Counted from the first letter of the stretch, positions 1 to 64,000 are shown. The stretch is DNA of 64,000 nucleotides from Phycisphaerae bacterium (GCA_963675745.2 CAXXWX010000019.1:224001-288000), one strand, 5' to 3'. Notes: generated by a model not told the origin, from the letters alone. Made by a program: numbers and translations.

Positions 1-795
1 CTCGGCGTCAACGTCGATCCAGAAGATTCCCGCGTGGTGCACCGCCGCATTCGTCTTGCCGGCCGCGCCGCGTGGCAGGTCGTTGTCCGTCTCGACTTTG
101 TCGAGGGCGGCGTAGACCGACGCCGGATCGGCGTCGCAGGCGAACAGCGCCACCTTGCGACCCGCGATGCCGGGGCCACCCGGCGCTGGAAGATTCGGCC
201 GGGCCTGGGCAATCATGTAGCCGGCCTCACCGGCGCCCACCGACGTGAGTGTGGCGATGTCGAGCGCGTAAATGACGAGATAACGCCGGCGGCCATCGTC
301 CTCGAACTCCAGGAAACGGTACGCCGTGTGGTCGATCCCATTGAGCGGCTGGAGCTCGGCGAAACGGACTTCGTCGAACCCGGTTTCGACTGTGATGCTG
401 TCGAGCGTTACCAGGAGATAGTCCGGCCGCGCCTCGATGCGAACGTTGGCGACCGGTGCGCCGGGCGCCTGGCCGAAGGTGTATTCCCAATGGTCTTCGG
501 CGAACGTCACCGCTGTTGGGGAGGTCTCGCTGCCTTCAATCAGCAGGCGGCAGAAGTAGGCGGCCCACTCACCCGCACTGTATCGCGAACGGTTGACCCC
601 CGTGGCCCGGTCGAGAATCGAGATCACAGCGCCCCGATCGTCGATAGTCAGCGAGAGTCCGGAGCAGGTATAGGTTTGCGACGCCGCCATGGCCGCCGGC
701 ACCATGCCCAGCGACAAGAGCAGTGCGGCGCACGTGGTGAAACCGCGCGGGCGGCAGTCATTGGCGCTTTTCAGACGAGATGCTGGTGCGGCCAT
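1..795 (-). CDS. Secreted hypothetical protein, partial (continues off the left edge)
   Basis: Manual translation from ATG at 795 (GGAG upstream) gives MAAPASRLKSANDCRPRGFTTCAALLLSLGMVPAAMAASQTYTC... with no stop to position 1. It has a signal-peptide-like N-terminus and lies 16 nt after the stop of the upstream gene. Absent from the ORF track because it is truncated. Confidence 0.75.
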   Translation of the reverse strand, partial: MAAPASRLKSANDCRPRGFTTCAALLLSLGMVPAAMAASQTYTCSGLSLTIDDRGAVISILDRATGVNRSRYSAGEWAAYFCRLLIEGSETSPTAVTFAEDHWEYTFGQAPGAPVANVRIEARPDYLLVTLDSITVETGFDEVRFAELQPLNGIDHTAYRFLEFEDDGRRRYLVIYALDIATLTSVGAGEAGYMIAQARPNLPAPGGPGIAGRKVALFACDADPASVYAALDKVETDNDLPRGAAGKTNAAVHHAGIFWIDVDAE

Positions 796-811
796 TTGGC
801 GCTCCGTTCGG

Positions 812-2872
812 TTAGCGCGGCAGCGTGATCCGCCAGGCCTCGCGCTGGCCGGTGGGGTTGATTCCCTGGCCGACAATCACCTGTCCGTCGGCCGAGATTG
901 CGACAGCGCGCTCGAGTTGCCAACCGGCCAGCTCGGCCCCGCCGCCCGCCGCCGCGTAGGCCGCGGCTAGACTGCGCATCCCCGCGGCTTCGTCCCAGAC
1001 AAACGCCTCGGACCCTGTATCGCTCAAGCCGGCACCAACCACGCGCTGTCCGTCGCCGGACACTGCGTAGGCGGTGCTCTGGAACTCGCCGCCGGGAAGG
1101 TCGCCGAGCCCCACCATGCCGCTGGCGCCCGTCCAGACAAATGCCTGACGGCCGTCCGGCGAATCACTGTAACCCACGATCGTGGTGCCGTCGACGGAAA
1201 TGCCGGTCGCCTGGCTGCGTGCTCCGTCTTCGAGGAATCCCAGGGGCACGAGGCCGGTTGCGGTCGTCCAGTAGCAAGCCTCGTCGCCCGATTCGGACGC
1301 CCCATAGCCGACGATCACGTCACCGGCGCCGGACACCCCGGTGGCGCAGCTCTCAAATACACCTCCCGGCAGATCGCCGAGACCGATCATTCCATCGGTG
1401 GCGGTCCAGGAGAACGCCTCGAATCCATCCGCGGATTCACTGAAGCCAACGACAACGCGGCCGTTGGCCGAGACCGCGTACGCGCCGCTGCGATATTCGC
1501 CGCCGGGCAGGTCACCGAGCGCGGTGAATCCGTCGGTCGCGGTGTATGCGAAGGCCGTGAACCCATCATCACCGAGCGCGTGTCCGACGACGAGGTCGCC
1601 ATCAGCGGTCGTGCCGAAGGCGTGGCTGTAGACGCCGGCGGCCGACATGGCACCGAGCAACTCGAATGTGCCATCAGCGTGCCAGATCGCGCCCTGCACG
1701 AGACCATCCTCAACACCGCGCTGCCGCCCCACGACGACTGCGCCAAAGGCCGAGATGCCAAATGCCTCGTTGGTCGCCTCGTCAGCTAGTCCCGCGCCAA
1801 GGCCACCAAAGGCCGTTGGTGCCGGGTCACCCCGATAGGAGCTCCAAAACTCCGGGTCGTCCACATCGCGATATACCGACATCGTGACGCTGACATCGGC
1901 GCTCTGCCCGTCGGTGGTGATGACTGAAAGCTCGCCCGCATAGTCACCCGAATACAAACCGGTGCGGTCAATTGACACGACGATGTCTTGACCGTCGCCG
2001 GCATCCTCACCAGAGTTCGGCGACGCCACGATCCAGGGCGTGTCCGTGACGACCGAGAAGGCCAGCGTGCCCCCGCCCGTGTTTCGGATGCTGAGCGTCT
2101 GTGGCTCGGCACCAAGTTCGTAAGAGAGCAGCAGCGGCGACACTGACAGGACCGGTGGTGCCGCCGGTGGCTCATTCGGGTCGTTGGGATCGGTGATCGG
2201 AACACCCGGGTCGTCGCGTGGCTCGCCGGGATAGTCGGGCGCATCATTGGGGTCGGCGCCCGGCTCGGTGGGGCTGTCGGCGGCATCGTTCGGATCGGGC
2301 GCGGGTTCTCCGTCGGTGGCCCCGCCCCCACCATCGTTCGGGTCCGCGCCTACCGGATCGTACGGCGGCGAATTGACGGAGTACGGCGTCTCAGTGGCGC
2401 CACCGGCGCCGGGCACAATCGACACATTGAGAGCGATCGTGATAGTCTCGATGCCGACAATCACGACATCAAGCGTCGCCTGGTAGTCTCCAGGGGGCAG
2501 CCCTGTGCGATCGACGTGCACGTCGAACGCGAGCACTTCAGCTTCGGAGTAGCCTGCATCGGGCGTGACCCAGAGCCAGTCGTCGTACACGTGAACCATG
2601 TAGTGAACGCGATTGCCCGGCGTGTTGATCAATTCGAAACGCAGATCGTTAAACTCGCCGCCGAAATCGAGTGTCGCGGCGATGCTTTGCTGTCCGGCGC
2701 CAATTACGATGAGCGGCACTTCGGGATATGCGATATCGGGCGAAGTTCCGACGGGAACACACCCGACCCAGGTGCTGATCGAGAGCAGCAGACACAGCGC
2801 GGTGATTCTCCCCCCTCGCACCAGATGTCGCGTAGCGGCACGCATGTTCACCAACCAATGTGCTATCAACAT
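812..2872 (-). CDS. Probable lipoprotein with two BACON-like Ig domains, an acidic Pro/Asp linker and C-terminal HAF-type extracellular repeats
   Basis: Lipobox-like STWVGC; two W(L/I)x(V/A)xPxxG...VxxDRTGL modules; repeated DPND linker; repeated (A/G)xxxSxxGxxxVG...AFxWT...LGDLPGG units. The start may be ATG 2845. Confidence 0.7.
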   Translation of the reverse strand: MLIAHWLVNMRAATRHLVRGGRITALCLLLSISTWVGCVPVGTSPDIAYPEVPLIVIGAGQQSIAATLDFGGEFNDLRFELINTPGNRVHYMVHVYDDWLWVTPDAGYSEAEVLAFDVHVDRTGLPPGDYQATLDVVIVGIETITIALNVSIVPGAGGATETPYSVNSPPYDPVGADPNDGGGGATDGEPAPDPNDAADSPTEPGADPNDAPDYPGEPRDDPGVPITDPNDPNEPPAAPPVLSVSPLLLSYELGAEPQTLSIRNTGGGTLAFSVVTDTPWIVASPNSGEDAGDGQDIVVSIDRTGLYSGDYAGELSVITTDGQSADVSVTMSVYRDVDDPEFWSSYRGDPAPTAFGGLGAGLADEATNEAFGISAFGAVVVGRQRGVEDGLVQGAIWHADGTFELLGAMSAAGVYSHAFGTTADGDLVVGHALGDDGFTAFAYTATDGFTALGDLPGGEYRSGAYAVSANGRVVVGFSESADGFEAFSWTATDGMIGLGDLPGGVFESCATGVSGAGDVIVGYGASESGDEACYWTTATGLVPLGFLEDGARSQATGISVDGTTIVGYSDSPDGRQAFVWTGASGMVGLGDLPGGEFQSTAYAVSGDGQRVVGAGLSDTGSEAFVWDEAAGMRSLAAAYAAAGGGAELAGWQLERAVAISADGQVIVGQGINPTGQREAWRITLPR

Positions 2873-3402
2873 CCCCGAGGTCGCCCGCCGAGCCGTTCGC
2901 TCGCACGGATCACCAGTTTCAAGTGTGCGAATGCCGGAGGTCTGAAGGCAAATATCCTCGGCTCAGGTATGGGCGATGCGGGATATCGCCTGCCCGACCG
3001 AGAAAACATGCTGCGCACGATCAGTCACAAGCGTCCGATCACACGGCGCACCGCCGCCGGCTCATCAGTGGGCCCCAAGGCTCTGACGACGCCGCCACGC
3101 GCCCTGGAACCGCCGGTCCGGATTGCCCCTCGGCGTTTGAGTGTGTTAGAATCCAGGTAGCAGTCGCGTCGAGACTCCGGGGCGGGTTTGGGGGCTGCGG
3201 CGCAGTTCGAGAGGCGGCGGGGAAAGTGAAATGAGAATACGACCACGAGGAATGACGCCCGCATCTGTACCGGTTGCGGCTGGGCTGCGCACGCACTTCG
3301 CGTTGACAGCCACACATAAGTACTCCGGCGAATGACGCGGGTGGCGATGAAAACTGGACATATGCACCATGCAGCCCACTTGCTCCAGGCAAGGAGAATC
3401 CG

Positions 3403-5814
3403 ATGTTAAGGAACTGCACTAGTCTGGTCATCGTGGTAACACTCGCTGCGTCGATTGCGTCCGCGGCCGATTACGTCGATTTGGGCGACGTTGCCGTCGG
3501 TGGTGATGGCACCGGCTCGGCGGTTGATAGAAGCGGGCTGCACATCGCCTCCGGGCAACTTGTGGACCCCAATACCTCCGGCGGACACACTGAAGGAGGG
3601 CCTCTGTTCACGGCCATCGACGGCACTGCCGGCGCGGTCGACTTCCCGCTGGTTGACGGTGTGTTCATTCCGGACAGGACGACGCAGATTCGTTCTGATG
3701 GAGCGACCTTCGACTTCCCGAACACGGAGGGCGACAACCATGACTCCATCCGTAACGCCGCCTCGCACTTCTCCAAGGCGGAGTCCGAGGTGCTGCCCAT
3801 CGAACTCGCAGATCAGCCAGGTGTGTATCGGCGGGGACTCGGTATGCACACGAATGCTGGCATCACGTTTGACCTGAACGCCGTGCGGGATGCCGGGTAC
3901 GAGTTCAATCGGTTTGTGGGAGTGGCCGGCATCAACTTCAATGCCATCGACAATGTGTACACCGATTTCACGGTGTGGGTGCTGCTGGATGGCGAGGTGC
4001 AGTACCAGCAGTCGTTCAGGCGGGGCGGACTGATCGTTGACGCAATCGTGGTGCCGATCACGGAGTCCGACGGGTTCCTGACCGTGGTGACGACCGATTA
4101 CAATGTCTCCAACAGCGTTGATCACGCGGCGATCGCTGATGTGGCCTTGCTGTTGACCCCTCCCGCGGCCTGCTGCATTCCAGGGCAGGAATGCCAGGTG
4201 TTGCTCGAACCCGACTGCTTCGCACTGGGGGGCCGTTGGCTGGAGTATGAGCCCAACTGTGCCGGCAACCCGTGCGAGCCTTACACCTTCTACGCGCCCG
4301 GCGAATCGAATGGCTGGGATACCTCCACGCTGATGGCCGATCAGTTGGATGGCACCTACCACTACGACATCATCGGCTTTGCGGACCCATCCCCGGCCGA
4401 GGCCCTCTTCGATATTCTCGCTGTCGAGGGCGATTGGAATTCCAAGGTCCACGCGGCGGGCAACCAGTGGCTGATCCTCGACCCGAACGGCGACAACACG
4501 CTGATCCTGGACACCAACACGTATGCGGATGGCTGGTCGCCGGACACGAATCGTGTCATGGTCGCCTACGAGCCATCCACCTCGTGGACGGCGGTCGGCA
4601 ACTGGCAGTCACAGGTCGGCGGGAGTGATTGGGACAACGCCAACCCGAACACGGCTATGACGCCTGCCGGCGGTGACACTTACTCATTCCAGGCCGTGCT
4701 GGCCGAGGGCGGCTACGAGTACAAGGCGGTTGTCACCGGCACCTGGAACGGCATCGGCACCAATAGTCGCAACGTCAACGCCGACAGCCTCAGTTTCAAC
4801 GTCCCGGCCGAAGGCGCAACCGCGGTCATGTGGGTTGATGTCATCGATGGCGCTATCAGGGTCGACGTGCTGCCTCACGCGGCTTGCTGTATTCCCGGGC
4901 AGGGATGTCAGGTCTTGGACGAGCCAGATTGCCTCAGCCAGGGCGGTCGCTGGCTCGAGAGTGAGCCGAATTGCGCCGGCAACCCCTGCGAGCCTTACAC
5001 CTTCTACGCGCCGGGTGAATCGAACGGTTGGGACGGCGCCGCATTAATGGCCGACCCGGTTGACGGCACGTACCGCTACGACATCGTCGGCTTCGTTGAT
5101 CCGTCGCCGCCGACCACCAACTTCGACATTCTCAGCGTCGAGGGTGATTGGGGTTCGAAGGTCCACCCTGAGGGTAACCAGTGGCTGATCCTCGACCCCA
5201 ACGGCGATAACACGCTGATCCTGGACACCAGGTACCCATTCGATATTTGGTCGCCTCAAACCAACCGCGTGCAGGTGGCCTACGAGCCGTCCACTTCGTG
5301 GACCGCGGTCGGCAATTGGCAGTCGCAGGTCGGCGGTAGTGACTGGGACAACGCCAATCCGAACACGCTCATGACGCTCGACAGCGGCAGCGTGTATCGG
5401 TTCGACACATTCCTGGTGCCGGGCGACTACGAGTACAAGGCGGTCGTCACCGGCACATGGGACGGTATCGGCCTCAACAGCCGCAACGTCAACGCTACCA
5501 GCCTTCCCTTCAACATCCAGGCTGGAGGCGGAGATGCCACCATGTGGGTTGACGTCATCAAGGGCACAGTCATGGTCGATATCGTGCCGCCTTGCCGGGA
5601 GCCGGCCGACTCGAACTGCGATGGCTTCGTCAACAACGGCGACATAGATGCGTTTGTGGTCGCCATGTCAACGGGCGAGAGCGACTGGCGACAGTACCTC
5701 ATCGATCACGGGCACAATGTCTGTGATTACAGGTGCGCGAATGACACGAACGGCGACGGATTCGTGAACGGTGGTGACATAGACCCATTCATCCTCATGC
5801 TCACCACCCAGTAG
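3403..5814 (+). CDS. Secreted modular protein: NPCBM/NEW2-like domain, two copies of a Cys-rich + X25-like module, C-terminal dockerin-like EF-hand pair
   Basis: AAGGAG RBS and signal peptide; GLGMHTNAGITFDL...FVGVAGI...VLLDGE (NPCBM-like); AVGNWQSQVGGSDWD...G(G/D)YEYKAVV twice (pullulanase X25-like); DSNCDGFVNNGDID and DTNGDGFVNGGDID. Confidence 0.7.
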   Translation: MLRNCTSLVIVVTLAASIASAADYVDLGDVAVGGDGTGSAVDRSGLHIASGQLVDPNTSGGHTEGGPLFTAIDGTAGAVDFPLVDGVFIPDRTTQIRSDGATFDFPNTEGDNHDSIRNAASHFSKAESEVLPIELADQPGVYRRGLGMHTNAGITFDLNAVRDAGYEFNRFVGVAGINFNAIDNVYTDFTVWVLLDGEVQYQQSFRRGGLIVDAIVVPITESDGFLTVVTTDYNVSNSVDHAAIADVALLLTPPAACCIPGQECQVLLEPDCFALGGRWLEYEPNCAGNPCEPYTFYAPGESNGWDTSTLMADQLDGTYHYDIIGFADPSPAEALFDILAVEGDWNSKVHAAGNQWLILDPNGDNTLILDTNTYADGWSPDTNRVMVAYEPSTSWTAVGNWQSQVGGSDWDNANPNTAMTPAGGDTYSFQAVLAEGGYEYKAVVTGTWNGIGTNSRNVNADSLSFNVPAEGATAVMWVDVIDGAIRVDVLPHAACCIPGQGCQVLDEPDCLSQGGRWLESEPNCAGNPCEPYTFYAPGESNGWDGAALMADPVDGTYRYDIVGFVDPSPPTTNFDILSVEGDWGSKVHPEGNQWLILDPNGDNTLILDTRYPFDIWSPQTNRVQVAYEPSTSWTAVGNWQSQVGGSDWDNANPNTLMTLDSGSVYRFDTFLVPGDYEYKAVVTGTWDGIGLNSRNVNATSLPFNIQAGGGDATMWVDVIKGTVMVDIVPPCREPADSNCDGFVNNGDIDAFVVAMSTGESDWRQYLIDHGHNVCDYRCANDTNGDGFVNGGDIDPFILMLTTQ
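4165..5590 (+). repeat. Intragenic tandem duplication, 2 x ~714 bp (238 aa)
   Basis: AACCIPGQECQV... begins at ~4165 and AACCIPGQGCQV... at ~4879. There are long near-identical peptide stretches with many synonymous differences. Confidence 0.9.
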
Positions 5815-5998
5815 CCGGCGCGGCAGGCGCCCAAGATCATGTGCCTTGTACCTCATCGGCGAGCAGATGAGCCTTGATGCGCGCGCCCACAGGTGCTATC
5901 GTACAGGGTCCAGGAGCAGGGACGCTGTGTCGCGGCCGACAGGCGGCCGCGGCGGGAAGTGGCCTGTGTACGGACGCACCTCGAAGGGCAATACCAGC

Positions 5999-6919
5999 AT
6001 GCGTGCCATGTCGATGCCGCTGCGTCGTCACGCATTCACCCTGGCCGAATTGTTGGTGGTCGTCGGTGTGATCGCGCTATTGATCGCGCTGTTGCTCCCG
6101 CCGCTGCAATTGGCCCGCGCCCAGGCCTTGCAGGCTCAATGCGGCGCCCACGAGCAGCAGATCGGCCTGGCCCTCGAAATTGCCCGCTCTGATTTTGAGT
6201 TCTACCCGTTGTGGGATGACGGTGGCAGCCCCATCCGCTACACCTGGATCGACGTCCTGGTGCAGCGCGGCTACATGCCAGCCGCGCGCGCCGGCTATTG
6301 CCCCGCCGACCGCCGGCCCGATCCACTTAACGAGGCCCGCGCCCGCGCGACCGATCGCCGTCTGATTTACCCACCCAACCCCACGCGCGGCGGCGTCGAT
6401 TACAGCTATGGCATCAGCGTACCGCTGTCGTGCGGCGGCTGGGCCTGGCGGTCGGATGCCAGCCCGCCCGGCGATCAGCGCGCCCGTAAACTCGTCCATC
6501 ACGAAACCTACACCTCACGCCGCGTGTTGGCCGCCGACGGGAACTGGAACGCCATTTACAATCTCAGCGGAGCCGCGCTCGAATCGCAGATCTGGAACGA
6601 CCCCACGCAGTTTGAGAACACGGTCGCCTGGCGCCATCCCCACAACGCCGCGCTGCTGCTATTCCAGGATGGACACGTCGCGCGCGCCAGTTACAACTCG
6701 CTCGACGAGCGTGAGCCCATCGACACGGTGCGCCAGTTCATCTGGTATCCGGCCGAGTCGATCGACATCGGGCCCGAGTCGCGCTACCGCGACAATTGGT
6801 ACCCGTGCGTGGCGCCACCCAACCCCTACAGCACCCCGCCCGGCAACGTCATGCCGCAGGAGCTCTTTCCACGCTACTACACCGAGCGCCAGCTCTGGAC
6901 GCGGATATATCACAAGTAA
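5999..6919 (+). CDS. Prepilin-type N-terminal cleavage/methylation protein with H-X9-DG motif (DUF1559-like)
   Basis: RRHAFTLAELLVVVGVIALLIALLLPPLQLAR; YCPAD; AWRHPHNAALLLFQDGHV. Start moved to ATG 5999 (alternative ATGs follow closely). Confidence 0.85.
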   Translation: MRAMSMPLRRHAFTLAELLVVVGVIALLIALLLPPLQLARAQALQAQCGAHEQQIGLALEIARSDFEFYPLWDDGGSPIRYTWIDVLVQRGYMPAARAGYCPADRRPDPLNEARARATDRRLIYPPNPTRGGVDYSYGISVPLSCGGWAWRSDASPPGDQRARKLVHHETYTSRRVLAADGNWNAIYNLSGAALESQIWNDPTQFENTVAWRHPHNAALLLFQDGHVARASYNSLDEREPIDTVRQFIWYPAESIDIGPESRYRDNWYPCVAPPNPYSTPPGNVMPQELFPRYYTERQLWTRIYHK

Positions 6920-7022
6920 ATGCAGAATGAGGAATGATGAATGCAGAAGCGCTGCGCGGCGTTCTCTTAGTCCGGGGATCGCCGTAGCGAGTTTCTGCAT
7001 TCATCATTCCTCATTCTGCATT
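6919..7022. repeat. Perfect 30-bp inverted repeat built of heptamers; probable bidirectional terminator or miniature element
   Basis: AATGCAGAATGAGGAATGATGAATGCAGAA (6919-6948) and its exact reverse complement (6993-7022), with a 44-nt spacer, between convergent genes. Confidence 0.9.
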
Positions 7023-7027
7023 CGTCG

Positions 7028-8782
7028 TCACCCCTTGACTCCGCTGATCACCACGCCGCGTATGAACGCTTTCTGTGCCAGGAAAAACAGCACAACCGTG
7101 GGAATCAGCATCATGACCGAAGCGGCCATCAGCAATTGCGGGTCATCGGTTTGGAACGTGCTCTTGAAGTTTTGCAGGCCGAGCGCGATCGTCTGCTTGT
7201 GATCAGAGTTGATGTAGAGCAACGGCCCGAGAAAGTCGTTCCACGCCCCGATAAACGAGAAAACCGCCACCGTGACGATAATCGGTTTGCAGAGCGGCAT
7301 CATGATCAGCCACCAGGTTGCCAGCGGGCCGCAGCCGTCGATGCGCGCCGAGTCTTCCAGGTCGACCGGAATGGTCATCATGAACTGGCGATAAAGAAAC
7401 ACGAAGAACGCGGCACTCGACAAAAACGCCGGCAGCGTCAGGGGCAGATACGTATCAATCCAGCCGAACGTCGCGTACATCACGAATGTCGGAATGCTGG
7501 TTACCTGTCCGGGGATCATCATGGTGGACAGCAGAATCAGAAACAGCACGTTGCTGCCGCGGAAATTCAGACGCGCGAACGCATAGCCGACCAGCCCGCA
7601 ACTGAGCACCGTGCCCAGCACCACCAGCGAGGCGATCAGCAGCGTGTTCGCCAGATAGAGATCGAAGCGCTGTTCGCGCCAGGCCTTGACGAAATTGATC
7701 CACTGGGGCCTGAGCGGCCGCTGTTCGACGATTCGATCCGCCGTCACCGCCAGCGTGCCGGAGACACGTACCGCGACCGCTGCGCGCGGATCGGCGGGCA
7801 GCGGCTGACTGACCGGCTCGATCTGCACGGGCTGCCCCAGCAACTGTGCGTGGTATTCCACATGCGATTCACGCGCGAGCGCCGCCGCCGGCACCCGCGC
7901 CGTACGCGCTTCGCCGAGCACCTCGACGCGCACCATGCCGGGGGTTTCGCCGGCGCCCAGCTTGGCGACTTCAATCCGCTGCGGCGACAGGTAGAAGCGT
8001 GTTTTGAACGCCTCGCGCAGCTCGCCGACCGGTACACGAAGTCCGTCATCCGGACAGAGCAATTCGATTGTCAGGAAACCGGCCGGCTTGCTGCCGCCGA
8101 TCAACCGCGCCGGAATCAGCCGCTCGCGATAGCGCACGCGCGTCTGGCCGGTGGCCTCGACGATCTCCGGGGCAACCTCGGCGATCGGCGCGGCCAGCAG
8201 AGTCATGATCCGCGCGCTACCCTCGGTCGGCAGGTGTTCAACGTCGAGTTTGACCGGCACCTCCCGGCCCAGAACCGACCAGTACACGGTCCGCTCCGTC
8301 ACGCGCTCGAGCGCTTTGGCCGGCACTTCCGCCTGCCGGCGCGTGCCGACCAGCGCCAGCTCGACCGTCGCCTCTCCGGCAGTCGGATCGGCGAGCGGCT
8401 CAACACGGCGGGTGCGGCCGTCGATCATGGCAACGTAGCGGTCGGATGTGGTTGCGGCGACTTCCCCGGCCGGCAGCTCGAGCAGCAGTTCCTCATCGCC
8501 ACGATCGTGGAGAACCTTCAGACGCCGCACACGCGTGCCGGACGCCATCCCGTCATCGAACACCTTCACGGGCAGTGATTGTCCGGCGATGGTGACCGAC
8601 GCTTTGGGCACGACGGGCAGCCAATCCGGCGGATAGGCTTCGACGCGCTCCTTGGTCTTGAGGCTGGCGATGAGCATCCAGTAAAAGGGCAGCAGAACCG
8701 GCAGTGCCCCGCCCACCAGGATCACGTAAATGACCAGCCGATAGGCGAACGACTCACGCCGGCCTTCGCTCCCGCGCCTCAT
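7028..8782 (-). CDS. Carbohydrate ABC transporter permease (MalG-like) with a large extracytoplasmic insertion
   Basis: PFYWMLIASLK; EAA-like motif IPVDLEDSARIDGCG; WNDFLGPLLYI. The real start MRRGSEG at 8782 overlaps the upstream stop (ATGA). Confidence 0.88.
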   Translation of the reverse strand: MRRGSEGRRESFAYRLVIYVILVGGALPVLLPFYWMLIASLKTKERVEAYPPDWLPVVPKASVTIAGQSLPVKVFDDGMASGTRVRRLKVLHDRGDEELLLELPAGEVAATTSDRYVAMIDGRTRRVEPLADPTAGEATVELALVGTRRQAEVPAKALERVTERTVYWSVLGREVPVKLDVEHLPTEGSARIMTLLAAPIAEVAPEIVEATGQTRVRYRERLIPARLIGGSKPAGFLTIELLCPDDGLRVPVGELREAFKTRFYLSPQRIEVAKLGAGETPGMVRVEVLGEARTARVPAAALARESHVEYHAQLLGQPVQIEPVSQPLPADPRAAVAVRVSGTLAVTADRIVEQRPLRPQWINFVKAWREQRFDLYLANTLLIASLVVLGTVLSCGLVGYAFARLNFRGSNVLFLILLSTMMIPGQVTSIPTFVMYATFGWIDTYLPLTLPAFLSSAAFFVFLYRQFMMTIPVDLEDSARIDGCGPLATWWLIMMPLCKPIIVTVAVFSFIGAWNDFLGPLLYINSDHKQTIALGLQNFKSTFQTDDPQLLMAASVMMLIPTVVLFFLAQKAFIRGVVISGVKG

Positions 8783-11517
8783 GCCTTCCTCCCCTTGGCC
8801 GATTCGTAATAGACCCACATCGGCGACGACTTCATGATCAACGCGGTGAAGGCCAGGATGATGACGAACAGAATCCACGCCAACGCCGAGGCATAGCCCA
8901 GGCGGTATTTGAAAAACGCCTCGCGGAACAGGTGCAAACCATAAAACAGCGCCGAGTCGCTGGGGCCGGTCCCGCCGTCGAAGAGCACAAACGCCACGTT
9001 GAACACCTGAAACGAGCCGATGACACCCATGATCAGGTTGAAGAAGATCACCGGCGAGAGCATGGGGATCGTCACGTTTCGCAGACGCTGCCAGCGACTC
9101 GCTCCGTCGATCTCGGCGGCCTCGTAGAGCTGTGTCGGGATGCTCTGCAAGCCGGCCAGGTAGATGATCATGCCACCCCCGACAGCCCACAGCGCCATTA
9201 CCACGAATATGTAGGGCGTCACGTGCTCGTCATCCAGCCAGGCAATCGGATAGCGCGCGCCGATCATGTCCGCCAGCGTCTGAATCCACCCGGGGCGCAA
9301 CCACCACGTCGGATGCAGGTACGTCAACTGCGACCCGTTACTAAGCGCTGCCTGAGCCTGATACACTGCGGACAGCACCCATCCACGATCCGGCGCCACC
9401 ATCCACCACCATACGGCCGCCGCGCCCAGCGACAGTCCAATAGCTGGGAAGACACGCCCGACCGCGCGGCCGCTCCGGTCGGCAGGCCCGCGCTTGAGCA
9501 ATCGAATGGCCAGCACGAGCGTCACGGCACCGACGACGATCGCGAAGAGCTGCGCCGGATTGGCCGGATTCGCCCAGGCGAGCATGCGGTTTACCCAGCC
9601 GTGGTTCTTGTCAAACAGGTGCCACCACAAGACCGCCGCCGCCACCGACGGCAGCACCGCCGGGATGTAGTACAGCGTGCGAAAAACCGCGATCCCCTTG
9701 ACGGCCTGGTTCATCAGGATCGCGACCGCCAGCCCGGCGACCAGCCCGGCCGGCACCGCCAGCAGCGCATAGCGGAGGGTCACCCACAGCGAGGTCCAGA
9801 ATTTCGGGTCGGTTCCGCTCAGCGCGACCTGGTAGTTCTCCACACCGATAAACTCCGCCTGTGTGAAATCCGACAAGGACTGCCACTGGGCGAACGACAG
9901 CGTGATCGACACCAGGATCGGAAACGCCGCGAAGATCAGGAATCCAAGCACCCACGGTGCGATCAACGCATAACCCCAACGCTCCTCGGCGAGCTGTAAT
10001 TTCGAGCGCCCTTTCCGTGGCCGTGAGATCAGGCGGTAGATCAGCACTACGATCGGCACCAAGGCCAGCAGCAGGGCCGCGATACCAAAGGTGTGGGCGC
10101 CGCGCACCGCGCGATCGCGGTGCAGGACGATATTGCCACGCTTGGTGATCCGGGCGGCGGCATCGGCCGGCGTCAGCTCCGTGCGCGGACGCAGCAGCAG
10201 ATCGTGAAATGTGTCGTTGATCACCTCGTAGATGTCGCCGTAATACGCCGTCGTGCTGTAGGGCGCCAGCGCATAGCCGTTGTCGATGTCATGCGTCAAA
10301 ACCCAGCGACTGGCCGGCTTCTGCGTCGGGTCCACCACCCCGCGCTCCCGCAGGATCGACCGGCGGGTGGGCAGAAATACCTGGTGATTGCGCATGATGC
10401 GCATGCCTTCATCGCTGACGAGGAACTTCAGGTATGCCAGCGCCGCCTCCGGAGCCGCCGACCCCGATGTGACGCCCATGCCGTTCGGGAAATTGACCGA
10501 CGCGCGCGTGCCGTCCGGGCCGCGCGGCAAGACGGCGACGTCCCAATCCAGTTCACGGGCCTGATCGTTGAGCGTCGCGGCGTAGAACACACCCCACAAC
10601 ATCATGCCCAGCGTGCCCTTGCTGAAACTGATATTGCGCGCGTTTTCGCCCTCACCGGTCGGCACGACGCCGTCCGTGTACTTGAGGTCATAAAGGAACT
10701 GGAGCGCCTCGATGGTGCGCGGGTCGTCGGCCACGACCCTGTCTCCGGCCTCATTGACCAGGCGCCCGCCATTCTGCCGGATGAAGCACTCCACCCCGTG
10801 CTGCCACCAGGCGAACTGAAATCCGTAGCTGCTGACGCGTGTTTCGTCGAAACCCGCCTGATCGGGGCGCCGGCCCTGCACATCGCGCGTCAGCGCCAGG
10901 GCTTTTTCGCGCAAATCGTCCCAATCCCAGTTCTCCGTCGGGTACGGGACGTTGTAACGATCAAACAGGTCCTTGGAATAATAAATAATGAACGGCGTGT
11001 AGCTTACGGGAATCGCATACAGCTTCTTCTGACCGTCAACCGTCCGCAGAAACGGCTTCGCCATCGCTTCGATGTAGTCAGGCGGCGGCTGGCCGGGCTC
11101 ATCAAACAGAATCGACCCGAACGCTCGGCGCAACACAGGGTCGTCGGCGATAAACGGCACCAGGTCGCGCAAAACGCCGGACTGGATGTAGTAGTCCGCC
11201 GTGTCACAGGGCACTTGCAGCAGATCAGGGGCGCAACCGGCGGCGATCATCGTGTCCGCTTTGCGCGTCACGTTGCTGCGGATTACGTTCAGGTGAATAT
11301 CGGGATGCAGCCGCTCAAACGCCGCCCGCAGTTCCTTCATCTCGGCCCGGTCGCGCTTGTACCCGCCCTTGCAGAAGGTGATGACGGTCTTGTCGGGTGG
11401 AATCTCGGTCGTCCCGCGTGAGAACAGGCCGCAGGCGACGGCGATGACCAGGCACCCGCCGACGAGGGCGGTAATCCATGGATCGCTGTTCGAGATGGTC
11501 TGCCAGATCATCCGCAT
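8779..11517 (-). CDS. Fused extracellular solute-binding protein + carbohydrate ABC permease (MalF-like)
   Basis: N-terminal SBP motifs (FERLHPDI, IYYSKDLFD, WDWDDL, WDVAVLP); C-terminal permease with GLQSIPTQLYEAAEIDGASRWQR and LGYASALAW. Confidence 0.88.
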   Translation of the reverse strand: MRMIWQTISNSDPWITALVGGCLVIAVACGLFSRGTTEIPPDKTVITFCKGGYKRDRAEMKELRAAFERLHPDIHLNVIRSNVTRKADTMIAAGCAPDLLQVPCDTADYYIQSGVLRDLVPFIADDPVLRRAFGSILFDEPGQPPPDYIEAMAKPFLRTVDGQKKLYAIPVSYTPFIIYYSKDLFDRYNVPYPTENWDWDDLREKALALTRDVQGRRPDQAGFDETRVSSYGFQFAWWQHGVECFIRQNGGRLVNEAGDRVVADDPRTIEALQFLYDLKYTDGVVPTGEGENARNISFSKGTLGMMLWGVFYAATLNDQARELDWDVAVLPRGPDGTRASVNFPNGMGVTSGSAAPEAALAYLKFLVSDEGMRIMRNHQVFLPTRRSILRERGVVDPTQKPASRWVLTHDIDNGYALAPYSTTAYYGDIYEVINDTFHDLLLRPRTELTPADAAARITKRGNIVLHRDRAVRGAHTFGIAALLLALVPIVVLIYRLISRPRKGRSKLQLAEERWGYALIAPWVLGFLIFAAFPILVSITLSFAQWQSLSDFTQAEFIGVENYQVALSGTDPKFWTSLWVTLRYALLAVPAGLVAGLAVAILMNQAVKGIAVFRTLYYIPAVLPSVAAAVLWWHLFDKNHGWVNRMLAWANPANPAQLFAIVVGAVTLVLAIRLLKRGPADRSGRAVGRVFPAIGLSLGAAAVWWWMVAPDRGWVLSAVYQAQAALSNGSQLTYLHPTWWLRPGWIQTLADMIGARYPIAWLDDEHVTPYIFVVMALWAVGGGMIIYLAGLQSIPTQLYEAAEIDGASRWQRLRNVTIPMLSPVIFFNLIMGVIGSFQVFNVAFVLFDGGTGPSDSALFYGLHLFREAFFKYRLGYASALAWILFVIILAFTALIMKSSPMWVYYESAKGRKA

Positions 11518-11845
11518 CTGAGCGAAGATACCGTTTCATGTCGCGGCTAGCAAAACATACACGCGATTTCATGGCTACGCCGACGACACGCGCCAAACGC
11601 CCGCCGGCTCTGATAACACACCCGCGGCAAACCCACGAGACCACGCGCCGGCCAATAACCCATGACTTGCCGCGAATCACCAATAGCCGATTTAAGCGTA
11701 TCACGAAACCGCGGCCAACGGCGTTTGCCGGGCCACCCGGTTTTCACTTGGGTAGCGGCCCGTTACAGTGTTTAGCGATACGCGCCGGGTGAACGCGCCA
11801 GGCCGTGGCACGTTCCCGCGCCCTCCCACACAGGAGCACGTCGTT

Positions 11846-14395
11846 ATGCGCGAATTCAGTCCGCTCGCCATATTCCTCGGAATCGTGATCGGCATCGTTT
11901 TCGGTGCCGCCAACGCGTACATCGGGCTGAAAGTCGGCATGACGGTCAGTGCGTCGATCCCCGCCGCCGTCATCTCGATGGGCATCCTGCGGGCCCTGCT
12001 GAAACGCGGCACGATTCTCGAAAACAACATGGTGCAGACGATCGGCTCAGTCGGCGAGAGCCTCGCCGCCGGCATGATCTTCGTTATCCCGGCGCTCTTC
12101 ATCTTCGCCGTCGCCGAGCACAAGCCCGACATGGCCCCGAATTTCTGGGAAATCGCGGTCTGGGGCGGACTGGGTGGCTTGCTTGGTGTCCTGTTCATGG
12201 TGCCCCTCCGCCGCATGCTGATCGTCAAAGAGCACGGCAAGCTGCCGTTCCCCGAGGGCACGGCCTGTGCAGAGGTGCTCGAATCAGGTGATCGCGGCGG
12301 CAAGGCGGCCAAGACCGTGTTCGCCGGGTTGGGTGTCGGCGCCCTGTTTGAGCTGGTTCGCGGACTGGGTTTTTTCAGAGACGTGGCCACACAAAGACTG
12401 CCCCTGCTGCGCACCGCCGCCGGGCTCGACACGTCGCCGGCGCTGCTCGGCGTCGGGTACATCCTGGGAATCCGCGTGGCCGGCTATATGCTCGGTGGAG
12501 CGGTGCTCGGCTGGTTCGTCATCATCCCCGCCATCGCTTTCTTCGGGGCGAGTAACCCCGACGTCATCTTCCCCGCCGCCGACCGCATCGCCGAGATGGC
12601 CCCCGACGACATCTGGGGCAAATACGTTCGTTACATCGGTGCCGGGGCCGTCGTTTTCGGCGGAATCATCTCGCTGCTGCGCAGCCTGGGCACCATTGGC
12701 GGGTCGGTCTTCCATCTGTTCGGCGGGCGCGGCAGCAGCGAACGCACCGACCGCGACATCCCGACCTTCGTGCTCCTGCTGCTTGTCATCGGCCTCGGTG
12801 CGGCGATGTGGTATCTGCCGGGCGTCAAGATCGCGGGGCCAGACGGGCCGGCGACGGTCCCGCTGCTGCACGAGTTATTCAAGCACATTCCGGTGATCGC
12901 CTGCGTGATCGGATTCGGATTCTTCTTCGTAACCGTGTCGTCACGCCTCGTCGGTATCGTCGGCAGCTCTTCCAACCCAGCTTCCGGCATGACTATCGCG
13001 ACCATCCTCGGCACGGCCCTCATCATCGTCGCCCTGTCACAGACGATGGGGCTAGATGCCACCGCCCAGAAAGTCGCCATCATCGCCGTCGGTTCGCTCG
13101 TGTGCATCGCGATCTGCATCGCCGGCGACACCTCACAAGACCTGAAAACCGGCTACCTTGTCAAGGCTACCCCCTGGAAGCAGCAGATCGGCGAGCTGAT
13201 CGGCGTGTTGACTGCGACGGTCGCGCTGGCGGGCGTGATCTGGCTCATTAAGGGTCAATACGGATTCTCGGAGACCGTTGACACGCCCAATCCCGTGCCA
13301 GCTTATCAAGCCAATCTCATGAAGATGGTCGTGCAGGGCGTGGTTGACCAGCAGTTGCCCTGGAACTTCATCTTCATCGGCATGGCCGCCGCCCTGATCG
13401 TCGAGATGCTTGGCCTGCCCGCTCTGCCATTCGCCGTCGGACTCTATCTGCCGCTCAACCTGTCAATGCCAATCATGGCTGGAGGCGTCATTCGCTGGGC
13501 CATCGATCGCATCCATCGCGGCCGCAAGTCGTCGGAAGCGCAAGACCCCGGCATCCTGGCCTCTTCCGGTCTGGTGGCCGGACACGGTGTGATGGGTGTG
13601 GTACTGGTCGGCGTCACGGCGCTGATTGGTTGGTGGTGGGCCGACCCGTACTTCGCCGAGCCCAAGTATTACGAACCCGCCAAGGCCTGGGTCGCGTTCG
13701 ACAAGACCCATGACACTTGGGTCCATCAGGATGGCGACCAGCCGACCGCTTACTTCGATGACGTGACGGAGGATTGGGTTGTCGGTACCCCGCCGGTACC
13801 TGAGACGCAACCGGCCGCGGCAGGCGAAGGCGCGTCACACGCAGTGCGCCCCAAGGGTGAACGCGTCTGGCCCAAGCACCTCATGCCGTGGCTCTCGACG
13901 CGCGTCGGCTTCCTGGACATGGAGTATGGCCTGCGCCAGCTACAATGGGAGCAAGCGCTGCCGGAAGACCCGGCGGAAGCCGCCAAGATCGATCCCGAGA
14001 CCGTCTTCCGCGGCAAGTACGCGATCGACTGGTTCAAGCTGCTGCCGTTGGGGCCGTTTGCGCTCATGGCGTTGTGGCTGTTCATCGTGGCGCTGCGCCG
14101 ACCACCGGAGGTGTCAGTGAGCGTCGCCGGCGCTGCCCCGACGCCCTTGGGGCCGGCCGCACATCCTGACTACACACCCCCGGCAGAACCAGCCGTACCG
14201 TCGGGGTCGCCGCCCGCGGAGCCCGCGCCGCTCGGCGGAAGAGTTGCCCCCGATTCGGGTCATAGCGCCGGAGGACACCAAACCGATCCTGATGGACGAA
14301 CCCGAAGAGCAGCTTCTAAGCGAGTCGCCGCCGCCACGGCCGGCGCCCGATGCGGCAAGGAAATCAATCTTCTCATCCGAACAGACGCCGGATGA
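11846..14395 (+). CDS. OPT family oligopeptide transporter
   Basis: ANAYIGLKVGMTVSASIPAAVIS, ILENNMVQT, LPFPEGTACAEVL, SSNPASGM, SQDLKTGYLV, FAVGLYLP; AGGAG RBS before ATG 11846. The C-terminal tail may be frameshifted (see findings). Confidence 0.92.
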   Translation: MREFSPLAIFLGIVIGIVFGAANAYIGLKVGMTVSASIPAAVISMGILRALLKRGTILENNMVQTIGSVGESLAAGMIFVIPALFIFAVAEHKPDMAPNFWEIAVWGGLGGLLGVLFMVPLRRMLIVKEHGKLPFPEGTACAEVLESGDRGGKAAKTVFAGLGVGALFELVRGLGFFRDVATQRLPLLRTAAGLDTSPALLGVGYILGIRVAGYMLGGAVLGWFVIIPAIAFFGASNPDVIFPAADRIAEMAPDDIWGKYVRYIGAGAVVFGGIISLLRSLGTIGGSVFHLFGGRGSSERTDRDIPTFVLLLLVIGLGAAMWYLPGVKIAGPDGPATVPLLHELFKHIPVIACVIGFGFFFVTVSSRLVGIVGSSSNPASGMTIATILGTALIIVALSQTMGLDATAQKVAIIAVGSLVCIAICIAGDTSQDLKTGYLVKATPWKQQIGELIGVLTATVALAGVIWLIKGQYGFSETVDTPNPVPAYQANLMKMVVQGVVDQQLPWNFIFIGMAAALIVEMLGLPALPFAVGLYLPLNLSMPIMAGGVIRWAIDRIHRGRKSSEAQDPGILASSGLVAGHGVMGVVLVGVTALIGWWWADPYFAEPKYYEPAKAWVAFDKTHDTWVHQDGDQPTAYFDDVTEDWVVGTPPVPETQPAAAGEGASHAVRPKGERVWPKHLMPWLSTRVGFLDMEYGLRQLQWEQALPEDPAEAAKIDPETVFRGKYAIDWFKLLPLGPFALMALWLFIVALRRPPEVSVSVAGAAPTPLGPAAHPDYTPPAEPAVPSGSPPAEPAPLGGRVAPDSGHSAGGHQTDPDGRTRRAASKRVAAATAGARCGKEINLLIRTDAG

Positions 14396-14533
14396 CGAAG
14401 ATAAGCCGGATGAGGGTTGAAACATAGACAGCCCGCCGTGCCGGCTTGAACATGGCGGGGGCGCCACGGCTTGCGGTCGGGCACAGACTGCGCGCGGAGC
14501 ATAGCGTGCCTGATGCCGTGCGAGCGCGTGATC

Positions 14534-16069
14534 CTATGCCTGGTCGGTCACGAAGGGCTCCCAGCGCTCGCGCGGCGGCGGCGCGGTCAGCAGACTGACA
14601 ACCACCAAGAGCGCGATCGATGCCACCATCGCCGGCAAAACCGCGTCCAGGGCCGCGATGCTCGCCGGTATGCGCCCGTATTCCAGCAGTGTGTTCCAGC
14701 CGATCGTGACGCCGATTCCGCTCGCTATCCCGGCCGCGGCCCCCGCTCCAGTCGCCCGCCTCCAGAAGAATGTCGCCATGAGCGCCGGCGTTATCGAAGC
14801 CCCGTACACCGTGTAGGCCCAGAGTGCGACTTCGAAGAATCTGGCACTGAACACCGACACAAAGAACGCGACGCCGCCCAACACCACGACAGCAATCCGC
14901 GAGGCAAAAACCAACCTGTGCTGCGCTGCCTGCGGATTGACAAACCGGTGATACACGTCGCGCACCAGCGAGTTTGAACACACGAGCAGGAATGAATCCG
15001 CCGTCGACACGATAATCGCCACCGCCGCCGCCAGCACGGCCGCCGCCAGTGCCATCGGGAAGTGCCGATAGGCCGCGATGATGATGACGTGTCCAAAGCG
15101 ATCTTCAGCCAGATTCGGTTCAACCGCGCTGGCCACAAGCGCCAGCAGAATGATCGCCACCTCCACTATCGCCACCGCCCCGACCAGCAGCCACGCCGCA
15201 CGCTTCGCCGTGCGCGGGTCGCGGGCGGCGAAGAACCGTTGATACAGATTGGCCTCGCCCATCACCAGCAGCATAGCCGGCAGCATGTAATTGACAGCCC
15301 GAATACCGCCGATCGGGCCGAACAGCTTGAGCTTGTCTGGAGCGTCGGCGAAAGCCGTTTCCATCCCCGCAACCCCACCGACGTTGCCGAACAACAGTGG
15401 CAGGCCGATGGCGATGCCGATCAGTATCACGATACCGTTGATCACGTCGGTGTACGCGACTGAGACGAGGCCGCCGAGCACCGTGTAGCCGATGATGAAC
15501 ACCGCGGCCAACACGCTGCCCCACGATGCGTCTGCCCACGCAGTGTGCGCGCGCAGAAAACCGTCCAGTTCGGCGAAGTGCGCCCCGCACCACTCGGCCA
15601 GGCCCGGGTAGATCGTGTGGATCACAGCCCCGCCGGCGCGATACTGATAGCTGACGATGGTCAGATAGGCCGTGATGATCGCCACCGTGCCGAGGATACG
15701 CGGTACCACGCCAAAACGCCGTTCCAGAATATCCTGCACGGTGAGTTTTTCGAATCGGCGCACGCGTCCGGCCACTGTCGCCAGAATGAATATCCCCACC
15801 ACGCTGCCAATCGGCATCAAGACCATCGCCAGGCCGAGCTGGTACGTCTTTTGCGCGTTACCGATCAGGCTGCCCGTGCCAATCCAGGTTGCCAGCATCG
15901 TGCCGACGAGGATTGGAATGGACAGGCGGCGTCCCGCCACCGCGAAATCTTCCTGCGTCCGAATTCGCCGTGAATGCCAGGCGCCGTACCCGATCAGTGC
16001 CAGCAGGTACGTGAGAATCAACACCGCAATCAAGTGCGGCGAGTTCGCGGCGGATGCGAGCAGTACCAT
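14534..16069 (-). CDS. Sodium:solute symporter family protein
   Basis: EDFAVAGR, ATWIGTGS, GGLVSVAYTD, YQRFFAA, AIIVSTADS; many TM helices. Confidence 0.9.
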   Translation of the reverse strand: MVLLASAANSPHLIAVLILTYLLALIGYGAWHSRRIRTQEDFAVAGRRLSIPILVGTMLATWIGTGSLIGNAQKTYQLGLAMVLMPIGSVVGIFILATVAGRVRRFEKLTVQDILERRFGVVPRILGTVAIITAYLTIVSYQYRAGGAVIHTIYPGLAEWCGAHFAELDGFLRAHTAWADASWGSVLAAVFIIGYTVLGGLVSVAYTDVINGIVILIGIAIGLPLLFGNVGGVAGMETAFADAPDKLKLFGPIGGIRAVNYMLPAMLLVMGEANLYQRFFAARDPRTAKRAAWLLVGAVAIVEVAIILLALVASAVEPNLAEDRFGHVIIIAAYRHFPMALAAAVLAAAVAIIVSTADSFLLVCSNSLVRDVYHRFVNPQAAQHRLVFASRIAVVVLGGVAFFVSVFSARFFEVALWAYTVYGASITPALMATFFWRRATGAGAAAGIASGIGVTIGWNTLLEYGRIPASIAALDAVLPAMVASIALLVVVSLLTAPPPRERWEPFVTDQA

Positions 16070-16229
16070 GGCTGCGGCCTCAAGTGCGTACAAGCAGGAT
16101 TCGATGTGACACTACCGCAGTCTAGCGCCCACCACATACGGATGTCCACCGTGGGGCGCGAGCGTGGCAGCGCGAAGCGCTCCTCCGTTTGCGCGCCGCA
16201 CACCGGAAAATCCTGACCGCTCCAGGGCG

Positions 16230-16258
16230 TTGACAGGCACGCCCCGCGTGGGTATCAC
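16230..16258 (+). promoter_or_regulatory. Putative sigma70 promoter for the small ORF at 16318
   Basis: TTGACA (16230-16235) - 17 nt - TATCAC (16253-16258). Confidence 0.5.
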
Positions 16259-16317
16259 CATGCCGATTAGACGTGATCAATGCACTGGCGCGCACCGCGC
16301 TTCTGGGAGACAGAACG

Positions 16318-16428
16318 ATGGCCAATATGCTGGCTGCATTCTTCGAAACATGGCAGATCATTCTCATCGTCGTGCTGGTCATCATCGTTGTGGTCCTGAT
16401 GATCATCAAGAAGAAACAGCAGGGCTAG
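16318..16428 (+). CDS. 36-aa single-pass small membrane protein
   Basis: MANMLAAFFETWQIILIVVLVIIVVVLMIIKKKQQG*; GGGAG RBS; hydrophobic helix followed by KKK; upstream promoter. Below the ORF-track length cutoff. Confidence 0.75.
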   Translation: MANMLAAFFETWQIILIVVLVIIVVVLMIIKKKQQG

Positions 16429-16490
16429 GGTCGTTTCCGCCTCGGCTGTTTCGTGCGCATGCTTCTGTGGCGACACGCATAGTATTCTGG

Positions 16491-16511
16491 CGGCCCGCGC
16501 CTCGCGGGCCG
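16491..16511. repeat. REP-like palindrome, family 2
   Basis: CGGCCCGCG-CCT-CGCGGGCCG; relatives at 35637, 44073 and 44124. Confidence 0.7.
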
Positions 16512-16543
16512 TCGGCGCTACAGCATCTTCGGAAATGGCTTGA

Positions 16544-16607
16544 TGTGCCACTGCTCTTGAGCAGTGCGGTTTCGATGCCAATCTCACGGCTCACAGAGCC
16601 GCGGCAC
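16544..16607. repeat. REP-like inverted doublet, family 1 (diverged copy)
   Basis: TGTGCCACTGCTCTTGAGCAGTG ... CACGGCTCACAGAGCCGCGGCAC; relatives at 53469 and 58765. Confidence 0.75.
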
Positions 16608-16734
16608 CCTGCTAAGTCACAGGCCTCCACGAAAACCGCGCTAGCCGGCACTTTCGATGCCCGACGCCCGGCGCGTTGCGGCCATTATCCACCACGTCGC
16701 CATAAGCGCGTACGGCCCGGCCGTCGCCCTTGGG

Positions 16735-17829
16735 TTACGTCTCATCCGTCTTCAGACGCGACAGGGCGAACGTCGCGGCGAATCCCGATGCCACCAGTAT
16801 TGCTGCGATTGAGGCGTTGGCGACGGTGTAGTCGCTCTGCTTACGCTGATTCCAGTGATCCAGAACATATTCGGCAAGCACTTCAACCTCATCGTTTCCA
16901 GCGCCGACTTGGACGCCGGAGATTCCCGGAATGCCCCGCGCCTCTGCGAAAGACCGCAGTGCCGGGGGATCCAGCCGTTCCAGAGCCTTTGCGCCCGGCT
17001 TCTGCCCGAACGGCCACAGGCCGATCACCGACCCCAGCAGGATACCCAGCAGCACGCCATGCGTGGCCCGCCGATAGTGGTGCAGCAGGTACTTGAGCAG
17101 GTTGGATAGGCCGACAATCCCGATCACCGCGCCAATGCCGACCGGCACGACAATCCACAGCGCCTCGCGCACGAGTTGCCAGTCGCGCCCGCGCAGCGCG
17201 TCCTTCAGTTCGTCCACCGTGCCCACGATGCGCTCGTACTGATCGAGGATCAGCAACATGTACGACCCGGAGATGCCGGGTAGCACCATGGTCGTTGAGC
17301 CAACCAGCCCGGACACAAAATCCATGCCGGTGTTGTGCGGCAGGCCGCCGCCCGCCATGAAACGCAGCAACACCACGCCGACCATCAGCAGCAGCCCCGC
17401 CAGCGTGGCAATTACCGCGTCAGAGCGCCAGGGCGTCAGCGAGCGCGACAAAAGCGGCGCCCCGCCGAGCGTCAGCCCGATGAACAGCGCGAACATCGCG
17501 ACCGTGAAATGCAGTAACAGATAGAGGATCACACCCGCCAGGCCGACAATCGCACCGGCCGCGCACAGCCCCACGATTCCCAGAAATACTACGCGGCGAA
17601 CCGAAAAACGCAGCGCCGAAATGTCGGCGACGCTGTCGATGAACTCGTCGTAGACCCCCATCGCCAGGATCATGGTGCCGCCTGATACGCCCGGGATCAG
17701 GTTGGCGATCCCCATCAGCACACCGGCAACCGCCGCCCGTGCCGTGCCTAGAATCCCATGCCGGCGTGGCCCTGCCGCCCGCTCGCCATCCGATGCTGCT
17801 GTCGGGGGTGTCTCTGTCTGATCGCTCAT
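16735..17829 (-). CDS. DUF368 family membrane protein (putative undecaprenyl-phosphate translocase)
   Basis: GVLMGIANLIPGVSGGTMILAMGVY and MVLPGISGSYMLLIL signature repeats. Confidence 0.88.
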   Translation of the reverse strand: MSDQTETPPTAASDGERAAGPRRHGILGTARAAVAGVLMGIANLIPGVSGGTMILAMGVYDEFIDSVADISALRFSVRRVVFLGIVGLCAAGAIVGLAGVILYLLLHFTVAMFALFIGLTLGGAPLLSRSLTPWRSDAVIATLAGLLLMVGVVLLRFMAGGGLPHNTGMDFVSGLVGSTTMVLPGISGSYMLLILDQYERIVGTVDELKDALRGRDWQLVREALWIVVPVGIGAVIGIVGLSNLLKYLLHHYRRATHGVLLGILLGSVIGLWPFGQKPGAKALERLDPPALRSFAEARGIPGISGVQVGAGNDEVEVLAEYVLDHWNQRKQSDYTVANASIAAILVASGFAATFALSRLKTDET

Positions 17830-17941
17830 GGCGGCAGACTCTAAGCAAACCGCGCCGTGGTGTCTATGTCGCCGCCGACCCGGTATACTGCCGCCAGTCA
17901 CATCGCACGTTCGTCACAGGTACTGTTGCGGGAGCGAATCG

Positions 17942-18487
17942 TTGTCCGCACCACCACCGACCGATCCAACCTGGCCTCAGTTTGCGCGTTCGGTCATCTC
18001 GAATGCCGTGCGCGAAACCGCCGCGCCGCGCATCCCGCCGCCCGCGGATGCTGGCCGTGCGCACAGCGGCGCGTTTGTCACCCTGCGCAAAGCTGAGCGG
18101 CTGCGCGGGTGCATGGGCACGCTTGACCCGTCAATGACCCTGGTTGAAGCGGTGCGCCACGCCGCGGTCAACGCCGCCCTGCACGATCCGCGCTTCCCTC
18201 CACTGCGGCCCGAGGAGCTTCATGACGTCACTGTCGAAGTGTCCGTCCTCTCCGAGCCGCACGCCATGCAATCACTTGATGATCTTGTGCTGGGTCGTCA
18301 CGGGATCATTGTCGAGGCTGGGCACCGGCGCGGCCTGTTTCTTCCACAGGTTGCCACCGACCACAACCTCGACAAGATCGCGTTTCTGAGCCGATGTTGT
18401 TCCGAGAAGGCCGGACTGGCCGCTGATGCCTGGCGTCAGCCCGATACCTCCGTCCAGATCTTCGAAGCCGAGAAGTTCAGCGAGTGA
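17942..18487 (+). CDS. AMMECR1-domain protein (AmmeMemoRadiSam system protein A)
   Basis: GAFVTL...LRGCMG, AALHDPRFPPL, EVSVLS, GRHGI, GLFLPQVA, KAGL. Start uncertain: TTG 17942 chosen for the GGGAG upstream. Confidence 0.88.
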   Translation: MSAPPPTDPTWPQFARSVISNAVRETAAPRIPPPADAGRAHSGAFVTLRKAERLRGCMGTLDPSMTLVEAVRHAAVNAALHDPRFPPLRPEELHDVTVEVSVLSEPHAMQSLDDLVLGRHGIIVEAGHRRGLFLPQVATDHNLDKIAFLSRCCSEKAGLAADAWRQPDTSVQIFEAEKFSE

Positions 18488-18504
18488 CTGTGTTCGGCGG
18501 CGCT

Positions 18505-18720
18505 TCACTCGGCCGGAGTGCTACGCTGGCCGGCGTCCTCGTGTGCGATCCCCAGAATCAGCGCCACACCCACGCCCAACACCGCCACCACCGTCTCTTC
18601 AGACAGAATCCAGCCGGCTTGCGCCGCGTACGCCACCAGAACCGTTGCCAGTGCTACCTGCACTTTCCGGCTGACGAGCGGCCATAGCCAGCGCCGCCAT
18701 GTCCCTTCGTTATTGCTCAT
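18505..18720 (-). CDS. Small 2-TM holin-like membrane protein (71 aa)
   Basis: MSNNEGTWRRWLWPLVSRKVQVALATVLVAYAAQAGWILSEETVVAVLGVGVALILGIAHEDAG...; the SRK...GxxxED pattern resembles small phage holin-like proteins; GAGGA RBS. Confidence 0.55.
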   Translation of the reverse strand: MSNNEGTWRRWLWPLVSRKVQVALATVLVAYAAQAGWILSEETVVAVLGVGVALILGIAHEDAGQRSTPAE

Positions 18721-18724
18721 GCCG

Positions 18725-19312
18725 TCATTCCTCACCGTCACTGTTTGCGTCGGAAGTCGCGTTGTCAGCCGAGGCGCCCACCTGCTCTCCCAGCGCGGTC
18801 GCCCAGCCATCCTTGATCCGCTCAAAACGTCGATCGAGCGATTTGATGATTAGATCCACCGGCGATTGGTCGGCGTACAATTTCGCATCCACTCCCGCCA
18901 GGCGCAGCGCCTTGGCACGCTCAAACTGCAACGCCCAGAATTCCAACAAGTCACGTTCGTTCCACGCCTCGTTCAGTGCCTCTCGTTGGGCGGCGTTCAG
19001 CGTCGCATCATCCTGCTCGAGGCGGTGCAACAGATCGCGGTGCAACATGATCCGCAACCCCTCGTGCTGACGCTGGAAGACGAACTGCTGTACCTCGTCG
19101 GCGCGCTGCTGGGCGTTGAGCGCCAGACGCAGCGACGGTGCCGTGCAACCTCCCACCAGCAGCACCATAAGAACCAGCACCAGCGCTCGGCGGCAGAACC
19201 GGTGCAACGTGACGCCGTGACTCTCTTGTGCATTCACTGCCAGATCCTCACAAACCCGCGCGGCTGCGCGCCGCGGTCCCCGTTCACGATTCTCGCTTCG
19301 CGCGATGACCAT
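18725..19312 (-). CDS. Alpha-helical lipoprotein of unknown function
   Basis: RRALVLVLMVLLVGGC lipobox-like signal followed by a helical/coiled-coil mature part. Start ATG 19312 or GTG 19237. Confidence 0.65.
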   Translation of the reverse strand: MVIARSENRERGPRRAAARVCEDLAVNAQESHGVTLHRFCRRALVLVLMVLLVGGCTAPSLRLALNAQQRADEVQQFVFQRQHEGLRIMLHRDLLHRLEQDDATLNAAQREALNEAWNERDLLEFWALQFERAKALRLAGVDAKLYADQSPVDLIIKSLDRRFERIKDGWATALGEQVGASADNATSDANSDGEE

Positions 19313-19316
19313 GCCC

Positions 19317-19616
19317 TCAACCTCCCAGTTCGCCGAGCAACCGCACGGCACACACAAAACCGTCCGTCCATTTCTCAGCACTGATCGCCTCGGCGAGCTG
19401 CTGAACGGTGTCGCGCAGGGCGCTGTCGGACAGCCAGCCACCCGCCGGCGCTTCGCGCGAGAGCGTGGCGTCGTTGTAGTCGCGCGCCGCTGGTGTCTGT
19501 GTCTGCTGTACGTGCTGGGCTTCGATAAGCAGTGCGTCGATCACCTGCCGCGCCGCGCGGACAAAGGTGCGCGCCGTGTTCTGATCCAACTGTTCCGCGA
19601 ATGTCACGAGGTCCAT
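19317..19616 (-). CDS. Hypothetical helical protein (99 aa)
   Basis: GGAGG RBS; in operon; MDLVTFAEQLDQNTARTFVRAARQVIDALL... Confidence 0.7.
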   Translation of the reverse strand: MDLVTFAEQLDQNTARTFVRAARQVIDALLIEAQHVQQTQTPAARDYNDATLSREAPAGGWLSDSALRDTVQQLAEAISAEKWTDGFVCAVRLLGELGG

Positions 19617-19679
19617 CGTATGCCTCCGTTGTACAAGGCCGCGCTACCCGCGGCCGGGGTCCGATGTGCCGGCCGATTG

Positions 19680-19967
19680 CTACGCCTGGTCCAGCACCTC
19701 GAGTTGGTGCGAAAGACGGGCAAACCACTCGGCCTCTGTTTCCCGCTGCGAACGCAGTTCCTCACGCAGCGCGGTCAGCGCCGCCGTGTTTGTTCCGATC
19801 ACGTCAAGCAGGCGGTCATTAATGTCGATGAGCTGGGCTGCATGCGATTGCGACGCCTCGACGGCACGCGATGTTCGTACGCGCTCCTGACGCTCATACC
19901 ACCACATCACGAATAGCAGCCCCGCGATCCCCAGCGATGGAATCTGCTCCACGACCGCGTCGAGCAT
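19680..19967 (-). CDS. TM + coiled-coil protein, BhlA/UviB holin-like architecture
   Basis: MLDAVVEQIPSLGIAGLLFVMWWYERQER... followed by a coiled coil (LLDVIGTNTAALTALREEL); start overlaps the upstream stop. Confidence 0.6.
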   Translation of the reverse strand: MLDAVVEQIPSLGIAGLLFVMWWYERQERVRTSRAVEASQSHAAQLIDINDRLLDVIGTNTAALTALREELRSQRETEAEWFARLSHQLEVLDQA

Positions 19968-20293
19968 CACGGCACCAACTCGTACCACACGGTCAACTGG
20001 AAGTCCTTGTCGAGTCCGTCCATGCTGTTCGTGAACACCAGCGCTTCGCCGATTTTGGTTGTCACCCCATACTCGCGCCCGAAGAACAGGTCATGCGGGG
20101 CATAGCTGTCGATTCGCAGCCAGCCAAGAATGGTCGTCGGCGTCTCCTCCCCCAGACGCGACTTCAATGTCAGCCTGCCGGTGTCCGTGCCGCTGTACAG
20201 CACGCGCGTGATCAGCACGCGCTTGCCGGCAACAGCCGCCACAAGTTCGGCGTTAATCTGAGACCCCGAGTGTTGCGCCGTGGCAATCGCCAT
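19967..20293 (-). CDS. Hypothetical beta-rich protein (108 aa), possibly structural
   Basis: AGGAG RBS; MAIATAQHSGSQINAELVAAVAGKRVLITRVLYS...FQLTVWYELVP. The ORF-track N-terminal extension overlaps gp36 and was discarded. Confidence 0.7.
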   Translation of the reverse strand: MAIATAQHSGSQINAELVAAVAGKRVLITRVLYSGTDTGRLTLKSRLGEETPTTILGWLRIDSYAPHDLFFGREYGVTTKIGEALVFTNSMDGLDKDFQLTVWYELVP

Positions 20294-20348
20294 CTTCTGT
20301 ATCTCCTGTGTCTCAACAATGGTCGCGCAGGTACGCCGGATGCCGCGC

Positions 20349-20801
20349 TCAAAGTCCGTCGAGTTCGTCTCCGGTGAACTTGCGCGCACTCCCCGAATAC
20401 CGCGGCGAATCGTCCACCGCCGTCGGGCCGGCAATCGGGCGCGCCGCCGGTAGGTTGATCGCGCCGCGCGCCACTCCCTTGAACCACTCAGTGGTGGCCA
20501 GGTACACATCACGGACGCGACCCGGAATGTCACCCACGAACGGCGAGCTCTTCCACGCACCGTACTCAGCAAAATCCAACACTCGCGCCTGTAAGGTCGC
20601 TTCAAGGTCCGCGTTGGCGCTGATGTTGATCGGTGTCGCGTAACGCACTGACAAATAGCTGTCGGCTTCCGACTGGGCTTCGTCAATGATCTGTTGCGCG
20701 ACGCTCGCTGATGCCGTCTTGCCATCAACCCTGTCTGTGAGCCGCGCGTAGAGCAAACTGCCCAGCCGGGCAGTGAGATCCGCGGTCGTGATGTATGCCA
20801 C
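20349..20801 (-). CDS. Mu gp36-like head-tail connector (DUF1320)
   Basis: MAYITTADL, IIDEAQSEADSYLSVRYATP, VRDVYLATTEWFKGVARGAINL; GAGGAG RBS before GTG. Confidence 0.85.
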   Translation of the reverse strand: MAYITTADLTARLGSLLYARLTDRVDGKTASASVAQQIIDEAQSEADSYLSVRYATPINISANADLEATLQARVLDFAEYGAWKSSPFVGDIPGRVRDVYLATTEWFKGVARGAINLPAARPIAGPTAVDDSPRYSGSARKFTGDELDGL

Positions 20802-20824
20802 TGTCGCTCTCCTCGGCGGCGCGC

Positions 20825-20845
20825 CCGGGGTCACGTGGACCCCGG
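20825..20845. terminator. Hairpin between the capsid and connector genes (attenuator or mRNA stabiliser)
   Basis: CCGGGGTC-ACGTG-GACCCCGG; no U-tract. Confidence 0.4.
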
Positions 20846-20888
20846 TGCGACACCGCTGTGGGAAAAGGCTCCCCCGCTCGCGTTTCTG

Positions 20889-21818
20889 TTATGTCAGCGT
20901 CACCAGGCAGGCGTTTTGCCAGAAGCCATACCCCGCCTCGTGAATCGCCTTCACGCCGTACTGGTGCTGGTTCTCATTGATCTCGAGCTCACTGCCCTCG
21001 GCCAGGGCCTGCACCTGGACGGGAAGCTCTTCCTGGAATATGAACGGGCGCGTCTCGCCATCACCACGAAAGATGGCGAACTTGGTCGTCCAGCTCAGTC
21101 GCGGATTGGCGACCCACTCGACACGAAACGGCTCCGGCCCGGCCAGTGGATTAACCGTGCCATCACCGGGCTTGCCGGTCAGGGCGGCCAACGTCGCCGG
21201 CAGGAAGGGCATCGGTACCATCACCATGAAATCACGCGACGACTCGTTCAGCGGCTCACCCGCGTCATCCTTGAGCCCCATCAGTTGCGTGATGCCGTGG
21301 ACGATCCCCTCGTACATCTCGATTTCGGTTGGCGCGGTTGGTGTCGCGACGTCATGCGTGATGCTGTTGCTCTGCGCGCCCGAATCACCCTCATTGTGGT
21401 CCGTGGCAAAAAAATTGCTGCCGTCGTACGCCGCTGAGCTCTCGCCGGCTTGCAGCAGCGTCGTCAACAGCTTGTTGGGATGGGTGGCCACGCGCCGCGC
21501 CATCTCGTTGACGCGCACCATGATCTGCCCGGTCTTGTCACGCCGCTGTTCATCGGCATCGACACGTATCGTCGACTCCCACACCTTGTTGACGATCGTC
21601 ACGCCCTGCGCGCTCAGCGGCTTGACGCGGCGACCACCAACCCACTCGCGCACCTGGGGGACCATCCCCAGCCAGCGATACGTCTCACTTTCCTGCGCGC
21701 TGGAGAAATGCAGCGCCAGTTTGGTCCACCACGCGGCTTGCGCGTACTCCTCGAGTCGGCGGTAAAACCGCCCGATGATCGCGCGCGACGTTAATCCTGT
21801 CTCAGTCACAACTGCCAT
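20889..21818 (-). CDS. Mu-like major head subunit gpT
   Basis: ETYRWLGMVPQVREWVGGR, TIVNKVWESTIRV, DKTGQI, YDGSNFFATDH, RPFIFQ, AGYGFWQ. Confidence 0.9.
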   Translation of the reverse strand: MAVVTETGLTSRAIIGRFYRRLEEYAQAAWWTKLALHFSSAQESETYRWLGMVPQVREWVGGRRVKPLSAQGVTIVNKVWESTIRVDADEQRRDKTGQIMVRVNEMARRVATHPNKLLTTLLQAGESSAAYDGSNFFATDHNEGDSGAQSNSITHDVATPTAPTEIEMYEGIVHGITQLMGLKDDAGEPLNESSRDFMVMVPMPFLPATLAALTGKPGDGTVNPLAGPEPFRVEWVANPRLSWTTKFAIFRGDGETRPFIFQEELPVQVQALAEGSELEINENQHQYGVKAIHEAGYGFWQNACLVTLT

Positions 21819-21880
21819 GTTCTTGTCTCCCAATCGGTCTCTGCTTGTCTCTTTTGATTCGTCAGCCAGGTCGTTCAGTC

Positions 21881-22016
21881 AGTTCTCAGTGTTCAGTTGT
21901 CAGTTTCAGCAGCGACAACACCCGCCGAGATCAGCGAACCTGTAACGCGAATCAGCGCCACGGCCGCAGCATCTGTGTTCGCTGTTTCTGTTCCTGAAGA
22001 CTGAACACTGAAAACT
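21881..22016. repeat. Heptamer-based (TCAGTNN) imperfect inverted repeat inside the capsid operon
   Basis: AGTTCTCAGTGTTCAGTTGTCAG (21881-21903) versus CTGAAGACTGAACACTGAAAACT (21994-22016): 20 of 23 positions complementary. Confidence 0.8.
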
Positions 22017-22022
22017 CCTCCG

Positions 22023-22433
22023 TTACTGCCATGGCTGACAGCGCACGCGCGCGAGGTTGGTTCCTTCGAGCCCGATCAGCACACCGATCGCGCTGTTCCC
22101 GCTCGACGTAAGCGTCAACGTGCCGTCGTCGCTGGCGTACACAACGCTGCCCACGTCGCTCTGCGTAACCCCGCTCAGCGTGTGGACAATGTCCACGACC
22201 TGGTGCAGGCGCGCCGCAATACCGCCGGCCGCGTGTCCCGCAATCGTGTTGTCCGCCTGACGGTAGGCCACGCCCACGAACGTGTCTGCGGCGACAAGCG
22301 GTCGCGCGTATCCCGTGCTGGCGTTCAATCCGACCAAGGCCCCCTTGAAGATCACAACGTCATCATCGACCGGCACGTCGATCAGTTCCTGTGTGGCAAA
22401 AAACTCCACTTCGCGATCCGCAGTCAACGCCAT
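22023..22433 (-). CDS. Capsid cement/decoration-like protein
   Basis: MALTADR...PV...IFKGALV...GYARP...FVGVA...DN...DVGSVVYASDDGTLT, typical of the small gene between protease and gpT in Mu-like phages; AAGGAG RBS. Confidence 0.75.
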   Translation of the reverse strand: MALTADREVEFFATQELIDVPVDDDVVIFKGALVGLNASTGYARPLVAADTFVGVAYRQADNTIAGHAAGGIAARLHQVVDIVHTLSGVTQSDVGSVVYASDDGTLTLTSSGNSAIGVLIGLEGTNLARVRCQPWQ

Positions 22434-22480
22434 TGGTGATATCTCCTTCATGTTGGGTGACAGCTTCCGCCGCCAAATGA

Positions 22481-23473
22481 TCAAATGCTCGTGGACACCG
22501 AGCCACGCCGTACGCGGCCCGCAAGCACCGCGCGCTCATACGCCGTCAGATCCTCAACTTCGATCCCCGCGCGCCGAAAGGCATCGGCGTTGCGCGCGTA
22601 GGTCAGCTCGACATCCGATCGTGCCAGCACGTCGCCGCGCGCATCGAGTTCCACGACGCGCCCCGGCGGCAGCAAGACAGGCGCGCGCGCCAACCGGGCC
22701 GCCGTCGCTTGCGGATCGCGCAGGTAGTCCTCGCGCCAATCCATGCTGTTGGCGTCGAGGATCTTCCCCACGCGCATGCCACGCTCGACAAACGTGTCGG
22801 CCTCTTGTCCAGCGAGTTGCCGCCGCAGCCGCGCCACTTCTTCCTGTGCAGCATCCAATTCGCGTTCGGCCAGCAGCGCCGCTTCGAGCGTGATCTGGTC
22901 TTCGGAGTCGCCGTTGATAGCTGCGGGCTGAACGCCGCGTGAGGCGGCGAGCGGCGTAACATCGTGCATCGCAGGGTCATTGGTAAGTGCCACCGGCCCC
23001 AACGCCGCCACATCACCATGATCCTCGTCGGCCCAGTAGATCACGGGCGAGAAGTAGCGGTACTCCCCGGCCGCCAGCAGTGTCTTGGCTCGATCCGTCC
23101 ACGTGACGTCCACGGCCCACAGACCGTCATCGCGCACCTCGAGCCTGCCGATCCAACCCGCCGCCGGTCGCAAACCGTCCGCGCGTGTGTTGAGATGCTC
23201 AAAGCTCTGGTGCTCATAGTCGATCGCCAGCTTGCGCCCCAGGCCGTCGAACCACCGCTTGGCCGAGTCCGCGTGCCGGCGCGTGAATTCAAAGCTGCCG
23301 CCCGACACCGGGTGTTCAACCTCTATCGCCCCAAACGGAATGAGCAGCCATTCACTCACCGGCTCGGCTCGGCGTGTCGCCAGGACACTGTACGTGTTGG
23401 CATCGCAGTCAACGCACATGTCGGCGGCTTGCACGAGTTCATGGGCACGCAGGCGGTCAAGCGCATCGGTCAT
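22481..23473 (-). CDS. Mu-like prohead protease I with C-terminal scaffold region
   Basis: LAIDYEHQS, PAAGWI, GLWAVDVTWT, GEYRYFSPV, ALTNDPA; scaffold-like VERGMRVGKI...W...DP...LARAP. Start uncertain (frame open to 23665). Confidence 0.88.
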   Translation of the reverse strand: MTDALDRLRAHELVQAADMCVDCDANTYSVLATRRAEPVSEWLLIPFGAIEVEHPVSGGSFEFTRRHADSAKRWFDGLGRKLAIDYEHQSFEHLNTRADGLRPAAGWIGRLEVRDDGLWAVDVTWTDRAKTLLAAGEYRYFSPVIYWADEDHGDVAALGPVALTNDPAMHDVTPLAASRGVQPAAINGDSEDQITLEAALLAERELDAAQEEVARLRRQLAGQEADTFVERGMRVGKILDANSMDWREDYLRDPQATAARLARAPVLLPPGRVVELDARGDVLARSDVELTYARNADAFRRAGIEVEDLTAYERAVLAGRVRRGSVSTSI

Positions 23474-23675
23474 GATCTCGCTGACACGCCCGAAATCAGC
23501 CTCAACCCCGCTGCTTAGCAGCGCCAACGCCTCTCTGAGCCCATCACCGATGATCGGCGGTGGTGGGAATGCTGCCCGCGGAGGCTCGCAGGTGTTTCTG
23601 GTTGTATCTGTGCGTTCCAAGCTGATCACCTCGCTTTCTGCGTTTCGTTGTCCATCCCGCCGCACGACGCGCGGC

Positions 23676-24164
23676 TCAACTCGCCTTGACCCGGCGCCGC
23701 TTACTCTCGGCGGGCGCTTGAACCATGAGCTCGACGTTCCCCTTGCTGCTGCACCGACCGGTCGAACGAAACCCCAGCGCCTCGTAAAAGCGGCGCGGAT
23801 TGCCCGAGCTCATGTCGAGCTTGCAGCGCACCTCGGTCGATCCTGTCTGACGAATCAGCGCACGCCCCACTCCCAGCCCCCGATACGCCGGATGCACCAG
23901 CACGTTGATCAGCCGCTTGCCGGCGGTCTGTATCGCGATGCCGACCAAAATCGCGTCGACTTCCGCAATGAAAACGCGGTGGTGCTTGCCGGACAGGATG
24001 TCCGCGAGTTGGCCGCGCCGCATGAAGTAGTCCTTGCGCAAAACCGTGTCGAAGAAGAACAGCAACGGCTCGACGTCCGTCGGCCCCACCCGCCGCACAC
24101 TGAGGTTCGCCACACGCCTTGGTTCCGCCGTGGCGCTATCGTTTTTCCGCGTGCGTTTGTTCAC
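23676..24164 (-). CDS. GNAT family N-acetyltransferase
   Basis: VLVHPAYRGLGVGRALI (acetyl-CoA motif A) and NPRRFYEALGF; GTG start overlaps the portal stop (GTGA); GGAGG RBS. Confidence 0.85.
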   Translation of the reverse strand: MNKRTRKNDSATAEPRRVANLSVRRVGPTDVEPLLFFFDTVLRKDYFMRRGQLADILSGKHHRVFIAEVDAILVGIAIQTAGKRLINVLVHPAYRGLGVGRALIRQTGSTEVRCKLDMSSGNPRRFYEALGFRSTGRCSSKGNVELMVQAPAESKRRRVKAS

Positions 24165-25480
24165 GATTGGCCCTCCCGCGAGACGGTGGTTTCGCCACTC
24201 TGAGCCTGCGGGATGCCCAACGCCTGGTGCAACCATGGCAGCGGTATGGACAGTCCCAGGTCGTTGACCGCAACGGCCAACGTCTCGGCCAGGACTTTCG
24301 TATCCACCGATTGCACCAACGACCGCCGAAAGTGCGGCACGGGAACATCATCGCCAAAGCGCGCCTGCACGATCGGCTTGAGCACATCGCGGCGCAGCGT
24401 GTCTGCCTCGTCGTTTATGTCGTCGACAAGCAGGTCTTCGCGGACGCGGTCGTGGACCTCCGCCGCCGCACGCGAGCCCGTGTTTCCCATGTCGGTCGTC
24501 AGGTGTTGCCCCAGCCAGAGAATGGTTATCTCGGTATTGCAGTAGTCCTGGAGTGGCAGGTAAGGCTTGTCACCGCCCTTGGATTCGAGAAAGTCCATCT
24601 CGACGTTCTTGCTGAACGCCGCCACCGCGTCGGTGCCCAAACGCGTGAGCATCTTCAGCAGCTCACTCTTGTCGGGCTCCGGCGTGCCGGGTTCATAACG
24701 CGCGACCCGCACGGGCATGCCGGCGATCTGCGAGTAGATAAGCCAATCTTTGAAGCTCAGGTTCTGGGCCACATAGAGCAGCACGGAGGCACGCAGCAAC
24801 CCATCCTCAAAGTGTCGTCCCGGACGCGGGCGCGGCTTGTGAACGATCCATTTGGTCGGGTGTTCGTCGAGCGCAATCCCGAATGAGGCGCTGTCCGCCG
24901 TGCGCACGCACAGCCGCCACGGCTGCTGCGGGTCGGCGACCAGGCGCGAGTACGGCACGGGCACAACATCCACCAGCCGACCACGCTCCCACACCAGTTC
25001 GGCAACGGATATGCCATAGCCGATTGCGTTGGCCAGGTGGTCGAGCGCTTCACGGAATCGGTCAAGCCCCGCAAGCGTTGCTCGGCAATGTTCAACCGCG
25101 GCAGCCGCATCCCCCGCGATACTCCGGTGATCGGCGCTCTTGCAGTCTGGCGGCGACTGCAACTGCCCGGGTGAGAGCTCCCACTCCAGTCCGGTCAGCG
25201 CCAGGCGGCGCGTCGCCTCGACGGCGGCCAGCCGCGGCCATTTTTGCAGCATCTCGGAGAACAGTTCGAATTGCAGTTGCGGCGCGCCGGAGTCGGCGCT
25301 TTGCAGGAAGCTCAGCAGGCGGGCGGGCGTGATGCCCACGCTGGGGTACATGCGCAAGCTGTCCTCGCGCCAGGGCCGGATCACACGGCCATCGCACGCC
25401 GGCGCGGTTTTCTCTCCCGGCAGCAGCGATCCCAGGGTCTTTAGCAGGCTGAGGGCATGACGGCGGGTCTTCTTGAGCAC
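24161..25480 (-). CDS. Mu gp29-like portal protein (DUF935)
   Basis: GITPARLLSFLQSADSG, RRLALTGLEW, NAIGYGISVAELVW, KWIVH, GLLR, GMPVRVARY, LGQHLTT, GSRAAAEVHDRVR; AAGGAGG RBS before GTG 25480. Confidence 0.9.
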   Translation of the reverse strand: MLKKTRRHALSLLKTLGSLLPGEKTAPACDGRVIRPWREDSLRMYPSVGITPARLLSFLQSADSGAPQLQFELFSEMLQKWPRLAAVEATRRLALTGLEWELSPGQLQSPPDCKSADHRSIAGDAAAAVEHCRATLAGLDRFREALDHLANAIGYGISVAELVWERGRLVDVVPVPYSRLVADPQQPWRLCVRTADSASFGIALDEHPTKWIVHKPRPRPGRHFEDGLLRASVLLYVAQNLSFKDWLIYSQIAGMPVRVARYEPGTPEPDKSELLKMLTRLGTDAVAAFSKNVEMDFLESKGGDKPYLPLQDYCNTEITILWLGQHLTTDMGNTGSRAAAEVHDRVREDLLVDDINDEADTLRRDVLKPIVQARFGDDVPVPHFRRSLVQSVDTKVLAETLAVAVNDLGLSIPLPWLHQALGIPQAQSGETTVSREGQS

Positions 25481-25534
25481 GGCGGCAGCCTCCTTCACGC
25501 GGGGGGGCTGACCGCGCCCACGCCGCATGCATCA

Positions 25535-25569
25535 AGAATAGCACAGAAGTCTAGCTATTCTAGGACTAG
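25535..25569 (-). promoter_or_regulatory. Putative promoter/operator of the capsid operon
   Basis: AT-rich patch with inverted repeat AGAATAGC-N11-GCTATTCT (25535-25561); on the minus strand an extended -10 TGcTATTCT overlaps one arm. Confidence 0.5.
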
Positions 25570-25704
25570 CCGTCGGCCTGGCGCCGTCTGCGCCGCATTG
25601 CGCTGTTCTGGTGGACTATCCCCCTGCCAAGTCACCGGCCCCAACGAGTGGAAATTGTCCCCCGCACCTCGCGCCCGGGGCCGCACGCTCCTCTCGGGCG
25701 CGGA

Positions 25705-26148
25705 TTACTCGGGCACGCCGTCGGCGGTGCGTTGTCGCGCCGCCCCTACGCGCGTGCTGCCGCACTCCGGGCACTTCACGGTCTCACTCGTGTCCGCCGG
25801 CACAAACCGCTCGTTACACGCGCGGCATTCCCATACCGGATAGCAATCACGCGACCCCGTGTCAGGGCACACCGCCGGATAAACCCGTTGGGCATCCATG
25901 GGCAGCTCGAATTCGGCGCCGGTCGACAGGCTGCGCACTATCACGACAGCCGGAGTCGCCTTGCCCCCTGGTTGAGCGCTTAGCATGACGTAGACCACGC
26001 CGGCGGTCAGGAGCAACGCAAGCCCGATCGTCGCCATCAGCCAATGATGGCGACGCAGGCGCCGGGCAAATGCGCCGACAGAGACATCGCCGTCGCCGTC
26101 AATCGCCGAGTGGAGCGTTCTTAGTGATTGTGATCCATCACGACGCAT
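25705..26148 (-). CDS. Membrane-anchored zinc-ribbon protein
   Basis: One TM helix, then CPDTG, CRAC and CPECG motifs; GAGGA RBS. Confidence 0.7.
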   Translation of the reverse strand: MRRDGSQSLRTLHSAIDGDGDVSVGAFARRLRRHHWLMATIGLALLLTAGVVYVMLSAQPGGKATPAVVIVRSLSTGAEFELPMDAQRVYPAVCPDTGSRDCYPVWECRACNERFVPADTSETVKCPECGSTRVGAARQRTADGVPE

Positions 26149-26271
26149 GCTCGATCCTCGTCCGCCATCTAATATGGTACCGGCGCGAATTGGGCAAGGC
26201 GTCAAACCTCACTCCTCAAATGCCGCCGCCTCCCTCGCTCTCCATCTCCGGCCTGCTACACTACCACTACC

Positions 26272-26751
26272 ATGAGCTTCCGCACCGGCATCGGCTACGA
26301 TCTCCACCGCACCACCGAACAGCGCCCGCTCGTGCTCGGCGGCGTGACGATTGACGCCCCGTTCGGCCTCGCCGGCCATAGCGATGCTGATGTCGTGCTG
26401 CATGCGCTATGCGACGCACTGCTGGGGGCCGCGGGCCTCGGCGACATCGGCGAGCTCTTCCCGGATACCGATCCCACTTACGAGAATGCGGACAGTTGTG
26501 TGTTCGTCCACGAAGTCCTGCGACGCGTCCGCGCCGCCGGCTTCGAACCGGTCAACGTCGACATCATCATCCACGCCCAAAAGCCCAAGCTCGGCGAACA
26601 CAAGTCGACCATCCGGGCGTCACTCGCCAAGCTGTGCAGCCTGCCCTCCGAAGCCGTCGGCGTGAAGGCCACCACCAACGAGGGCCTCGACGCCATCGGT
26701 CGCGGCGAGGCACTCGCCTGCTGGGCAACCGTGTTGCTGGCATCCCGCTGA
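26272..26751 (+). CDS. ispF: 2-C-methyl-D-erythritol 2,4-cyclodiphosphate synthase
   Basis: RTGIGYDLH, GHSDADVVLHALCDALLGA, GDIGELFPD, VKATTNEGL. Confidence 0.97.
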   Translation: MSFRTGIGYDLHRTTEQRPLVLGGVTIDAPFGLAGHSDADVVLHALCDALLGAAGLGDIGELFPDTDPTYENADSCVFVHEVLRRVRAAGFEPVNVDIIIHAQKPKLGEHKSTIRASLAKLCSLPSEAVGVKATTNEGLDAIGRGEALACWATVLLASR

Positions 26752-26907
26752 GGTGACGTCACGCACGTCGCGCAGTCCACCTGCCTGCCGCCTCAAATCC
26801 GGCCGGCGAGCGATATGTAGGCGCTGGGGCGGCCTGCCGCTATATTTCCCCTGGAAGCCCCGCGGCGGTGCGGTTCGCGCGTCGGCTACGAGTGGGAGCG
26901 TTTTGCG

Positions 26908-27969
26908 TTGCTGGCTTGGTCGGTGATTAACGCATTGGCCCGAAACTGGGCCATCGTTGCCATCGCCACGACGATCATCACACTCGTCGTGGTGCCGGTG
27001 CTGATCCTCCTGAAATACGTGCGCATCTCGCTGAACATCATGCGCACCACAAAGCCCCCCCTATCCCGCAATCCGCTGGATTTCACCCGGCTGAGCGGCG
27101 AATCCGTCAACTTCCCCGCCTATGACGGGCTGCCGCTCGAAGGCATGCTGGTCCGAGCCGATGACGCCGTCGAGCGGCGCGGCATGATCGTATTTGCACA
27201 TGAGTTCTGTTCGGACATGTACTCCTGCGCGCGTTATTGTCGGCCCCTGCGCGACCTCGGGTACGACGTGTTTGCGTTCGACTTCCGCGCGCACGGCCAG
27301 TCAGAGTGCCCACCCGACTACACCCCGCGCCAATGGGCCAGTGATCGTGAGCTCGATGACATGCGCGGCGCGATTGCATTCATCCAGACCTGGCTGGAAG
27401 AACGCGGATATTCACGCGAAGTGGGCGTGGTCGGCGTCTCGCGCGGCGCGTGCGCCGCCTTGTTGGTAGCCGAGGAAAACCCGGACATTCGCGTGATCTG
27501 GGCCGACGGCGCTTTCAGCACCGATACTACCATCGAATATTTCATGAAGCGTTGGGCGTACATCTTCGCCAAGGTGCGCGTGGTATACGAAAACCATCCG
27601 CCGGTGTTTTGGCGCTTCCTGCGCTGGTCGATGATGGTGTTCGCACGGCGAGAATTCGGGTGCCGCTTCCCGTCGGTACGCAAGGCGATCAAGCGCATGT
27701 CGCCGCGGCCGATCTTTTTCGTCCACGGGGAGAAAGACTCGTACCTTCCGGTGGAGCAAAGCCGGCGTCTGTACGCCCTGGCGGGTCAGCCCAAACACCT
27801 GTGGCTGGCGCCGGGAGCACGGCACAATCAGGCGTGCCTGCTGCACCCTGAGCGTTATGCCGAGCTGTCCAGCGCGTTCTTCGACCGCCATCTTGCTAAA
27901 ATACACCCTGCGGCCCCCGAGCGCGAGTTCACGCCGCCGGCGGTGGCGTCGGTTCCCTCGTCCGCTTGA
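26908..27969 (+). CDS. Membrane-anchored alpha/beta hydrolase
   Basis: N-terminal TM; FDFRAHGQS; nucleophile GVSRG; HGEKD; GARHN. Confidence 0.85.
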   Translation: MLAWSVINALARNWAIVAIATTIITLVVVPVLILLKYVRISLNIMRTTKPPLSRNPLDFTRLSGESVNFPAYDGLPLEGMLVRADDAVERRGMIVFAHEFCSDMYSCARYCRPLRDLGYDVFAFDFRAHGQSECPPDYTPRQWASDRELDDMRGAIAFIQTWLEERGYSREVGVVGVSRGACAALLVAEENPDIRVIWADGAFSTDTTIEYFMKRWAYIFAKVRVVYENHPPVFWRFLRWSMMVFARREFGCRFPSVRKAIKRMSPRPIFFVHGEKDSYLPVEQSRRLYALAGQPKHLWLAPGARHNQACLLHPERYAELSSAFFDRHLAKIHPAAPEREFTPPAVASVPSSA

Positions 27970-27988
27970 GCGGCACCACGGTTGCACG

Positions 27989-29659
27989 ATGGCCAACCTT
28001 CTCGAAAAACTGGCGGCCCGCCTGGCGTTTCTGCACGCCGATCGTGTGCATCGGGGCTTTCTTGCCGCTCTGCAAGACGTGGAATGCGCGCAAACCCGCG
28101 CGCTGGAAACAGCGTTGGCGCAGGTTGCGCGCAGCGACTTCGGCCGCCAACACCGCCTGGCTGCCGTGCGTACGATTGATGACCTGCGTCAAGCGTTGCC
28201 GATCCAAACGTACGAGGATTATCGGCCCCATATCGAGCGCGTCGCGAATGGGGACACCGGGGCCCTCTTTTCACCTGGCCAGCAGATCCTCATGTTCGCA
28301 ACCAGCAGCGGAACGACCGCCAAGCGAAAGCTCGTCCCCGTCACGCCGCGATTTGTCAAAGACTATAGGCGTGGTTGGCATGTGTTCGGGCTAAAGCTGC
28401 TGCGCGACCATCCGACGGCCGTTCTGCGCACGATTCTGCAATGCACCAGTCGGCATGATGAGGATCACACGCGCGCCGGGATTCCCATCGGGGCCATTAC
28501 GGGCCTGTTGGCTCGATCGCAGAAGCGAATCGTGCGCCGTTTTTACGCGGGCCGCCCCGAGCTCACCCACATCACCGACCCGCGCGCCCGCTACTACGCG
28601 TTGATGCGGTGCGCCATCGAGCGCGACGTGGGTTTCGCCGTTACCGCCAACCCCGCCACGCTGATTCGCCTCGCCCAGACGGCGGATGACGAGAGTGAGT
28701 GTCTTATACGAGATGTTCACGATGGGACGCTGTCAGCCGACATTGTCAGCGACGATGCACCGCGCATGGCCCTTCAGGAGCGCCTCAGGCCCAACTCGCG
28801 GCGTGCGGCCGAGCTTGAGGATCTTCGCCGAGAACACGCCCATCTGCGACCGCGTGATTATTGGCGCGTGTCCTTTGTATCGTGCTGGACGGGGGGCAGC
28901 ATGGGCCACTACCTGGGCCGCCTGGCCGACTGGTGGGGCGACGTGCCCGTACGCGACATCGGATTGCTGGCCAGTGAAGGGCGCGTCAGCATCCCATTCG
29001 ACGATGGCAGCCCCGCCGGCGTGCTGGATGTCACGGCGGCGTGCTTCGAGTTCATACCGATCGAGCAGGCCGAGGCGCAAGACCCGCCGGCGCTGAGCGC
29101 GCGCGAACTCGAAGTCGGTCGCAAGTACGTTGTCGTGCTCAGCAACACGACCGGGATGCTGCGCTACCGGCTTGACGATGTGGTGCGCGTGACCGGATTC
29201 CTGCACCAGGTCCCGGTGGTCGAGTTTCTCCATCGGGCTGGACGAGTGTCTTCGGTCGCCGGCGAGAAAATCACCGAAAACCAGTTGGTCTCGGCCGTAC
29301 GCCGGGCATGCGCGGATCTCGGAATAGGCGGTTTCGACTTCGTCGCCGCCCCCGTCTGGGATGAAGTGCCCTTCTACCGACTCAGTTGTCCGGTGGAAGA
29401 CACGCGGCTGGCCGCGGCGGTTGATCAGGCGCTGTCCGACGAGAACGAGGAATATTGCTCAAGGCGCAAGTCCGGTCGATTAGGTGGCTTACGGCTACGG
29501 CTGATCGACCGGGAACAGATCGCCGCGATGGATCGACGCTTCACGCAAGCGCATGGGGCGACGGCTGAGCAGTACAAGCGTCCCTGCCTGCATACCGAAC
29601 CGGGAGCCGACGACGCGGCTCTCGGCATACCTTCCGCGGCAGAAGCCGCGAGCAGATAA
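27989..29659 (+). CDS. GH3 auxin-responsive family acyl-amido synthetase-like protein
   Basis: LPIQTYEDY, FATSSGTT, ASEG, FEFIP, GMLRYRLDDVV, GEKITE. Confidence 0.88.
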   Translation: MANLLEKLAARLAFLHADRVHRGFLAALQDVECAQTRALETALAQVARSDFGRQHRLAAVRTIDDLRQALPIQTYEDYRPHIERVANGDTGALFSPGQQILMFATSSGTTAKRKLVPVTPRFVKDYRRGWHVFGLKLLRDHPTAVLRTILQCTSRHDEDHTRAGIPIGAITGLLARSQKRIVRRFYAGRPELTHITDPRARYYALMRCAIERDVGFAVTANPATLIRLAQTADDESECLIRDVHDGTLSADIVSDDAPRMALQERLRPNSRRAAELEDLRREHAHLRPRDYWRVSFVSCWTGGSMGHYLGRLADWWGDVPVRDIGLLASEGRVSIPFDDGSPAGVLDVTAACFEFIPIEQAEAQDPPALSARELEVGRKYVVVLSNTTGMLRYRLDDVVRVTGFLHQVPVVEFLHRAGRVSSVAGEKITENQLVSAVRRACADLGIGGFDFVAAPVWDEVPFYRLSCPVEDTRLAAAVDQALSDENEEYCSRRKSGRLGGLRLRLIDREQIAAMDRRFTQAHGATAEQYKRPCLHTEPGADDAALGIPSAAEAASR

Positions 29660-29789
29660 CCACCCTCTTTTTACATAATTTTCATCACCAAGCGCCATTG
29701 ACTGCCACACCCCAGCAATTTAACATCTGGCCACAATCGCATGTCAAAATAGATAAAATAGAGCAGATATGGGTTTCTTTGTACGCTTC

Positions 29790-29817
29790 TAAAGTTAAGA
29801 TAGGTGTGTAACGATAT
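29790..29817 (+). promoter_or_regulatory. Putative sigma28-type promoter in an AT-rich intergenic region
   Basis: TAAA(GTT)-N16-AACGATAT versus consensus TAAA-N15/16-GCCGATAA. Confidence 0.45.
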
Positions 29818-29916
29818 AACCGATGTCACCTGATAAAACGCGCCGGGTCGCCATGGCAGGATCCACCCCTCACATCGCGCTGCCGCGACCTGCACAAAGC
29901 GAGGCAGGAGCAGATC

Positions 29917-30690
29917 ATGGAGCGAGGCAGTCGGAAGCGGGAAGCGATAACGGCGGTCTGGGATACTTACACACGCACTCGCTCTGATGAGGCCCGCAAC
30001 AAGCTCGTCGAGCACTACATGCCGATCGTCACTAAGCTGGCGGAAATCATGTCACGCCGACTTTGGCCCCGGGTATCAGCCGATGAGCTGGCCAGCGCCG
30101 GCTTCGACGGGCTGATAGCGGCTGTCGCGGCGTTCGATCGAGATCGGGGGGTCAAGTTCGAGACTTATTGCCGACAGCGCATTGTCGGTGCCATCCGCGA
30201 CTGGCAGCGTGAAATCGACCCGCTGGGACGCTCCGGGCGGAGCTTCGAGCGGACACTGCTGGCAACGGAAAGCCGCTTTCAGGCCGAACAGGGGCGTTTG
30301 CCGACCGTGTCCGAGCTTGCCGGCGCCATGGACATGCCTCTGGGCAAGTTCACCAAGATGAAACGAACCGTACTTGCATCGCACTGCGTGCCGTTGGAGA
30401 CGACGATGGACCGCCGCGAAGAGCACAGGGTGGGGTCATTAGTGCCGGCCGACCCTCGACCGGGACCTGCCCAACACACTGAGCGCGAGTTGATTCGGGA
30501 GCATCTGACCAGGGGGCTGAAAGAACAGGATCGGCTAGTCATCGTCTTGTATTACTACGAGCGCCTGACCATGGCGGAGATCGGCGCGGTGCTCGGCGTG
30601 AGCGAGTCGCGCGTCTGTCAACGTCACGCGGAGATCATCGAACAGTTGCGGGCGCGCTTCGGCAAGCAACCCTGCGACCTGGTGGCCTGA
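29917..30690 (+). CDS. FliA/WhiG family RNA polymerase sigma factor
   Basis: RNKLVEHY, DELASAGFDGL, FDRDRGVKFETY, RIVGAIRD, LYYYERLTMAEIGAVLGVSESRVCQ; AGGAG RBS. Confidence 0.92.
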   Translation: MERGSRKREAITAVWDTYTRTRSDEARNKLVEHYMPIVTKLAEIMSRRLWPRVSADELASAGFDGLIAAVAAFDRDRGVKFETYCRQRIVGAIRDWQREIDPLGRSGRSFERTLLATESRFQAEQGRLPTVSELAGAMDMPLGKFTKMKRTVLASHCVPLETTMDRREEHRVGSLVPADPRPGPAQHTERELIREHLTRGLKEQDRLVIVLYYYERLTMAEIGAVLGVSESRVCQRHAEIIEQLRARFGKQPCDLVA

Positions 30691-30733
30691 GCAGCTCGCC
30701 TGAGAACAGACTGCCTCCCTTCCCCCTCGAGTC

Positions 30734-30766
30734 CGGGAGCCTCGCTGCAATGCATCGAGGCTCCCG
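30734..30766 (+). terminator. Hairpin downstream of the sigma gene, between convergent genes
   Basis: CGGGAGCCTCG-N11-CGAGGCTCCCG; weak U-tract. Confidence 0.5.
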
Positions 30767-30840
30767 CGATGTTTCGCCCCCATCCATTCCGACGAGCCGG
30801 CGCAGCACAAGTGTCTTCGCTGACGCGTCTGCGCAAGTTC

Positions 30841-31842
30841 TTAGTATTGAACGAGTTCGGCGCCGTCGATGACTCGGTCCCAGTCAAAGGCCGGGCCGGG
30901 ATCCACCTTGCCGCGCGTGATGTGCCAGTGACCCAAAAGCCCACTATACGCGGCCATCTCATCATCGCTCAGTACCGTCGTGCGCAGATTCCCATCCGCA
31001 TCACGCGGATAGTCCATCTCGATTCTGGGCAACACCGCGCACAGCGTGGCGGTCAGCTTGACGAGTGAATCGTACTGCGCGTCCGTCAGGTCGTATTGGC
31101 TCAGCTCACGTCCGTTGATCGTGCCCTGGACGATGTCGTTGCGGGCTGGGTACGCGACAAAACCGGGAGTGCGCACCCCGGGATCACCAATCCAAGCAGG
31201 ATAATTGACGTATGCGCGTCCTTCGTCGTCACGGGCATACCACTCATCCAGCGTCTTGGTGTCGCCATACGCCCCGATATTCGCGATCTCGACCCCGATA
31301 CTGCGATCGTTGGCACTGCCGGCGTGCCACGCGCGCTCCTTGAGATCGAGGGTTTGATAGATCGTGCCGTCCACGTCGAGCATGAAATGGACGCTCAGGC
31401 CGCGCATGTCCTGCAATACGCGAAAGCACCGCCGCGACGAGCCGCAGGCATCGTAGTGGATCACAAACAGGTCGACCCATTCCTGCAATCGCTCCAGGCT
31501 CCAGCCCGATTCCCGCACCTCCGCCAGCACCTCATCGGGCAAATGTCGCCGATACGTGCTGTAGCGAATTGGCTGCTTGCTGACCGGCTTGGTTGGGCTC
31601 TGCTGATCGCTGAAACGGCACTCGGCCCGGTAGGCGTCATAGCCTCCGGGGTCCATCCACAGCACGACAGGTGCCCCGGTGTGAAAAAGCTGCCCGCAGA
31701 CCACTATTTCATCGCCGAGACGCGTCACGGGGGCGCCTGGGTGGCCGTAGGGCCCCGGGGCAACGCAACCCGCGGTTGCGAGAAACAGAGCCAGCGCGCC
31801 AACTAATTGCCAGATCAACGCTCGATTGCCAGTCGTTTTCAT
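30841..31842 (-). CDS. N-acetylmuramoyl-L-alanine amidase (Amidase_2, AmpD/AmiD-like) lipoprotein
   Basis: LATAGC lipobox; VIHYD, LSVHF, RAWHAG, NDRSIGVEI, GHWHI, KVDPG; AGGAG RBS. Confidence 0.88.
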   Translation of the reverse strand: MKTTGNRALIWQLVGALALFLATAGCVAPGPYGHPGAPVTRLGDEIVVCGQLFHTGAPVVLWMDPGGYDAYRAECRFSDQQSPTKPVSKQPIRYSTYRRHLPDEVLAEVRESGWSLERLQEWVDLFVIHYDACGSSRRCFRVLQDMRGLSVHFMLDVDGTIYQTLDLKERAWHAGSANDRSIGVEIANIGAYGDTKTLDEWYARDDEGRAYVNYPAWIGDPGVRTPGFVAYPARNDIVQGTINGRELSQYDLTDAQYDSLVKLTATLCAVLPRIEMDYPRDADGNLRTTVLSDDEMAAYSGLLGHWHITRGKVDPGPAFDWDRVIDGAELVQY

Positions 31843-31885
31843 GGATTCTCCTGCTTGCGGAACACAACTACACCCCGCGCGGCTG

Positions 31886-32470
31886 TCAGGGTGATGGTTC
31901 GGATGGGGCCGTGGTCGGGTGTTGCGCGGCATCGCGGAGGGCGGCCCGCAGATTCTCGTGTTTCGGCAGATCCTCGAAGTCGAACAGCTTCATTTCTTCG
32001 AGCACCTGGTCATATGTCCAGCCATCATGATCTATGCGATAAAGGCCGATCGCCAGACCCGTGCGATTGGCGCCGGCGGCACAGTGTACCAGCGTCGGAT
32101 CACCGCCCTGGTCGTCCAGCAACGCCATCAACTCGCGTCTTTGTTCCGCCGTGCTTGTCCCATCGCCGCGCATCGGTACGTTGTGCCATTCGATGCCGAG
32201 GCGCTCGGCCGCCGCCCGTTCGTCAATGCACTCCGGCGACTGTGAATCGAGTAGCGAAATCACGCGCTTGATGCCGTAGCGCTCGCGCAGGTTATGAAGC
32301 TGCCGGGCCGAAACCGCGCCGCTACGGTAAAGCTGTCCCTCGACAACCGGGGCGAAGCGTTTGGGCAGCGCGGTGGCGGCGCGGTACACGGGCACCGCCG
32401 CGACCACGGCGATCAACGCCAACAGGCCGCCAATCAGGCCAATGCGTCTACGTCTGGTCTGTCGATTCAC
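31886..32470 (-). CDS. Membrane-anchored tyrosine/dual-specificity phosphatase-family protein
   Basis: LYRSG, GIKRVISL, P-loop VHCAAGANRTG; N-terminal TM. Start uncertain. Confidence 0.82.
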   Translation of the reverse strand: MNRQTRRRRIGLIGGLLALIAVVAAVPVYRAATALPKRFAPVVEGQLYRSGAVSARQLHNLRERYGIKRVISLLDSQSPECIDERAAAERLGIEWHNVPMRGDGTSTAEQRRELMALLDDQGGDPTLVHCAAGANRTGLAIGLYRIDHDGWTYDQVLEEMKLFDFEDLPKHENLRAALRDAAQHPTTAPSEPSP

Positions 32471-32746
32471 GCGTGCTTCACCATTTGGGGGCGACTCGCC
32501 TCGATCGAGATCGCGCGGCCGCACGGCCGGCGCTGAGCGACTATTGTGGTCGCGAGCGGCGTTTAGGGGAAGCGCGCACATTTGCACGCGACCTCCTGAC
32601 CGGTAGTATGAGGCCGGGCAGAGGATTGAAGGGTTGGAGGATTCATGAGATTCACACGCTTCCTTGGGGGGTTGGCAAGCCAGCGGCGTGCAAGCGGGCC
32701 GCCGGGCGCTGCGCCATGATCCAGGGTTCTTACCGAGATTACGCCG

Positions 32747-33595
32747 ATGCCTGACTGGCTTACCGTGCAGTTAACGATGGAATTAGTGGGCATCGGGCTC
32801 GTGGCCGGGCTGGTAGGCGGGATGCTGGGCGTCGGCGGCGGGATTGTCATGATCCCAGCCATGGCGTTCCTGCTGGGCGAGGGCGCAGACGCGATCTTTG
32901 GTGTCGAGTCGTTCCACGTCTACAAACTCGGGGCGATTGCCACAACCGTCGTGCTGTCCATACCCGCCATCAGGCGACACCGCCGTGCCGGTGCCATTGT
33001 ACCTGGCGTGGTGCTCGGCATGGTCCCCCTGGCGGTTGTCGGCGTCGTACTTGGCGTTCTGCTGACGCGCGTGTTTGCCGCCGAACAAACGCTGACGCTG
33101 CGGCGGTTGTTCGGCGTATTCCTGGAGCTTGTTGCCGGCTTTAACCTGTACCAGGCATGGGCGTTGAAACGCGGGCACAACGCGACCGCCCGAGCTTGCC
33201 CAGTCGGACGCAGAAGCTGGCTGTACGGCATCGCGGCGGGTCTGCCGTCCGGCTTGATCTCCGGTCTGCTCGGGGTAGGTGGGGGCATCGTAGCCGTCCC
33301 GGTACAGCGCATGGCGTTTGGCATCAGCTTGCGCAATGCCATCGCTAACTCGTCCGCCGCGATTCTGCCCATCGCGGTTGCGACAACCGTGGCCATGAGC
33401 TGGAGAGTGGCCAGCGCCGCAACCGACATCACCGTCTCGTCGGGATTCGTGCTGACCGCCTGCCTCGCGCCGGGGGCACTGGTAGGTGCCTGGTGCGGCG
33501 CCGGCCTGACACATCGCGTGCCGGTGCCCACGCTGCGGGTGGCGTTTCAGGTGTTGCTGGCAATCGCCGGCGCAAGGCTGATCGTGGCGCACTGA
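32747..33595 (+). CDS. TauE/SafE family sulfite exporter
   Basis: GGMLGVGGGIVMIP and SGLLGVGGGIVAVP repeats. Confidence 0.88.
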   Translation: MPDWLTVQLTMELVGIGLVAGLVGGMLGVGGGIVMIPAMAFLLGEGADAIFGVESFHVYKLGAIATTVVLSIPAIRRHRRAGAIVPGVVLGMVPLAVVGVVLGVLLTRVFAAEQTLTLRRLFGVFLELVAGFNLYQAWALKRGHNATARACPVGRRSWLYGIAAGLPSGLISGLLGVGGGIVAVPVQRMAFGISLRNAIANSSAAILPIAVATTVAMSWRVASAATDITVSSGFVLTACLAPGALVGAWCGAGLTHRVPVPTLRVAFQVLLAIAGARLIVAH

Positions 33596-33726
33596 GGGCG
33601 GCCGGGCCGTGCGCCGGCGGCTGACGTTTCGGCCCGGCGCGCGTATCATGCGCACAAGGTTGTGCGCCGCGCGGGCCCGATCGGCGGGTCAATCCACACA
33701 CAGGCGTGCGCTGCTGGAGGATTTTG

Positions 33727-34068
33727 ATGAGTCGCCCGAAAACCATCATGATCGACCTTGATGGTGTCATCGCCACCGAAGAACGCACCTTCGACCGGCC
33801 CTGCGCCAAGCCGCTTGACGGCGCGCGCGCGGCCCTCCAGGGCCTGCACAATGCCGGCCACACGATCGTGATCTATACCGCCCGCGGCTGGGCCGAATAC
33901 CGCTATACGAAGGAGTGGCTTGATAACCACGGCATCGCGTACGACGCACTGCACATGGGCAAGCCGATCGGCGACATCTGGATCGACGACCGCGCGATCG
34001 GCCATGAGAGCTGGCCGCAGACACTCAAGTTGCTCGAAGAGAAGGCGGGGATTACGGCGCAGGCCTAG
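33727..34068 (+). CDS. Small HAD-superfamily phosphatase (capsule biosynthesis phosphatase-like)
   Basis: IDLDGVI, IYTARG, MGKP, IDDRA; GGAGG RBS. Confidence 0.8.
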   Translation: MSRPKTIMIDLDGVIATEERTFDRPCAKPLDGARAALQGLHNAGHTIVIYTARGWAEYRYTKEWLDNHGIAYDALHMGKPIGDIWIDDRAIGHESWPQTLKLLEEKAGITAQA

Positions 34069-34155
34069 CGTCGGCGCTTTCGATCGTCCACCCACCTCGC
34101 GCGGATCACAAAGTCCGTTGCGCGCGCCTGTATGACTCATGTCAGGGAGTCTGCG

Positions 34156-35598
34156 ATGTTGCGGGACCACTACCCCTATTATCTGGCCGGCGCACCCGTC
34201 GATGCCAACCGGGATCTTGTGGTTACGAACAAGTTCACCGGCCGGCCGGCCACGTCTGTCGCCGTGGCCGATGAAGATGCGATTGACCGCGCCATAGACG
34301 CCGCCGTATCGGCATTTGAGCAGACGCGCCGGCTACCCGGTTACGCGCGTCAGGCCGTGTTGCAACACGTGGTGCGGCGGGTGACCGAGCAGCACGAGCA
34401 GCTAGCCCGCGCACTGGCGATCGAGGCCGGCAAGCCGATACGCGACGCGCGCGGTGAAGTCACACGGCTGGTCGATACATTTCGCTATGCGGCGGAAGAG
34501 GCCGTTCGGCTCGGCGGCGAGTATCTGCCGCTCGACATCAGCGCCCGTTCAGCGGGCTACGAAGGACTAGTTCGCCGGTTTGCGCTGGGGCCGTGCAGCT
34601 TCATCACCCCCTTCAACTTCCCGCTGAACCTGGTGGCGCACAAAGTCGCGCCGGCCATCGCGGTGGGCTGTCCGTGGGTGCTCAAGCCGGCCTCACGCAC
34701 GCCCGTGGGCGCGTTGTTGCTGGCTGAGATACTCGCCGAGACCGATTGGCCGCGCGCCGCATTCTCGATCCTCCCGTGTCCGCGCGCGCACGCTGACCGG
34801 TTCGTTACCGATGAGCGTTTGAAGCTGCTGAGTTTCACCGGGTCGGCAGACGTCGGGTGGCAACTCAAGTCCCGGGCTGGAAAGAAACGTGTCGCGCTCG
34901 AACTGGGCGGCAACGCCGCCTGCATTGTGGATGCCGATACCGACCTCGATTTTGCCGCCGACCGCATCACTTTGGGGGCGTTTTACCAGTCCGGCCAGAG
35001 TTGCATCAGCGTGCAGCGCGTGATCGCCCACCGCGCCGTTTATGCGGCGCTCAAGAGCAAGCTCGTCGAGTGCGCTGCAAAACTCAAGGCCGGTGACCCG
35101 CTGGAGGAAGACACGTTCCTGGGGCCGCTCATCAGCGAGAGCGAGGCCGTTCGTGTCGAGTCATGGGTCAATCAGGCGATTGATGCCGGGGCGACCCTGG
35201 CTTGTGGCGGCAGACGCGACGGATCGATCTTCTCCGCGACCTATTTGGAGAACGTCGCACGAGAGCAACGTGTCAATTGCGATGAGGTCTTCGGCCCGGT
35301 GGCGACGCTTCAGCCGTTCGATGATTTTGAGGAAGCGATTGGCATTGCCAACGACACGCGCTATGGTCTCCAGGCGGGCGTGTTCACCAGGAACATCGAG
35401 CACGCGTTTCGCGCCTACAATGAGCTGGAGGTTGGTGGAGTCGTCGTCAACGACGTGCCCAGTTGGCGCGCCGACCACATGCCGTATGGCGGCGTGAAGG
35501 ACAGCGGGCTCGGTCGAGAGGGCATCCGTTTCGCGATGGAGGAGATGACCGAGCTGAAGCTGCTCGTGCTGAACAACATCGGCCAACCGGGCTCATAG
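34156..35598 (+). CDS. Aldehyde dehydrogenase family protein
   Basis: ITPFNFPL, SFTGS, LELGGN, GQSCISVQR, EVFGP, PYGGVKDSG. Confidence 0.95.
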   Translation: MLRDHYPYYLAGAPVDANRDLVVTNKFTGRPATSVAVADEDAIDRAIDAAVSAFEQTRRLPGYARQAVLQHVVRRVTEQHEQLARALAIEAGKPIRDARGEVTRLVDTFRYAAEEAVRLGGEYLPLDISARSAGYEGLVRRFALGPCSFITPFNFPLNLVAHKVAPAIAVGCPWVLKPASRTPVGALLLAEILAETDWPRAAFSILPCPRAHADRFVTDERLKLLSFTGSADVGWQLKSRAGKKRVALELGGNAACIVDADTDLDFAADRITLGAFYQSGQSCISVQRVIAHRAVYAALKSKLVECAAKLKAGDPLEEDTFLGPLISESEAVRVESWVNQAIDAGATLACGGRRDGSIFSATYLENVAREQRVNCDEVFGPVATLQPFDDFEEAIGIANDTRYGLQAGVFTRNIEHAFRAYNELEVGGVVVNDVPSWRADHMPYGGVKDSGLGREGIRFAMEEMTELKLLVLNNIGQPGS

Positions 35599-35632
35599 AG
35601 TCGATGGCGATCCCGCGAGGGCGGCGGCCACT

Positions 35633-35657
35633 GTAGCGGCCTGCGCCTCGCAGGCCG
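35633..35657 (+). repeat. REP-like palindrome, family 2
   Basis: GTAG + CGGCCTGCG-CCT-CGCAGGCCG. Confidence 0.75.
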
Positions 35658-35861
35658 TCGGATGTTGGCGAGGCCACTCCGCGCCAACCGCCGGCGAAGC
35701 GCGGGAGGCCACGAATCTTGTGCGCAGCGCGGCCGTCAATCGGCCCGCAACGGCAGGGCTCCCTGCGCTCGACCTACCGTCCGTTTGTGCGCGGGGCGGC
35801 GTACAGGCTGGTAAGGCACGTCCAGCGCAGCGATTCGTGCCGGTTTGACTGCATGGTTGCC

Positions 35862-36644
35862 ATGGACAGCCTTCTTGTATACCGGGATGAAGCGCTCGAC
35901 GGCGCGACCAATATGGCGCGCGATGAGCACCTCTTGCACAACCCCGACATTGCGCCAGCGGCCTTGCGCGTCTACGGCTGGTCGCCGCCGACGATCAGCC
36001 TGGGATACTTTCAGCGCTTTGAGGATGTCGCGCGTCTGCCCGACGAAGTCCAGGGCCTCGCGGTCGTACGGCGGCAGACCGGCGGCGGGGCGATTCTGCA
36101 CGATCGGGAGGTGACGTATTGCCTGGTCATTGGCGCCGACCTGCCCGTCGCACGCCGGGCGCCCGACGCGCTCTACAGACTTGCCCACCAGGCCTGGGCG
36201 GAGGCACTGCGGACCGGCGGCAGAGATACACAGATGGCCCCCGATTCGTACCCCATGCCCTCGCCGCGCACCGGTCCGTTCTTCTGCTTCGAAAAGCCTG
36301 GGCGCACGGATCTGATGATTGATGGCGGGAAGTTGCTCGGCAGCGCGCAGCGGCGCATGCCGCGCGTTCCGGAAGACCATCAGGGACGGCCTGCCGGTGT
36401 TGCCGGTCGCGTGTTGCAGCATGGTTCACTGTTGCTGGGCCGGCGGTTCGCCGCACACCCGGGACATGATCTTGGCGAGCCCCCTCCGGCAGCGGTGGAG
36501 CAATGGGTTAGCGAGTTCATCAATCGTGTTGCCCGAGCCCTGGCGCTGGACCCCGAGCCGGCGAGTTGGAGTGCGGATCAACTGGCGGATGTGTCCCGGC
36601 GGCGCGAGCGTTACGCGGGTGACGCATGGACGCGGCGGCGTTGA
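35862..36644 (+). CDS. Lipoate-protein ligase/octanoyltransferase (LplA/LipM family)
   Basis: NMARDE, LRVYGWSPPTISLGYFQ, VRRQTGGGAILH, KLLGSAQRR, LQHGS. Confidence 0.9.
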   Translation: MDSLLVYRDEALDGATNMARDEHLLHNPDIAPAALRVYGWSPPTISLGYFQRFEDVARLPDEVQGLAVVRRQTGGGAILHDREVTYCLVIGADLPVARRAPDALYRLAHQAWAEALRTGGRDTQMAPDSYPMPSPRTGPFFCFEKPGRTDLMIDGGKLLGSAQRRMPRVPEDHQGRPAGVAGRVLQHGSLLLGRRFAAHPGHDLGEPPPAAVEQWVSEFINRVARALALDPEPASWSADQLADVSRRRERYAGDAWTRRR

Positions 36645-36700
36645 TCCGCGCTTGCCCGAGCGGCATTCCGGCATATGCCGCGCACGGTTAACATATCGCC

Positions 36701-38461
36701 ATGGCAGTTTACACAGGATCGAAACCGGGTCGGCCGCGGCTGGCACTGTTCGTCGCGGCGGCGGCGCTGGCTTGCACTCTGGGGATGGCGTGGCTCCAGG
36801 TCCGCGCCAAGCGCATGCTGCAATCCGAGGTTGCCATCGACGGCACGCCCCTGATTGTGCGCCCGCCGTTGGGCTGGCATCAGGCGGAGAATGAGCCCGG
36901 TCGTTTTTTTCTGCCGGCACCCGCGCCACAACGCCGACGCGGCATCGCGTTCAGCAAGGATGTGCGGGTCAGCTACAAGCGACAGCGTTTCTTCGTGTCG
37001 CCGGTGACACCCGACCGGCATCTGCCGACCACGCTTGCCGGCTTGCCCGCGGTGCAGTCGCGTGTCAGAAAGCCGACCGAGCGGCAGCCGCGGCTGGTCG
37101 ACCACGTCGTCAGCCGGGTCACGTGTTCGCCGCGTGGCGATGTGATCCGCATCGACTATGTGACGCGGACCGGTCTGACAATGGCCGACCTCGAGCTGCT
37201 CGACCAGATCGCCGCGTCAGTCCGCATCCAACTGCCGAACGCCAACGCCGATCCCAGCCAGGCCCTTGAGCGGGTCGGCGTTTCGGTTCCCTTGGAAGAC
37301 GACTGGATCGCGGCATTGCCGGATGTCGAGCAGGTCGCTGGTTGCTACATCGGCGGCACCATCAAGGGCATTCCAGCCTGGTCCCTCGGGATCTACCGCA
37401 CCTGGCTCGCGCATGGTCGTGAGCCGGATGATCTGCTCACCGATTTCGCCGCACTTTATTGGGAAGCGGAAGCCGACGCACTCACTGTGGTACACACACA
37501 ACGCGGCGATGGTGTTCAGATCGCCCATGTGACCACGCCAATCCCCGGACAACATCCCATCGCGGCGGCGTGGCTGGTGAGCAAGTCGGCGTCAGAGGCG
37601 GTGATCATACCGGTCTTTGCAACGCTCGACGTGGCGATCATCTCGGGTGAGGCCGCCGCCGCTCAGATCGTCGAGGCGCTCGAGTTTACGGCGACGGGTG
37701 GCATTCCAGACATCGCCGCCGCCGAGGCCGCCGGGCGCGAACTGGCCGGCGTGATCCACGAGCAGGGTGTGCAGACCTGGTGGGGCAGCGCTCCACAGCG
37801 GACCTACTACCTGGTTCACACGGTGCGCGGCCGCGAGGCCTGGCTCTCCGAACGCGCGCCGGTCGGAGAGCGTCCGGTCCGCGGTTACCGGGGCGCCGAG
37901 TTCAACCTGCATCCGGACGGTGACCGCCGGCAGTCCTGGTCGGTGGATATGTCTGACGCCCAGCCGTGGCGTTACCAGTTCTATTTTGAGGAGAATGTGA
38001 GCGGCCGACTCGGTCGGCGGCGACTCCAGAATCAGGCGACCGAATCACGCAAAGCCGGCAGCGGGCACGTATCACGGACGCGCGTGAACTCCGGCCTCCA
38101 CTCGGAGACGGACTTCACGCCAGGCGCGGCGTTTATCTGCCCGGCGGTCGATTCGATCGCGGAGTACCTGGTCGCGAGCGAGACCGAGGGCGCCTGGATG
38201 ATTGAAGGCTCGGACCTGATCGGGCGCGGCAGCCACACGCGCTTGTTGCGACCGATGTCGACGGACGACCCGGATGACCGCCGCGTACTTGCTCAAAGCG
38301 ACGTTTTTCCATTTGGCGTAGTGCTGACCTATGATGCGGACGCGACACTGCGCGCTGCCGTTTATCCGAGCGCCGCGCTCGAACGGGTCTCGCGCGAAGA
38401 GGCCGAAGCGCGCTTTCCCGAGCTGCGCGGCGTGTCGTTTGAAGGCCTGAGCAGACCATAG
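36701..38461 (+). CDS. Membrane-anchored hypothetical protein (586 aa)
   Basis: Long ORF with host-like codon pattern and one N-terminal TM; no motif recognised. Confidence 0.7.
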   Translation: MAVYTGSKPGRPRLALFVAAAALACTLGMAWLQVRAKRMLQSEVAIDGTPLIVRPPLGWHQAENEPGRFFLPAPAPQRRRGIAFSKDVRVSYKRQRFFVSPVTPDRHLPTTLAGLPAVQSRVRKPTERQPRLVDHVVSRVTCSPRGDVIRIDYVTRTGLTMADLELLDQIAASVRIQLPNANADPSQALERVGVSVPLEDDWIAALPDVEQVAGCYIGGTIKGIPAWSLGIYRTWLAHGREPDDLLTDFAALYWEAEADALTVVHTQRGDGVQIAHVTTPIPGQHPIAAAWLVSKSASEAVIIPVFATLDVAIISGEAAAAQIVEALEFTATGGIPDIAAAEAAGRELAGVIHEQGVQTWWGSAPQRTYYLVHTVRGREAWLSERAPVGERPVRGYRGAEFNLHPDGDRRQSWSVDMSDAQPWRYQFYFEENVSGRLGRRRLQNQATESRKAGSGHVSRTRVNSGLHSETDFTPGAAFICPAVDSIAEYLVASETEGAWMIEGSDLIGRGSHTRLLRPMSTDDPDDRRVLAQSDVFPFGVVLTYDADATLRAAVYPSAALERVSREEAEARFPELRGVSFEGLSRP

Positions 38462-38648
38462 GCCGACGCGTCGCTCGCGTTGGCGTCCGGGCGGAATTGC
38501 GCCCCGGCGGGGATCACCGGTGGGTTGGCGGGAATCGTATTCAGTGTAATCGCACGGATTGGCGAGATTGCGAAGACAGTTGTGACTTGCGTAAGATACT
38601 CGGGCTGCATGGATGATCAGCAAACAGGCTAGTTGACGCGCCGTGCCC

Positions 38649-40514
38649 ATGAAGACACTGGAATTGCCCACATCACCTGCGACAGTTGCCGGAGTGCAGA
38701 CCCCTGCGGGGCGGCCGGCCGATAGGTTATCAGACCACTCGCGCGTCGGCACCAGTTCATTTGACGGAATTACCTGGACATACCGCAACGGCTTTGACCT
38801 CGTCTTGAGCCGCGTCGCCGCGTCGGCGTGGGCCGATCCGCGCGCCCAAGGCTGGGAGTGCGTTAAACAGAATCTGGCACGCTCGGTGTGGCGCGCCAGA
38901 ATCGGCGAACAAACCTACTACCTCAAGTACTACATGACCGGCGGCTGGCTCGATCACCTCAAAGCCTGGGTCCGCGGACCCGCCTGCCAGGCTGAATGGC
39001 GCAGCGGGTTGTTCGCGTTCGGCGCGGGCATCGACGTCGTGCCGCCAGCCGGCTTCGCCGACAAGCTGCGCGCCTTCGGACACCCATGCGCGCTGCTGGT
39101 CACCGAGGCGCTTGAGCCGACCACGCCGCTGAATGAGTTCTGGGCCACGCTGCAAACAGACGAAGACGATCAACGTCGTCGTGCCGACACCGCACAACTG
39201 ATCGAAACGCTCGCCGAGCTCATCGCGCGCGCGCACCAGTCCGGCTTCGAGCACACGGACATGCACGCCGAGAACATCCTGGTGCAGCGCGTCGGCCCGC
39301 GGCGCTACCGGGCCGTATTCGTCGACCTGCACAGCGCCAGGCTCGACACCCCGATCAGTGATCGGGCGGTATTACGCAACCTGGCGCAGCTCAACCAGTG
39401 GTTTCGCCGACACGCATCGATAGGCGACCGGCTGCGGTTTCTCCGGGCCTATCTGCGCTGGCGCGGCGAATTCGAGCACACCCTGCCCCATGGCCGCGCC
39501 ATGCACACGTCGTTCGAGAGCATCATTCCGGCGCTGGCCCGGGCCGCCGAACGCCACGCGGCCCGATTGTGCGCGCAACGCGACCGTCGCGCGCTGCGCA
39601 ACGGGCGCTACTTTGGCAAGCTGCGCACGGGAAGTGGCTGGCGGGCGCGTGTTTTCCTGGCGTGCAAACGACCGCGCGCGGATTCGCACGCGTCGCGCCT
39701 GCAACTGTCACGGGAATGGTGGCGCGCGCAACTGAGTAATCCGCTGCGCTGGTTCACGGCGGATGGCGCCGAGGACTGCAAGAACTCGCACTCGGCGCAG
39801 GTGCGCCGCGCTGTATTGGTCGTTGACAGACAGACGAGCCTACCGGTGATCATCAAACGCCCGTTGGCGCGCGACTGGTGGCGCCGGCTGCGCATGTTGC
39901 TGCCGCCATCGCGCAGTATGCGCGGTTGGCGCATCGGCAATGCACTGCTGCACCGTGATCAAGCCGCCGCGCGCCCGCTCGCCGTGCTCGAAAAACGCAT
40001 CGGCCCGTTGGTCCTTGACAGCGTGCTGCTTACCGAGGCGCTCCCCGGTGCGTGCGATCTCGAAGCACACCTCACACGACAGCACGGCGCCCTCGCGCCG
40101 GGCGACTGGTTCCGGCACAAGCGCTCGCTCTGCGAAGCCCTGGTTCGGCACATCCGGCAGTTTGAGCGGCGCGGCTTTGCGCATCTGGATTGCAAGGCCG
40201 GTAACATCCTGGTCGCGCCGCACCCGCGGCAGAAGCTGCTCTGGATTGACATGGACGGCGTACGTCGGGTTCGCCGGTTGACGCGCCGCCAGCGTCTCAG
40301 GGCCTTGTCACGCCTGCACGTCAGCCTGTTGAGCGTGCCCGGGCTGACGCGCACCGACTCGGGACGTTTTCTGAAGGCGTATTGCTATACGTATGGCGGA
40401 AACATCGATGCCTGGCGCGGACTCTGGCGTGAACTGGAGGCCCTGATTCAGCGCAAGCGGCACAAACGCGAAGCCCGCCGCACGTGGAAGCTGAAACACT
40501 ACGGCAGATCATAA
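38649..40514 (+). CDS. Kdo/WaaP/InaA-family lipopolysaccharide kinase with two tandem kinase domains
   Basis: First domain YYLKYY...HTDMHAENIL...FVDL; second domain IIKR...HLDCKAGNIL...WIDMDG. Confidence 0.85.
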   Translation: MKTLELPTSPATVAGVQTPAGRPADRLSDHSRVGTSSFDGITWTYRNGFDLVLSRVAASAWADPRAQGWECVKQNLARSVWRARIGEQTYYLKYYMTGGWLDHLKAWVRGPACQAEWRSGLFAFGAGIDVVPPAGFADKLRAFGHPCALLVTEALEPTTPLNEFWATLQTDEDDQRRRADTAQLIETLAELIARAHQSGFEHTDMHAENILVQRVGPRRYRAVFVDLHSARLDTPISDRAVLRNLAQLNQWFRRHASIGDRLRFLRAYLRWRGEFEHTLPHGRAMHTSFESIIPALARAAERHAARLCAQRDRRALRNGRYFGKLRTGSGWRARVFLACKRPRADSHASRLQLSREWWRAQLSNPLRWFTADGAEDCKNSHSAQVRRAVLVVDRQTSLPVIIKRPLARDWWRRLRMLLPPSRSMRGWRIGNALLHRDQAAARPLAVLEKRIGPLVLDSVLLTEALPGACDLEAHLTRQHGALAPGDWFRHKRSLCEALVRHIRQFERRGFAHLDCKAGNILVAPHPRQKLLWIDMDGVRRVRRLTRRQRLRALSRLHVSLLSVPGLTRTDSGRFLKAYCYTYGGNIDAWRGLWRELEALIQRKRHKREARRTWKLKHYGRS

Positions 40515-40541
40515 GCCCGCGGTTGTGCCGCCCGACGGCGT

Positions 40542-41264
40542 TTACTTAGCTACCTCCGCAACCTCGCGGACGACCGGCAGGAAGAGCTTCTCATCGAGCC
40601 CCATTTCATCGATATACTCGGCGATTTGATGAATCGCGTTTAGACAGCGCAGGTCGTCGTGCGTATCCGTGCCGATGCAGACGCGCAGCTTGTGGTTCGG
40701 GACTATTTTGAACCAGGGGTCGTCCTTGCTCAGCGGCAGCAGCTTTGAGTTGATCTCGTAGAAGATCCGCGCGTTGGACAACGTGCGCACCACCTGGTCC
40801 ATCGACGTATTCGGGAACTGCGTGGCAATCTCGGCGTGGGCCAGTCCGACCGGGCAGGGGAATCGCCGGGCCTGGTTGGCCAATGTTGTCAAACCCGCCC
40901 AGTCAACAAACTCGAAGAACACGTAGTCCACGCCGTCCAGCATCCGGCAGATGGTGGGCAGCATGTTCTTGTTGAGCGGCCAGTTGATTTCGGCTCCGCA
41001 GAACACGTCCATCCGACCGGCCCATCTTTTGCGCGCCGCGCGCACCTGCTCCACGTAGGTACGCCGCTCAGCACCAAACATCCGCTCGAAGTCGCGCTCG
41101 GACTTTACCTCGCGCGAGGAGGGGGTGCAGAACAGGTGATCGGTTATCCCCACGCCGTGCACGGGCAACTCGAGTTCCAGGTGGGCCTCGATGATCTCGT
41201 CAATGGAATAGGCACCATCTGAGAACGGCGTGTGGTTGTGCAGGTTATGGACTGTCTGAATCAT
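40542..41264 (-). CDS. PHP domain phosphoesterase
   Basis: NLHNHTPFSDG, ITDH, GAEI, LAH, YEIN, GTDTH; GGAGGAAGG RBS. Confidence 0.85.
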   Translation of the reverse strand: MIQTVHNLHNHTPFSDGAYSIDEIIEAHLELELPVHGVGITDHLFCTPSSREVKSERDFERMFGAERRTYVEQVRAARKRWAGRMDVFCGAEINWPLNKNMLPTICRMLDGVDYVFFEFVDWAGLTTLANQARRFPCPVGLAHAEIATQFPNTSMDQVVRTLSNARIFYEINSKLLPLSKDDPWFKIVPNHKLRVCIGTDTHDDLRCLNAIHQIAEYIDEMGLDEKLFLPVVREVAEVAK

Positions 41265-41791
41265 CCTTCCTCCCAGAAGCGTGGCTCCGCCGCGCGCTAC
41301 GCGTGACACATTGCCCGAAACACCTCGGTATCCACCCCCGGCCGGGAGACGTCACGGCATATCGGACGAATCCACGGTGCTACCATCATCAACGAGCCAG
41401 CCGGCGAACTACTGTGCCGCCCTAGGCCGTAAACACTCGCCACCCGCGCGACGAGCGGAAAATCCTAGCGTGCGCCACTGTGTGCGTCCAGATAAGCCGT
41501 CTGACAGGACCGGCGCTACTGGGGTCGTGAGTACAATCCTCCACAGCCGGGCCTTACCGGCTGGCTGATGGCATTGGCACAAAACCTCAGCGGCGCCGAA
41601 GCATGCCATCGCGTCATGTGTTTCACGTTCCCCGCTGCACACCGGCTCGCAGCCGCGCCGCCAGTGCAACTGATCATGAGTATACACCCACACGCCGCCC
41701 TTGGCGAGCGCTGTTTCCGGACACTCGTGCTCGGATCGGGTCTCTGCCCCGGGGCCGTCGCCCCGCTTTCCGGAAAATTCGATTTCGGCGC

Positions 41792-41815
41792 GAACCGCGA
41801 TCCGCCGCCCCCGTA
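41792..41815 (+). promoter_or_regulatory. Putative ECF-sigma promoter
   Basis: GAAC-N16-CGTA, matching the AAC/CGT ECF pattern (compare SigW TGAAAC-N16-CGTA). Confidence 0.5.
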
Positions 41816-41821
41816 TGTACG

Positions 41822-41921
41822 GGTGAAACACACAGCGACTTGTTAAAACCTCCTGTAACTCCTCCTCTTCCCGCCCCCGCGGCGTGGCCAACGAAGCTTG
41901 GCCACGCCGCGGGGTGTTTTT
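41822..41921 (+). ncRNA. Candidate ~100-nt small RNA with anti-SD motifs
   Basis: Lies between the ECF-like promoter and a strong terminator with no credible ORF; contains ACCTCCT (41848-41854) and CTCCTCCT (41859-41866). Confidence 0.5.
41875..41921 (+). terminator. Rho-independent terminator
   Basis: Perfect 17-bp stem CCCCGCGGCGTGGCCAA / TTGGCCACGCCGCGGGG, loop CGAAGC, followed by TGTTTTT. Confidence 0.85.
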
Positions 41922-42069
41922 ATGCCACGCCGGTCTCTGTGGATCTGGCGGCCTGAGGCACAACGAGCGTTATCGAGCCCATTCTTGCCTGATGGCGGGG
42001 CGCGGCGGTCGCGGGTACGCTGAAAGCCGTGCAATTGAACACCCGGGTTGGCGAGCAGGGAGGATAGCC

Positions 42070-43965
42070 ATGCTGCCCTGGCTTACGGTACCGGTCGCGT
42101 TGCTGGCGCTTCAGACAGGACCTGTCGCCGCCGCCGACTATTTCCGCATCCGCGTAATTGACGAACAAACCGGCCGGGGCGTGCCCTTGGTTGAGCTGCG
42201 CACCGTCAATAGCGTGTGCTACTACACAGACTCCGCCGGATTCATCGCGTTTCACGAGCCGGGACTCATGGACCAGGAGGTCCATTTCTCAATCTCCGCC
42301 CACGGGTACGAGTACCCGGCGGATGGATTCGGATATCGCGGCGTGCGGCTCAAGATATCGCCCGGCGGTGAGGCCACGATCAAGATCAAGCGTCTGAATA
42401 TCGCCGAGCGCATCTATCGCGTAACGGGCGGGGCGGTTTACCGTGACAGCGTGCTGCTGGGGCGGCCGGTTCCGACCGAGCGGCCGGTGTTGAACGGACT
42501 GGTGTTCGGGCAGGACAGCGTGGTTAACACGGTCTATCACGGGGGCATCTACTGGTTCTGGGGCGACACGAGCCGCCCGGCCTATCCGCTGGGGAACTTC
42601 CAGGTGGCGGGCGCTACATCGCGGCTGCCGGATGATGGCGGGCTGCCGCCGGATGCCGGTGTGGACCTGACGTACTTTGTCGATGAAGGCGGTTTTGCGC
42701 GCGAGATGGCGCCCATTCCGGGTCCGGGACCGACGTGGATCGACGGGCTCGTGACGCTACGCGGAGCCGATGGTACAGAGCGGATGTTCGCGGCGTATGC
42801 CAAGGTCCGGGCCGACATGACGGCTACCGGGCGCGGGCTGCTCGAGTTTGACGACGACGCCAAGCAGCTTAAGCGCATCGCCGAGTTTGATCTCAAGGCA
42901 CCAATAAGCCCGGGTGGCCACACGTTCCTTCACGATGTTGACGGGGTGCGCCACATCTACTACACGCGGCCGTTTCCGGTGATTCGCGTGCCCGCCGACC
43001 CCGACAAGCTGGCCGACCTGTTGAACTACGAGTGCTTCACATGCCTGCGGCCCGGAAGCAGTGTCGAAGAACCGGGGCTCGACCGTGACGCGGATGGCGC
43101 GCTCCGCTGGGCATGGAAGCGCGACGCCCCACCCTTGATTCCACGCGTGCAGGAGGACTTGATCAAAAGCGGCCGGATGGACCTGCGCGAGGCACGGTTC
43201 CGGCTTCACGATATCCAGACCGGCAAGCCGGTGATCGTACACGGCGGCTCGGTGTACTGGAATGCGCATCGCCGTCGTTGGGTGATGATAGCGTCCGAGA
43301 TATTCGGGACCTCAATGCTCGGAGAGATCTGGCTGGCCGAGGCGGATACGCCGTTGGGGCCGTGGCGTTTTGCGTGCAAGATCGTCACGCACGAGCGCTA
43401 CAGCTTTTACAACCCGAAGCAACACCCGATGTTTGATGAAGACGACGGCCGCGTGATCTATTTCGAGGGAACATACACGAGCACGTTTTCCGGCAACCCC
43501 GTCAAGACGCCGCGCTACGACTATAACCAGATCATGTATCGGCTGGATCTCGCCGACCCGCGCACAGTTTTGCCCGTGGCCGTGTACACGAGCGACGAGG
43601 GCGTAAGCACGGGCGTTGATACCGGGGATGACGCACGCCCTGCCCGCATGCCGGCGTTTTTCGCTCTGGATCGCCCGATCCCGGATAGTGTTGCTGTTTA
43701 CGAAGAGTCCTCGGGCCAGCGCCCCGGCACACTTGAAGCGCGGCCGGTGGATACCGACGCTGGTCGGCGTCCGATCTTTTTTGCCCTGCCGGCCGAGCTC
43801 GATTCGCCACCTTCCGCGACGGCGCCGTTGTATGCGCACATCCACGCCGATGGCCGCCGGATTTACGCCGTCGAGGGCGGCCATGTGCCGACCGGCTTTG
43901 AGCGCAGCGGGCAACCTGTCTGCAGAGTGTGGCGCGATCCGCTGAGCGCAGCGCAGACTGATTGA
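42070..43965 (+). CDS. Secreted hypothetical protein (N-terminal carboxypeptidase-regulatory-like beta domain, then probable beta-propeller)
   Basis: Signal peptide ending PVAAA; IRVIDEQTGRGVP...TDSAG; YWFWGDT; YNPKQHP; GGAGG RBS. Confidence 0.7.
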   Translation: MLPWLTVPVALLALQTGPVAAADYFRIRVIDEQTGRGVPLVELRTVNSVCYYTDSAGFIAFHEPGLMDQEVHFSISAHGYEYPADGFGYRGVRLKISPGGEATIKIKRLNIAERIYRVTGGAVYRDSVLLGRPVPTERPVLNGLVFGQDSVVNTVYHGGIYWFWGDTSRPAYPLGNFQVAGATSRLPDDGGLPPDAGVDLTYFVDEGGFAREMAPIPGPGPTWIDGLVTLRGADGTERMFAAYAKVRADMTATGRGLLEFDDDAKQLKRIAEFDLKAPISPGGHTFLHDVDGVRHIYYTRPFPVIRVPADPDKLADLLNYECFTCLRPGSSVEEPGLDRDADGALRWAWKRDAPPLIPRVQEDLIKSGRMDLREARFRLHDIQTGKPVIVHGGSVYWNAHRRRWVMIASEIFGTSMLGEIWLAEADTPLGPWRFACKIVTHERYSFYNPKQHPMFDEDDGRVIYFEGTYTSTFSGNPVKTPRYDYNQIMYRLDLADPRTVLPVAVYTSDEGVSTGVDTGDDARPARMPAFFALDRPIPDSVAVYEESSGQRPGTLEARPVDTDAGRRPIFFALPAELDSPPSATAPLYAHIHADGRRIYAVEGGHVPTGFERSGQPVCRVWRDPLSAAQTD

Positions 43966-44068
43966 TCGTCACAAGGCGCAGACCCGCGCGGATTACGCGC
44001 CGCGGCCGCGACAACGGCCGTTTCCGCTGGTGGTGTTTTGTGTATCACGCTGCGCTTCAGCGTAACGT

Positions 44069-44148
44069 GTAACGGCCGGCGCCTCGCCGGCCGCCGAGCG
44101 TCAGAAGCGTCGTCTCGCGCCGACGGCCTGCGAGGCGCAGGCCGCTCC
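44069..44148. repeat. REP-like inverted doublet, family 2
   Basis: GTAA+CGGCCGGCG-CCT-CGCCGGCCG, then inverted CGGCCTGCG-AGG-CGCAGGCCG+CTCC, between convergent genes. Confidence 0.8.
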
Positions 44149-44186
44149 AGTGCCATACGCGCGAAACAGCCTGACTGGAAACGACA

Positions 44187-45407
44187 CTAATCGTACAGCA
44201 AGTATTTCTCCCGCTGTTTCATGAATGTCTTCAGCTCTTCCGACCACAGCGCGGTGTACGGCGTGGCGCCGCTTGAGGTCTTGACCTGGCCGAGGACTTT
44301 CTTGTTGAACAGCAGGCGGTCAACGTGGTCGACATCGAATGAGTCGCCGAATAGATCCTTGAGTTCGCGCGTGATTGACAGCCCGGTTTCGAGTGGGTCG
44401 AACGCGTCGCGATCCGTCAGCACGATCTGCACGCCGCCACATTCGACGCCCTTGTGCTTGCTCGATTCAGGCACGAACCGGTAGGGAAGAAAGCGAATCC
44501 CCGCCAGCCCCAGCCCGTTCAGCCGGGCCGCCAGTTTGCGGCCGTCAATCCACGGGGCGCCGAATCTCTCGAACGGCGTGTCGGTCCCGCGCCCGACGGA
44601 CACATCACAGGCCTCGATCAGCCCGATGGCGGGATACACGGTCGCCTGGGTCAGCGAGCGCATATTGGGTGACGGGTCGACCCAGGTGAGCAGTGTTTCG
44701 TCGAGCCACATGCTGCGCCGCCAACCCTCCATCTGGATAACGTCGAGGTCGACACCGATCTTCCTTTCGGCGTTGAACATCTGAGCCAGTTCGCCGGCGG
44801 TCATCCCGTGGACAAGTGGGATGCGGTGATACGCGGTGAACTTGCCGTCTCGGTCGCTTAGCGGACCAAACACCCGCACGCCGGTGATGGGATTGGGCCG
44901 ATCGAGGACAACGAAGCTGATATCGTGCGCGGCGGCGGCCTCCATCGCCATCCCCATGGTGGCTATGTACGTGTAGAAGCGTGTGCCGATGTCCTGGATA
45001 TCGAAGACGATTACATCGACACCCTCCAGCATCTCGGCGGTGGGCCGTCGTGTCTCGCCGTACAGGCTGAAAACCCGCAGTCCGGTCTTCTGATCGGTCG
45101 AGTCGGGCACGAGCTCGTCAAACGTGCCGCGGATGCCGTGTTCCGGAGCGAAGAGGGCCACCAGGTTGACGTTTGGGGATTCGTGCATCAGCGATAGTGT
45201 TGACCGGCCGCGGCGATCCAGGCCGGTGTGGTTGGTGATCAGCCCGACCTTGCGCCCGCGAAGTGCCGCAAAGTCGTCGCGCGCGAGCACATCGATACCA
45301 CAGTACACGCCGCCATCGATGTCCTGGTTGTCGTCGGCCGGCGACACGCCGATCATTGTGGCGGCGACAAGCGCCACCAGGATGGCACACCCGGTTCTGT
45401 GAAGCAT
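44187..45407 (-). CDS. DUF1343 exo-beta-N-acetylmuramidase (NamZ family)
   Basis: GLITNHTG, FAPEHG, SLYG, FDIQDIGTRFYTY, VLDRPNP, HGMTAGEL, PSPNM, SVGRGT; signal peptide. Confidence 0.92.
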   Translation of the reverse strand: MLHRTGCAILVALVAATMIGVSPADDNQDIDGGVYCGIDVLARDDFAALRGRKVGLITNHTGLDRRGRSTLSLMHESPNVNLVALFAPEHGIRGTFDELVPDSTDQKTGLRVFSLYGETRRPTAEMLEGVDVIVFDIQDIGTRFYTYIATMGMAMEAAAAHDISFVVLDRPNPITGVRVFGPLSDRDGKFTAYHRIPLVHGMTAGELAQMFNAERKIGVDLDVIQMEGWRRSMWLDETLLTWVDPSPNMRSLTQATVYPAIGLIEACDVSVGRGTDTPFERFGAPWIDGRKLAARLNGLGLAGIRFLPYRFVPESSKHKGVECGGVQIVLTDRDAFDPLETGLSITRELKDLFGDSFDVDHVDRLLFNKKVLGQVKTSSGATPYTALWSEELKTFMKQREKYLLYD

Positions 45408-45675
45408 TGATTTGATCTCCCGTGTTTGTGGCGCACGCGGCGACGACTTCACGGTGCCGTCGGCGCAGGGCTTTGCAACGGCCTCCATAAACGCACATCC
45501 TACGGCGGATGCCGGGCGCGGGCAAAACGCCGAACAGCGACGCCGCATTTGAAGTCTCACGCCCCGAGCTGCGCGGGGCGGCCGGGGCTGACTCTTGCAG
45601 CGCAGCACCCGGCCGTTTAGCCTCAAGGGCGGATTGCCGGTCGACTCTAGTGTGCCAAGCGCAGGGTGCTGGAAT

Positions 45676-47145
45676 ATGTCCGACACACCGCCGAGCCACG
45701 CGCCCGCGAACGAGGAGCGTTATCTGGCGCGCCTCAACAGGTACGTGACCGCACTGCGGAACGACAAGCCCGATTGCGTGCCGATTCGCCCGTTTGTGGC
45801 CGAGTTCGCCGCCCGGTACGCCGGCTATACATGCCAGGACGTGACCCACGATTATGAAAAGGCGTTTGCGGCTGTTCGCCGGTGTGCCGCCGATTTTGAC
45901 TGGGACGCGGTTGTCAGCAACATGGTCTACGTCTGGACCGGGCTGACGCAGGCGATTGGGCTGAAGTATTACGGCGTGCCTGGAATCGACGTGCCGCCCG
46001 ATGTTGGCTTCCAGTACCGCGAGCCCGCCGAGCACGAAGCGTTCATGCGCGACGACGAATACGACGCGCTGATCGACGATCCAACGGGTTTCCTGCTCGA
46101 CGTATGGCTGCCGCGCGTGTCGACGGATGTCGCTGTGCCCGGCGCGCCGGTCACACGGCGCCACAACCTGTCGCTGCTCAAGGGGGGGCTGGCGATGCTG
46201 AGCTACTTCAATGCGTTTGGCCCGCAGAACGAGCGTCTGCGCACGGAATGTGGCACCGTTTCAGCCATCGCGGGAATCCTGAAGGCCCCGTTTGACATCA
46301 TCGCCGACAAGTTGCGCGGGTATGTGGGTCTGACGAAGGACATGGTCCGCCAGCCGCGGAAAGTGCTGGCCGCGTGCGAGGCGCTGATGCCCCATCTGCT
46401 GCACGTGGCGCTTTCCGGTGCCGATCCGGACAAGCGTGTCCCGGTAGGCTTCTGGATGCACCGCGGCTGCGTGCCGTTCGTGCGCCCCGAGCAGTTTGAA
46501 TCACACTACTGGCCGACGTTGAGACCTATCATCGAGGAGCTGTGGAGCCGCGGTCATCAGACGCTCTTCTACGCCGAAGGTGACTGGGGACACCATCTGC
46601 AACGGTTTGCCGAGCTGCCGGACGGTTGCATTGTCTATCACGTGGATCGCGGCGATATCTTCGAGACGCATCGCAAGCTGGGGCACAAGTTCTGCCTGAG
46701 CGGCGGCGTTCCGAACACCTTGCTGAGCTATGGAACGCCGGACCAGGTGCGGGCCCGCTGCAAGCAGGTTATTGATGGTGTGGCGCGCGACGGCGGCTTT
46801 GTCATGGACGCCAGCGCCATCATCCAGAATGATGCGCGCGAGGAGAACGTGCGCGCGATGACCGAATTCACGCGCGACTACGGCACGTACTCAACTTCCT
46901 CAACCGGCGCTGCAACAATCCCCGGTGCCGCGGCGGATACGGCGGCCCGGTCACCGGCGCCTGGTGCCGCCACCTGGCCGGCGCGGGGCGCCCGGGATGT
47001 GCCGCCGGGCGTGTGTATTCCCTGGGAGCAGAAGCGTGCCGAGTTGGCGGCGATATCCGGGGATGCGGAGTTGGTGCAACGCGTCTGGGAGGACATCGAT
47101 GCGCTTGCGCACATGTTTATCTGGCACTGCCTCCTGTCGTTTTAG
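45676..47145 (+). CDS. Uroporphyrinogen decarboxylase-superfamily protein (URO-D/methyltransferase-like)
   Basis: KPDCVPI, APFDIIADKLRG, FESHYWP, CLSGGVP, GTPDQVR, GGFVM, ENVRAM. Confidence 0.8.
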   Translation: MSDTPPSHAPANEERYLARLNRYVTALRNDKPDCVPIRPFVAEFAARYAGYTCQDVTHDYEKAFAAVRRCAADFDWDAVVSNMVYVWTGLTQAIGLKYYGVPGIDVPPDVGFQYREPAEHEAFMRDDEYDALIDDPTGFLLDVWLPRVSTDVAVPGAPVTRRHNLSLLKGGLAMLSYFNAFGPQNERLRTECGTVSAIAGILKAPFDIIADKLRGYVGLTKDMVRQPRKVLAACEALMPHLLHVALSGADPDKRVPVGFWMHRGCVPFVRPEQFESHYWPTLRPIIEELWSRGHQTLFYAEGDWGHHLQRFAELPDGCIVYHVDRGDIFETHRKLGHKFCLSGGVPNTLLSYGTPDQVRARCKQVIDGVARDGGFVMDASAIIQNDAREENVRAMTEFTRDYGTYSTSSTGAATIPGAAADTAARSPAPGAATWPARGARDVPPGVCIPWEQKRAELAAISGDAELVQRVWEDIDALAHMFIWHCLLSF

Positions 47146-47298
47146 CGCTTCTTAAGAAACGCTCCGGCGTGCCACCGCTCTTGAGAGGATTGCGCGACCG
47201 GGAGCGTGCCCGTTGTATTGGGCCTGTGACCGAAGTCATTACAACGGATTCTTCCGCCCACGCCCCACCGGCCACTACCGCCGAATTGCAGAAAGCGG

Positions 47299-48099
47299 TC
47301 AACCGACTCGCCGCAGCAGGTCCATCGCGCGCGGAAAGACTGTCATGATTCCCGCGGCGACACGCACGCTGAAGCTGGTCCAGACCTCCGGTCGCGGGCG
47401 GCGCAGACAGCTCACTATCGCGCGCGCCACACGCTCGGGTCGTTGAAACATCCACGCCGGACCGCCCAGTTCGGACGCGTTCGCAACGCCGGCACTGGCC
47501 TCCGCCGCGCGCTCGAAGAACTCGGTCCGAGTGCTCACCGGGTGAACCGAGGATACGTGAATGCCGTGCCGCCTGAGGTCCATGCGCATCGACCGGCATA
47601 TGTGATGCTGGGCGGCCTTGGTCGCGGAGTAGGCCCCGAACGCCGGCAGCGTGAACCGCGCCACGCAACTTGAACACATCAGCAGGTGCCCATGGCGTCC
47701 ATCGGCTATCAGACGCCGGGCCGCTTCAGCGAGCAGCTCGACGCCGGCGAAGAAATTCACCTCGAAAATACGGCGCAGCCCGGCTTCGTCCAGTTCGTGC
47801 GTCGGCGTCTTGAAACCGTAGCCGGCGTTGGCATACACCACGTCGAACCGGCCGAATCGCCGCTCGGCCGCATCCAGCATGCGCGCCGTCATGCCACGCT
47901 CGGCCACGTCGCCGCACACCAGTTCGGCGTTGCGGCCGCGCGCGCGTACGGCGGCGGCGACTTGTGCCAGGGTCTCCTCGCGCCGACCATTCAGAACCAC
48001 GTGCATGCCGGATTCAGCGCAAGCGCGTGCCGTCGCGGCCCCGATTCCGCTGCCGGCCCCGGTGATCACAACAACCTTGTCGGTCAGATCGCGACCCAT
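47299..48099 (-). CDS. SDR family oxidoreductase
   Basis: ITGAGSGIG, NAGYG, YSATK. The ORF-track N-terminal extension is the antisense shadow of the next gene. Confidence 0.92.
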   Translation of the reverse strand: MGRDLTDKVVVITGAGSGIGAATARACAESGMHVVLNGRREETLAQVAAAVRARGRNAELVCGDVAERGMTARMLDAAERRFGRFDVVYANAGYGFKTPTHELDEAGLRRIFEVNFFAGVELLAEAARRLIADGRHGHLLMCSSCVARFTLPAFGAYSATKAAQHHICRSMRMDLRRHGIHVSSVHPVSTRTEFFERAAEASAGVANASELGGPAWMFQRPERVARAIVSCLRRPRPEVWTSFSVRVAAGIMTVFPRAMDLLRRVG

Positions 48100-48153
48100 G
48101 AGAGTCTCCCGCATGCATGGATTACCTTCGGCAAGACTGTATTCTAGCCGTAT

Positions 48154-48819
48154 ATGAAGCGACAGATCATCATCGGCGATATTCACGGTTGTATCGACGA
48201 ACTGCGCGACCTGCTGAGTGCGGTTGCGCCCACCGCCGACGATGAGATCATCGCCACCGGCGACCTGGTCAACCGCGGCCCGGACAACGAGGCTGTGCTT
48301 CGCCTCTTTCGCGACAGCCCCTCGTTTCGTTCTGTCAGGGGCAACGTCGAACACAACCACGCACTGATTCCCGGCGGACGTTTCGCCCCCACGCGCGCCT
48401 ACCAGCTCACCCGGGATCAACTCGGTTCGCGCTATGAGCGGTGGCTGGGCTTCATGGCCGCACTGCCGCTCTGCATCGAATTGCCGCAGGCGATCGTGCT
48501 GCACGGCGCGTTTGAACCCCAAGTAACGCTGCGTGACCAGCGCGAGGATGTTCTGTTGGGGCAGCCGCACGCCGAGGCCGAGTTGAAGGCCCAATACAAA
48601 CGCCCGTGGTATGAGTTGTACGATGGCGCCGTACCGGTGGTGGTCGGTCACCACGACTATCAGTGCGACAATCAACCGCTCATCCGCGACGGCCGAGTCT
48701 ACGCCATCGATACGGGTTGTGTGCGCGGCGGCCGGTTGACAGCGCTGGTCCTGCCGGATTTCCGCATCGTTTCGGTTCCGGCGCGGGACACTTACTGGCC
48801 CAAGGCGGGCACCTCGTAG
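48154..48819 (+). CDS. Calcineurin-like metallophosphoesterase (ApaH/PrpA-like)
   Basis: GDIHG, GDLVNRGP, GNVE (usually GNHE), HGA, VGH, IDTGC. Confidence 0.88.
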   Translation: MKRQIIIGDIHGCIDELRDLLSAVAPTADDEIIATGDLVNRGPDNEAVLRLFRDSPSFRSVRGNVEHNHALIPGGRFAPTRAYQLTRDQLGSRYERWLGFMAALPLCIELPQAIVLHGAFEPQVTLRDQREDVLLGQPHAEAELKAQYKRPWYELYDGAVPVVVGHHDYQCDNQPLIRDGRVYAIDTGCVRGGRLTALVLPDFRIVSVPARDTYWPKAGTS

Positions 48820-48828
48820 CCGGCAACC

Positions 48829-49065
48829 TCAATCGTCGGATGAATCGGGTGCATCGGTTGGCTCCGGAAACGGGAACTCCACGCCGGAGATGTGTACCTT
48901 GCCCGTCCTCAGCAGATCATCAATCAACGGCAAACAGGCCCCGCACTTGCTCCCACAGCCGGTGATTACGGATAGCTCCTGGGCGCAGGTGATACCGCGC
49001 TGGCGCGCGATCCGCAGCAAATCCGCGAATTTCAGATCGAGGCAGACACAACGGAGTTCAACCAT
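48829..49065 (-). CDS. BFD-like [2Fe-2S]-binding protein
   Basis: RCVC ... TGCGSKCGAC. Confidence 0.82.
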   Translation of the reverse strand: MVELRCVCLDLKFADLLRIARQRGITCAQELSVITGCGSKCGACLPLIDDLLRTGKVHISGVEFPFPEPTDAPDSSDD

Positions 49066-49135
49066 GTGGGAATTATAACAGGCGGCCCTGACCGCACCGA
49101 CAGCACCCCGTTGCGGAAATCGCGGAGACCGAGCC

Positions 49136-50422
49136 CTAGTCTTTGATTGCCAGCAGGCCTTTCCAGGCCTCGTCATTGCGCCAGTGCTCGAAGTGCCGGC
49201 CGTCGAGGTACAGCGCGGGCACACCTTTGAGTTCAAGCTGGTTGCCCAGCGCCACGTGCCGCGCGACGTGGTCGCTTGCCTCTGGTGAGTTCATCGCGGC
49301 TATGAACTTGTCGCGATCGAGCCCGAGCTCGACGGCCCAGTCGGCAAAACGGTCGAGCTCGATATCGTGCTGGCGCTCGAACAGCAGCGCGCGCATTTGG
49401 GAATAGGCCTGGGCCCCACCAACGATCAGGGCCGCACGCGCCGCACGGGCCGCCTGGCAGGACCACGGGTGCCCGCCGCTTTCCCGGTAACGCTCATTGC
49501 ACGCCGGGTCCTGCGGATAGAGGCGGTGGGTCAAGCGAAAACGGCCGGCGTATAGCTCCTGCATGGCGCTGATCTTGTCATTGGCCAGCTTGCAGGCCGG
49601 GCAATTGAAATCGCTGAACACCACGAGCGTGTGCGGCGCATCGGGACTGCCGTACAGCGGATCGTCCTCGCCTACCGGAATGTCCCGGACCGGCTGTTGC
49701 GTGAAGCTCCAGCGAGCATACGCCGGGTCATCGATCACCGCGCGATAGGCCTGCTCAAAGCGCTTCTGCGCGGCGACGGCCATACCGAACTGGCCGACCA
49801 CGATTATCAGCAACGCCGCCAGCCCGCACGCGGTAAGCGTCGCGCCCACCAGCGGATGAGATGGGTGCGGCGGTGTGGGATCAAACTTGCGCCGCGGCCA
49901 GCTCGCCACGGTAACCACCAGTAACAGGCCGTTGAGCACATGCGTGGCCAGACACAGCCCGCACCAGCGGCGCAGCTCGGTCGCCATGACGATGATCAAC
50001 CCGATTGACTCGTACGCGCCATAGCCGATCAATACCAGCATCACCAGGTGCCACCAGCGCCGTCTCCAGGTGGGCAACCCAACAAACGCATACCAGATTC
50101 CGATGAACGAGAAGTACATCATTCCCAGTGCGCCCCAGGAAATGCCGGCGCGCGGCTGCGCGCCGGCGCTCGAGCGCCCCGCAAAGGCTCGCTCCGAGTG
50201 CAGCACGGACGTACAGTCAAACACGGCGTCCGCATCCGCTTCGCTACCGCACAGCATCTCGGCCAGCGGCCCGACGGCTTTGCCGCTCATGCTGATCTGA
50301 AAGGCCGTCAGGCTGAGCAACCACCCGGCCGCCGCCGCGCCTACAGCGCTCCAGCGGATGATGGTCCGCACCGTGATCTGTCGCGGGCTCGGCGTTAAAG
50401 CGGACGTATCGTCGGTCGACAT
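49136..50422 (-). CDS. VKOR domain + DsbA/thioredoxin fusion
   Basis: LCG...DCTSVLHS, WCGLCLATH; C-terminal GSPDAP, FSDFNCPAC, GVPALYLDG. Confidence 0.88.
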   Translation of the reverse strand: MSTDDTSALTPSPRQITVRTIIRWSAVGAAAAGWLLSLTAFQISMSGKAVGPLAEMLCGSEADADAVFDCTSVLHSERAFAGRSSAGAQPRAGISWGALGMMYFSFIGIWYAFVGLPTWRRRWWHLVMLVLIGYGAYESIGLIIVMATELRRWCGLCLATHVLNGLLLVVTVASWPRRKFDPTPPHPSHPLVGATLTACGLAALLIIVVGQFGMAVAAQKRFEQAYRAVIDDPAYARWSFTQQPVRDIPVGEDDPLYGSPDAPHTLVVFSDFNCPACKLANDKISAMQELYAGRFRLTHRLYPQDPACNERYRESGGHPWSCQAARAARAALIVGGAQAYSQMRALLFERQHDIELDRFADWAVELGLDRDKFIAAMNSPEASDHVARHVALGNQLELKGVPALYLDGRHFEHWRNDEAWKGLLAIKD

Positions 50423-50706
50423 ATGGCTCACTCGCTCTCGGCGGTGCTTCCCGGGCTCGCCTGCTGCAAGACCACGCAGTACATGCCAGACGTCGGATAC
50501 GGGTCGGCATGTCTCGGTCTCAGGAAGTCGTTACGGGCGCCGAGCGTCTTTAATGGAAGGCCATGATACTGGATTGGCGCGTATTTGCCGTCCCCGACAG
50601 ACCGGTCACGCGGATTGAGTGTGGCCAGGCCGTCGCGCGCCCGCGGCGCGAAGGGTGCAAGCGGGCGGCGCATTCGCAATCGTTGCGCAGCGCGGCCGGG
50701 TGTGTG

Positions 50707-51189
50707 TCAGGGTGAGATCGGCGGGAAGGTTGCTGGGCCGTGGCCGGTGGCAAACTCGAAGTAAACGCTCCAGCGCACGATCACGCACACGTAGAGCCCG
50801 AGCAAGAGCCACGTACCAAGTTCCGCAACCGGGTGCTTTCGCAGGCACAGCATGATGGTCGTCCCCAGGCCCACCAGCGCGAATTTGTAGGCCACCACCC
50901 CGCCGATCGAACCCCCCAGGAACCACGCGGCTACCGGATTGAGCTCAACGAAGTGACTGCTGAAGCACTCGAGCAATGTGAAACGAAGATCCAGGATATT
51001 GAACAGCCAAACCAGCGCAAGTCCGGCGAATATACGCCGGCTGCGTGTCAGCCAGCGCAGATACCGATCATGCAACGAGCCGGCCAGCGCGCCGCACGCC
51101 GCAAACATCGGTGAAGCTGTCAGACGCCCAAGACGCTTGGACCGGACGCCGGTCAGCGTCAGATCACTGTGTCGATAACCACTGGCCAT
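50707..51189 (-). CDS. DUF5658-like membrane protein
   Basis: FNILDLRFT...ELNPVA...YKF, with 3-4 TM helices. Confidence 0.7.
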   Translation of the reverse strand: MASGYRHSDLTLTGVRSKRLGRLTASPMFAACGALAGSLHDRYLRWLTRSRRIFAGLALVWLFNILDLRFTLLECFSSHFVELNPVAAWFLGGSIGGVVAYKFALVGLGTTIMLCLRKHPVAELGTWLLLGLYVCVIVRWSVYFEFATGHGPATFPPISP

Positions 51190-51556
51190 ACTTCAATCCC
51201 GTACGCCTCGCGATGGCGAGCACGCTGTGGTGGAATCGGCTCAGACTAAATGTGCGAATACCCGTGCCGACGTGCCAAACAAAATCCGGTGGGCGGGGCC
51301 GCGACGGTCAGCCCGGCAGTCGCCGCGCCCATATCAGACTGTGAAGACATATCGGTCGTTTGCCGGCACGTCTGAAGAGAACCGGCCGCCGTCCGGCAAG
51401 CCTTCCGTGCGGCCCGGCATCCTCCGCCCGACGGCTCACCTTGAAGCCGCGCGCCGGCGCCGCTATAGTCGCTGGCAAGCCGGCGGGCTGCTCAAAGGCC
51501 ATACACGTGCCACCAATCAACAGTCGGCAGCCATGCGCGCGGCGGAGAGTCAAGCG

Positions 51557-52333
51557 ATGAAAGTCGTCATTCTGTGCGGTGGCCTCGGTACTCGCATGCG
51601 CGAGGAAACCGAGTTCCGCCCCAAACCCCTGGTGCACATCGGCCCCCGGCCGGTGCTGTGGCATATCATGAAGAACTATGCCCACTTCAACCACCGGCAC
51701 TTCGTGCTGTGCCTCGGGTATCGCGGCGACATGATCAAGGAGTATTTCCTGAACTACGAGGCGATGAGCAGTGATTTCACCATCCGCCTCGGCGACCGCA
51801 CCGGAATCACTCATCACGGCACGCACACCGAGCAGGACTTCGACGTCACATTGGCCGACACCGGCCAGAACACCATGACCGGCGGCCGCATCAAGCGCAT
51901 TCAGCGCTATATCGACAACGAGACGTTCCTCTGTACTTACGGCGACGGGTTGGCCGACGTGGATATCGGAGAGCTGGTCGCTTTTCACAAGAACCATGGC
52001 CGCATCGCCACGCTGACAACCATGAAACCGCGCTCGCGCTTTGGCATTCTCAAGCTCGACGGGGCCGGCCGCGTCGAGCACTTTCACGAGAAGCCCGTGC
52101 TTGATGATTGGGTAAATGCCGGCTTCTTCGTCTTCAATCGCCAGGTCTTTGACTATCTCGGAGATGACGATTGCATCCTGGAGCGTGAGCCGCTCGAGCA
52201 ACTGGCCGGCGATGATCAGCTCATGGCCTTTCGCCACGAGGGTTGCTTCTACACCATGGATACCTACCGCGAATACAAGGCCCTCAACGAGATGTGGGAG
52301 TCGGGGCAGGTTCCCTGGAAGGTATGGGAATGA
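51557..52333 (+). CDS. rfbF: Glucose-1-phosphate cytidylyltransferase
   Basis: MKVVILCGGLGTR, PKPLV, LCLGYRG, TMTGGRI, TYGDG, MDT. Confidence 0.95.
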   Translation: MKVVILCGGLGTRMREETEFRPKPLVHIGPRPVLWHIMKNYAHFNHRHFVLCLGYRGDMIKEYFLNYEAMSSDFTIRLGDRTGITHHGTHTEQDFDVTLADTGQNTMTGGRIKRIQRYIDNETFLCTYGDGLADVDIGELVAFHKNHGRIATLTTMKPRSRFGILKLDGAGRVEHFHEKPVLDDWVNAGFFVFNRQVFDYLGDDDCILEREPLEQLAGDDQLMAFRHEGCFYTMDTYREYKALNEMWESGQVPWKVWE

Positions 52334-53445
52334 CCACGGCGCTTGAGAGCACATTCAAGGGCCGCTCCGTCTTCATCACCGGCCATACCGGCTTCAAGGG
52401 TTCATGGCTGGCGATCTGGCTCGCGCGCATGGGCGCGCGCGTGACGGGCTATGCCCTCGCGCCGGTAACGGACCCGAGCAATTTCGAGCTGGCGGGTGTG
52501 CGTGATCTGTTGGCGGCACACCATGAGGCGGATGTGCGCGACGCCGCTCGCCTGGACACCGCCGTCCGCGACGCCGATCCGGAGTTTGTATTTCATCTGG
52601 CGGCCCAGGCGATCGTGCGCGAGAGTTACGCAGCGCCGCGCGAGACGTTCGATGTCAACCTGCTCGGCACGGCGGGTCTGCTCGATGCGGTCCGCGCGCG
52701 CGGCAAACCCTGCGTGGTCGTGGTCGTAACCAGCGATAAGTGCTATGAAAACCGTGAACAGGTCTGGGGCTACCGCGAAGGTGACGCGCTGGGCGGACAT
52801 GATCCGTACAGCGCCAGCAAAGGCGCCACGGAGATTCTCGCCGCCGCCTATCGCCGCTCTTTCTTCGATCCGAGCCACGTCGGGCAGCACGGCATCAAGC
52901 TGGCAACGGCTCGCGCGGGCAATGTCATCGGCGGCGGTGACTGGGCCAAGGATCGCATCGTGGCCGACACCGCGCGCAGTCTGAGCGCCGCCGTGCCGGT
53001 CCCCGTGCGCAATCCGCAAGCGGTGCGCCCGTGGCAACATGTTCTCGAGCCGCTGAGCGGCTACCTGATGCTGGCGGCCAGGATGCACGCCGACGATGAC
53101 CCGCGCTGGTGCGATGCGTGGAATTTCGGCCCGCTGCCCGGCGATGATATCGCGGTGGGTGATTTGCTCGACCGTTTCATCGCCACCTGGGGCACGGGCA
53201 GTTGGGAAGATGTTCATGATCCGCGCCAGCCGCACGAGGCGAATGTGCTCCGCCTGGCGATCGACAAGGCTCTCTGGACGCTGGGTTGGCAGCCGCGCTG
53301 GAACCTCGACGAGACAATTCGCCGCACGGCCGGCTGGTATCGTCAGTACTATCTCGAAGGGAAAGCCAACACATTGCCGGCCTGCGAAGCCGATATCGAA
53401 GCGTATGAGAACGCCGAGCCTCAGCCGCCGGCGGGACGGCTCTAG
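52330..53445 (+). CDS. rfbG: CDP-glucose 4,6-dehydratase
   Basis: ITGHTGFKGSWL, TSDKCYEN, DPYSASK, RAGNVIGGGDW, RPWQHVLEPL; ATGA overlap with rfbF. Confidence 0.95.
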   Translation: MTTALESTFKGRSVFITGHTGFKGSWLAIWLARMGARVTGYALAPVTDPSNFELAGVRDLLAAHHEADVRDAARLDTAVRDADPEFVFHLAAQAIVRESYAAPRETFDVNLLGTAGLLDAVRARGKPCVVVVVTSDKCYENREQVWGYREGDALGGHDPYSASKGATEILAAAYRRSFFDPSHVGQHGIKLATARAGNVIGGGDWAKDRIVADTARSLSAAVPVPVRNPQAVRPWQHVLEPLSGYLMLAARMHADDDPRWCDAWNFGPLPGDDIAVGDLLDRFIATWGTGSWEDVHDPRQPHEANVLRLAIDKALWTLGWQPRWNLDETIRRTAGWYRQYYLEGKANTLPACEADIEAYENAEPQPPAGRL

Positions 53446-53468
53446 TTTCCCGTCCAATAGAGTGTGCG

Positions 53469-53538
53469 GTGTGCCACGGCTCTGTGAGCCGTGAGGACGC
53501 ACCGCCGGGAGAACACGGCTCATAGAGCCGTGGCACAC
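53469..53538. repeat. REP-like inverted doublet, family 1
   Basis: GTGTGCCACGGCTCTGTGAGCCGTG ... CACGGCTCATAGAGCCGTGGCACAC. Confidence 0.88.
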
Positions 53539-53571
53539 AATGAGTTTCACTGAACCGGGCATCAATCGCCG

Positions 53572-54891
53572 ATGAGTGACCGTGCCGACAAGTTACGCCA
53601 GCGTATTCTGTCGCTGGTTGACGAATACCACGACGAGGCCTTTGCGCCGCCCGAGTTTGTCGCGGGCGAAACGCCCGTGCCGGTTGCCGGGCGCGTGTTT
53701 GACGCCGAGGATCTGTCTCATCTCATCGACGCCTCGCTGGACTTCTGGCTGACCGCCGGCCGGTATGCCAAGGAGTTTGAGCGGCAATTGGCGCAGCAGT
53801 TCGGCGTGCGCTTCGCCACATTGGTGAACTCCGGTTCGTCGGCGAATCTCGTCGCCCTGTGCGCCCTCACATCGCCCACGCTCGCCGACCGCGCGATCAA
53901 GCCCGGCGACGAGGTCATCACCGTTGCCGCCGGCTTCCCGACGACTGTCAACCCGATCATCCAGGCCGGCTGCGTGCCGGTATTCGTCGATGTGACTGTG
54001 CCAACCTATAACGTCGACGCAAACATGCTGGAAGACGCGCGCAGTGAGCGCACCCGGGCGGTGGCTCTCGCCCACACCCTGGGCAACCCGTTCGATCTGG
54101 CGGCGGTTACGGCCTTCTGTCAGAAGCACGGGTTGTGGTTGATTGAGGATTGCTGCGACGCGCTGGGCGCGACTTACGATGGCCGGCCGGCCGGCGCGTT
54201 CGGCGACCTGGCAACGGTCAGCTTTTACCCGGCTCACCACATTACGATGGGCGAAGGTGGCGCGGTTGTAACCGACACCGGCAAGCTGCGCCGCCTGGTC
54301 GAGTCGTTCCGCGACTGGGGCCGTGATTGCTGGTGCGAGCCCGGCAAGGACAACACCTGCGGCCGCCGCTTTGATTGGCAACTCGGCAGCCTGCCGGAAG
54401 GCTATGACCACAAGTACACGTATTCACACATCGGTTACAACCTCAAAGCCACCGATATGCAGGCCGCTGTCGGCGTGGCACAGCTCAAGAAATTGCCGGG
54501 CTTCATCGCGGCCCGCAAGCGCAATTTCGGGTTGCTGCGCGACGGATTGAGCGACCTGGCGGAACTGCTTGTCCTGCCCGAAGCGACGCCGAAGTCCGAC
54601 CCGAGCTGGTTCGGCTTCCCGTTGGCGGTGCGTCCCGAGGCGCCCTTCGCGCGCGATGCGCTGGTCAGGCATCTGAACGAATGCAAGGTCGGTACGCGGC
54701 TGCTGTTTGGCGGAAACCTGACGCGCCAGCCGGCGTACGCCAATGTCAGCCATCGTGTCGTCGGAGATCTGGCGAACTCTGATTTCGTGATGAACCGGGT
54801 GTTCTGGATCGGCGTCTATCCGGGGTTGAGCGAACCGATGATTCAGTACGTCATCGATTGCATCCACGATTTCGTACGGGACAACAAATGA
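53572..54891 (+). CDS. rfbH: CDP-4-keto-6-deoxyglucose 3-dehydratase (RfbH/DdhC)
   Basis: [30 protein letters not shown] (His in place of Lys), RDWGRDCWC...NTC, YDHKYTY. Confidence 0.95.
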
Positions 54892-55964
54892 GCGCCGCCG
54901 ACCTGAACAGCTATCCACCGATTGTCCGAGACGATCTGCCGCCGATTGCCGACGCGCTGCGGGCGGCGCGCCAACGCCTTTCCGGCAAAACCGTGCTGAT
55001 CACCGGGGCCAGCGGTTTTTTGCCGGCGTACATCGTTGATACGCTCGCGTATCTCAACGACGCCGGCCTGCTTGACCAACCCTGCCGGCAGATTCTGCTG
55101 GAACGCTCCGCGGATGCGATCACGGCGCGCCTGGGCCATCTGCGAGATCGCTCTGATATCACGGTGATGGTTCAGGACGTATGTGACCCGATCACGCTCG
55201 ACCGGCAGCCGCACATGATTGTCCACGCGGCTTCGCCGGCCTCGCCGAAGTTCTTCCGCAAGGACCCGGTCGGCTGCATAGATGCCAACACGCTGGGAAC
55301 GCGGAATCTGCTCGAGCTGGCCCGCGCGGACGCCTGTGAGAGTTTTCTGTACTTCAGCAGCAGTGAAATCTACGGCACGCCCGACCCCGACGCGATTCCT
55401 ACCCCCGAGACATACGTCGGCCGCGTCGATTGCACCGGAAAACGCGCCTGCTATGCCGAAGCCAAGCGACTTGGCGAGAGCTACTGCGTGGCGTATCACG
55501 AACAGTACAGCGTTCCGGCCAAGATGGTCCGCCCGTTTCACGTTCATGGCCCCGGCCTGCGCATCGATGACGGGCGCATCATCGCCGCCCTGATCAGTAT
55601 GGGGCTCGCCGGCAAACCGCTGGAACTGATGAGCGCCGGCACGGCGACGCGCACATACGGCTATGTGTCCGACGCGATAGTGGGTTTTCTTCTGGTGTTG
55701 CTGAGCGATCACGATGGCCAGGCGTTCAACGTCGGCGTCGACAAGCCCGAGACAACCGTGCTCGAGCTCGCTACGATCATCGCCAGGCTTTTCGGCCAGA
55801 CCGAGCCGGTGAAGGTGAGTCAGGCTCCCGGCGCCGAGACGATCAAGGGTGCCCCGGACAGAGCTTGTCCGGATCTGACCAAGATAAGAACGCTGCTCGG
55901 CTATAATCCGCTGGTCGCACTTGAGGACGGGCTGGCGCGCACGATCGCGTGGCACCGCCGGTGA
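54888..55964 (+). CDS. NAD-dependent epimerase/dehydratase (UDP-glucuronate decarboxylase-like)
   Basis: [32 protein letters not shown]. Confidence 0.88.
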
Positions 55965-56956
55965 GCGACGCTACGAATAAGCCGCAATCGGAGCAACGGA
56001 TGGTGCCCAAACCCATCACGGAACTTGTCGAGTCCTTCCGGTCCGGCGCGCTGCCGCGTGACGACTATTGGAAGGCGATGCAGCAGCACCATCGCACGCT
56101 CCAGGACTATGCGCGGTTGATTCAAAGCCCTGATCTCGACCGGATCGAAATCCGCGCCAGCGGAGTTTTCGTCGTGTTCGGCTCGGGCGTGCGCATGTAC
56201 TGGCGGCCCGACGACACCCGCAGCGTTCCCAGCGTAACGGTCAACAACGGCAGCTATGAGCCGACCGAACGCCGCTTGCTGGAGAGCCTCGCCGCCGGCG
56301 CTCAGTTAATCCTCGACATCGGCGCCAACGCCGGCTACATGGCCTTGCACATGGCGCGCGCGGTCGCGCCGCGCAGTGGCAAGATCCTCGCGTTTGAACC
56401 CGTGCCGAGCACCTATGGCGAGTTGTGCGCGAACGTGGCGGTCAATGACCTGGAGGAGACGGTCAGCACGATCAACGTGGCCCTCGGGGATCGCGACGGC
56501 AGCCTGGCCTTTTATGTGCCGGCATTTCACGGCAGCGTGGCCGCCTCGGCGCGGCCGCTCTTTCCCAACGAGGAAAACAAGCATGTTCAGGTCCGCATGG
56601 TGCGTCTCGACGACTATGCCGCCGAACACCCCTTCAGCCGGATCGATCTGGTCAAGTGCGATGTCGAAGGGGCCGAGCTGCTCGTGCTGCGCGGCGGGCT
56701 TGAAACGCTCAAGCGGCATCGGCCGATCCTGATGCTCGAGATGCTGCGCAAGTGGGCGGCGGCGTATGACTATCATCCGAACGACATTATCGACCTGCTG
56801 CGCTCGCTCGACTACGCCTGCTGGTCGTATGAGAACGGCCGCTTCGTCGAGTACACCAAGATGGACGACGATTGTGAGCAGACGAATTTCTTCTTCATGC
56901 AGCCGGATAAGCACGCCGGCGTGCGTGAGATGCTCGAACAGCGCATGGCGTCGTAG
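55961..56956 (+). CDS. FkbM family methyltransferase
   Basis: LDIGANAG, AFEP, LDDY, KCDVEGAE. Start GTG 55961 (GTGA overlap) or ATG 56000. Confidence 0.9.
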   Translation: MSDATNKPQSEQRMVPKPITELVESFRSGALPRDDYWKAMQQHHRTLQDYARLIQSPDLDRIEIRASGVFVVFGSGVRMYWRPDDTRSVPSVTVNNGSYEPTERRLLESLAAGAQLILDIGANAGYMALHMARAVAPRSGKILAFEPVPSTYGELCANVAVNDLEETVSTINVALGDRDGSLAFYVPAFHGSVAASARPLFPNEENKHVQVRMVRLDDYAAEHPFSRIDLVKCDVEGAELLVLRGGLETLKRHRPILMLEMLRKWAAAYDYHPNDIIDLLRSLDYACWSYENGRFVEYTKMDDDCEQTNFFFMQPDKHAGVREMLEQRMAS

Positions 56957-57013
56957 AGAACCCAGCCGCAGCGTCCGGCCGCTGCTGACTGCTCGGGGAT
57001 GTGACAGGATTCG

Positions 57014-57850
57014 ATGACAGACGCGCGTCACAACGCCAACACCGATCTTGCCGAAATCGCCCGGCGAATCCGCGTCCACGCGATCCGGATGGTCAACCGG
57101 GCCGGCGCGCCGCACATCGGCACCTCGCTCTCAATGGCCGACATACTCGCGGTGATGTACTTCAACGTGCTGCGCATCGATCCGCGAAACCCTGACCAGC
57201 CGCAGCGCGACCGCTTCATCATCAGCAAAGGACACGGCGCCGCGGCCTACTTCGCCGCCTTGGCGCTGCGCGGCTTTTTCCCCGAGAAGTGGCTCGAGTC
57301 TTACAGCCAGGACGGCGCCAAGCTGGCCGGCCATGTCACCAGTCACGGTGTGCCGGGCGTGGAGTTCTCCTCGGGCTCGCTCGGGCACGGCCTCTCCGTA
57401 GCCTGTGGCATCGCCCTGGCAGCCCGGGCCGACAAGCAGGATCAGCGTGCGTTTGCCCTGCTGAGCGACGGCGAGTGTGATGAAGGCTCCACGTGGGAGG
57501 CGGCGCTCTTCGCCGGTCACCACCAACTCGATAACCTCACGGCCATCATCGATTACAACAAGATCCAGAGCTTCGGCACCGTCAAGGACGTGCTCGACCT
57601 CGAACCCCTCGCCGACAAGTGGCGCAGCTTTGGCTGGTCTGCGCACGAGGTGGACGGCCACGACGTCGCGGCGTTGTCAAGCGTGCTCACCGGGCTGCCG
57701 CGCGAGACCGGCAAACCGACGGCGATTATTGCCCACACCATCAAGGGCAAGGGCGTCTCATATATGGAGAACCAACTGCTCTATCACTATCGCACGCCCA
57801 AAGGCGACGACTTCGCCAAGGCGCTGGCCGAGCTCGGAGCGACGCCGTGA
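57014..57850 (+). CDS. Transketolase-like protein, N-terminal TPP-binding subunit
   Basis: RDRFIISKGH, SGSLGHGL, SDGECDEGSTWEA, HTIKGKG. Confidence 0.92.
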   Translation: MTDARHNANTDLAEIARRIRVHAIRMVNRAGAPHIGTSLSMADILAVMYFNVLRIDPRNPDQPQRDRFIISKGHGAAAYFAALALRGFFPEKWLESYSQDGAKLAGHVTSHGVPGVEFSSGSLGHGLSVACGIALAARADKQDQRAFALLSDGECDEGSTWEAALFAGHHQLDNLTAIIDYNKIQSFGTVKDVLDLEPLADKWRSFGWSAHEVDGHDVAALSSVLTGLPRETGKPTAIIAHTIKGKGVSYMENQLLYHYRTPKGDDFAKALAELGATP

Positions 57851-58755
57851 GAACCGCGTTTATCGAAACGCTCTGCGAGTGTGCCGCGGAGGACGAGCGC
57901 ATCTGGCTGCTGTGCGGCGACCTTGGATTCTCGGTGCTGGAGCGGTTCTCCGAGAAGTTCCCCGAGCGCTATATCAACGCCGGCGTCGCCGAGCAGAACA
58001 TGACGGGCCTCGCCGCCGGGCTGGCCCTCTCGGGTAAGATCGCCTTCACCTACTCGATCGCGAATTTCCCGACTTTCCGTTGCCTCGAACAGATTCGCAA
58101 CGACGTCTGCTATCACGCCGCCAACGTCAAAGTCGTTGCGGTCGGTGGCGGCTTTGCCTATGGATCTCTGGGTTACACGCACCACGGAATCGAAGACCTG
58201 GCCATCATGCGCGTTCTGCCCGGCATGACGGTGCTGGCCCCCGGCGACCCGGTCGAGGCGCGCCTGGCCACCCGCGCCGCTGTCGAGACCGCCGGCCCTG
58301 TGTATCTGCGTCTCGGCAAAGCCGGCGAGCCGCTTGTTCACGAACACGTGCCGGCCTTCGAACTCGGCAAAGCCATACGTGTGCGCGAAGGCACCGACCT
58401 GACACTCATCAGCACCGGCGGTATGCTCCGGACCACCGTTGACACGGCGGCGGCGCTTGCCGCGAAGGGCATTAGGGCGCGCGTTCTCAGTATGCACACG
58501 CTCAAGCCGCTCGACGACGCGGCCATTGTCGCCGCCGCGCGCGAGACCGGCGCGATTATCACGGTCGAGGAACACCGTAAGACCGGCGGACTCGGCTCGG
58601 CCGTCGCGGAGACGTTAGCTGAATCCGGTATGGCGGTGAAATTCACCCGCTGGGCCGCCCCCGACGAGCTCTGCCACGAGATTGGTGGCCAGGAGTTCCT
58701 GCGCAACCTCGGCGGCGATCTTTGCGAAATGGCGATCAAGCTGCTCACGGGGTAA
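57847..58755 (+). CDS. Transketolase-like protein, C-terminal subunit
   Basis: NAGVAEQN, RCLEQIRND, GYTHH, GPVYLRL, TVEEH...GGLGS; GTGA overlap. Confidence 0.92.
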   Translation: MRTAFIETLCECAAEDERIWLLCGDLGFSVLERFSEKFPERYINAGVAEQNMTGLAAGLALSGKIAFTYSIANFPTFRCLEQIRNDVCYHAANVKVVAVGGGFAYGSLGYTHHGIEDLAIMRVLPGMTVLAPGDPVEARLATRAAVETAGPVYLRLGKAGEPLVHEHVPAFELGKAIRVREGTDLTLISTGGMLRTTVDTAAALAAKGIRARVLSMHTLKPLDDAAIVAAARETGAIITVEEHRKTGGLGSAVAETLAESGMAVKFTRWAAPDELCHEIGGQEFLRNLGGDLCEMAIKLLTG

Positions 58756-58764
58756 CATCATCGC

Positions 58765-58826
58765 GTGCCACGGCTCTGTGAGCCGTGTTATCCAAACCCG
58801 GCGCACGGCCAGCAGAGCCGTGGCAC
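58765..58826. repeat. REP-like inverted doublet, family 1
   Basis: GTGCCACGGCTCTGTGAGCCGTG ... CACGGCCAGCAGAGCCGTGGCAC. Confidence 0.88.
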
Positions 58827-58852
58827 ACGCCGGCCAGCGCCAGAGACCGCCT

Positions 58853-59812
58853 GTGAACGAAACCAGACGGAAGCTGATCTCGGTCAACACGCCTTGCTTC
58901 CGCGAGGAGGACACGGTTCGCGAGTGTTACGAGACGGTCAAGCGCCTCTTCGCTGAGCAGTTGCCCGACTACGATTACGAGCACATCTTTTGTGACAACG
59001 CCTCACCCGATCGTACCGCCGAGATTCTCCGCGAGATTGCCGACCACGATCCGCGCGTCAAGGTCATCCTCAACAGCCGTAATTTCGGCCCCTTCGCCAA
59101 TATCTTCAACGGCCTGATGAGCGCCGGCGGCGACGCGGTGGTCGTCATGCTGCCGTGCGATCTTCAGGACCCGCCCGAGGTAATCGTCGAATTCGTCAAA
59201 CGCTGGGAAGCGGGCTACAAGGTGGTCTGCGGCATTCGTGCTCAGCGGCAAGAGTCCTTCCTGATGCGTAACGTCCGCAAAGCCTACTATCGCATGGTCA
59301 ACCGCTTTGCGAACATCGACATTCCCAAGGACGTCGGAGAGTTCCAGCTCATCGATCGCGCCGTGGTGGAGGCCCTGCGCCGCTGTGATGACTACTACCC
59401 GTACATCCGCGGCATGATCGCCAACGCCGGATTTTCGACGACGGGCGTGGCGTACACGTGGCAGACGCGCAAGCGCGGCATCACCAGCAATAACCTCTAC
59501 AGCCTGATTGATCAGGGGCTTAACGGCCTGATCTCATTCACGAACATCCCGCTACGGCTCTGCCTGGGTTTCGGCCTGCTGCTGTCGATTCTCAGCATCA
59601 CATACGCCATCGTGAATCTGCTGATCAACCTGATCTTCTTCCGCAAATTCGCCGAACCGGGCATCCCGACGCTGATAGTCGCATTATTCTTCTTCTCTGG
59701 CGTGCAGCTCTTCTTCTTCGGCGTGCTGGGCGAGTACATCGGCGCGATCCACTCGCAGGTGCGCCGGCGTCCGCTGGTAACCGAACAGGAACGCATCAAC
59801 TTCGACCCCTGA
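58853..59812 (+). CDS. GT2 glycosyltransferase (GtrB/ArnC-like, polyprenol-phosphate acceptor type)
   Basis: ISVNTPCFREE, DNASPDRT, SRNFG, DLQDPPE, two C-terminal TMs, LGEYIG. Confidence 0.9.
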   Translation: MNETRRKLISVNTPCFREEDTVRECYETVKRLFAEQLPDYDYEHIFCDNASPDRTAEILREIADHDPRVKVILNSRNFGPFANIFNGLMSAGGDAVVVMLPCDLQDPPEVIVEFVKRWEAGYKVVCGIRAQRQESFLMRNVRKAYYRMVNRFANIDIPKDVGEFQLIDRAVVEALRRCDDYYPYIRGMIANAGFSTTGVAYTWQTRKRGITSNNLYSLIDQGLNGLISFTNIPLRLCLGFGLLLSILSITYAIVNLLINLIFFRKFAEPGIPTLIVALFFFSGVQLFFFGVLGEYIGAIHSQVRRRPLVTEQERINFDP

Positions 59813-59895
59813 CATCCAATTCCGCCCCCGCGCGGCTGTGACCTCGCCGCCTCGTTGCCTTGTTGCCTTGTTGCCCAGCCGTTACCATAAACGGA

Positions 59896-60390
59896 ATGCT
59901 GCGCGCACTGCTGGACATAACTCTACGAATCTCCTCGGGTCTGGGCCTGCTGCTGCTATTGGCGGCCCACGGGGAGGCATGCGCGTGGTTTGAACCGCCG
60001 GCCGAGAACCCGGATGCGCGTCAAGCCGCCGACCCTCGGACAGACGATCAGTCTTCCGGCGACGAACCCGCCGAGCCGCCACGGCCCACACTGGTGTCGT
60101 TCCTGCCGGACATTGCCGCACCGCCGCGGCGTCCGGCGCCGAGCGAGAGCGGCACGGTGTTGCCGCTGGAACGCCGAGATGTGACGGCGGCGGAGTGTGG
60201 GACGCGTGTTGAAGGCCCGCCACGAGCCGTGCCAGGCAAGGTGTTTGGTTACCCGATAGCTCATCGCCTGACCGAGATTCTGGTGCTGGCGGGCGAGCCA
60301 ACGGGGACGGCCTGGTACCAGGCGGGCAGCGCGCCGACTGATCCCTCACTCGGCACGGCGATCCTGGTTATCGGTCCGCCGCGCGTATAA
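59896..60390 (+). CDS. Secreted uORF upstream of secDF; candidate translation-arrest (monitoring) peptide
   Basis: Signal peptide (GLGLLLLLAAHGEACA), Pro/acidic disordered linker, C-terminus ILVIGPPRV*; TTGTTG-N17-TACCAT lies just upstream. Confidence 0.65.
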   Translation: MLRALLDITLRISSGLGLLLLLAAHGEACAWFEPPAENPDARQAADPRTDDQSSGDEPAEPPRPTLVSFLPDIAAPPRRPAPSESGTVLPLERRDVTAAECGTRVEGPPRAVPGKVFGYPIAHRLTEILVLAGEPTGTAWYQAGSAPTDPSLGTAILVIGPPRV

Positions 60391-60510
60391 GCTATCATCT
60401 CCTCAACGCCCGATAATCCAGGCGCACGCTGAACCCCATCATGACGGGCTCGCGTACCGCCACGAACTAAACAGCGATCACATTGCCTCACAATCAAAGG
60501 GAAGCCACTC

Positions 60511-63500
60511 ATGTGGGAAAAGAACCTAGGGCAGCGCATGCTGCTGATCGGGATCGTACTCCTGGTCTCAGTACTCTTTCTGTTCACATACAGCTACGAG
60601 ACGGGCGAGTTTGACACTCGCCTGCGCGCCGGCCTCGATATCGCCGGTGGCGTCTCGATGATCTTCGAGATCAACGACGAAGGTGTCGAGAACTGGACCA
60701 ACCTCGCCGAAGAAATGAAGCAACTCCTGCAGCGCCGCGTCGACCCGGCAGGCGTCTACGGCCTCGAATGGCGCGTCCACGGACGCAACCGTATCGAGGT
60801 ACAAATGCCGCTGCCGCCGCCTGGGATAAAGTTGCTGCGCCAGGACTATGACGAGGCGCGCAAGCAACTCGTCGACCGCAACGTTACGCGCGGCGAGCTG
60901 GAAGCGGCACTCGAGCTGACCGGTGAAGAACGCGCAGCGCGTATGCACGAGTTGGCCGACGGACAGGCGTCGCGCGAAGAGGCCCTGCTCAGCGCGGCGA
61001 AGGCCAGCGATACATACCGAGCCGCCCTGGCCGCTCTGAACGAGGCACGCGCCGCCACCACCGGTGACGTAGCACCGGAGAACATCCGCGAACTCGAGTT
61101 GGCGCTGCGCGACTCAGAAGAAGATCTCGAGGACTCAATCGAGGCGGTGCGCGCGACGAACTTCCCGTTCAGCCTGCTGGAGGAGGTGCTCGCCCGCGAT
61201 GCTTCCAAGACTCGTGATGCGCAGCTCAACGAGCTGATTGAGGGGCATCCCAACCTAAAGGCCGACATCGAGAACGTTGTTGCCAAACACGCAGCCTGGA
61301 GCGAGAAACGCACTTTCCTGGACGGTCCGGCGGACTTGCAGCGCTTGCTCCGCGGGGCCGGCGTGCTCACCTTCCGTATTCTGGCCGAACCGGCGCCGGA
61401 GAACCTGACGCGCTACGACGCACTGCGCGAGGATCTGGCCAAACGCGGTCCCAAGCTGGCGCGGACGTCCACCGAGGCCTGGTTCGAGATCGACGATCCG
61501 GTCAATTTCTTCAATCTCGATTCTCCCAACGACCTCCAGGGCAAGGATCCCAAGGACTTCGAACGCTCCGGCACGATGATCGTCGCCAAGCGCGGCGAAA
61601 CCTGGTATGTCCTGGCACGCACCGACCCGAGTGCAGAGATGAAGGGCGACAGCAAACGCTCATGGCAACTGCGCGGCGTGCGGCAGGACCGCGATGAGCT
61701 CGGCCGCCCGAGCGTCAATTTCTTCTTCGACGTGCGCGGCGGTAATCTGTTCGGTCAACTCACCGGCGCCAACGTCGAAAAGCAACTGTGTATCTTCATC
61801 GATGATGTCGCCTATTCCGCGGCGCGCATCGCCGAGAAGATCCATAGCTCGGGCCGCATCACCGGCGATTTCAGCCAGGCGAAGGTCTTGTACCTGGTCC
61901 AGACCATGCAGGCCGGTGCCCTGCCCGCGCGCCTCAAAGACACGCCGATCAGCGAGCGCACGTTGGGTTCGAGCCTGGGGGCGGCAAACCTGCACCGGGC
62001 CCTGCGCGCGGGGGTCGTGGGTGTGATCGCGGTCATGCTCGTCATGCTCGTCTACTACATGTGGGCTGGCGCGATTGCCAACGTGGCCTTGTGCTTCAAC
62101 ATCCTGCTGGTGCTGGCAGCCATGTCGATGCTTAACGCGCGGATAACGCTCGCCGGCATCGCGGGCATCATCCTGACCATCGGTATGAGCGTCGATGCCA
62201 ACGTGCTCATCTTCGAGCGCATGCGTGAGGAGAAGGCCCGCGGATCGTCATTGCGCATGATGATCAAGAACGGCTACGACAAGGCGTTTTCGACGATTAT
62301 CGATGCCAACATCACAACCCTGCTGATATGCGTGATTCTCTATTACGTCGGTAGTGAGGAAGTGAAGGGCTTCGGCCTGACGCTCGGCTGGGGTATTGTC
62401 ATCAGTCTGTTCACCGCCCTCTTCGTCACGCGCACGATTTTCTCGACGTTGCTCAAGTATCACGTCATCAAGGACGTGGCGATGCTGCATCTGATCGGCG
62501 TGCCCAAGGTCGACTGGTACGCCAAGCGGAAGTTGTTCCTGCCACTCTCGCTTGCCGTTCTGGTCGTGGGCCTGGGGCTGCTGTTCAACCGCGGAACCGA
62601 TGCGCTCGATGTCGAGTTCCGTGGCGGCGTCAGCGCCGAGCTCGAATTGCTCCAGTCACACATGACGGTTTATGACAACCAGGAGAATGCCCGTGAGATC
62701 GAAGTCAACGATATCACGTTGCGCGATGACCTGATCGCCAAGGTCGCCGATGACATAAGCCGCGACGGCGCGCGACTTGTGGAGGCCACCGTGGCGGATG
62801 TGCCTGGCGATCCGCGCAGCTTCGTGGTCGCGCTGCCCGGCGTCTCGTCAGCGCGACTGGCGGCCCTGCTGGCCGAGCCGATGGAGGACCATGATCCGAA
62901 GCTGATCGCCCGAGCCGGCATCGATATCCGCGCCGGGCGCGACGAGGTGCTCATCCGCGTGGAAGACGGCGTGAGCAAGGAGACGTTAGTCGACTTCATC
63001 CATTCGCACGCGCGCGAGGCCGAGGCGGCCGGCGAGCGCATCCGCCGCGCACAGATTGCCGCCGTCCTCGAAACCGAGTCCGAATCAAAGGCCGGCCTGA
63101 TCTGGACAATCACGACCACTGAAACCAACAAACGCCTGGTGCAGCATGTGCTGGAGAGCGCGCTGGGTGACAATCTCAACCGCCAGCCCGCGGTGAGTTT
63201 CCAGGTCCGCGGAGATGGGCGGCCCTATCCCATCACCGAGCGCCGCCTGGGCGAAGTCATCCCCGAAATCCCGGAAGCCGTTGCCGGCCGCGATGTGGGT
63301 GACTTCCTGGACGGTGCCGCGATCTACCTGGACGAGCTCAACCCGCCGCAGTCAACCGAGCACATCGCCGAGCGCCTGCGCAACATGCGCTTGCAGCCCG
63401 ATTTTCAGGACCTGCCCTGGCGCGATGCCACCGTGATCGGTGTGTCGCCGACCGGCGAGAACGACCTGGAAGGCAATGCGACGTACAGCGGCGTTGTCGT

Positions 63501-64000
63501 TCTGGTTGTCGATCCGGAAGTCTCGTACACCGAGAGCCCGGAGTCCTGGGCCGTGATGCTCGCCGATCCGGAATTGCGCCTGGCGCAGGACACGCTCTCA
63601 ACGGAGCAGGCCCTGCGTAAGGTCTCGCAGTTCAAGCCCCAGATCGCCAGTCAATCTCAGCTCAAGGCCCTGATGGCCCTGATGCTCTCGTGGCTGATGA
63701 TCATTGGCTACATGTGGCTGCGCTTCGGCCGAGTCGCATACGGCCTGGCCGGCGTGGTCGCGCTGATTCACGACGTGCTGATCGCCTTGGCCGCGGTCGG
63801 TATCAGCGGCTGGATCGGCGGCACGAATCACCCGATCGGGGAGTTCTTCCTGATCGAAGACTTCCACATCAACATGACGATCGTGGCGGCGTTCCTCACC
63901 ATCATCGGGTACTCGATCAACGACACGATTGTCATTTTCGACCGTATCCGCGAAACACGCGGTCGCCTGGGTGTGGTCACGCCGGCGGTGATCAACAACA
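60511..64000 (+). CDS. secDF: Protein translocase SecD-SecF fusion, partial (continues off the right edge)
   Basis: Manual translation from ATG 60511: LRAGLDIAGG, RIEVQMP, AGALPA, TLAGIAGIILTIGMSVDANVLIFERMREE, then SecF motifs DVEFRGG and FLTIIGYSINDTIVIFDRIRE in the same frame. Absent from the ORF track because it is truncated. Confidence 0.95.
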   Translation, partial: MWEKNLGQRMLLIGIVLLVSVLFLFTYSYETGEFDTRLRAGLDIAGGVSMIFEINDEGVENWTNLAEEMKQLLQRRVDPAGVYGLEWRVHGRNRIEVQMPLPPPGIKLLRQDYDEARKQLVDRNVTRGELEAALELTGEERAARMHELADGQASREEALLSAAKASDTYRAALAALNEARAATTGDVAPENIRELELALRDSEEDLEDSIEAVRATNFPFSLLEEVLARDASKTRDAQLNELIEGHPNLKADIENVVAKHAAWSEKRTFLDGPADLQRLLRGAGVLTFRILAEPAPENLTRYDALREDLAKRGPKLARTSTEAWFEIDDPVNFFNLDSPNDLQGKDPKDFERSGTMIVAKRGETWYVLARTDPSAEMKGDSKRSWQLRGVRQDRDELGRPSVNFFFDVRGGNLFGQLTGANVEKQLCIFIDDVAYSAARIAEKIHSSGRITGDFSQAKVLYLVQTMQAGALPARLKDTPISERTLGSSLGAANLHRALRAGVVGVIAVMLVMLVYYMWAGAIANVALCFNILLVLAAMSMLNARITLAGIAGIILTIGMSVDANVLIFERMREEKARGSSLRMMIKNGYDKAFSTIIDANITTLLICVILYYVGSEEVKGFGLTLGWGIVISLFTALFVTRTIFSTLLKYHVIKDVAMLHLIGVPKVDWYAKRKLFLPLSLAVLVVGLGLLFNRGTDALDVEFRGGVSAELELLQSHMTVYDNQENAREIEVNDITLRDDLIAKVADDISRDGARLVEATVADVPGDPRSFVVALPGVSSARLAALLAEPMEDHDPKLIARAGIDIRAGRDEVLIRVEDGVSKETLVDFIHSHAREAEAAGERIRRAQIAAVLETESESKAGLIWTITTTETNKRLVQHVLESALGDNLNRQPAVSFQVRGDGRPYPITERRLGEVIPEIPEAVAGRDVGDFLDGAAIYLDELNPPQSTEHIAERLRNMRLQPDFQDLPWRDATVIGVSPTGENDLEGNATYSGVVVLVVDPEVSYTESPESWAVMLADPELRLAQDTLSTEQALRKVSQFKPQIASQSQLKALMALMLSWLMIIGYMWLRFGRVAYGLAGVVALIHDVLIALAAVGISGWIGGTNHPIGEFFLIEDFHINMTIVAAFLTIIGYSINDTIVIFDRIRETRGRLGVVTPAVINN

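Follow-up and report, generated by a model that had tools for sequence, protein, structure and literature searches.

A head-gene operon of Mu-like phage type occupies positions 18505–25563, on the minus strand, of a 64,000-nucleotide stretch of DNA (hereafter, the window) from a Phycisphaerae bacterium whose genome assembly spans 5.2 Mb and is 91% complete; the hosts considered here are all uncultured and represented by metagenome-assembled genomes. From 5' to 3' the operon comprises a promoter, six head genes (Mu-type portal, GNAT acetyltransferase, gpI protease/scaffold, decoration protein, gpT capsid protein and gp36) and five small genes, s7–s11 (Table 1), with gene families assigned by Pfam and PHROG scans.

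Table 1. Features of the head operon, with window coordinates.
Feature	Position	Strand	Basis
Promoter/operator (predicted)	25535..25563	-	Tandem CTAG(A) boxes ~9 nt apart, then GCTATNCT (-10-like) box
Portal, Mu-type, 439 aa	24161..25480	-	PF06074 E 5e-73; phrog_113; GTG 25480; GAAGGAGG RBS
GNAT acetyltransferase	23676..24164	-	PF13508 E 8e-12, PF13673; 4-nt overlap with portal stop
Mu gpI-type head protease with C-terminal coiled-coil scaffold part	22481..23665	-	PF10123 E 7e-37; phrog_328
Head decoration/'cement' protein, short 136-aa form	22023..22433	-	phrog_1731 E 8e-21; phrog_122 5e-4
Major capsid protein (MCP), Mu gpT family, 309 aa	20889..21818	-	PF10124 E 4e-43; phrog_371 E 3e-52
gp36 (DUF1320), head-tail adaptor/head completion	20349..20801	-	PF07030 E 1e-15; phrog_195
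s7, eight-stranded jelly-roll, phage type	19967..20293	-	AF2 pLDDT 96
s8, single-pass membrane protein with coiled-coil tail	19680..19967	-	Invariant hydrophobic segment, then conserved heptad-like region
s9, soluble helical protein	19317..19616	-	AF2 pLDDT 72, helical bundle
s10, predicted lipoprotein with conserved helical domain	18725..19237	-	Signal peptide, invariant Cys after GG; start at 19237 or 19207
s11, 71 aa, two membrane helices	18505..18720	-	18 invariant columns in 30 sequences

The first-pass annotation of the window had described an uninterrupted head operon with good ribosome-binding sites, coupled starts and stops, intact frames, host-like composition, a promoter/operator of its own and host genes on both sides, and all of this was borne out, down to its outer coordinate of 25480, which is exactly the GTG start of the portal. 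Shine-Dalgarno-like sequences precede both the portal (GAAGGAGG) and the decoration gene (GAAGGAG), stop and start codons overlap at portal/GNAT and at s7/s8 (TGATG), and neither a frameshift nor an internal stop was seen in the operon's reading frames. The GC content of the cluster is 0.61–0.645 versus 0.60–0.675 in the remaining window, and a codon-usage model built from the bacterium's own genome gives positive scores to every one of the s7–s11 reading frames. By Pfam, the flanks are AMMECR1 on one side and ispF with a Zn-ribbon protein, the portal's upstream neighbor, on the other; all genes outside the cluster are host genes, and no integrase or transposase was found in the 64 kb.

The predicted promoter lies ~55 nt upstream of the portal start. 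CTAG occurs there at 2.96 per kb versus 0.375 per kb in the window, and the composite CTAG/GCTATNCT motif has this single occurrence in the entire genome. An AT-rich element of the same design, in which GCTATNCT comes after one to three CTAG(A) boxes, precedes the portal in 45 of 47 loci from the host family, and all six head genes would be read from this one conserved promoter/operator.

The portal is the only one in its genome. The GNAT gene directly behind it occupies what we take to be the MuF slot of Mu-like phages, a placement that portal-MuF fusions support. Its profile best matches the small protein acetyltransferases 3f8k (4.6e-6) and YjaB (2kcw), which the predicted protein most resembles. 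In one other genus portal and GNAT are fused in a single 750-aa reading frame. The protease motifs DYEHQ, YFSPV and LTNxPA are invariant in 85/85 sequences, three from real phages among them. The decoration protein exists in most genera as a 245-aa form with an additional C-terminal domain, and the shell protein matches only Mu-like_gpT and Phage_capsid_4 in Pfam. The parts specific to assembly, namely the scaffold domain, the decoration protein and the adaptor, are conserved.

The five small genes that had been annotated behind gp36 are indeed present, but they are not equally constant. The s7 gene is variable and sometimes duplicated (19/36 complete loci of the family), and s8 also varies (29/36), while s9, s10 and s11 each occur in 34/36. 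Against PDB, the predicted s7 structure returns generic jelly rolls only; against BFVD it gives 100 matches at E<=1e-3 to caudoviral proteins of ~105–120 aa (TM 0.6–0.74). Neither s8 nor s10 has a relative in IMG/VR, and the reading of s10 as a lipoprotein presumes the usual lipobox pattern. The s9 profile is restricted to the family (16/18 family genomes, 0/282 genomes from 23 other families of the class), and a search with its predicted fold gave no informative match. The most conserved small gene is s11, which has homologs in real phages (locus L154 and seven IMG/VR loci). One 99%-complete genome keeps s9–s11 without portal or MCP, and, conversely, two genomes with the head genes lack s8–s11. 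The s9–s11 genes are usually co-located with the head genes; they are a separable envelope module of a soluble helical protein, a lipoprotein and a two-helix membrane protein, which is not obligate for the particle.

Across the host family the head genes behave as a unit. All six occur together and in the same order in 36/36 complete loci, a constant gene content. The MCP, mostly in single copy, is present in 52/61 family genomes, in 36/40 genera and in 39/42 high-quality genomes, and the portal was still found in three of five MCP-negative genomes that were re-checked. The module is dispensable, since at least two good genomes (99% and 92% complete) have no head genes; where loss is seen, the whole head block is gone. 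For all 11 genes, dN/dS in six close pairs ranges from 0.00 to 0.50 (MCP 0.00–0.24, gp36 0.09–0.21). Identity across the family is 63–80% for the MCP and 57–69% for the portal versus mostly 49–60% for SecDF (68% in one same-genus genome), and mean patristic distances are 1.04 for head genes versus 1.22 for SecDF; the rate at which the head proteins evolve does not exceed that of SecDF. The tree of the concatenated head genes and the SecDF tree have 4 of 20 splits in common (mean 0.22 and never more than 3 in 2000 random permutations), and patristic distances correlate (Spearman 0.72; Mantel 0/2000). A host flank of AMMECR1, an undecaprenyl-phosphate-translocase-like gene and a symporter recurs, and the neighborhood is fixed in part of the family. 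The family's portals form a single clade (SH-aLRT 100). Inheritance of the head module thus looks vertical. The best portal in IMG/VR is 43% identical and the others at most 37%, versus 57–69% within the family. More than 50 independent assemblies, three megabase-scale contigs included, show the same arrangement, which is therefore not a chimera. The proposal of a domesticated, selected head-only module is supported: the cluster is not strain-specific, its nearest homologs lie outside complete Mu-like prophages, dN/dS is far from neutral and its boundaries are real.

The first-pass annotation had also stated that the motor, MuF, tail and mobility genes are missing. For the terminase, MuF and sheath this holds in the bacterium's own genome at E<=0.1. 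There were no hits for Terminase_6N, TerL_ATPase, Terminase_3, Terminase_6C or GpA_ATPase, an absence by homology search that a non-canonical packaging ATPase would escape; none for MuF; and none for Phage_sheath_1, whose control matched in four genomes. The MuA-type transposase (DDE_2) also gave no hit, and the gp37 family search had no informative outcome; both of these absences are weak because their controls matched in no genome. Queries with terminase, gp37-like and tail-like proteins of sister families returned only weak beta-helix-type tblastn matches in this genome, and nothing tail-like by Pfam or PHROG follows gp36 in the operon. With no terminase or tail in the cluster and none found elsewhere in the genome, the cluster cannot package or deliver DNA alone.

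The sister families of the order differ in these parts. Their cluster of ~12–14 kb, likewise between host genes, runs terminase-portal-protease-decoration-capsid-gp36-gp37-tail-like, with the terminase adjoining the portal, gp37 and the tail-like genes following gp36, and no GNAT. The portal profile is found in 17/18, 12/12, 11/12 and 1/1 genomes of four families of the order and in 0/256 genomes from 19 other families of the class, and by its gene content the sister-family cluster of terminase, head and tail appears to be an order-wide, gene transfer agent (GTA)-like element. Its type of large terminase is present in 85/95 genomes of the order's other families (~50–70% identity) versus 6/61 and 3/25 genomes of the window's family (31–38% identity), and of five nearly closed family genomes with the cluster, four have no Terminase_6N. 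Given 85/95 against 3/25, the window's cluster is a head-only derivative of this element: a vertically inherited derivative, kept by selection, of a phage-derived element fixed in one Phycisphaerae order.

Judging from the genes, its most likely function is a shell that bears a portal but contains no DNA, with an acetyltransferase linked to the portal. In the window's family the terminase and all genes past gp36 were lost, and a GNAT was inserted right behind the portal. The gpT shell may form around the gpI scaffold, nucleated by the portal; the gpI protease, its conserved His and Ser motifs intact, would then remove the scaffold, the decoration protein would steady the shell, and gp36, with s7 where present, would cap the portal vertex. 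The genes include no packaging motor, so the capsid formed would have a portal but neither DNA nor tail. The GNAT may be the enzyme or cargo of this shell, located at the portal vertex or within it, a placement suggested by its gene position and by the one fusion. The combination of a head-only derivative with such a GNAT-carrying capsid is the best explanation overall, and we give it an even chance of being correct. One observation pulls the other way. A phage adaptor such as gp36 normally binds the portal only once DNA is packaged, so its strict retention (36/36 loci, under the low dN/dS given above) fits DNA-filled heads better than empty ones.

The main rival, which we judge somewhat unlikely, is a helper-dependent role. 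Mu-like phages infecting the cell would supply the terminase that fills the host-made procapsids, and perhaps tails as well. The heads could serve as decoys, drawing packaging away into tailless dead ends closed by gp36/s7, a form of capsid-based phage interference in which s8–s11 possibly cause early lysis, or as a transducing particle in need of a helper. Such a scheme would account for the portal, the docking site of the terminase, being kept with the adaptor in every complete locus. Real Mu-like phages with related terminases do occur in 6/61 family genomes, one of which has several matching places; s11 has homologs in real phages; and the dedicated, tightly conserved promoter/operator suggests inducible expression. 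However, PADLOC (2023 library, E<=0.01) assigned no family to the 12 proteins submitted, none of the 11 operon proteins being matched, and the head genes persist without s8–s11 in two genomes. The portal evolves slowly and vertically, while the sporadic phage terminases of the family are only 31–38% identical to the sister type, so that a stable match of portal and terminase is not evident. Interference also leaves the invariant GNAT unexplained.

A split gene transfer agent, in which a diverged or unusual terminase, tail and lysis genes encoded elsewhere still package and deliver DNA, was among the functions first proposed for the locus and is now disfavored; we regard it as improbable. Terminase and tail-like genes do belong to the ancestral element that the sister families retain, the window's genome is only 91% complete, and RcGTA, which is known to be multi-locus (PMC5026251), offers a precedent. 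Against it stand the empty searches for five terminase families, MuF and sheath, the weak, beta-helix-type matches to the sister families' terminase and tail-like proteins, the lack of a sister-type terminase in 55/61 family genomes and of Terminase_6N in four of the five nearly closed ones, and a promoter motif that recurs nowhere else in the genome. More improbable still is that no particle is made and that one or a few proteins (such as protease, GNAT or MCP) were co-opted singly with the rest carried along: two lineages have lost the head genes, but the loss takes the entire block, the six genes otherwise stay together in the same order under similarly low dN/dS, and the scaffold domain, decoration protein and adaptor are conserved. 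An inert prophage remnant, intact by chance, is effectively refuted despite the certain phage origin, given single-copy retention across 36/40 genera, dN/dS far below 1, patristic distances below those of SecDF and a conserved promoter.

Returning to the DNA-free, portal-bearing capsid, we tentatively suggest that it could be a cellular protein organelle, arisen when one family exapted the order-wide GTA-like element, which dropped its motor and tail and took on a protein acetyltransferase tethered to the portal. Such an enzyme-bearing shell would have been kept over family-level evolutionary time, possibly working with the envelope module of lipoprotein and membrane proteins. Head genes and an acetyltransferase kept under strong selection without motor or tail point to a new use of virus shells in cells.

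Several known systems share parts of this picture. The Mu head module consists of portal gp29, F, I/Z, T and gp36, and the window's cluster has Portal_Mu, Mu-like_Pro, Mu-like_gpT and Phage_Mu_Gp36 in the same order; it differs in being host-flanked and in lacking the terminase before the portal, MuF behind it (a GNAT stands there instead) and the contractile tail. Identity to the portals of real Mu-like phages in IMG/VR does not exceed 43%, and the two of these inspected closely are MuF fusions of ~800 aa. Capsid-forming satellites (cf-PICIs) likewise have a capsid module of their own and no tail, but they are mobile, vary between strains and have genes for an integrase, for replication and for packaging specificity. 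We rejected this assignment, as the 64 kb hold no integrase, transposase or replication module and descent is family-wide and vertical (36/40 genera, congruent with SecDF).

RcGTA of Rhodobacter capsulatus is a phage-derived structural cluster, fixed in its lineage, vertically inherited, under purifying selection and without replication or integration genes, all of which resembles the window's cluster. The sister-family cluster comes closer, with the same layout logic from terminase through tail-like genes over ~12–14 kb. The window's cluster has the fixation and selection of an RcGTA-like agent, but its ancestry is of Mu type, it carries a GNAT, and it has neither large terminase nor tail. 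If our reading is right, it would be the first GTA-like particle with a changed function.

Encapsulins, like the shell proposed here, are HK97-fold shells in cellular use with an enzyme gene beside the shell gene. To our knowledge, encapsulins have no portal, maturation protease or adaptor, whereas the window's cluster combines a gpT-family shell with portal, protease/scaffold, decoration protein and adaptor, and identity with encapsulins was rejected on these genes and on the Pfam matches of the shell. As for cargo, the GNAT adjoins the portal, one genus has the two fused, and no targeting peptide was recognized in the GNAT. If the organelle reading holds, bacterial nanocompartments would have been reached by a route independent of encapsulins. 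Tailocins and extracellular contractile injection systems, finally, are also cases of a host domesticating one half of a phage virion, but they keep the tail and have lost the head, while the window's cluster keeps the head without tail and motor. Our literature search found no described head-only counterpart to tailocins, and the cluster, if correctly read, would be their 'head-only' mirror image.

The head operon comprises eleven genes, all read in one direction, a set on which a six-frame ORF listing, Pfam and PHROG scans and a codon-usage caller trained on the window's own genome agree. With starts refined, Shine-Dalgarno-like sequences precede most of the genes, and stop-to-start overlaps are found at portal/GNAT and s7/s8. 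Host genes flank the operon, AMMECR1 at one end and a Zn-ribbon protein and ispF at the opposite end (Pfam), and its GC content is the same as that of its surroundings, which bears out the first-pass annotation's description of an uninterrupted operon of host-like composition lying between host genes. The remaining 38 window proteins scanned have ordinary host functions or no family match, and no integrase or transposase is found among them. The portal is present in one copy only in the window's own genome, and PADLOC and NCBIfam scans of the operon proteins returned only weak GNAT matches. At 29917-31842 of the window, ~4-6 kb from the operon, lie genes for a 257-aa sigma-70-family factor and a 333-aa N-acetylmuramoyl-L-alanine amidase.

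Genes of the head operon and its promoter element, in window coordinates
Feature	Position	Strand	Description
promoter element	25535-25563	-	CTAG(A) boxes and GCTATNCT box
portal	24161-25480	-	Mu-type
GNAT	23676-24164	-	acetyltransferase
protease/scaffold	22481-23665	-	gpI type
decoration protein	22023-22433	-	phrog_1731
capsid protein	20889-21818	-	gpT family
gp36 adaptor	20349-20801	-	DUF1320
s7	19967-20293	-	small gene
s8	19680-19967	-	small gene
s9	19317-19616	-	small gene
s10	18725-19237	-	small gene
s11	18505-18720	-	small gene

The operon also has its own putative promoter/operator, as the first-pass annotation had suggested. An AT-rich element, composed of one to three CTAG(A) boxes ~9 nt apart and then a GCTATNCT box, is present no more than 450 nt upstream of the portal in 45 of the 47 related loci. 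These portal-upstream regions have eight times the CTAG density of the whole window (2.96 versus 0.375 per kb), and a regulon search found no second copy of the composite motif in the 5.2 Mb genome. Since the gene upstream of the operon differs from locus to locus, the conservation of the promoter belongs to the operon. Arrays of CCGCCA-ending decamers (GAATCCGCCA-like) are found upstream of the CTAG element in 16 of the 47 loci, ~100-180 nt upstream of the portal (e.g., L122, L076, L092 and L121). At the other end of the cluster, a conserved ATPase downstream of s11 was rejected as a further member, the recurrent ~500-aa neighbour being a porin-like host gene and the remaining neighbours being variable. 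In several genera (L074:14415-16293, L120:13822-15680 and similar loci) this gene, with a weak Porin_O_P match, follows the cluster in the same orientation, as does a ~95-aa gene of unknown function.

All of the genomes compared are MAGs, and genes in the related loci were called with a simple codon-usage caller, some starts being approximate. The cluster is not strain-specific, as the capsid gene is present in 52 of the 61 sampled genomes of the family (39/42 of the high-quality ones) and in 36 of 40 genera, nearly always as a single copy and with 63-80% amino-acid identity. The portal profile found a portal on fragmented contigs in three of five re-checked capsid-negative genomes, and two good genomes lack one, G042 (99% complete) and G074 (92%). 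Among the 57 capsid-bearing family loci, 36 reach far enough on both sides for completeness to be judged. Portal, GNAT, protease, decoration, capsid and gp36 are all present in each of these 36, so that the constancy of gene content anticipated by the first-pass annotation holds for the head genes but not for s7 (19/36) and s8 (29/36); s9, s10 and s11 are each found in 34/36. Three contigs of megabase scale, including one whose title gives it as a complete chromosome, show the same arrangement, which rules out a chimeric assembly. In several genera the cluster lies beside a flank of AMMECR1, an undecaprenyl-phosphate-translocase-like gene and a sodium-solute symporter, indicating one chromosomal site.

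A tree of concatenated portal, protease, capsid and gp36 was compared with a SecDF tree for 23 genomes. The two trees have 4 of 20 splits in common, compared with 0.22 on average and never more than 3 over 2000 label permutations, and within the family the patristic distances of head proteins and SecDF are correlated (Spearman 0.72, 210 pairs; Mantel 0/2000), which points to vertical inheritance. The head proteins evolve slightly more slowly, with a mean patristic distance of 1.04 versus 1.22 for SecDF. In six close pairs, Nei-Gojobori dN/dS is 0.00-0.50 for every operon gene and hence not near 1 (0.00-0.24 for the capsid gene and 0.00-0.50 for s7-s11, with 0.19 for the neighbouring host AMMECR1). 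The operon is of phage ancestry and has been retained vertically across the family under purifying selection.

The protease motifs DYEHQ, YFSPV and LTNxPA show no variation across 85 of 85 sequences, three of them from real phages, and the C-terminal coiled-coil (scaffold) region of the protein is kept; the machinery for assembly and maturation thus seems to be intact. The decoration protein occurs in a short form of ~136 aa, encoded in the window and in about a quarter of genera, and in a 245-aa form in most genera (e.g., L032:10471-11208) that carries an extra conserved ~100-aa C-terminal domain with no Pfam match; the long form is also found in lambda-like prophages of Proteobacteria (L128:9124-9888). 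Mu-like phages carry MuF (Phage_Mu_F) behind the portal, in the slot held here by the GNAT, and in the real phages examined MuF is fused to the portal. In one genus a single ORF of 750 aa (L042:5125-7377 = L095:5686-7938) encodes both portal and GNAT, joined by a low-complexity, GRGSD-type linker. We infer that the GNAT is a portal-associated component. Its profile is nearest to small protein acetyltransferases (3f8k, 4.6e-6; YjaB) and has no relatives in IMG/VR.

The small genes are more heterogeneous. s7 is a predicted eight-stranded jelly roll (pLDDT 96) similar to many small caudoviral proteins that are themselves uncharacterised (100 BFVD matches). Its sequence has no match in the PDB, and because the PDB structures recovered with Foldseek are all generic jelly rolls (nucleoplasmin-like, TNF-like and one phage cement protein, TMq 0.59), we assign it no specific role. 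It is variable, missing from about half of the loci and tandemly duplicated in two genera (L109:11509-12203; L113:5757-6425). s8 has one membrane helix and a coiled coil, while s10 carries a lipoprotein-type signal with an invariant Cys at its end. s9 is helical and was found in 16 of 18 family genomes versus 0 of 282 others; its sequence has no PDB match, its AF2 model reaches a pLDDT of only 72, and fold searches returned only generic helical bundles in VIA-align (Z<=8.2), nothing in BFVD at E<=0.001 and only unnamed clusters in the ESM Atlas (0.81). s11, a membrane protein of two helices, is highly conserved and has homologues in real phages. Profiles of s8, s9 and s10 found no relatives in IMG/VR, and HMMs of s7-s10 and the GNAT had no matches in 46 other loci (sister clusters and proteobacterial prophages included) or in six sporadic-terminase loci, where s11 alone matched. 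In a prophage of a family genome, the s11 homologue (L154:9490-9777) is surrounded by small genes of unknown function and lies upstream of the terminase. On seven IMG/VR contigs (L190-L196), s11 directly precedes a 150-166-aa gene in at least four, and on three of these contigs a ~785-aa tape-measure-like gene comes next (two PHROG-confirmed).

A lysis cassette, with s11 as holin, s8 as i-spanin and s10 as o-spanin, was considered for these genes. The topologies of the three proteins are compatible with these roles, but no endolysin is present, the conservation of s11 is far above that expected of a holin, and s11 on viral contigs adjoins a tape-measure-like gene and not a lysis gene. In G042, s9-s10-s11 lie between host genes (an APH-type kinase and ferredoxin; L277:9166-10227) in a genome with no capsid or portal gene, while G050 and G018 have kept the six head genes without s8-s11, s9 being absent genome-wide in both. 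The head and envelope modules are therefore separable: the envelope module, although usually found together with the head module, is not required for it and, as G042 demonstrates, can survive without it.

In the sister families of the order, a longer cluster with terminase and tail-like genes lies between host genes (L052-L062 and L139-L153, e.g., L056:5023-17121 and L058:1620-9970, in two or three subtypes). Its order is large terminase (TerL; Terminase_6N/6C), portal, protease, decoration, capsid, gp36 and a gp37/tail-terminator-like gene, then a ~700-aa protein and beta-helix or lectin-like proteins; none of these clusters carries a GNAT. The portal profile (E<=1e-60) matched 17/18, 12/12, 11/12 and 1/1 genomes in four families of the order, 0/1 in a fifth, and nothing among 256 genomes of the class that belong to 19 other families. 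Of the 95 genomes of the order outside the window's family, 85 carry the sister-type terminase, at ~50-70% identity and usually as a single copy next to the portal. Within the family, matches were found in 3 of 25 genomes (6 of 61 in a larger sample), and we assign these to ordinary phages because their identity is 31-38% and one genome has several matching places. G053:C2, from a genome in four contigs, contains several Mu-like terminase places (e.g., L156 and L159), with 10 match rows of which three are full-length at ~37% identity to the sister-type TerL, suggesting that G053 hosts an active transposable phage alongside the head-only operon.

In a tree of 69 portals, the 19 from the family form one clade (SH-aLRT 100, stem 0.73). 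A larger clade (100) unites them with 16 portals from sister families and one from a viral contig, while the other 33 IMG/VR Mu-like portals fall outside it. No IMG/VR portal exceeds 43% identity; this best match comes from a real phage that encodes a small and a large terminase and has its portal fused to MuF, and all others reach at most 37%. For the capsid and decoration genes alone, identity to proteobacterial and other non-planctomycete loci (L128, L130-L133 and L135) is 44-53%, whereas it is only ~38% to sister Phycisphaerae. The two annotated loci among these, L128 and L131, are lambda-like prophages with a GpA-type terminase, a lambda-type portal and an S49-like protease. As their portals and proteases are unrelated to those of the window's cluster, the capsid-decoration pair has moved between phage types, which indicates that phages have exchanged this module. 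The sister cluster looks like an undescribed order-wide GTA-like (gene transfer agent-like) element of Phycisphaerae; the sections of the literature searched contained no publication on GTAs in Planctomycetes. In the simplest history, a single event at the base of the family would have stripped this element of its motor and tail, and the same lineage would have gained the GNAT.

Searches of the window's own genome (91% complete) at E<=0.1 for the orphan terminase and tail loci that the first-pass annotation had envisaged found no Terminase_6N, TerL_ATPase, Terminase_3, Terminase_6C or GpA_ATPase, no Phage_Mu_F and no Phage_sheath_1, with controls positive in 3-6 reference genomes. Profiles for Mu gp37 and the MuA DDE domain likewise matched nothing there, but both were silent in every control genome as well. 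Terminase_6N is absent from four of five nearly closed cluster-bearing family genomes, the fifth having one on another contig. The operon thus combines intact assembly genes and a private promoter with a gained GNAT and no recognisable packaging motor or tail. We infer that its genes still build a particle, which would be DNA-free. The main doubt about a DNA-free shell comes from gp36, a strictly retained adaptor that in phages acts after DNA packaging, and this keeps alive a helper-phage-dependent role, as a decoy or a helper-dependent transducing head. A split GTA with motor and tail genes elsewhere in the genome is disfavoured by the negative terminase and tail searches, and an inert phage remnant is excluded by the selection data.

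A DNA-free, portal-bearing shell would raise the questions of what use a cell has for an empty or enzyme-loaded portal-bearing capsid and of how a GTA-like element changes function. Because the sister families keep the terminase-and-tail version, a natural before/after comparison is available within one bacterial order, and the six-gene core, at ~5 kb, is small enough for heterologous expression and cryo-EM. In the literature searched, as far as its texts were accessible, no description of a head-only element or of a terminase-less portal-bearing domesticated capsid was found. Hosts have domesticated phage tails (tailocins and injection systems), whole particles (GTAs) and, as encapsulins, the bare HK97 fold. 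To these, a full pathway of head assembly with portal, protease/scaffold, capsid, decoration and adaptor, kept without motor or tail over dozens of genera under strong purifying selection, would add a missing fourth case.
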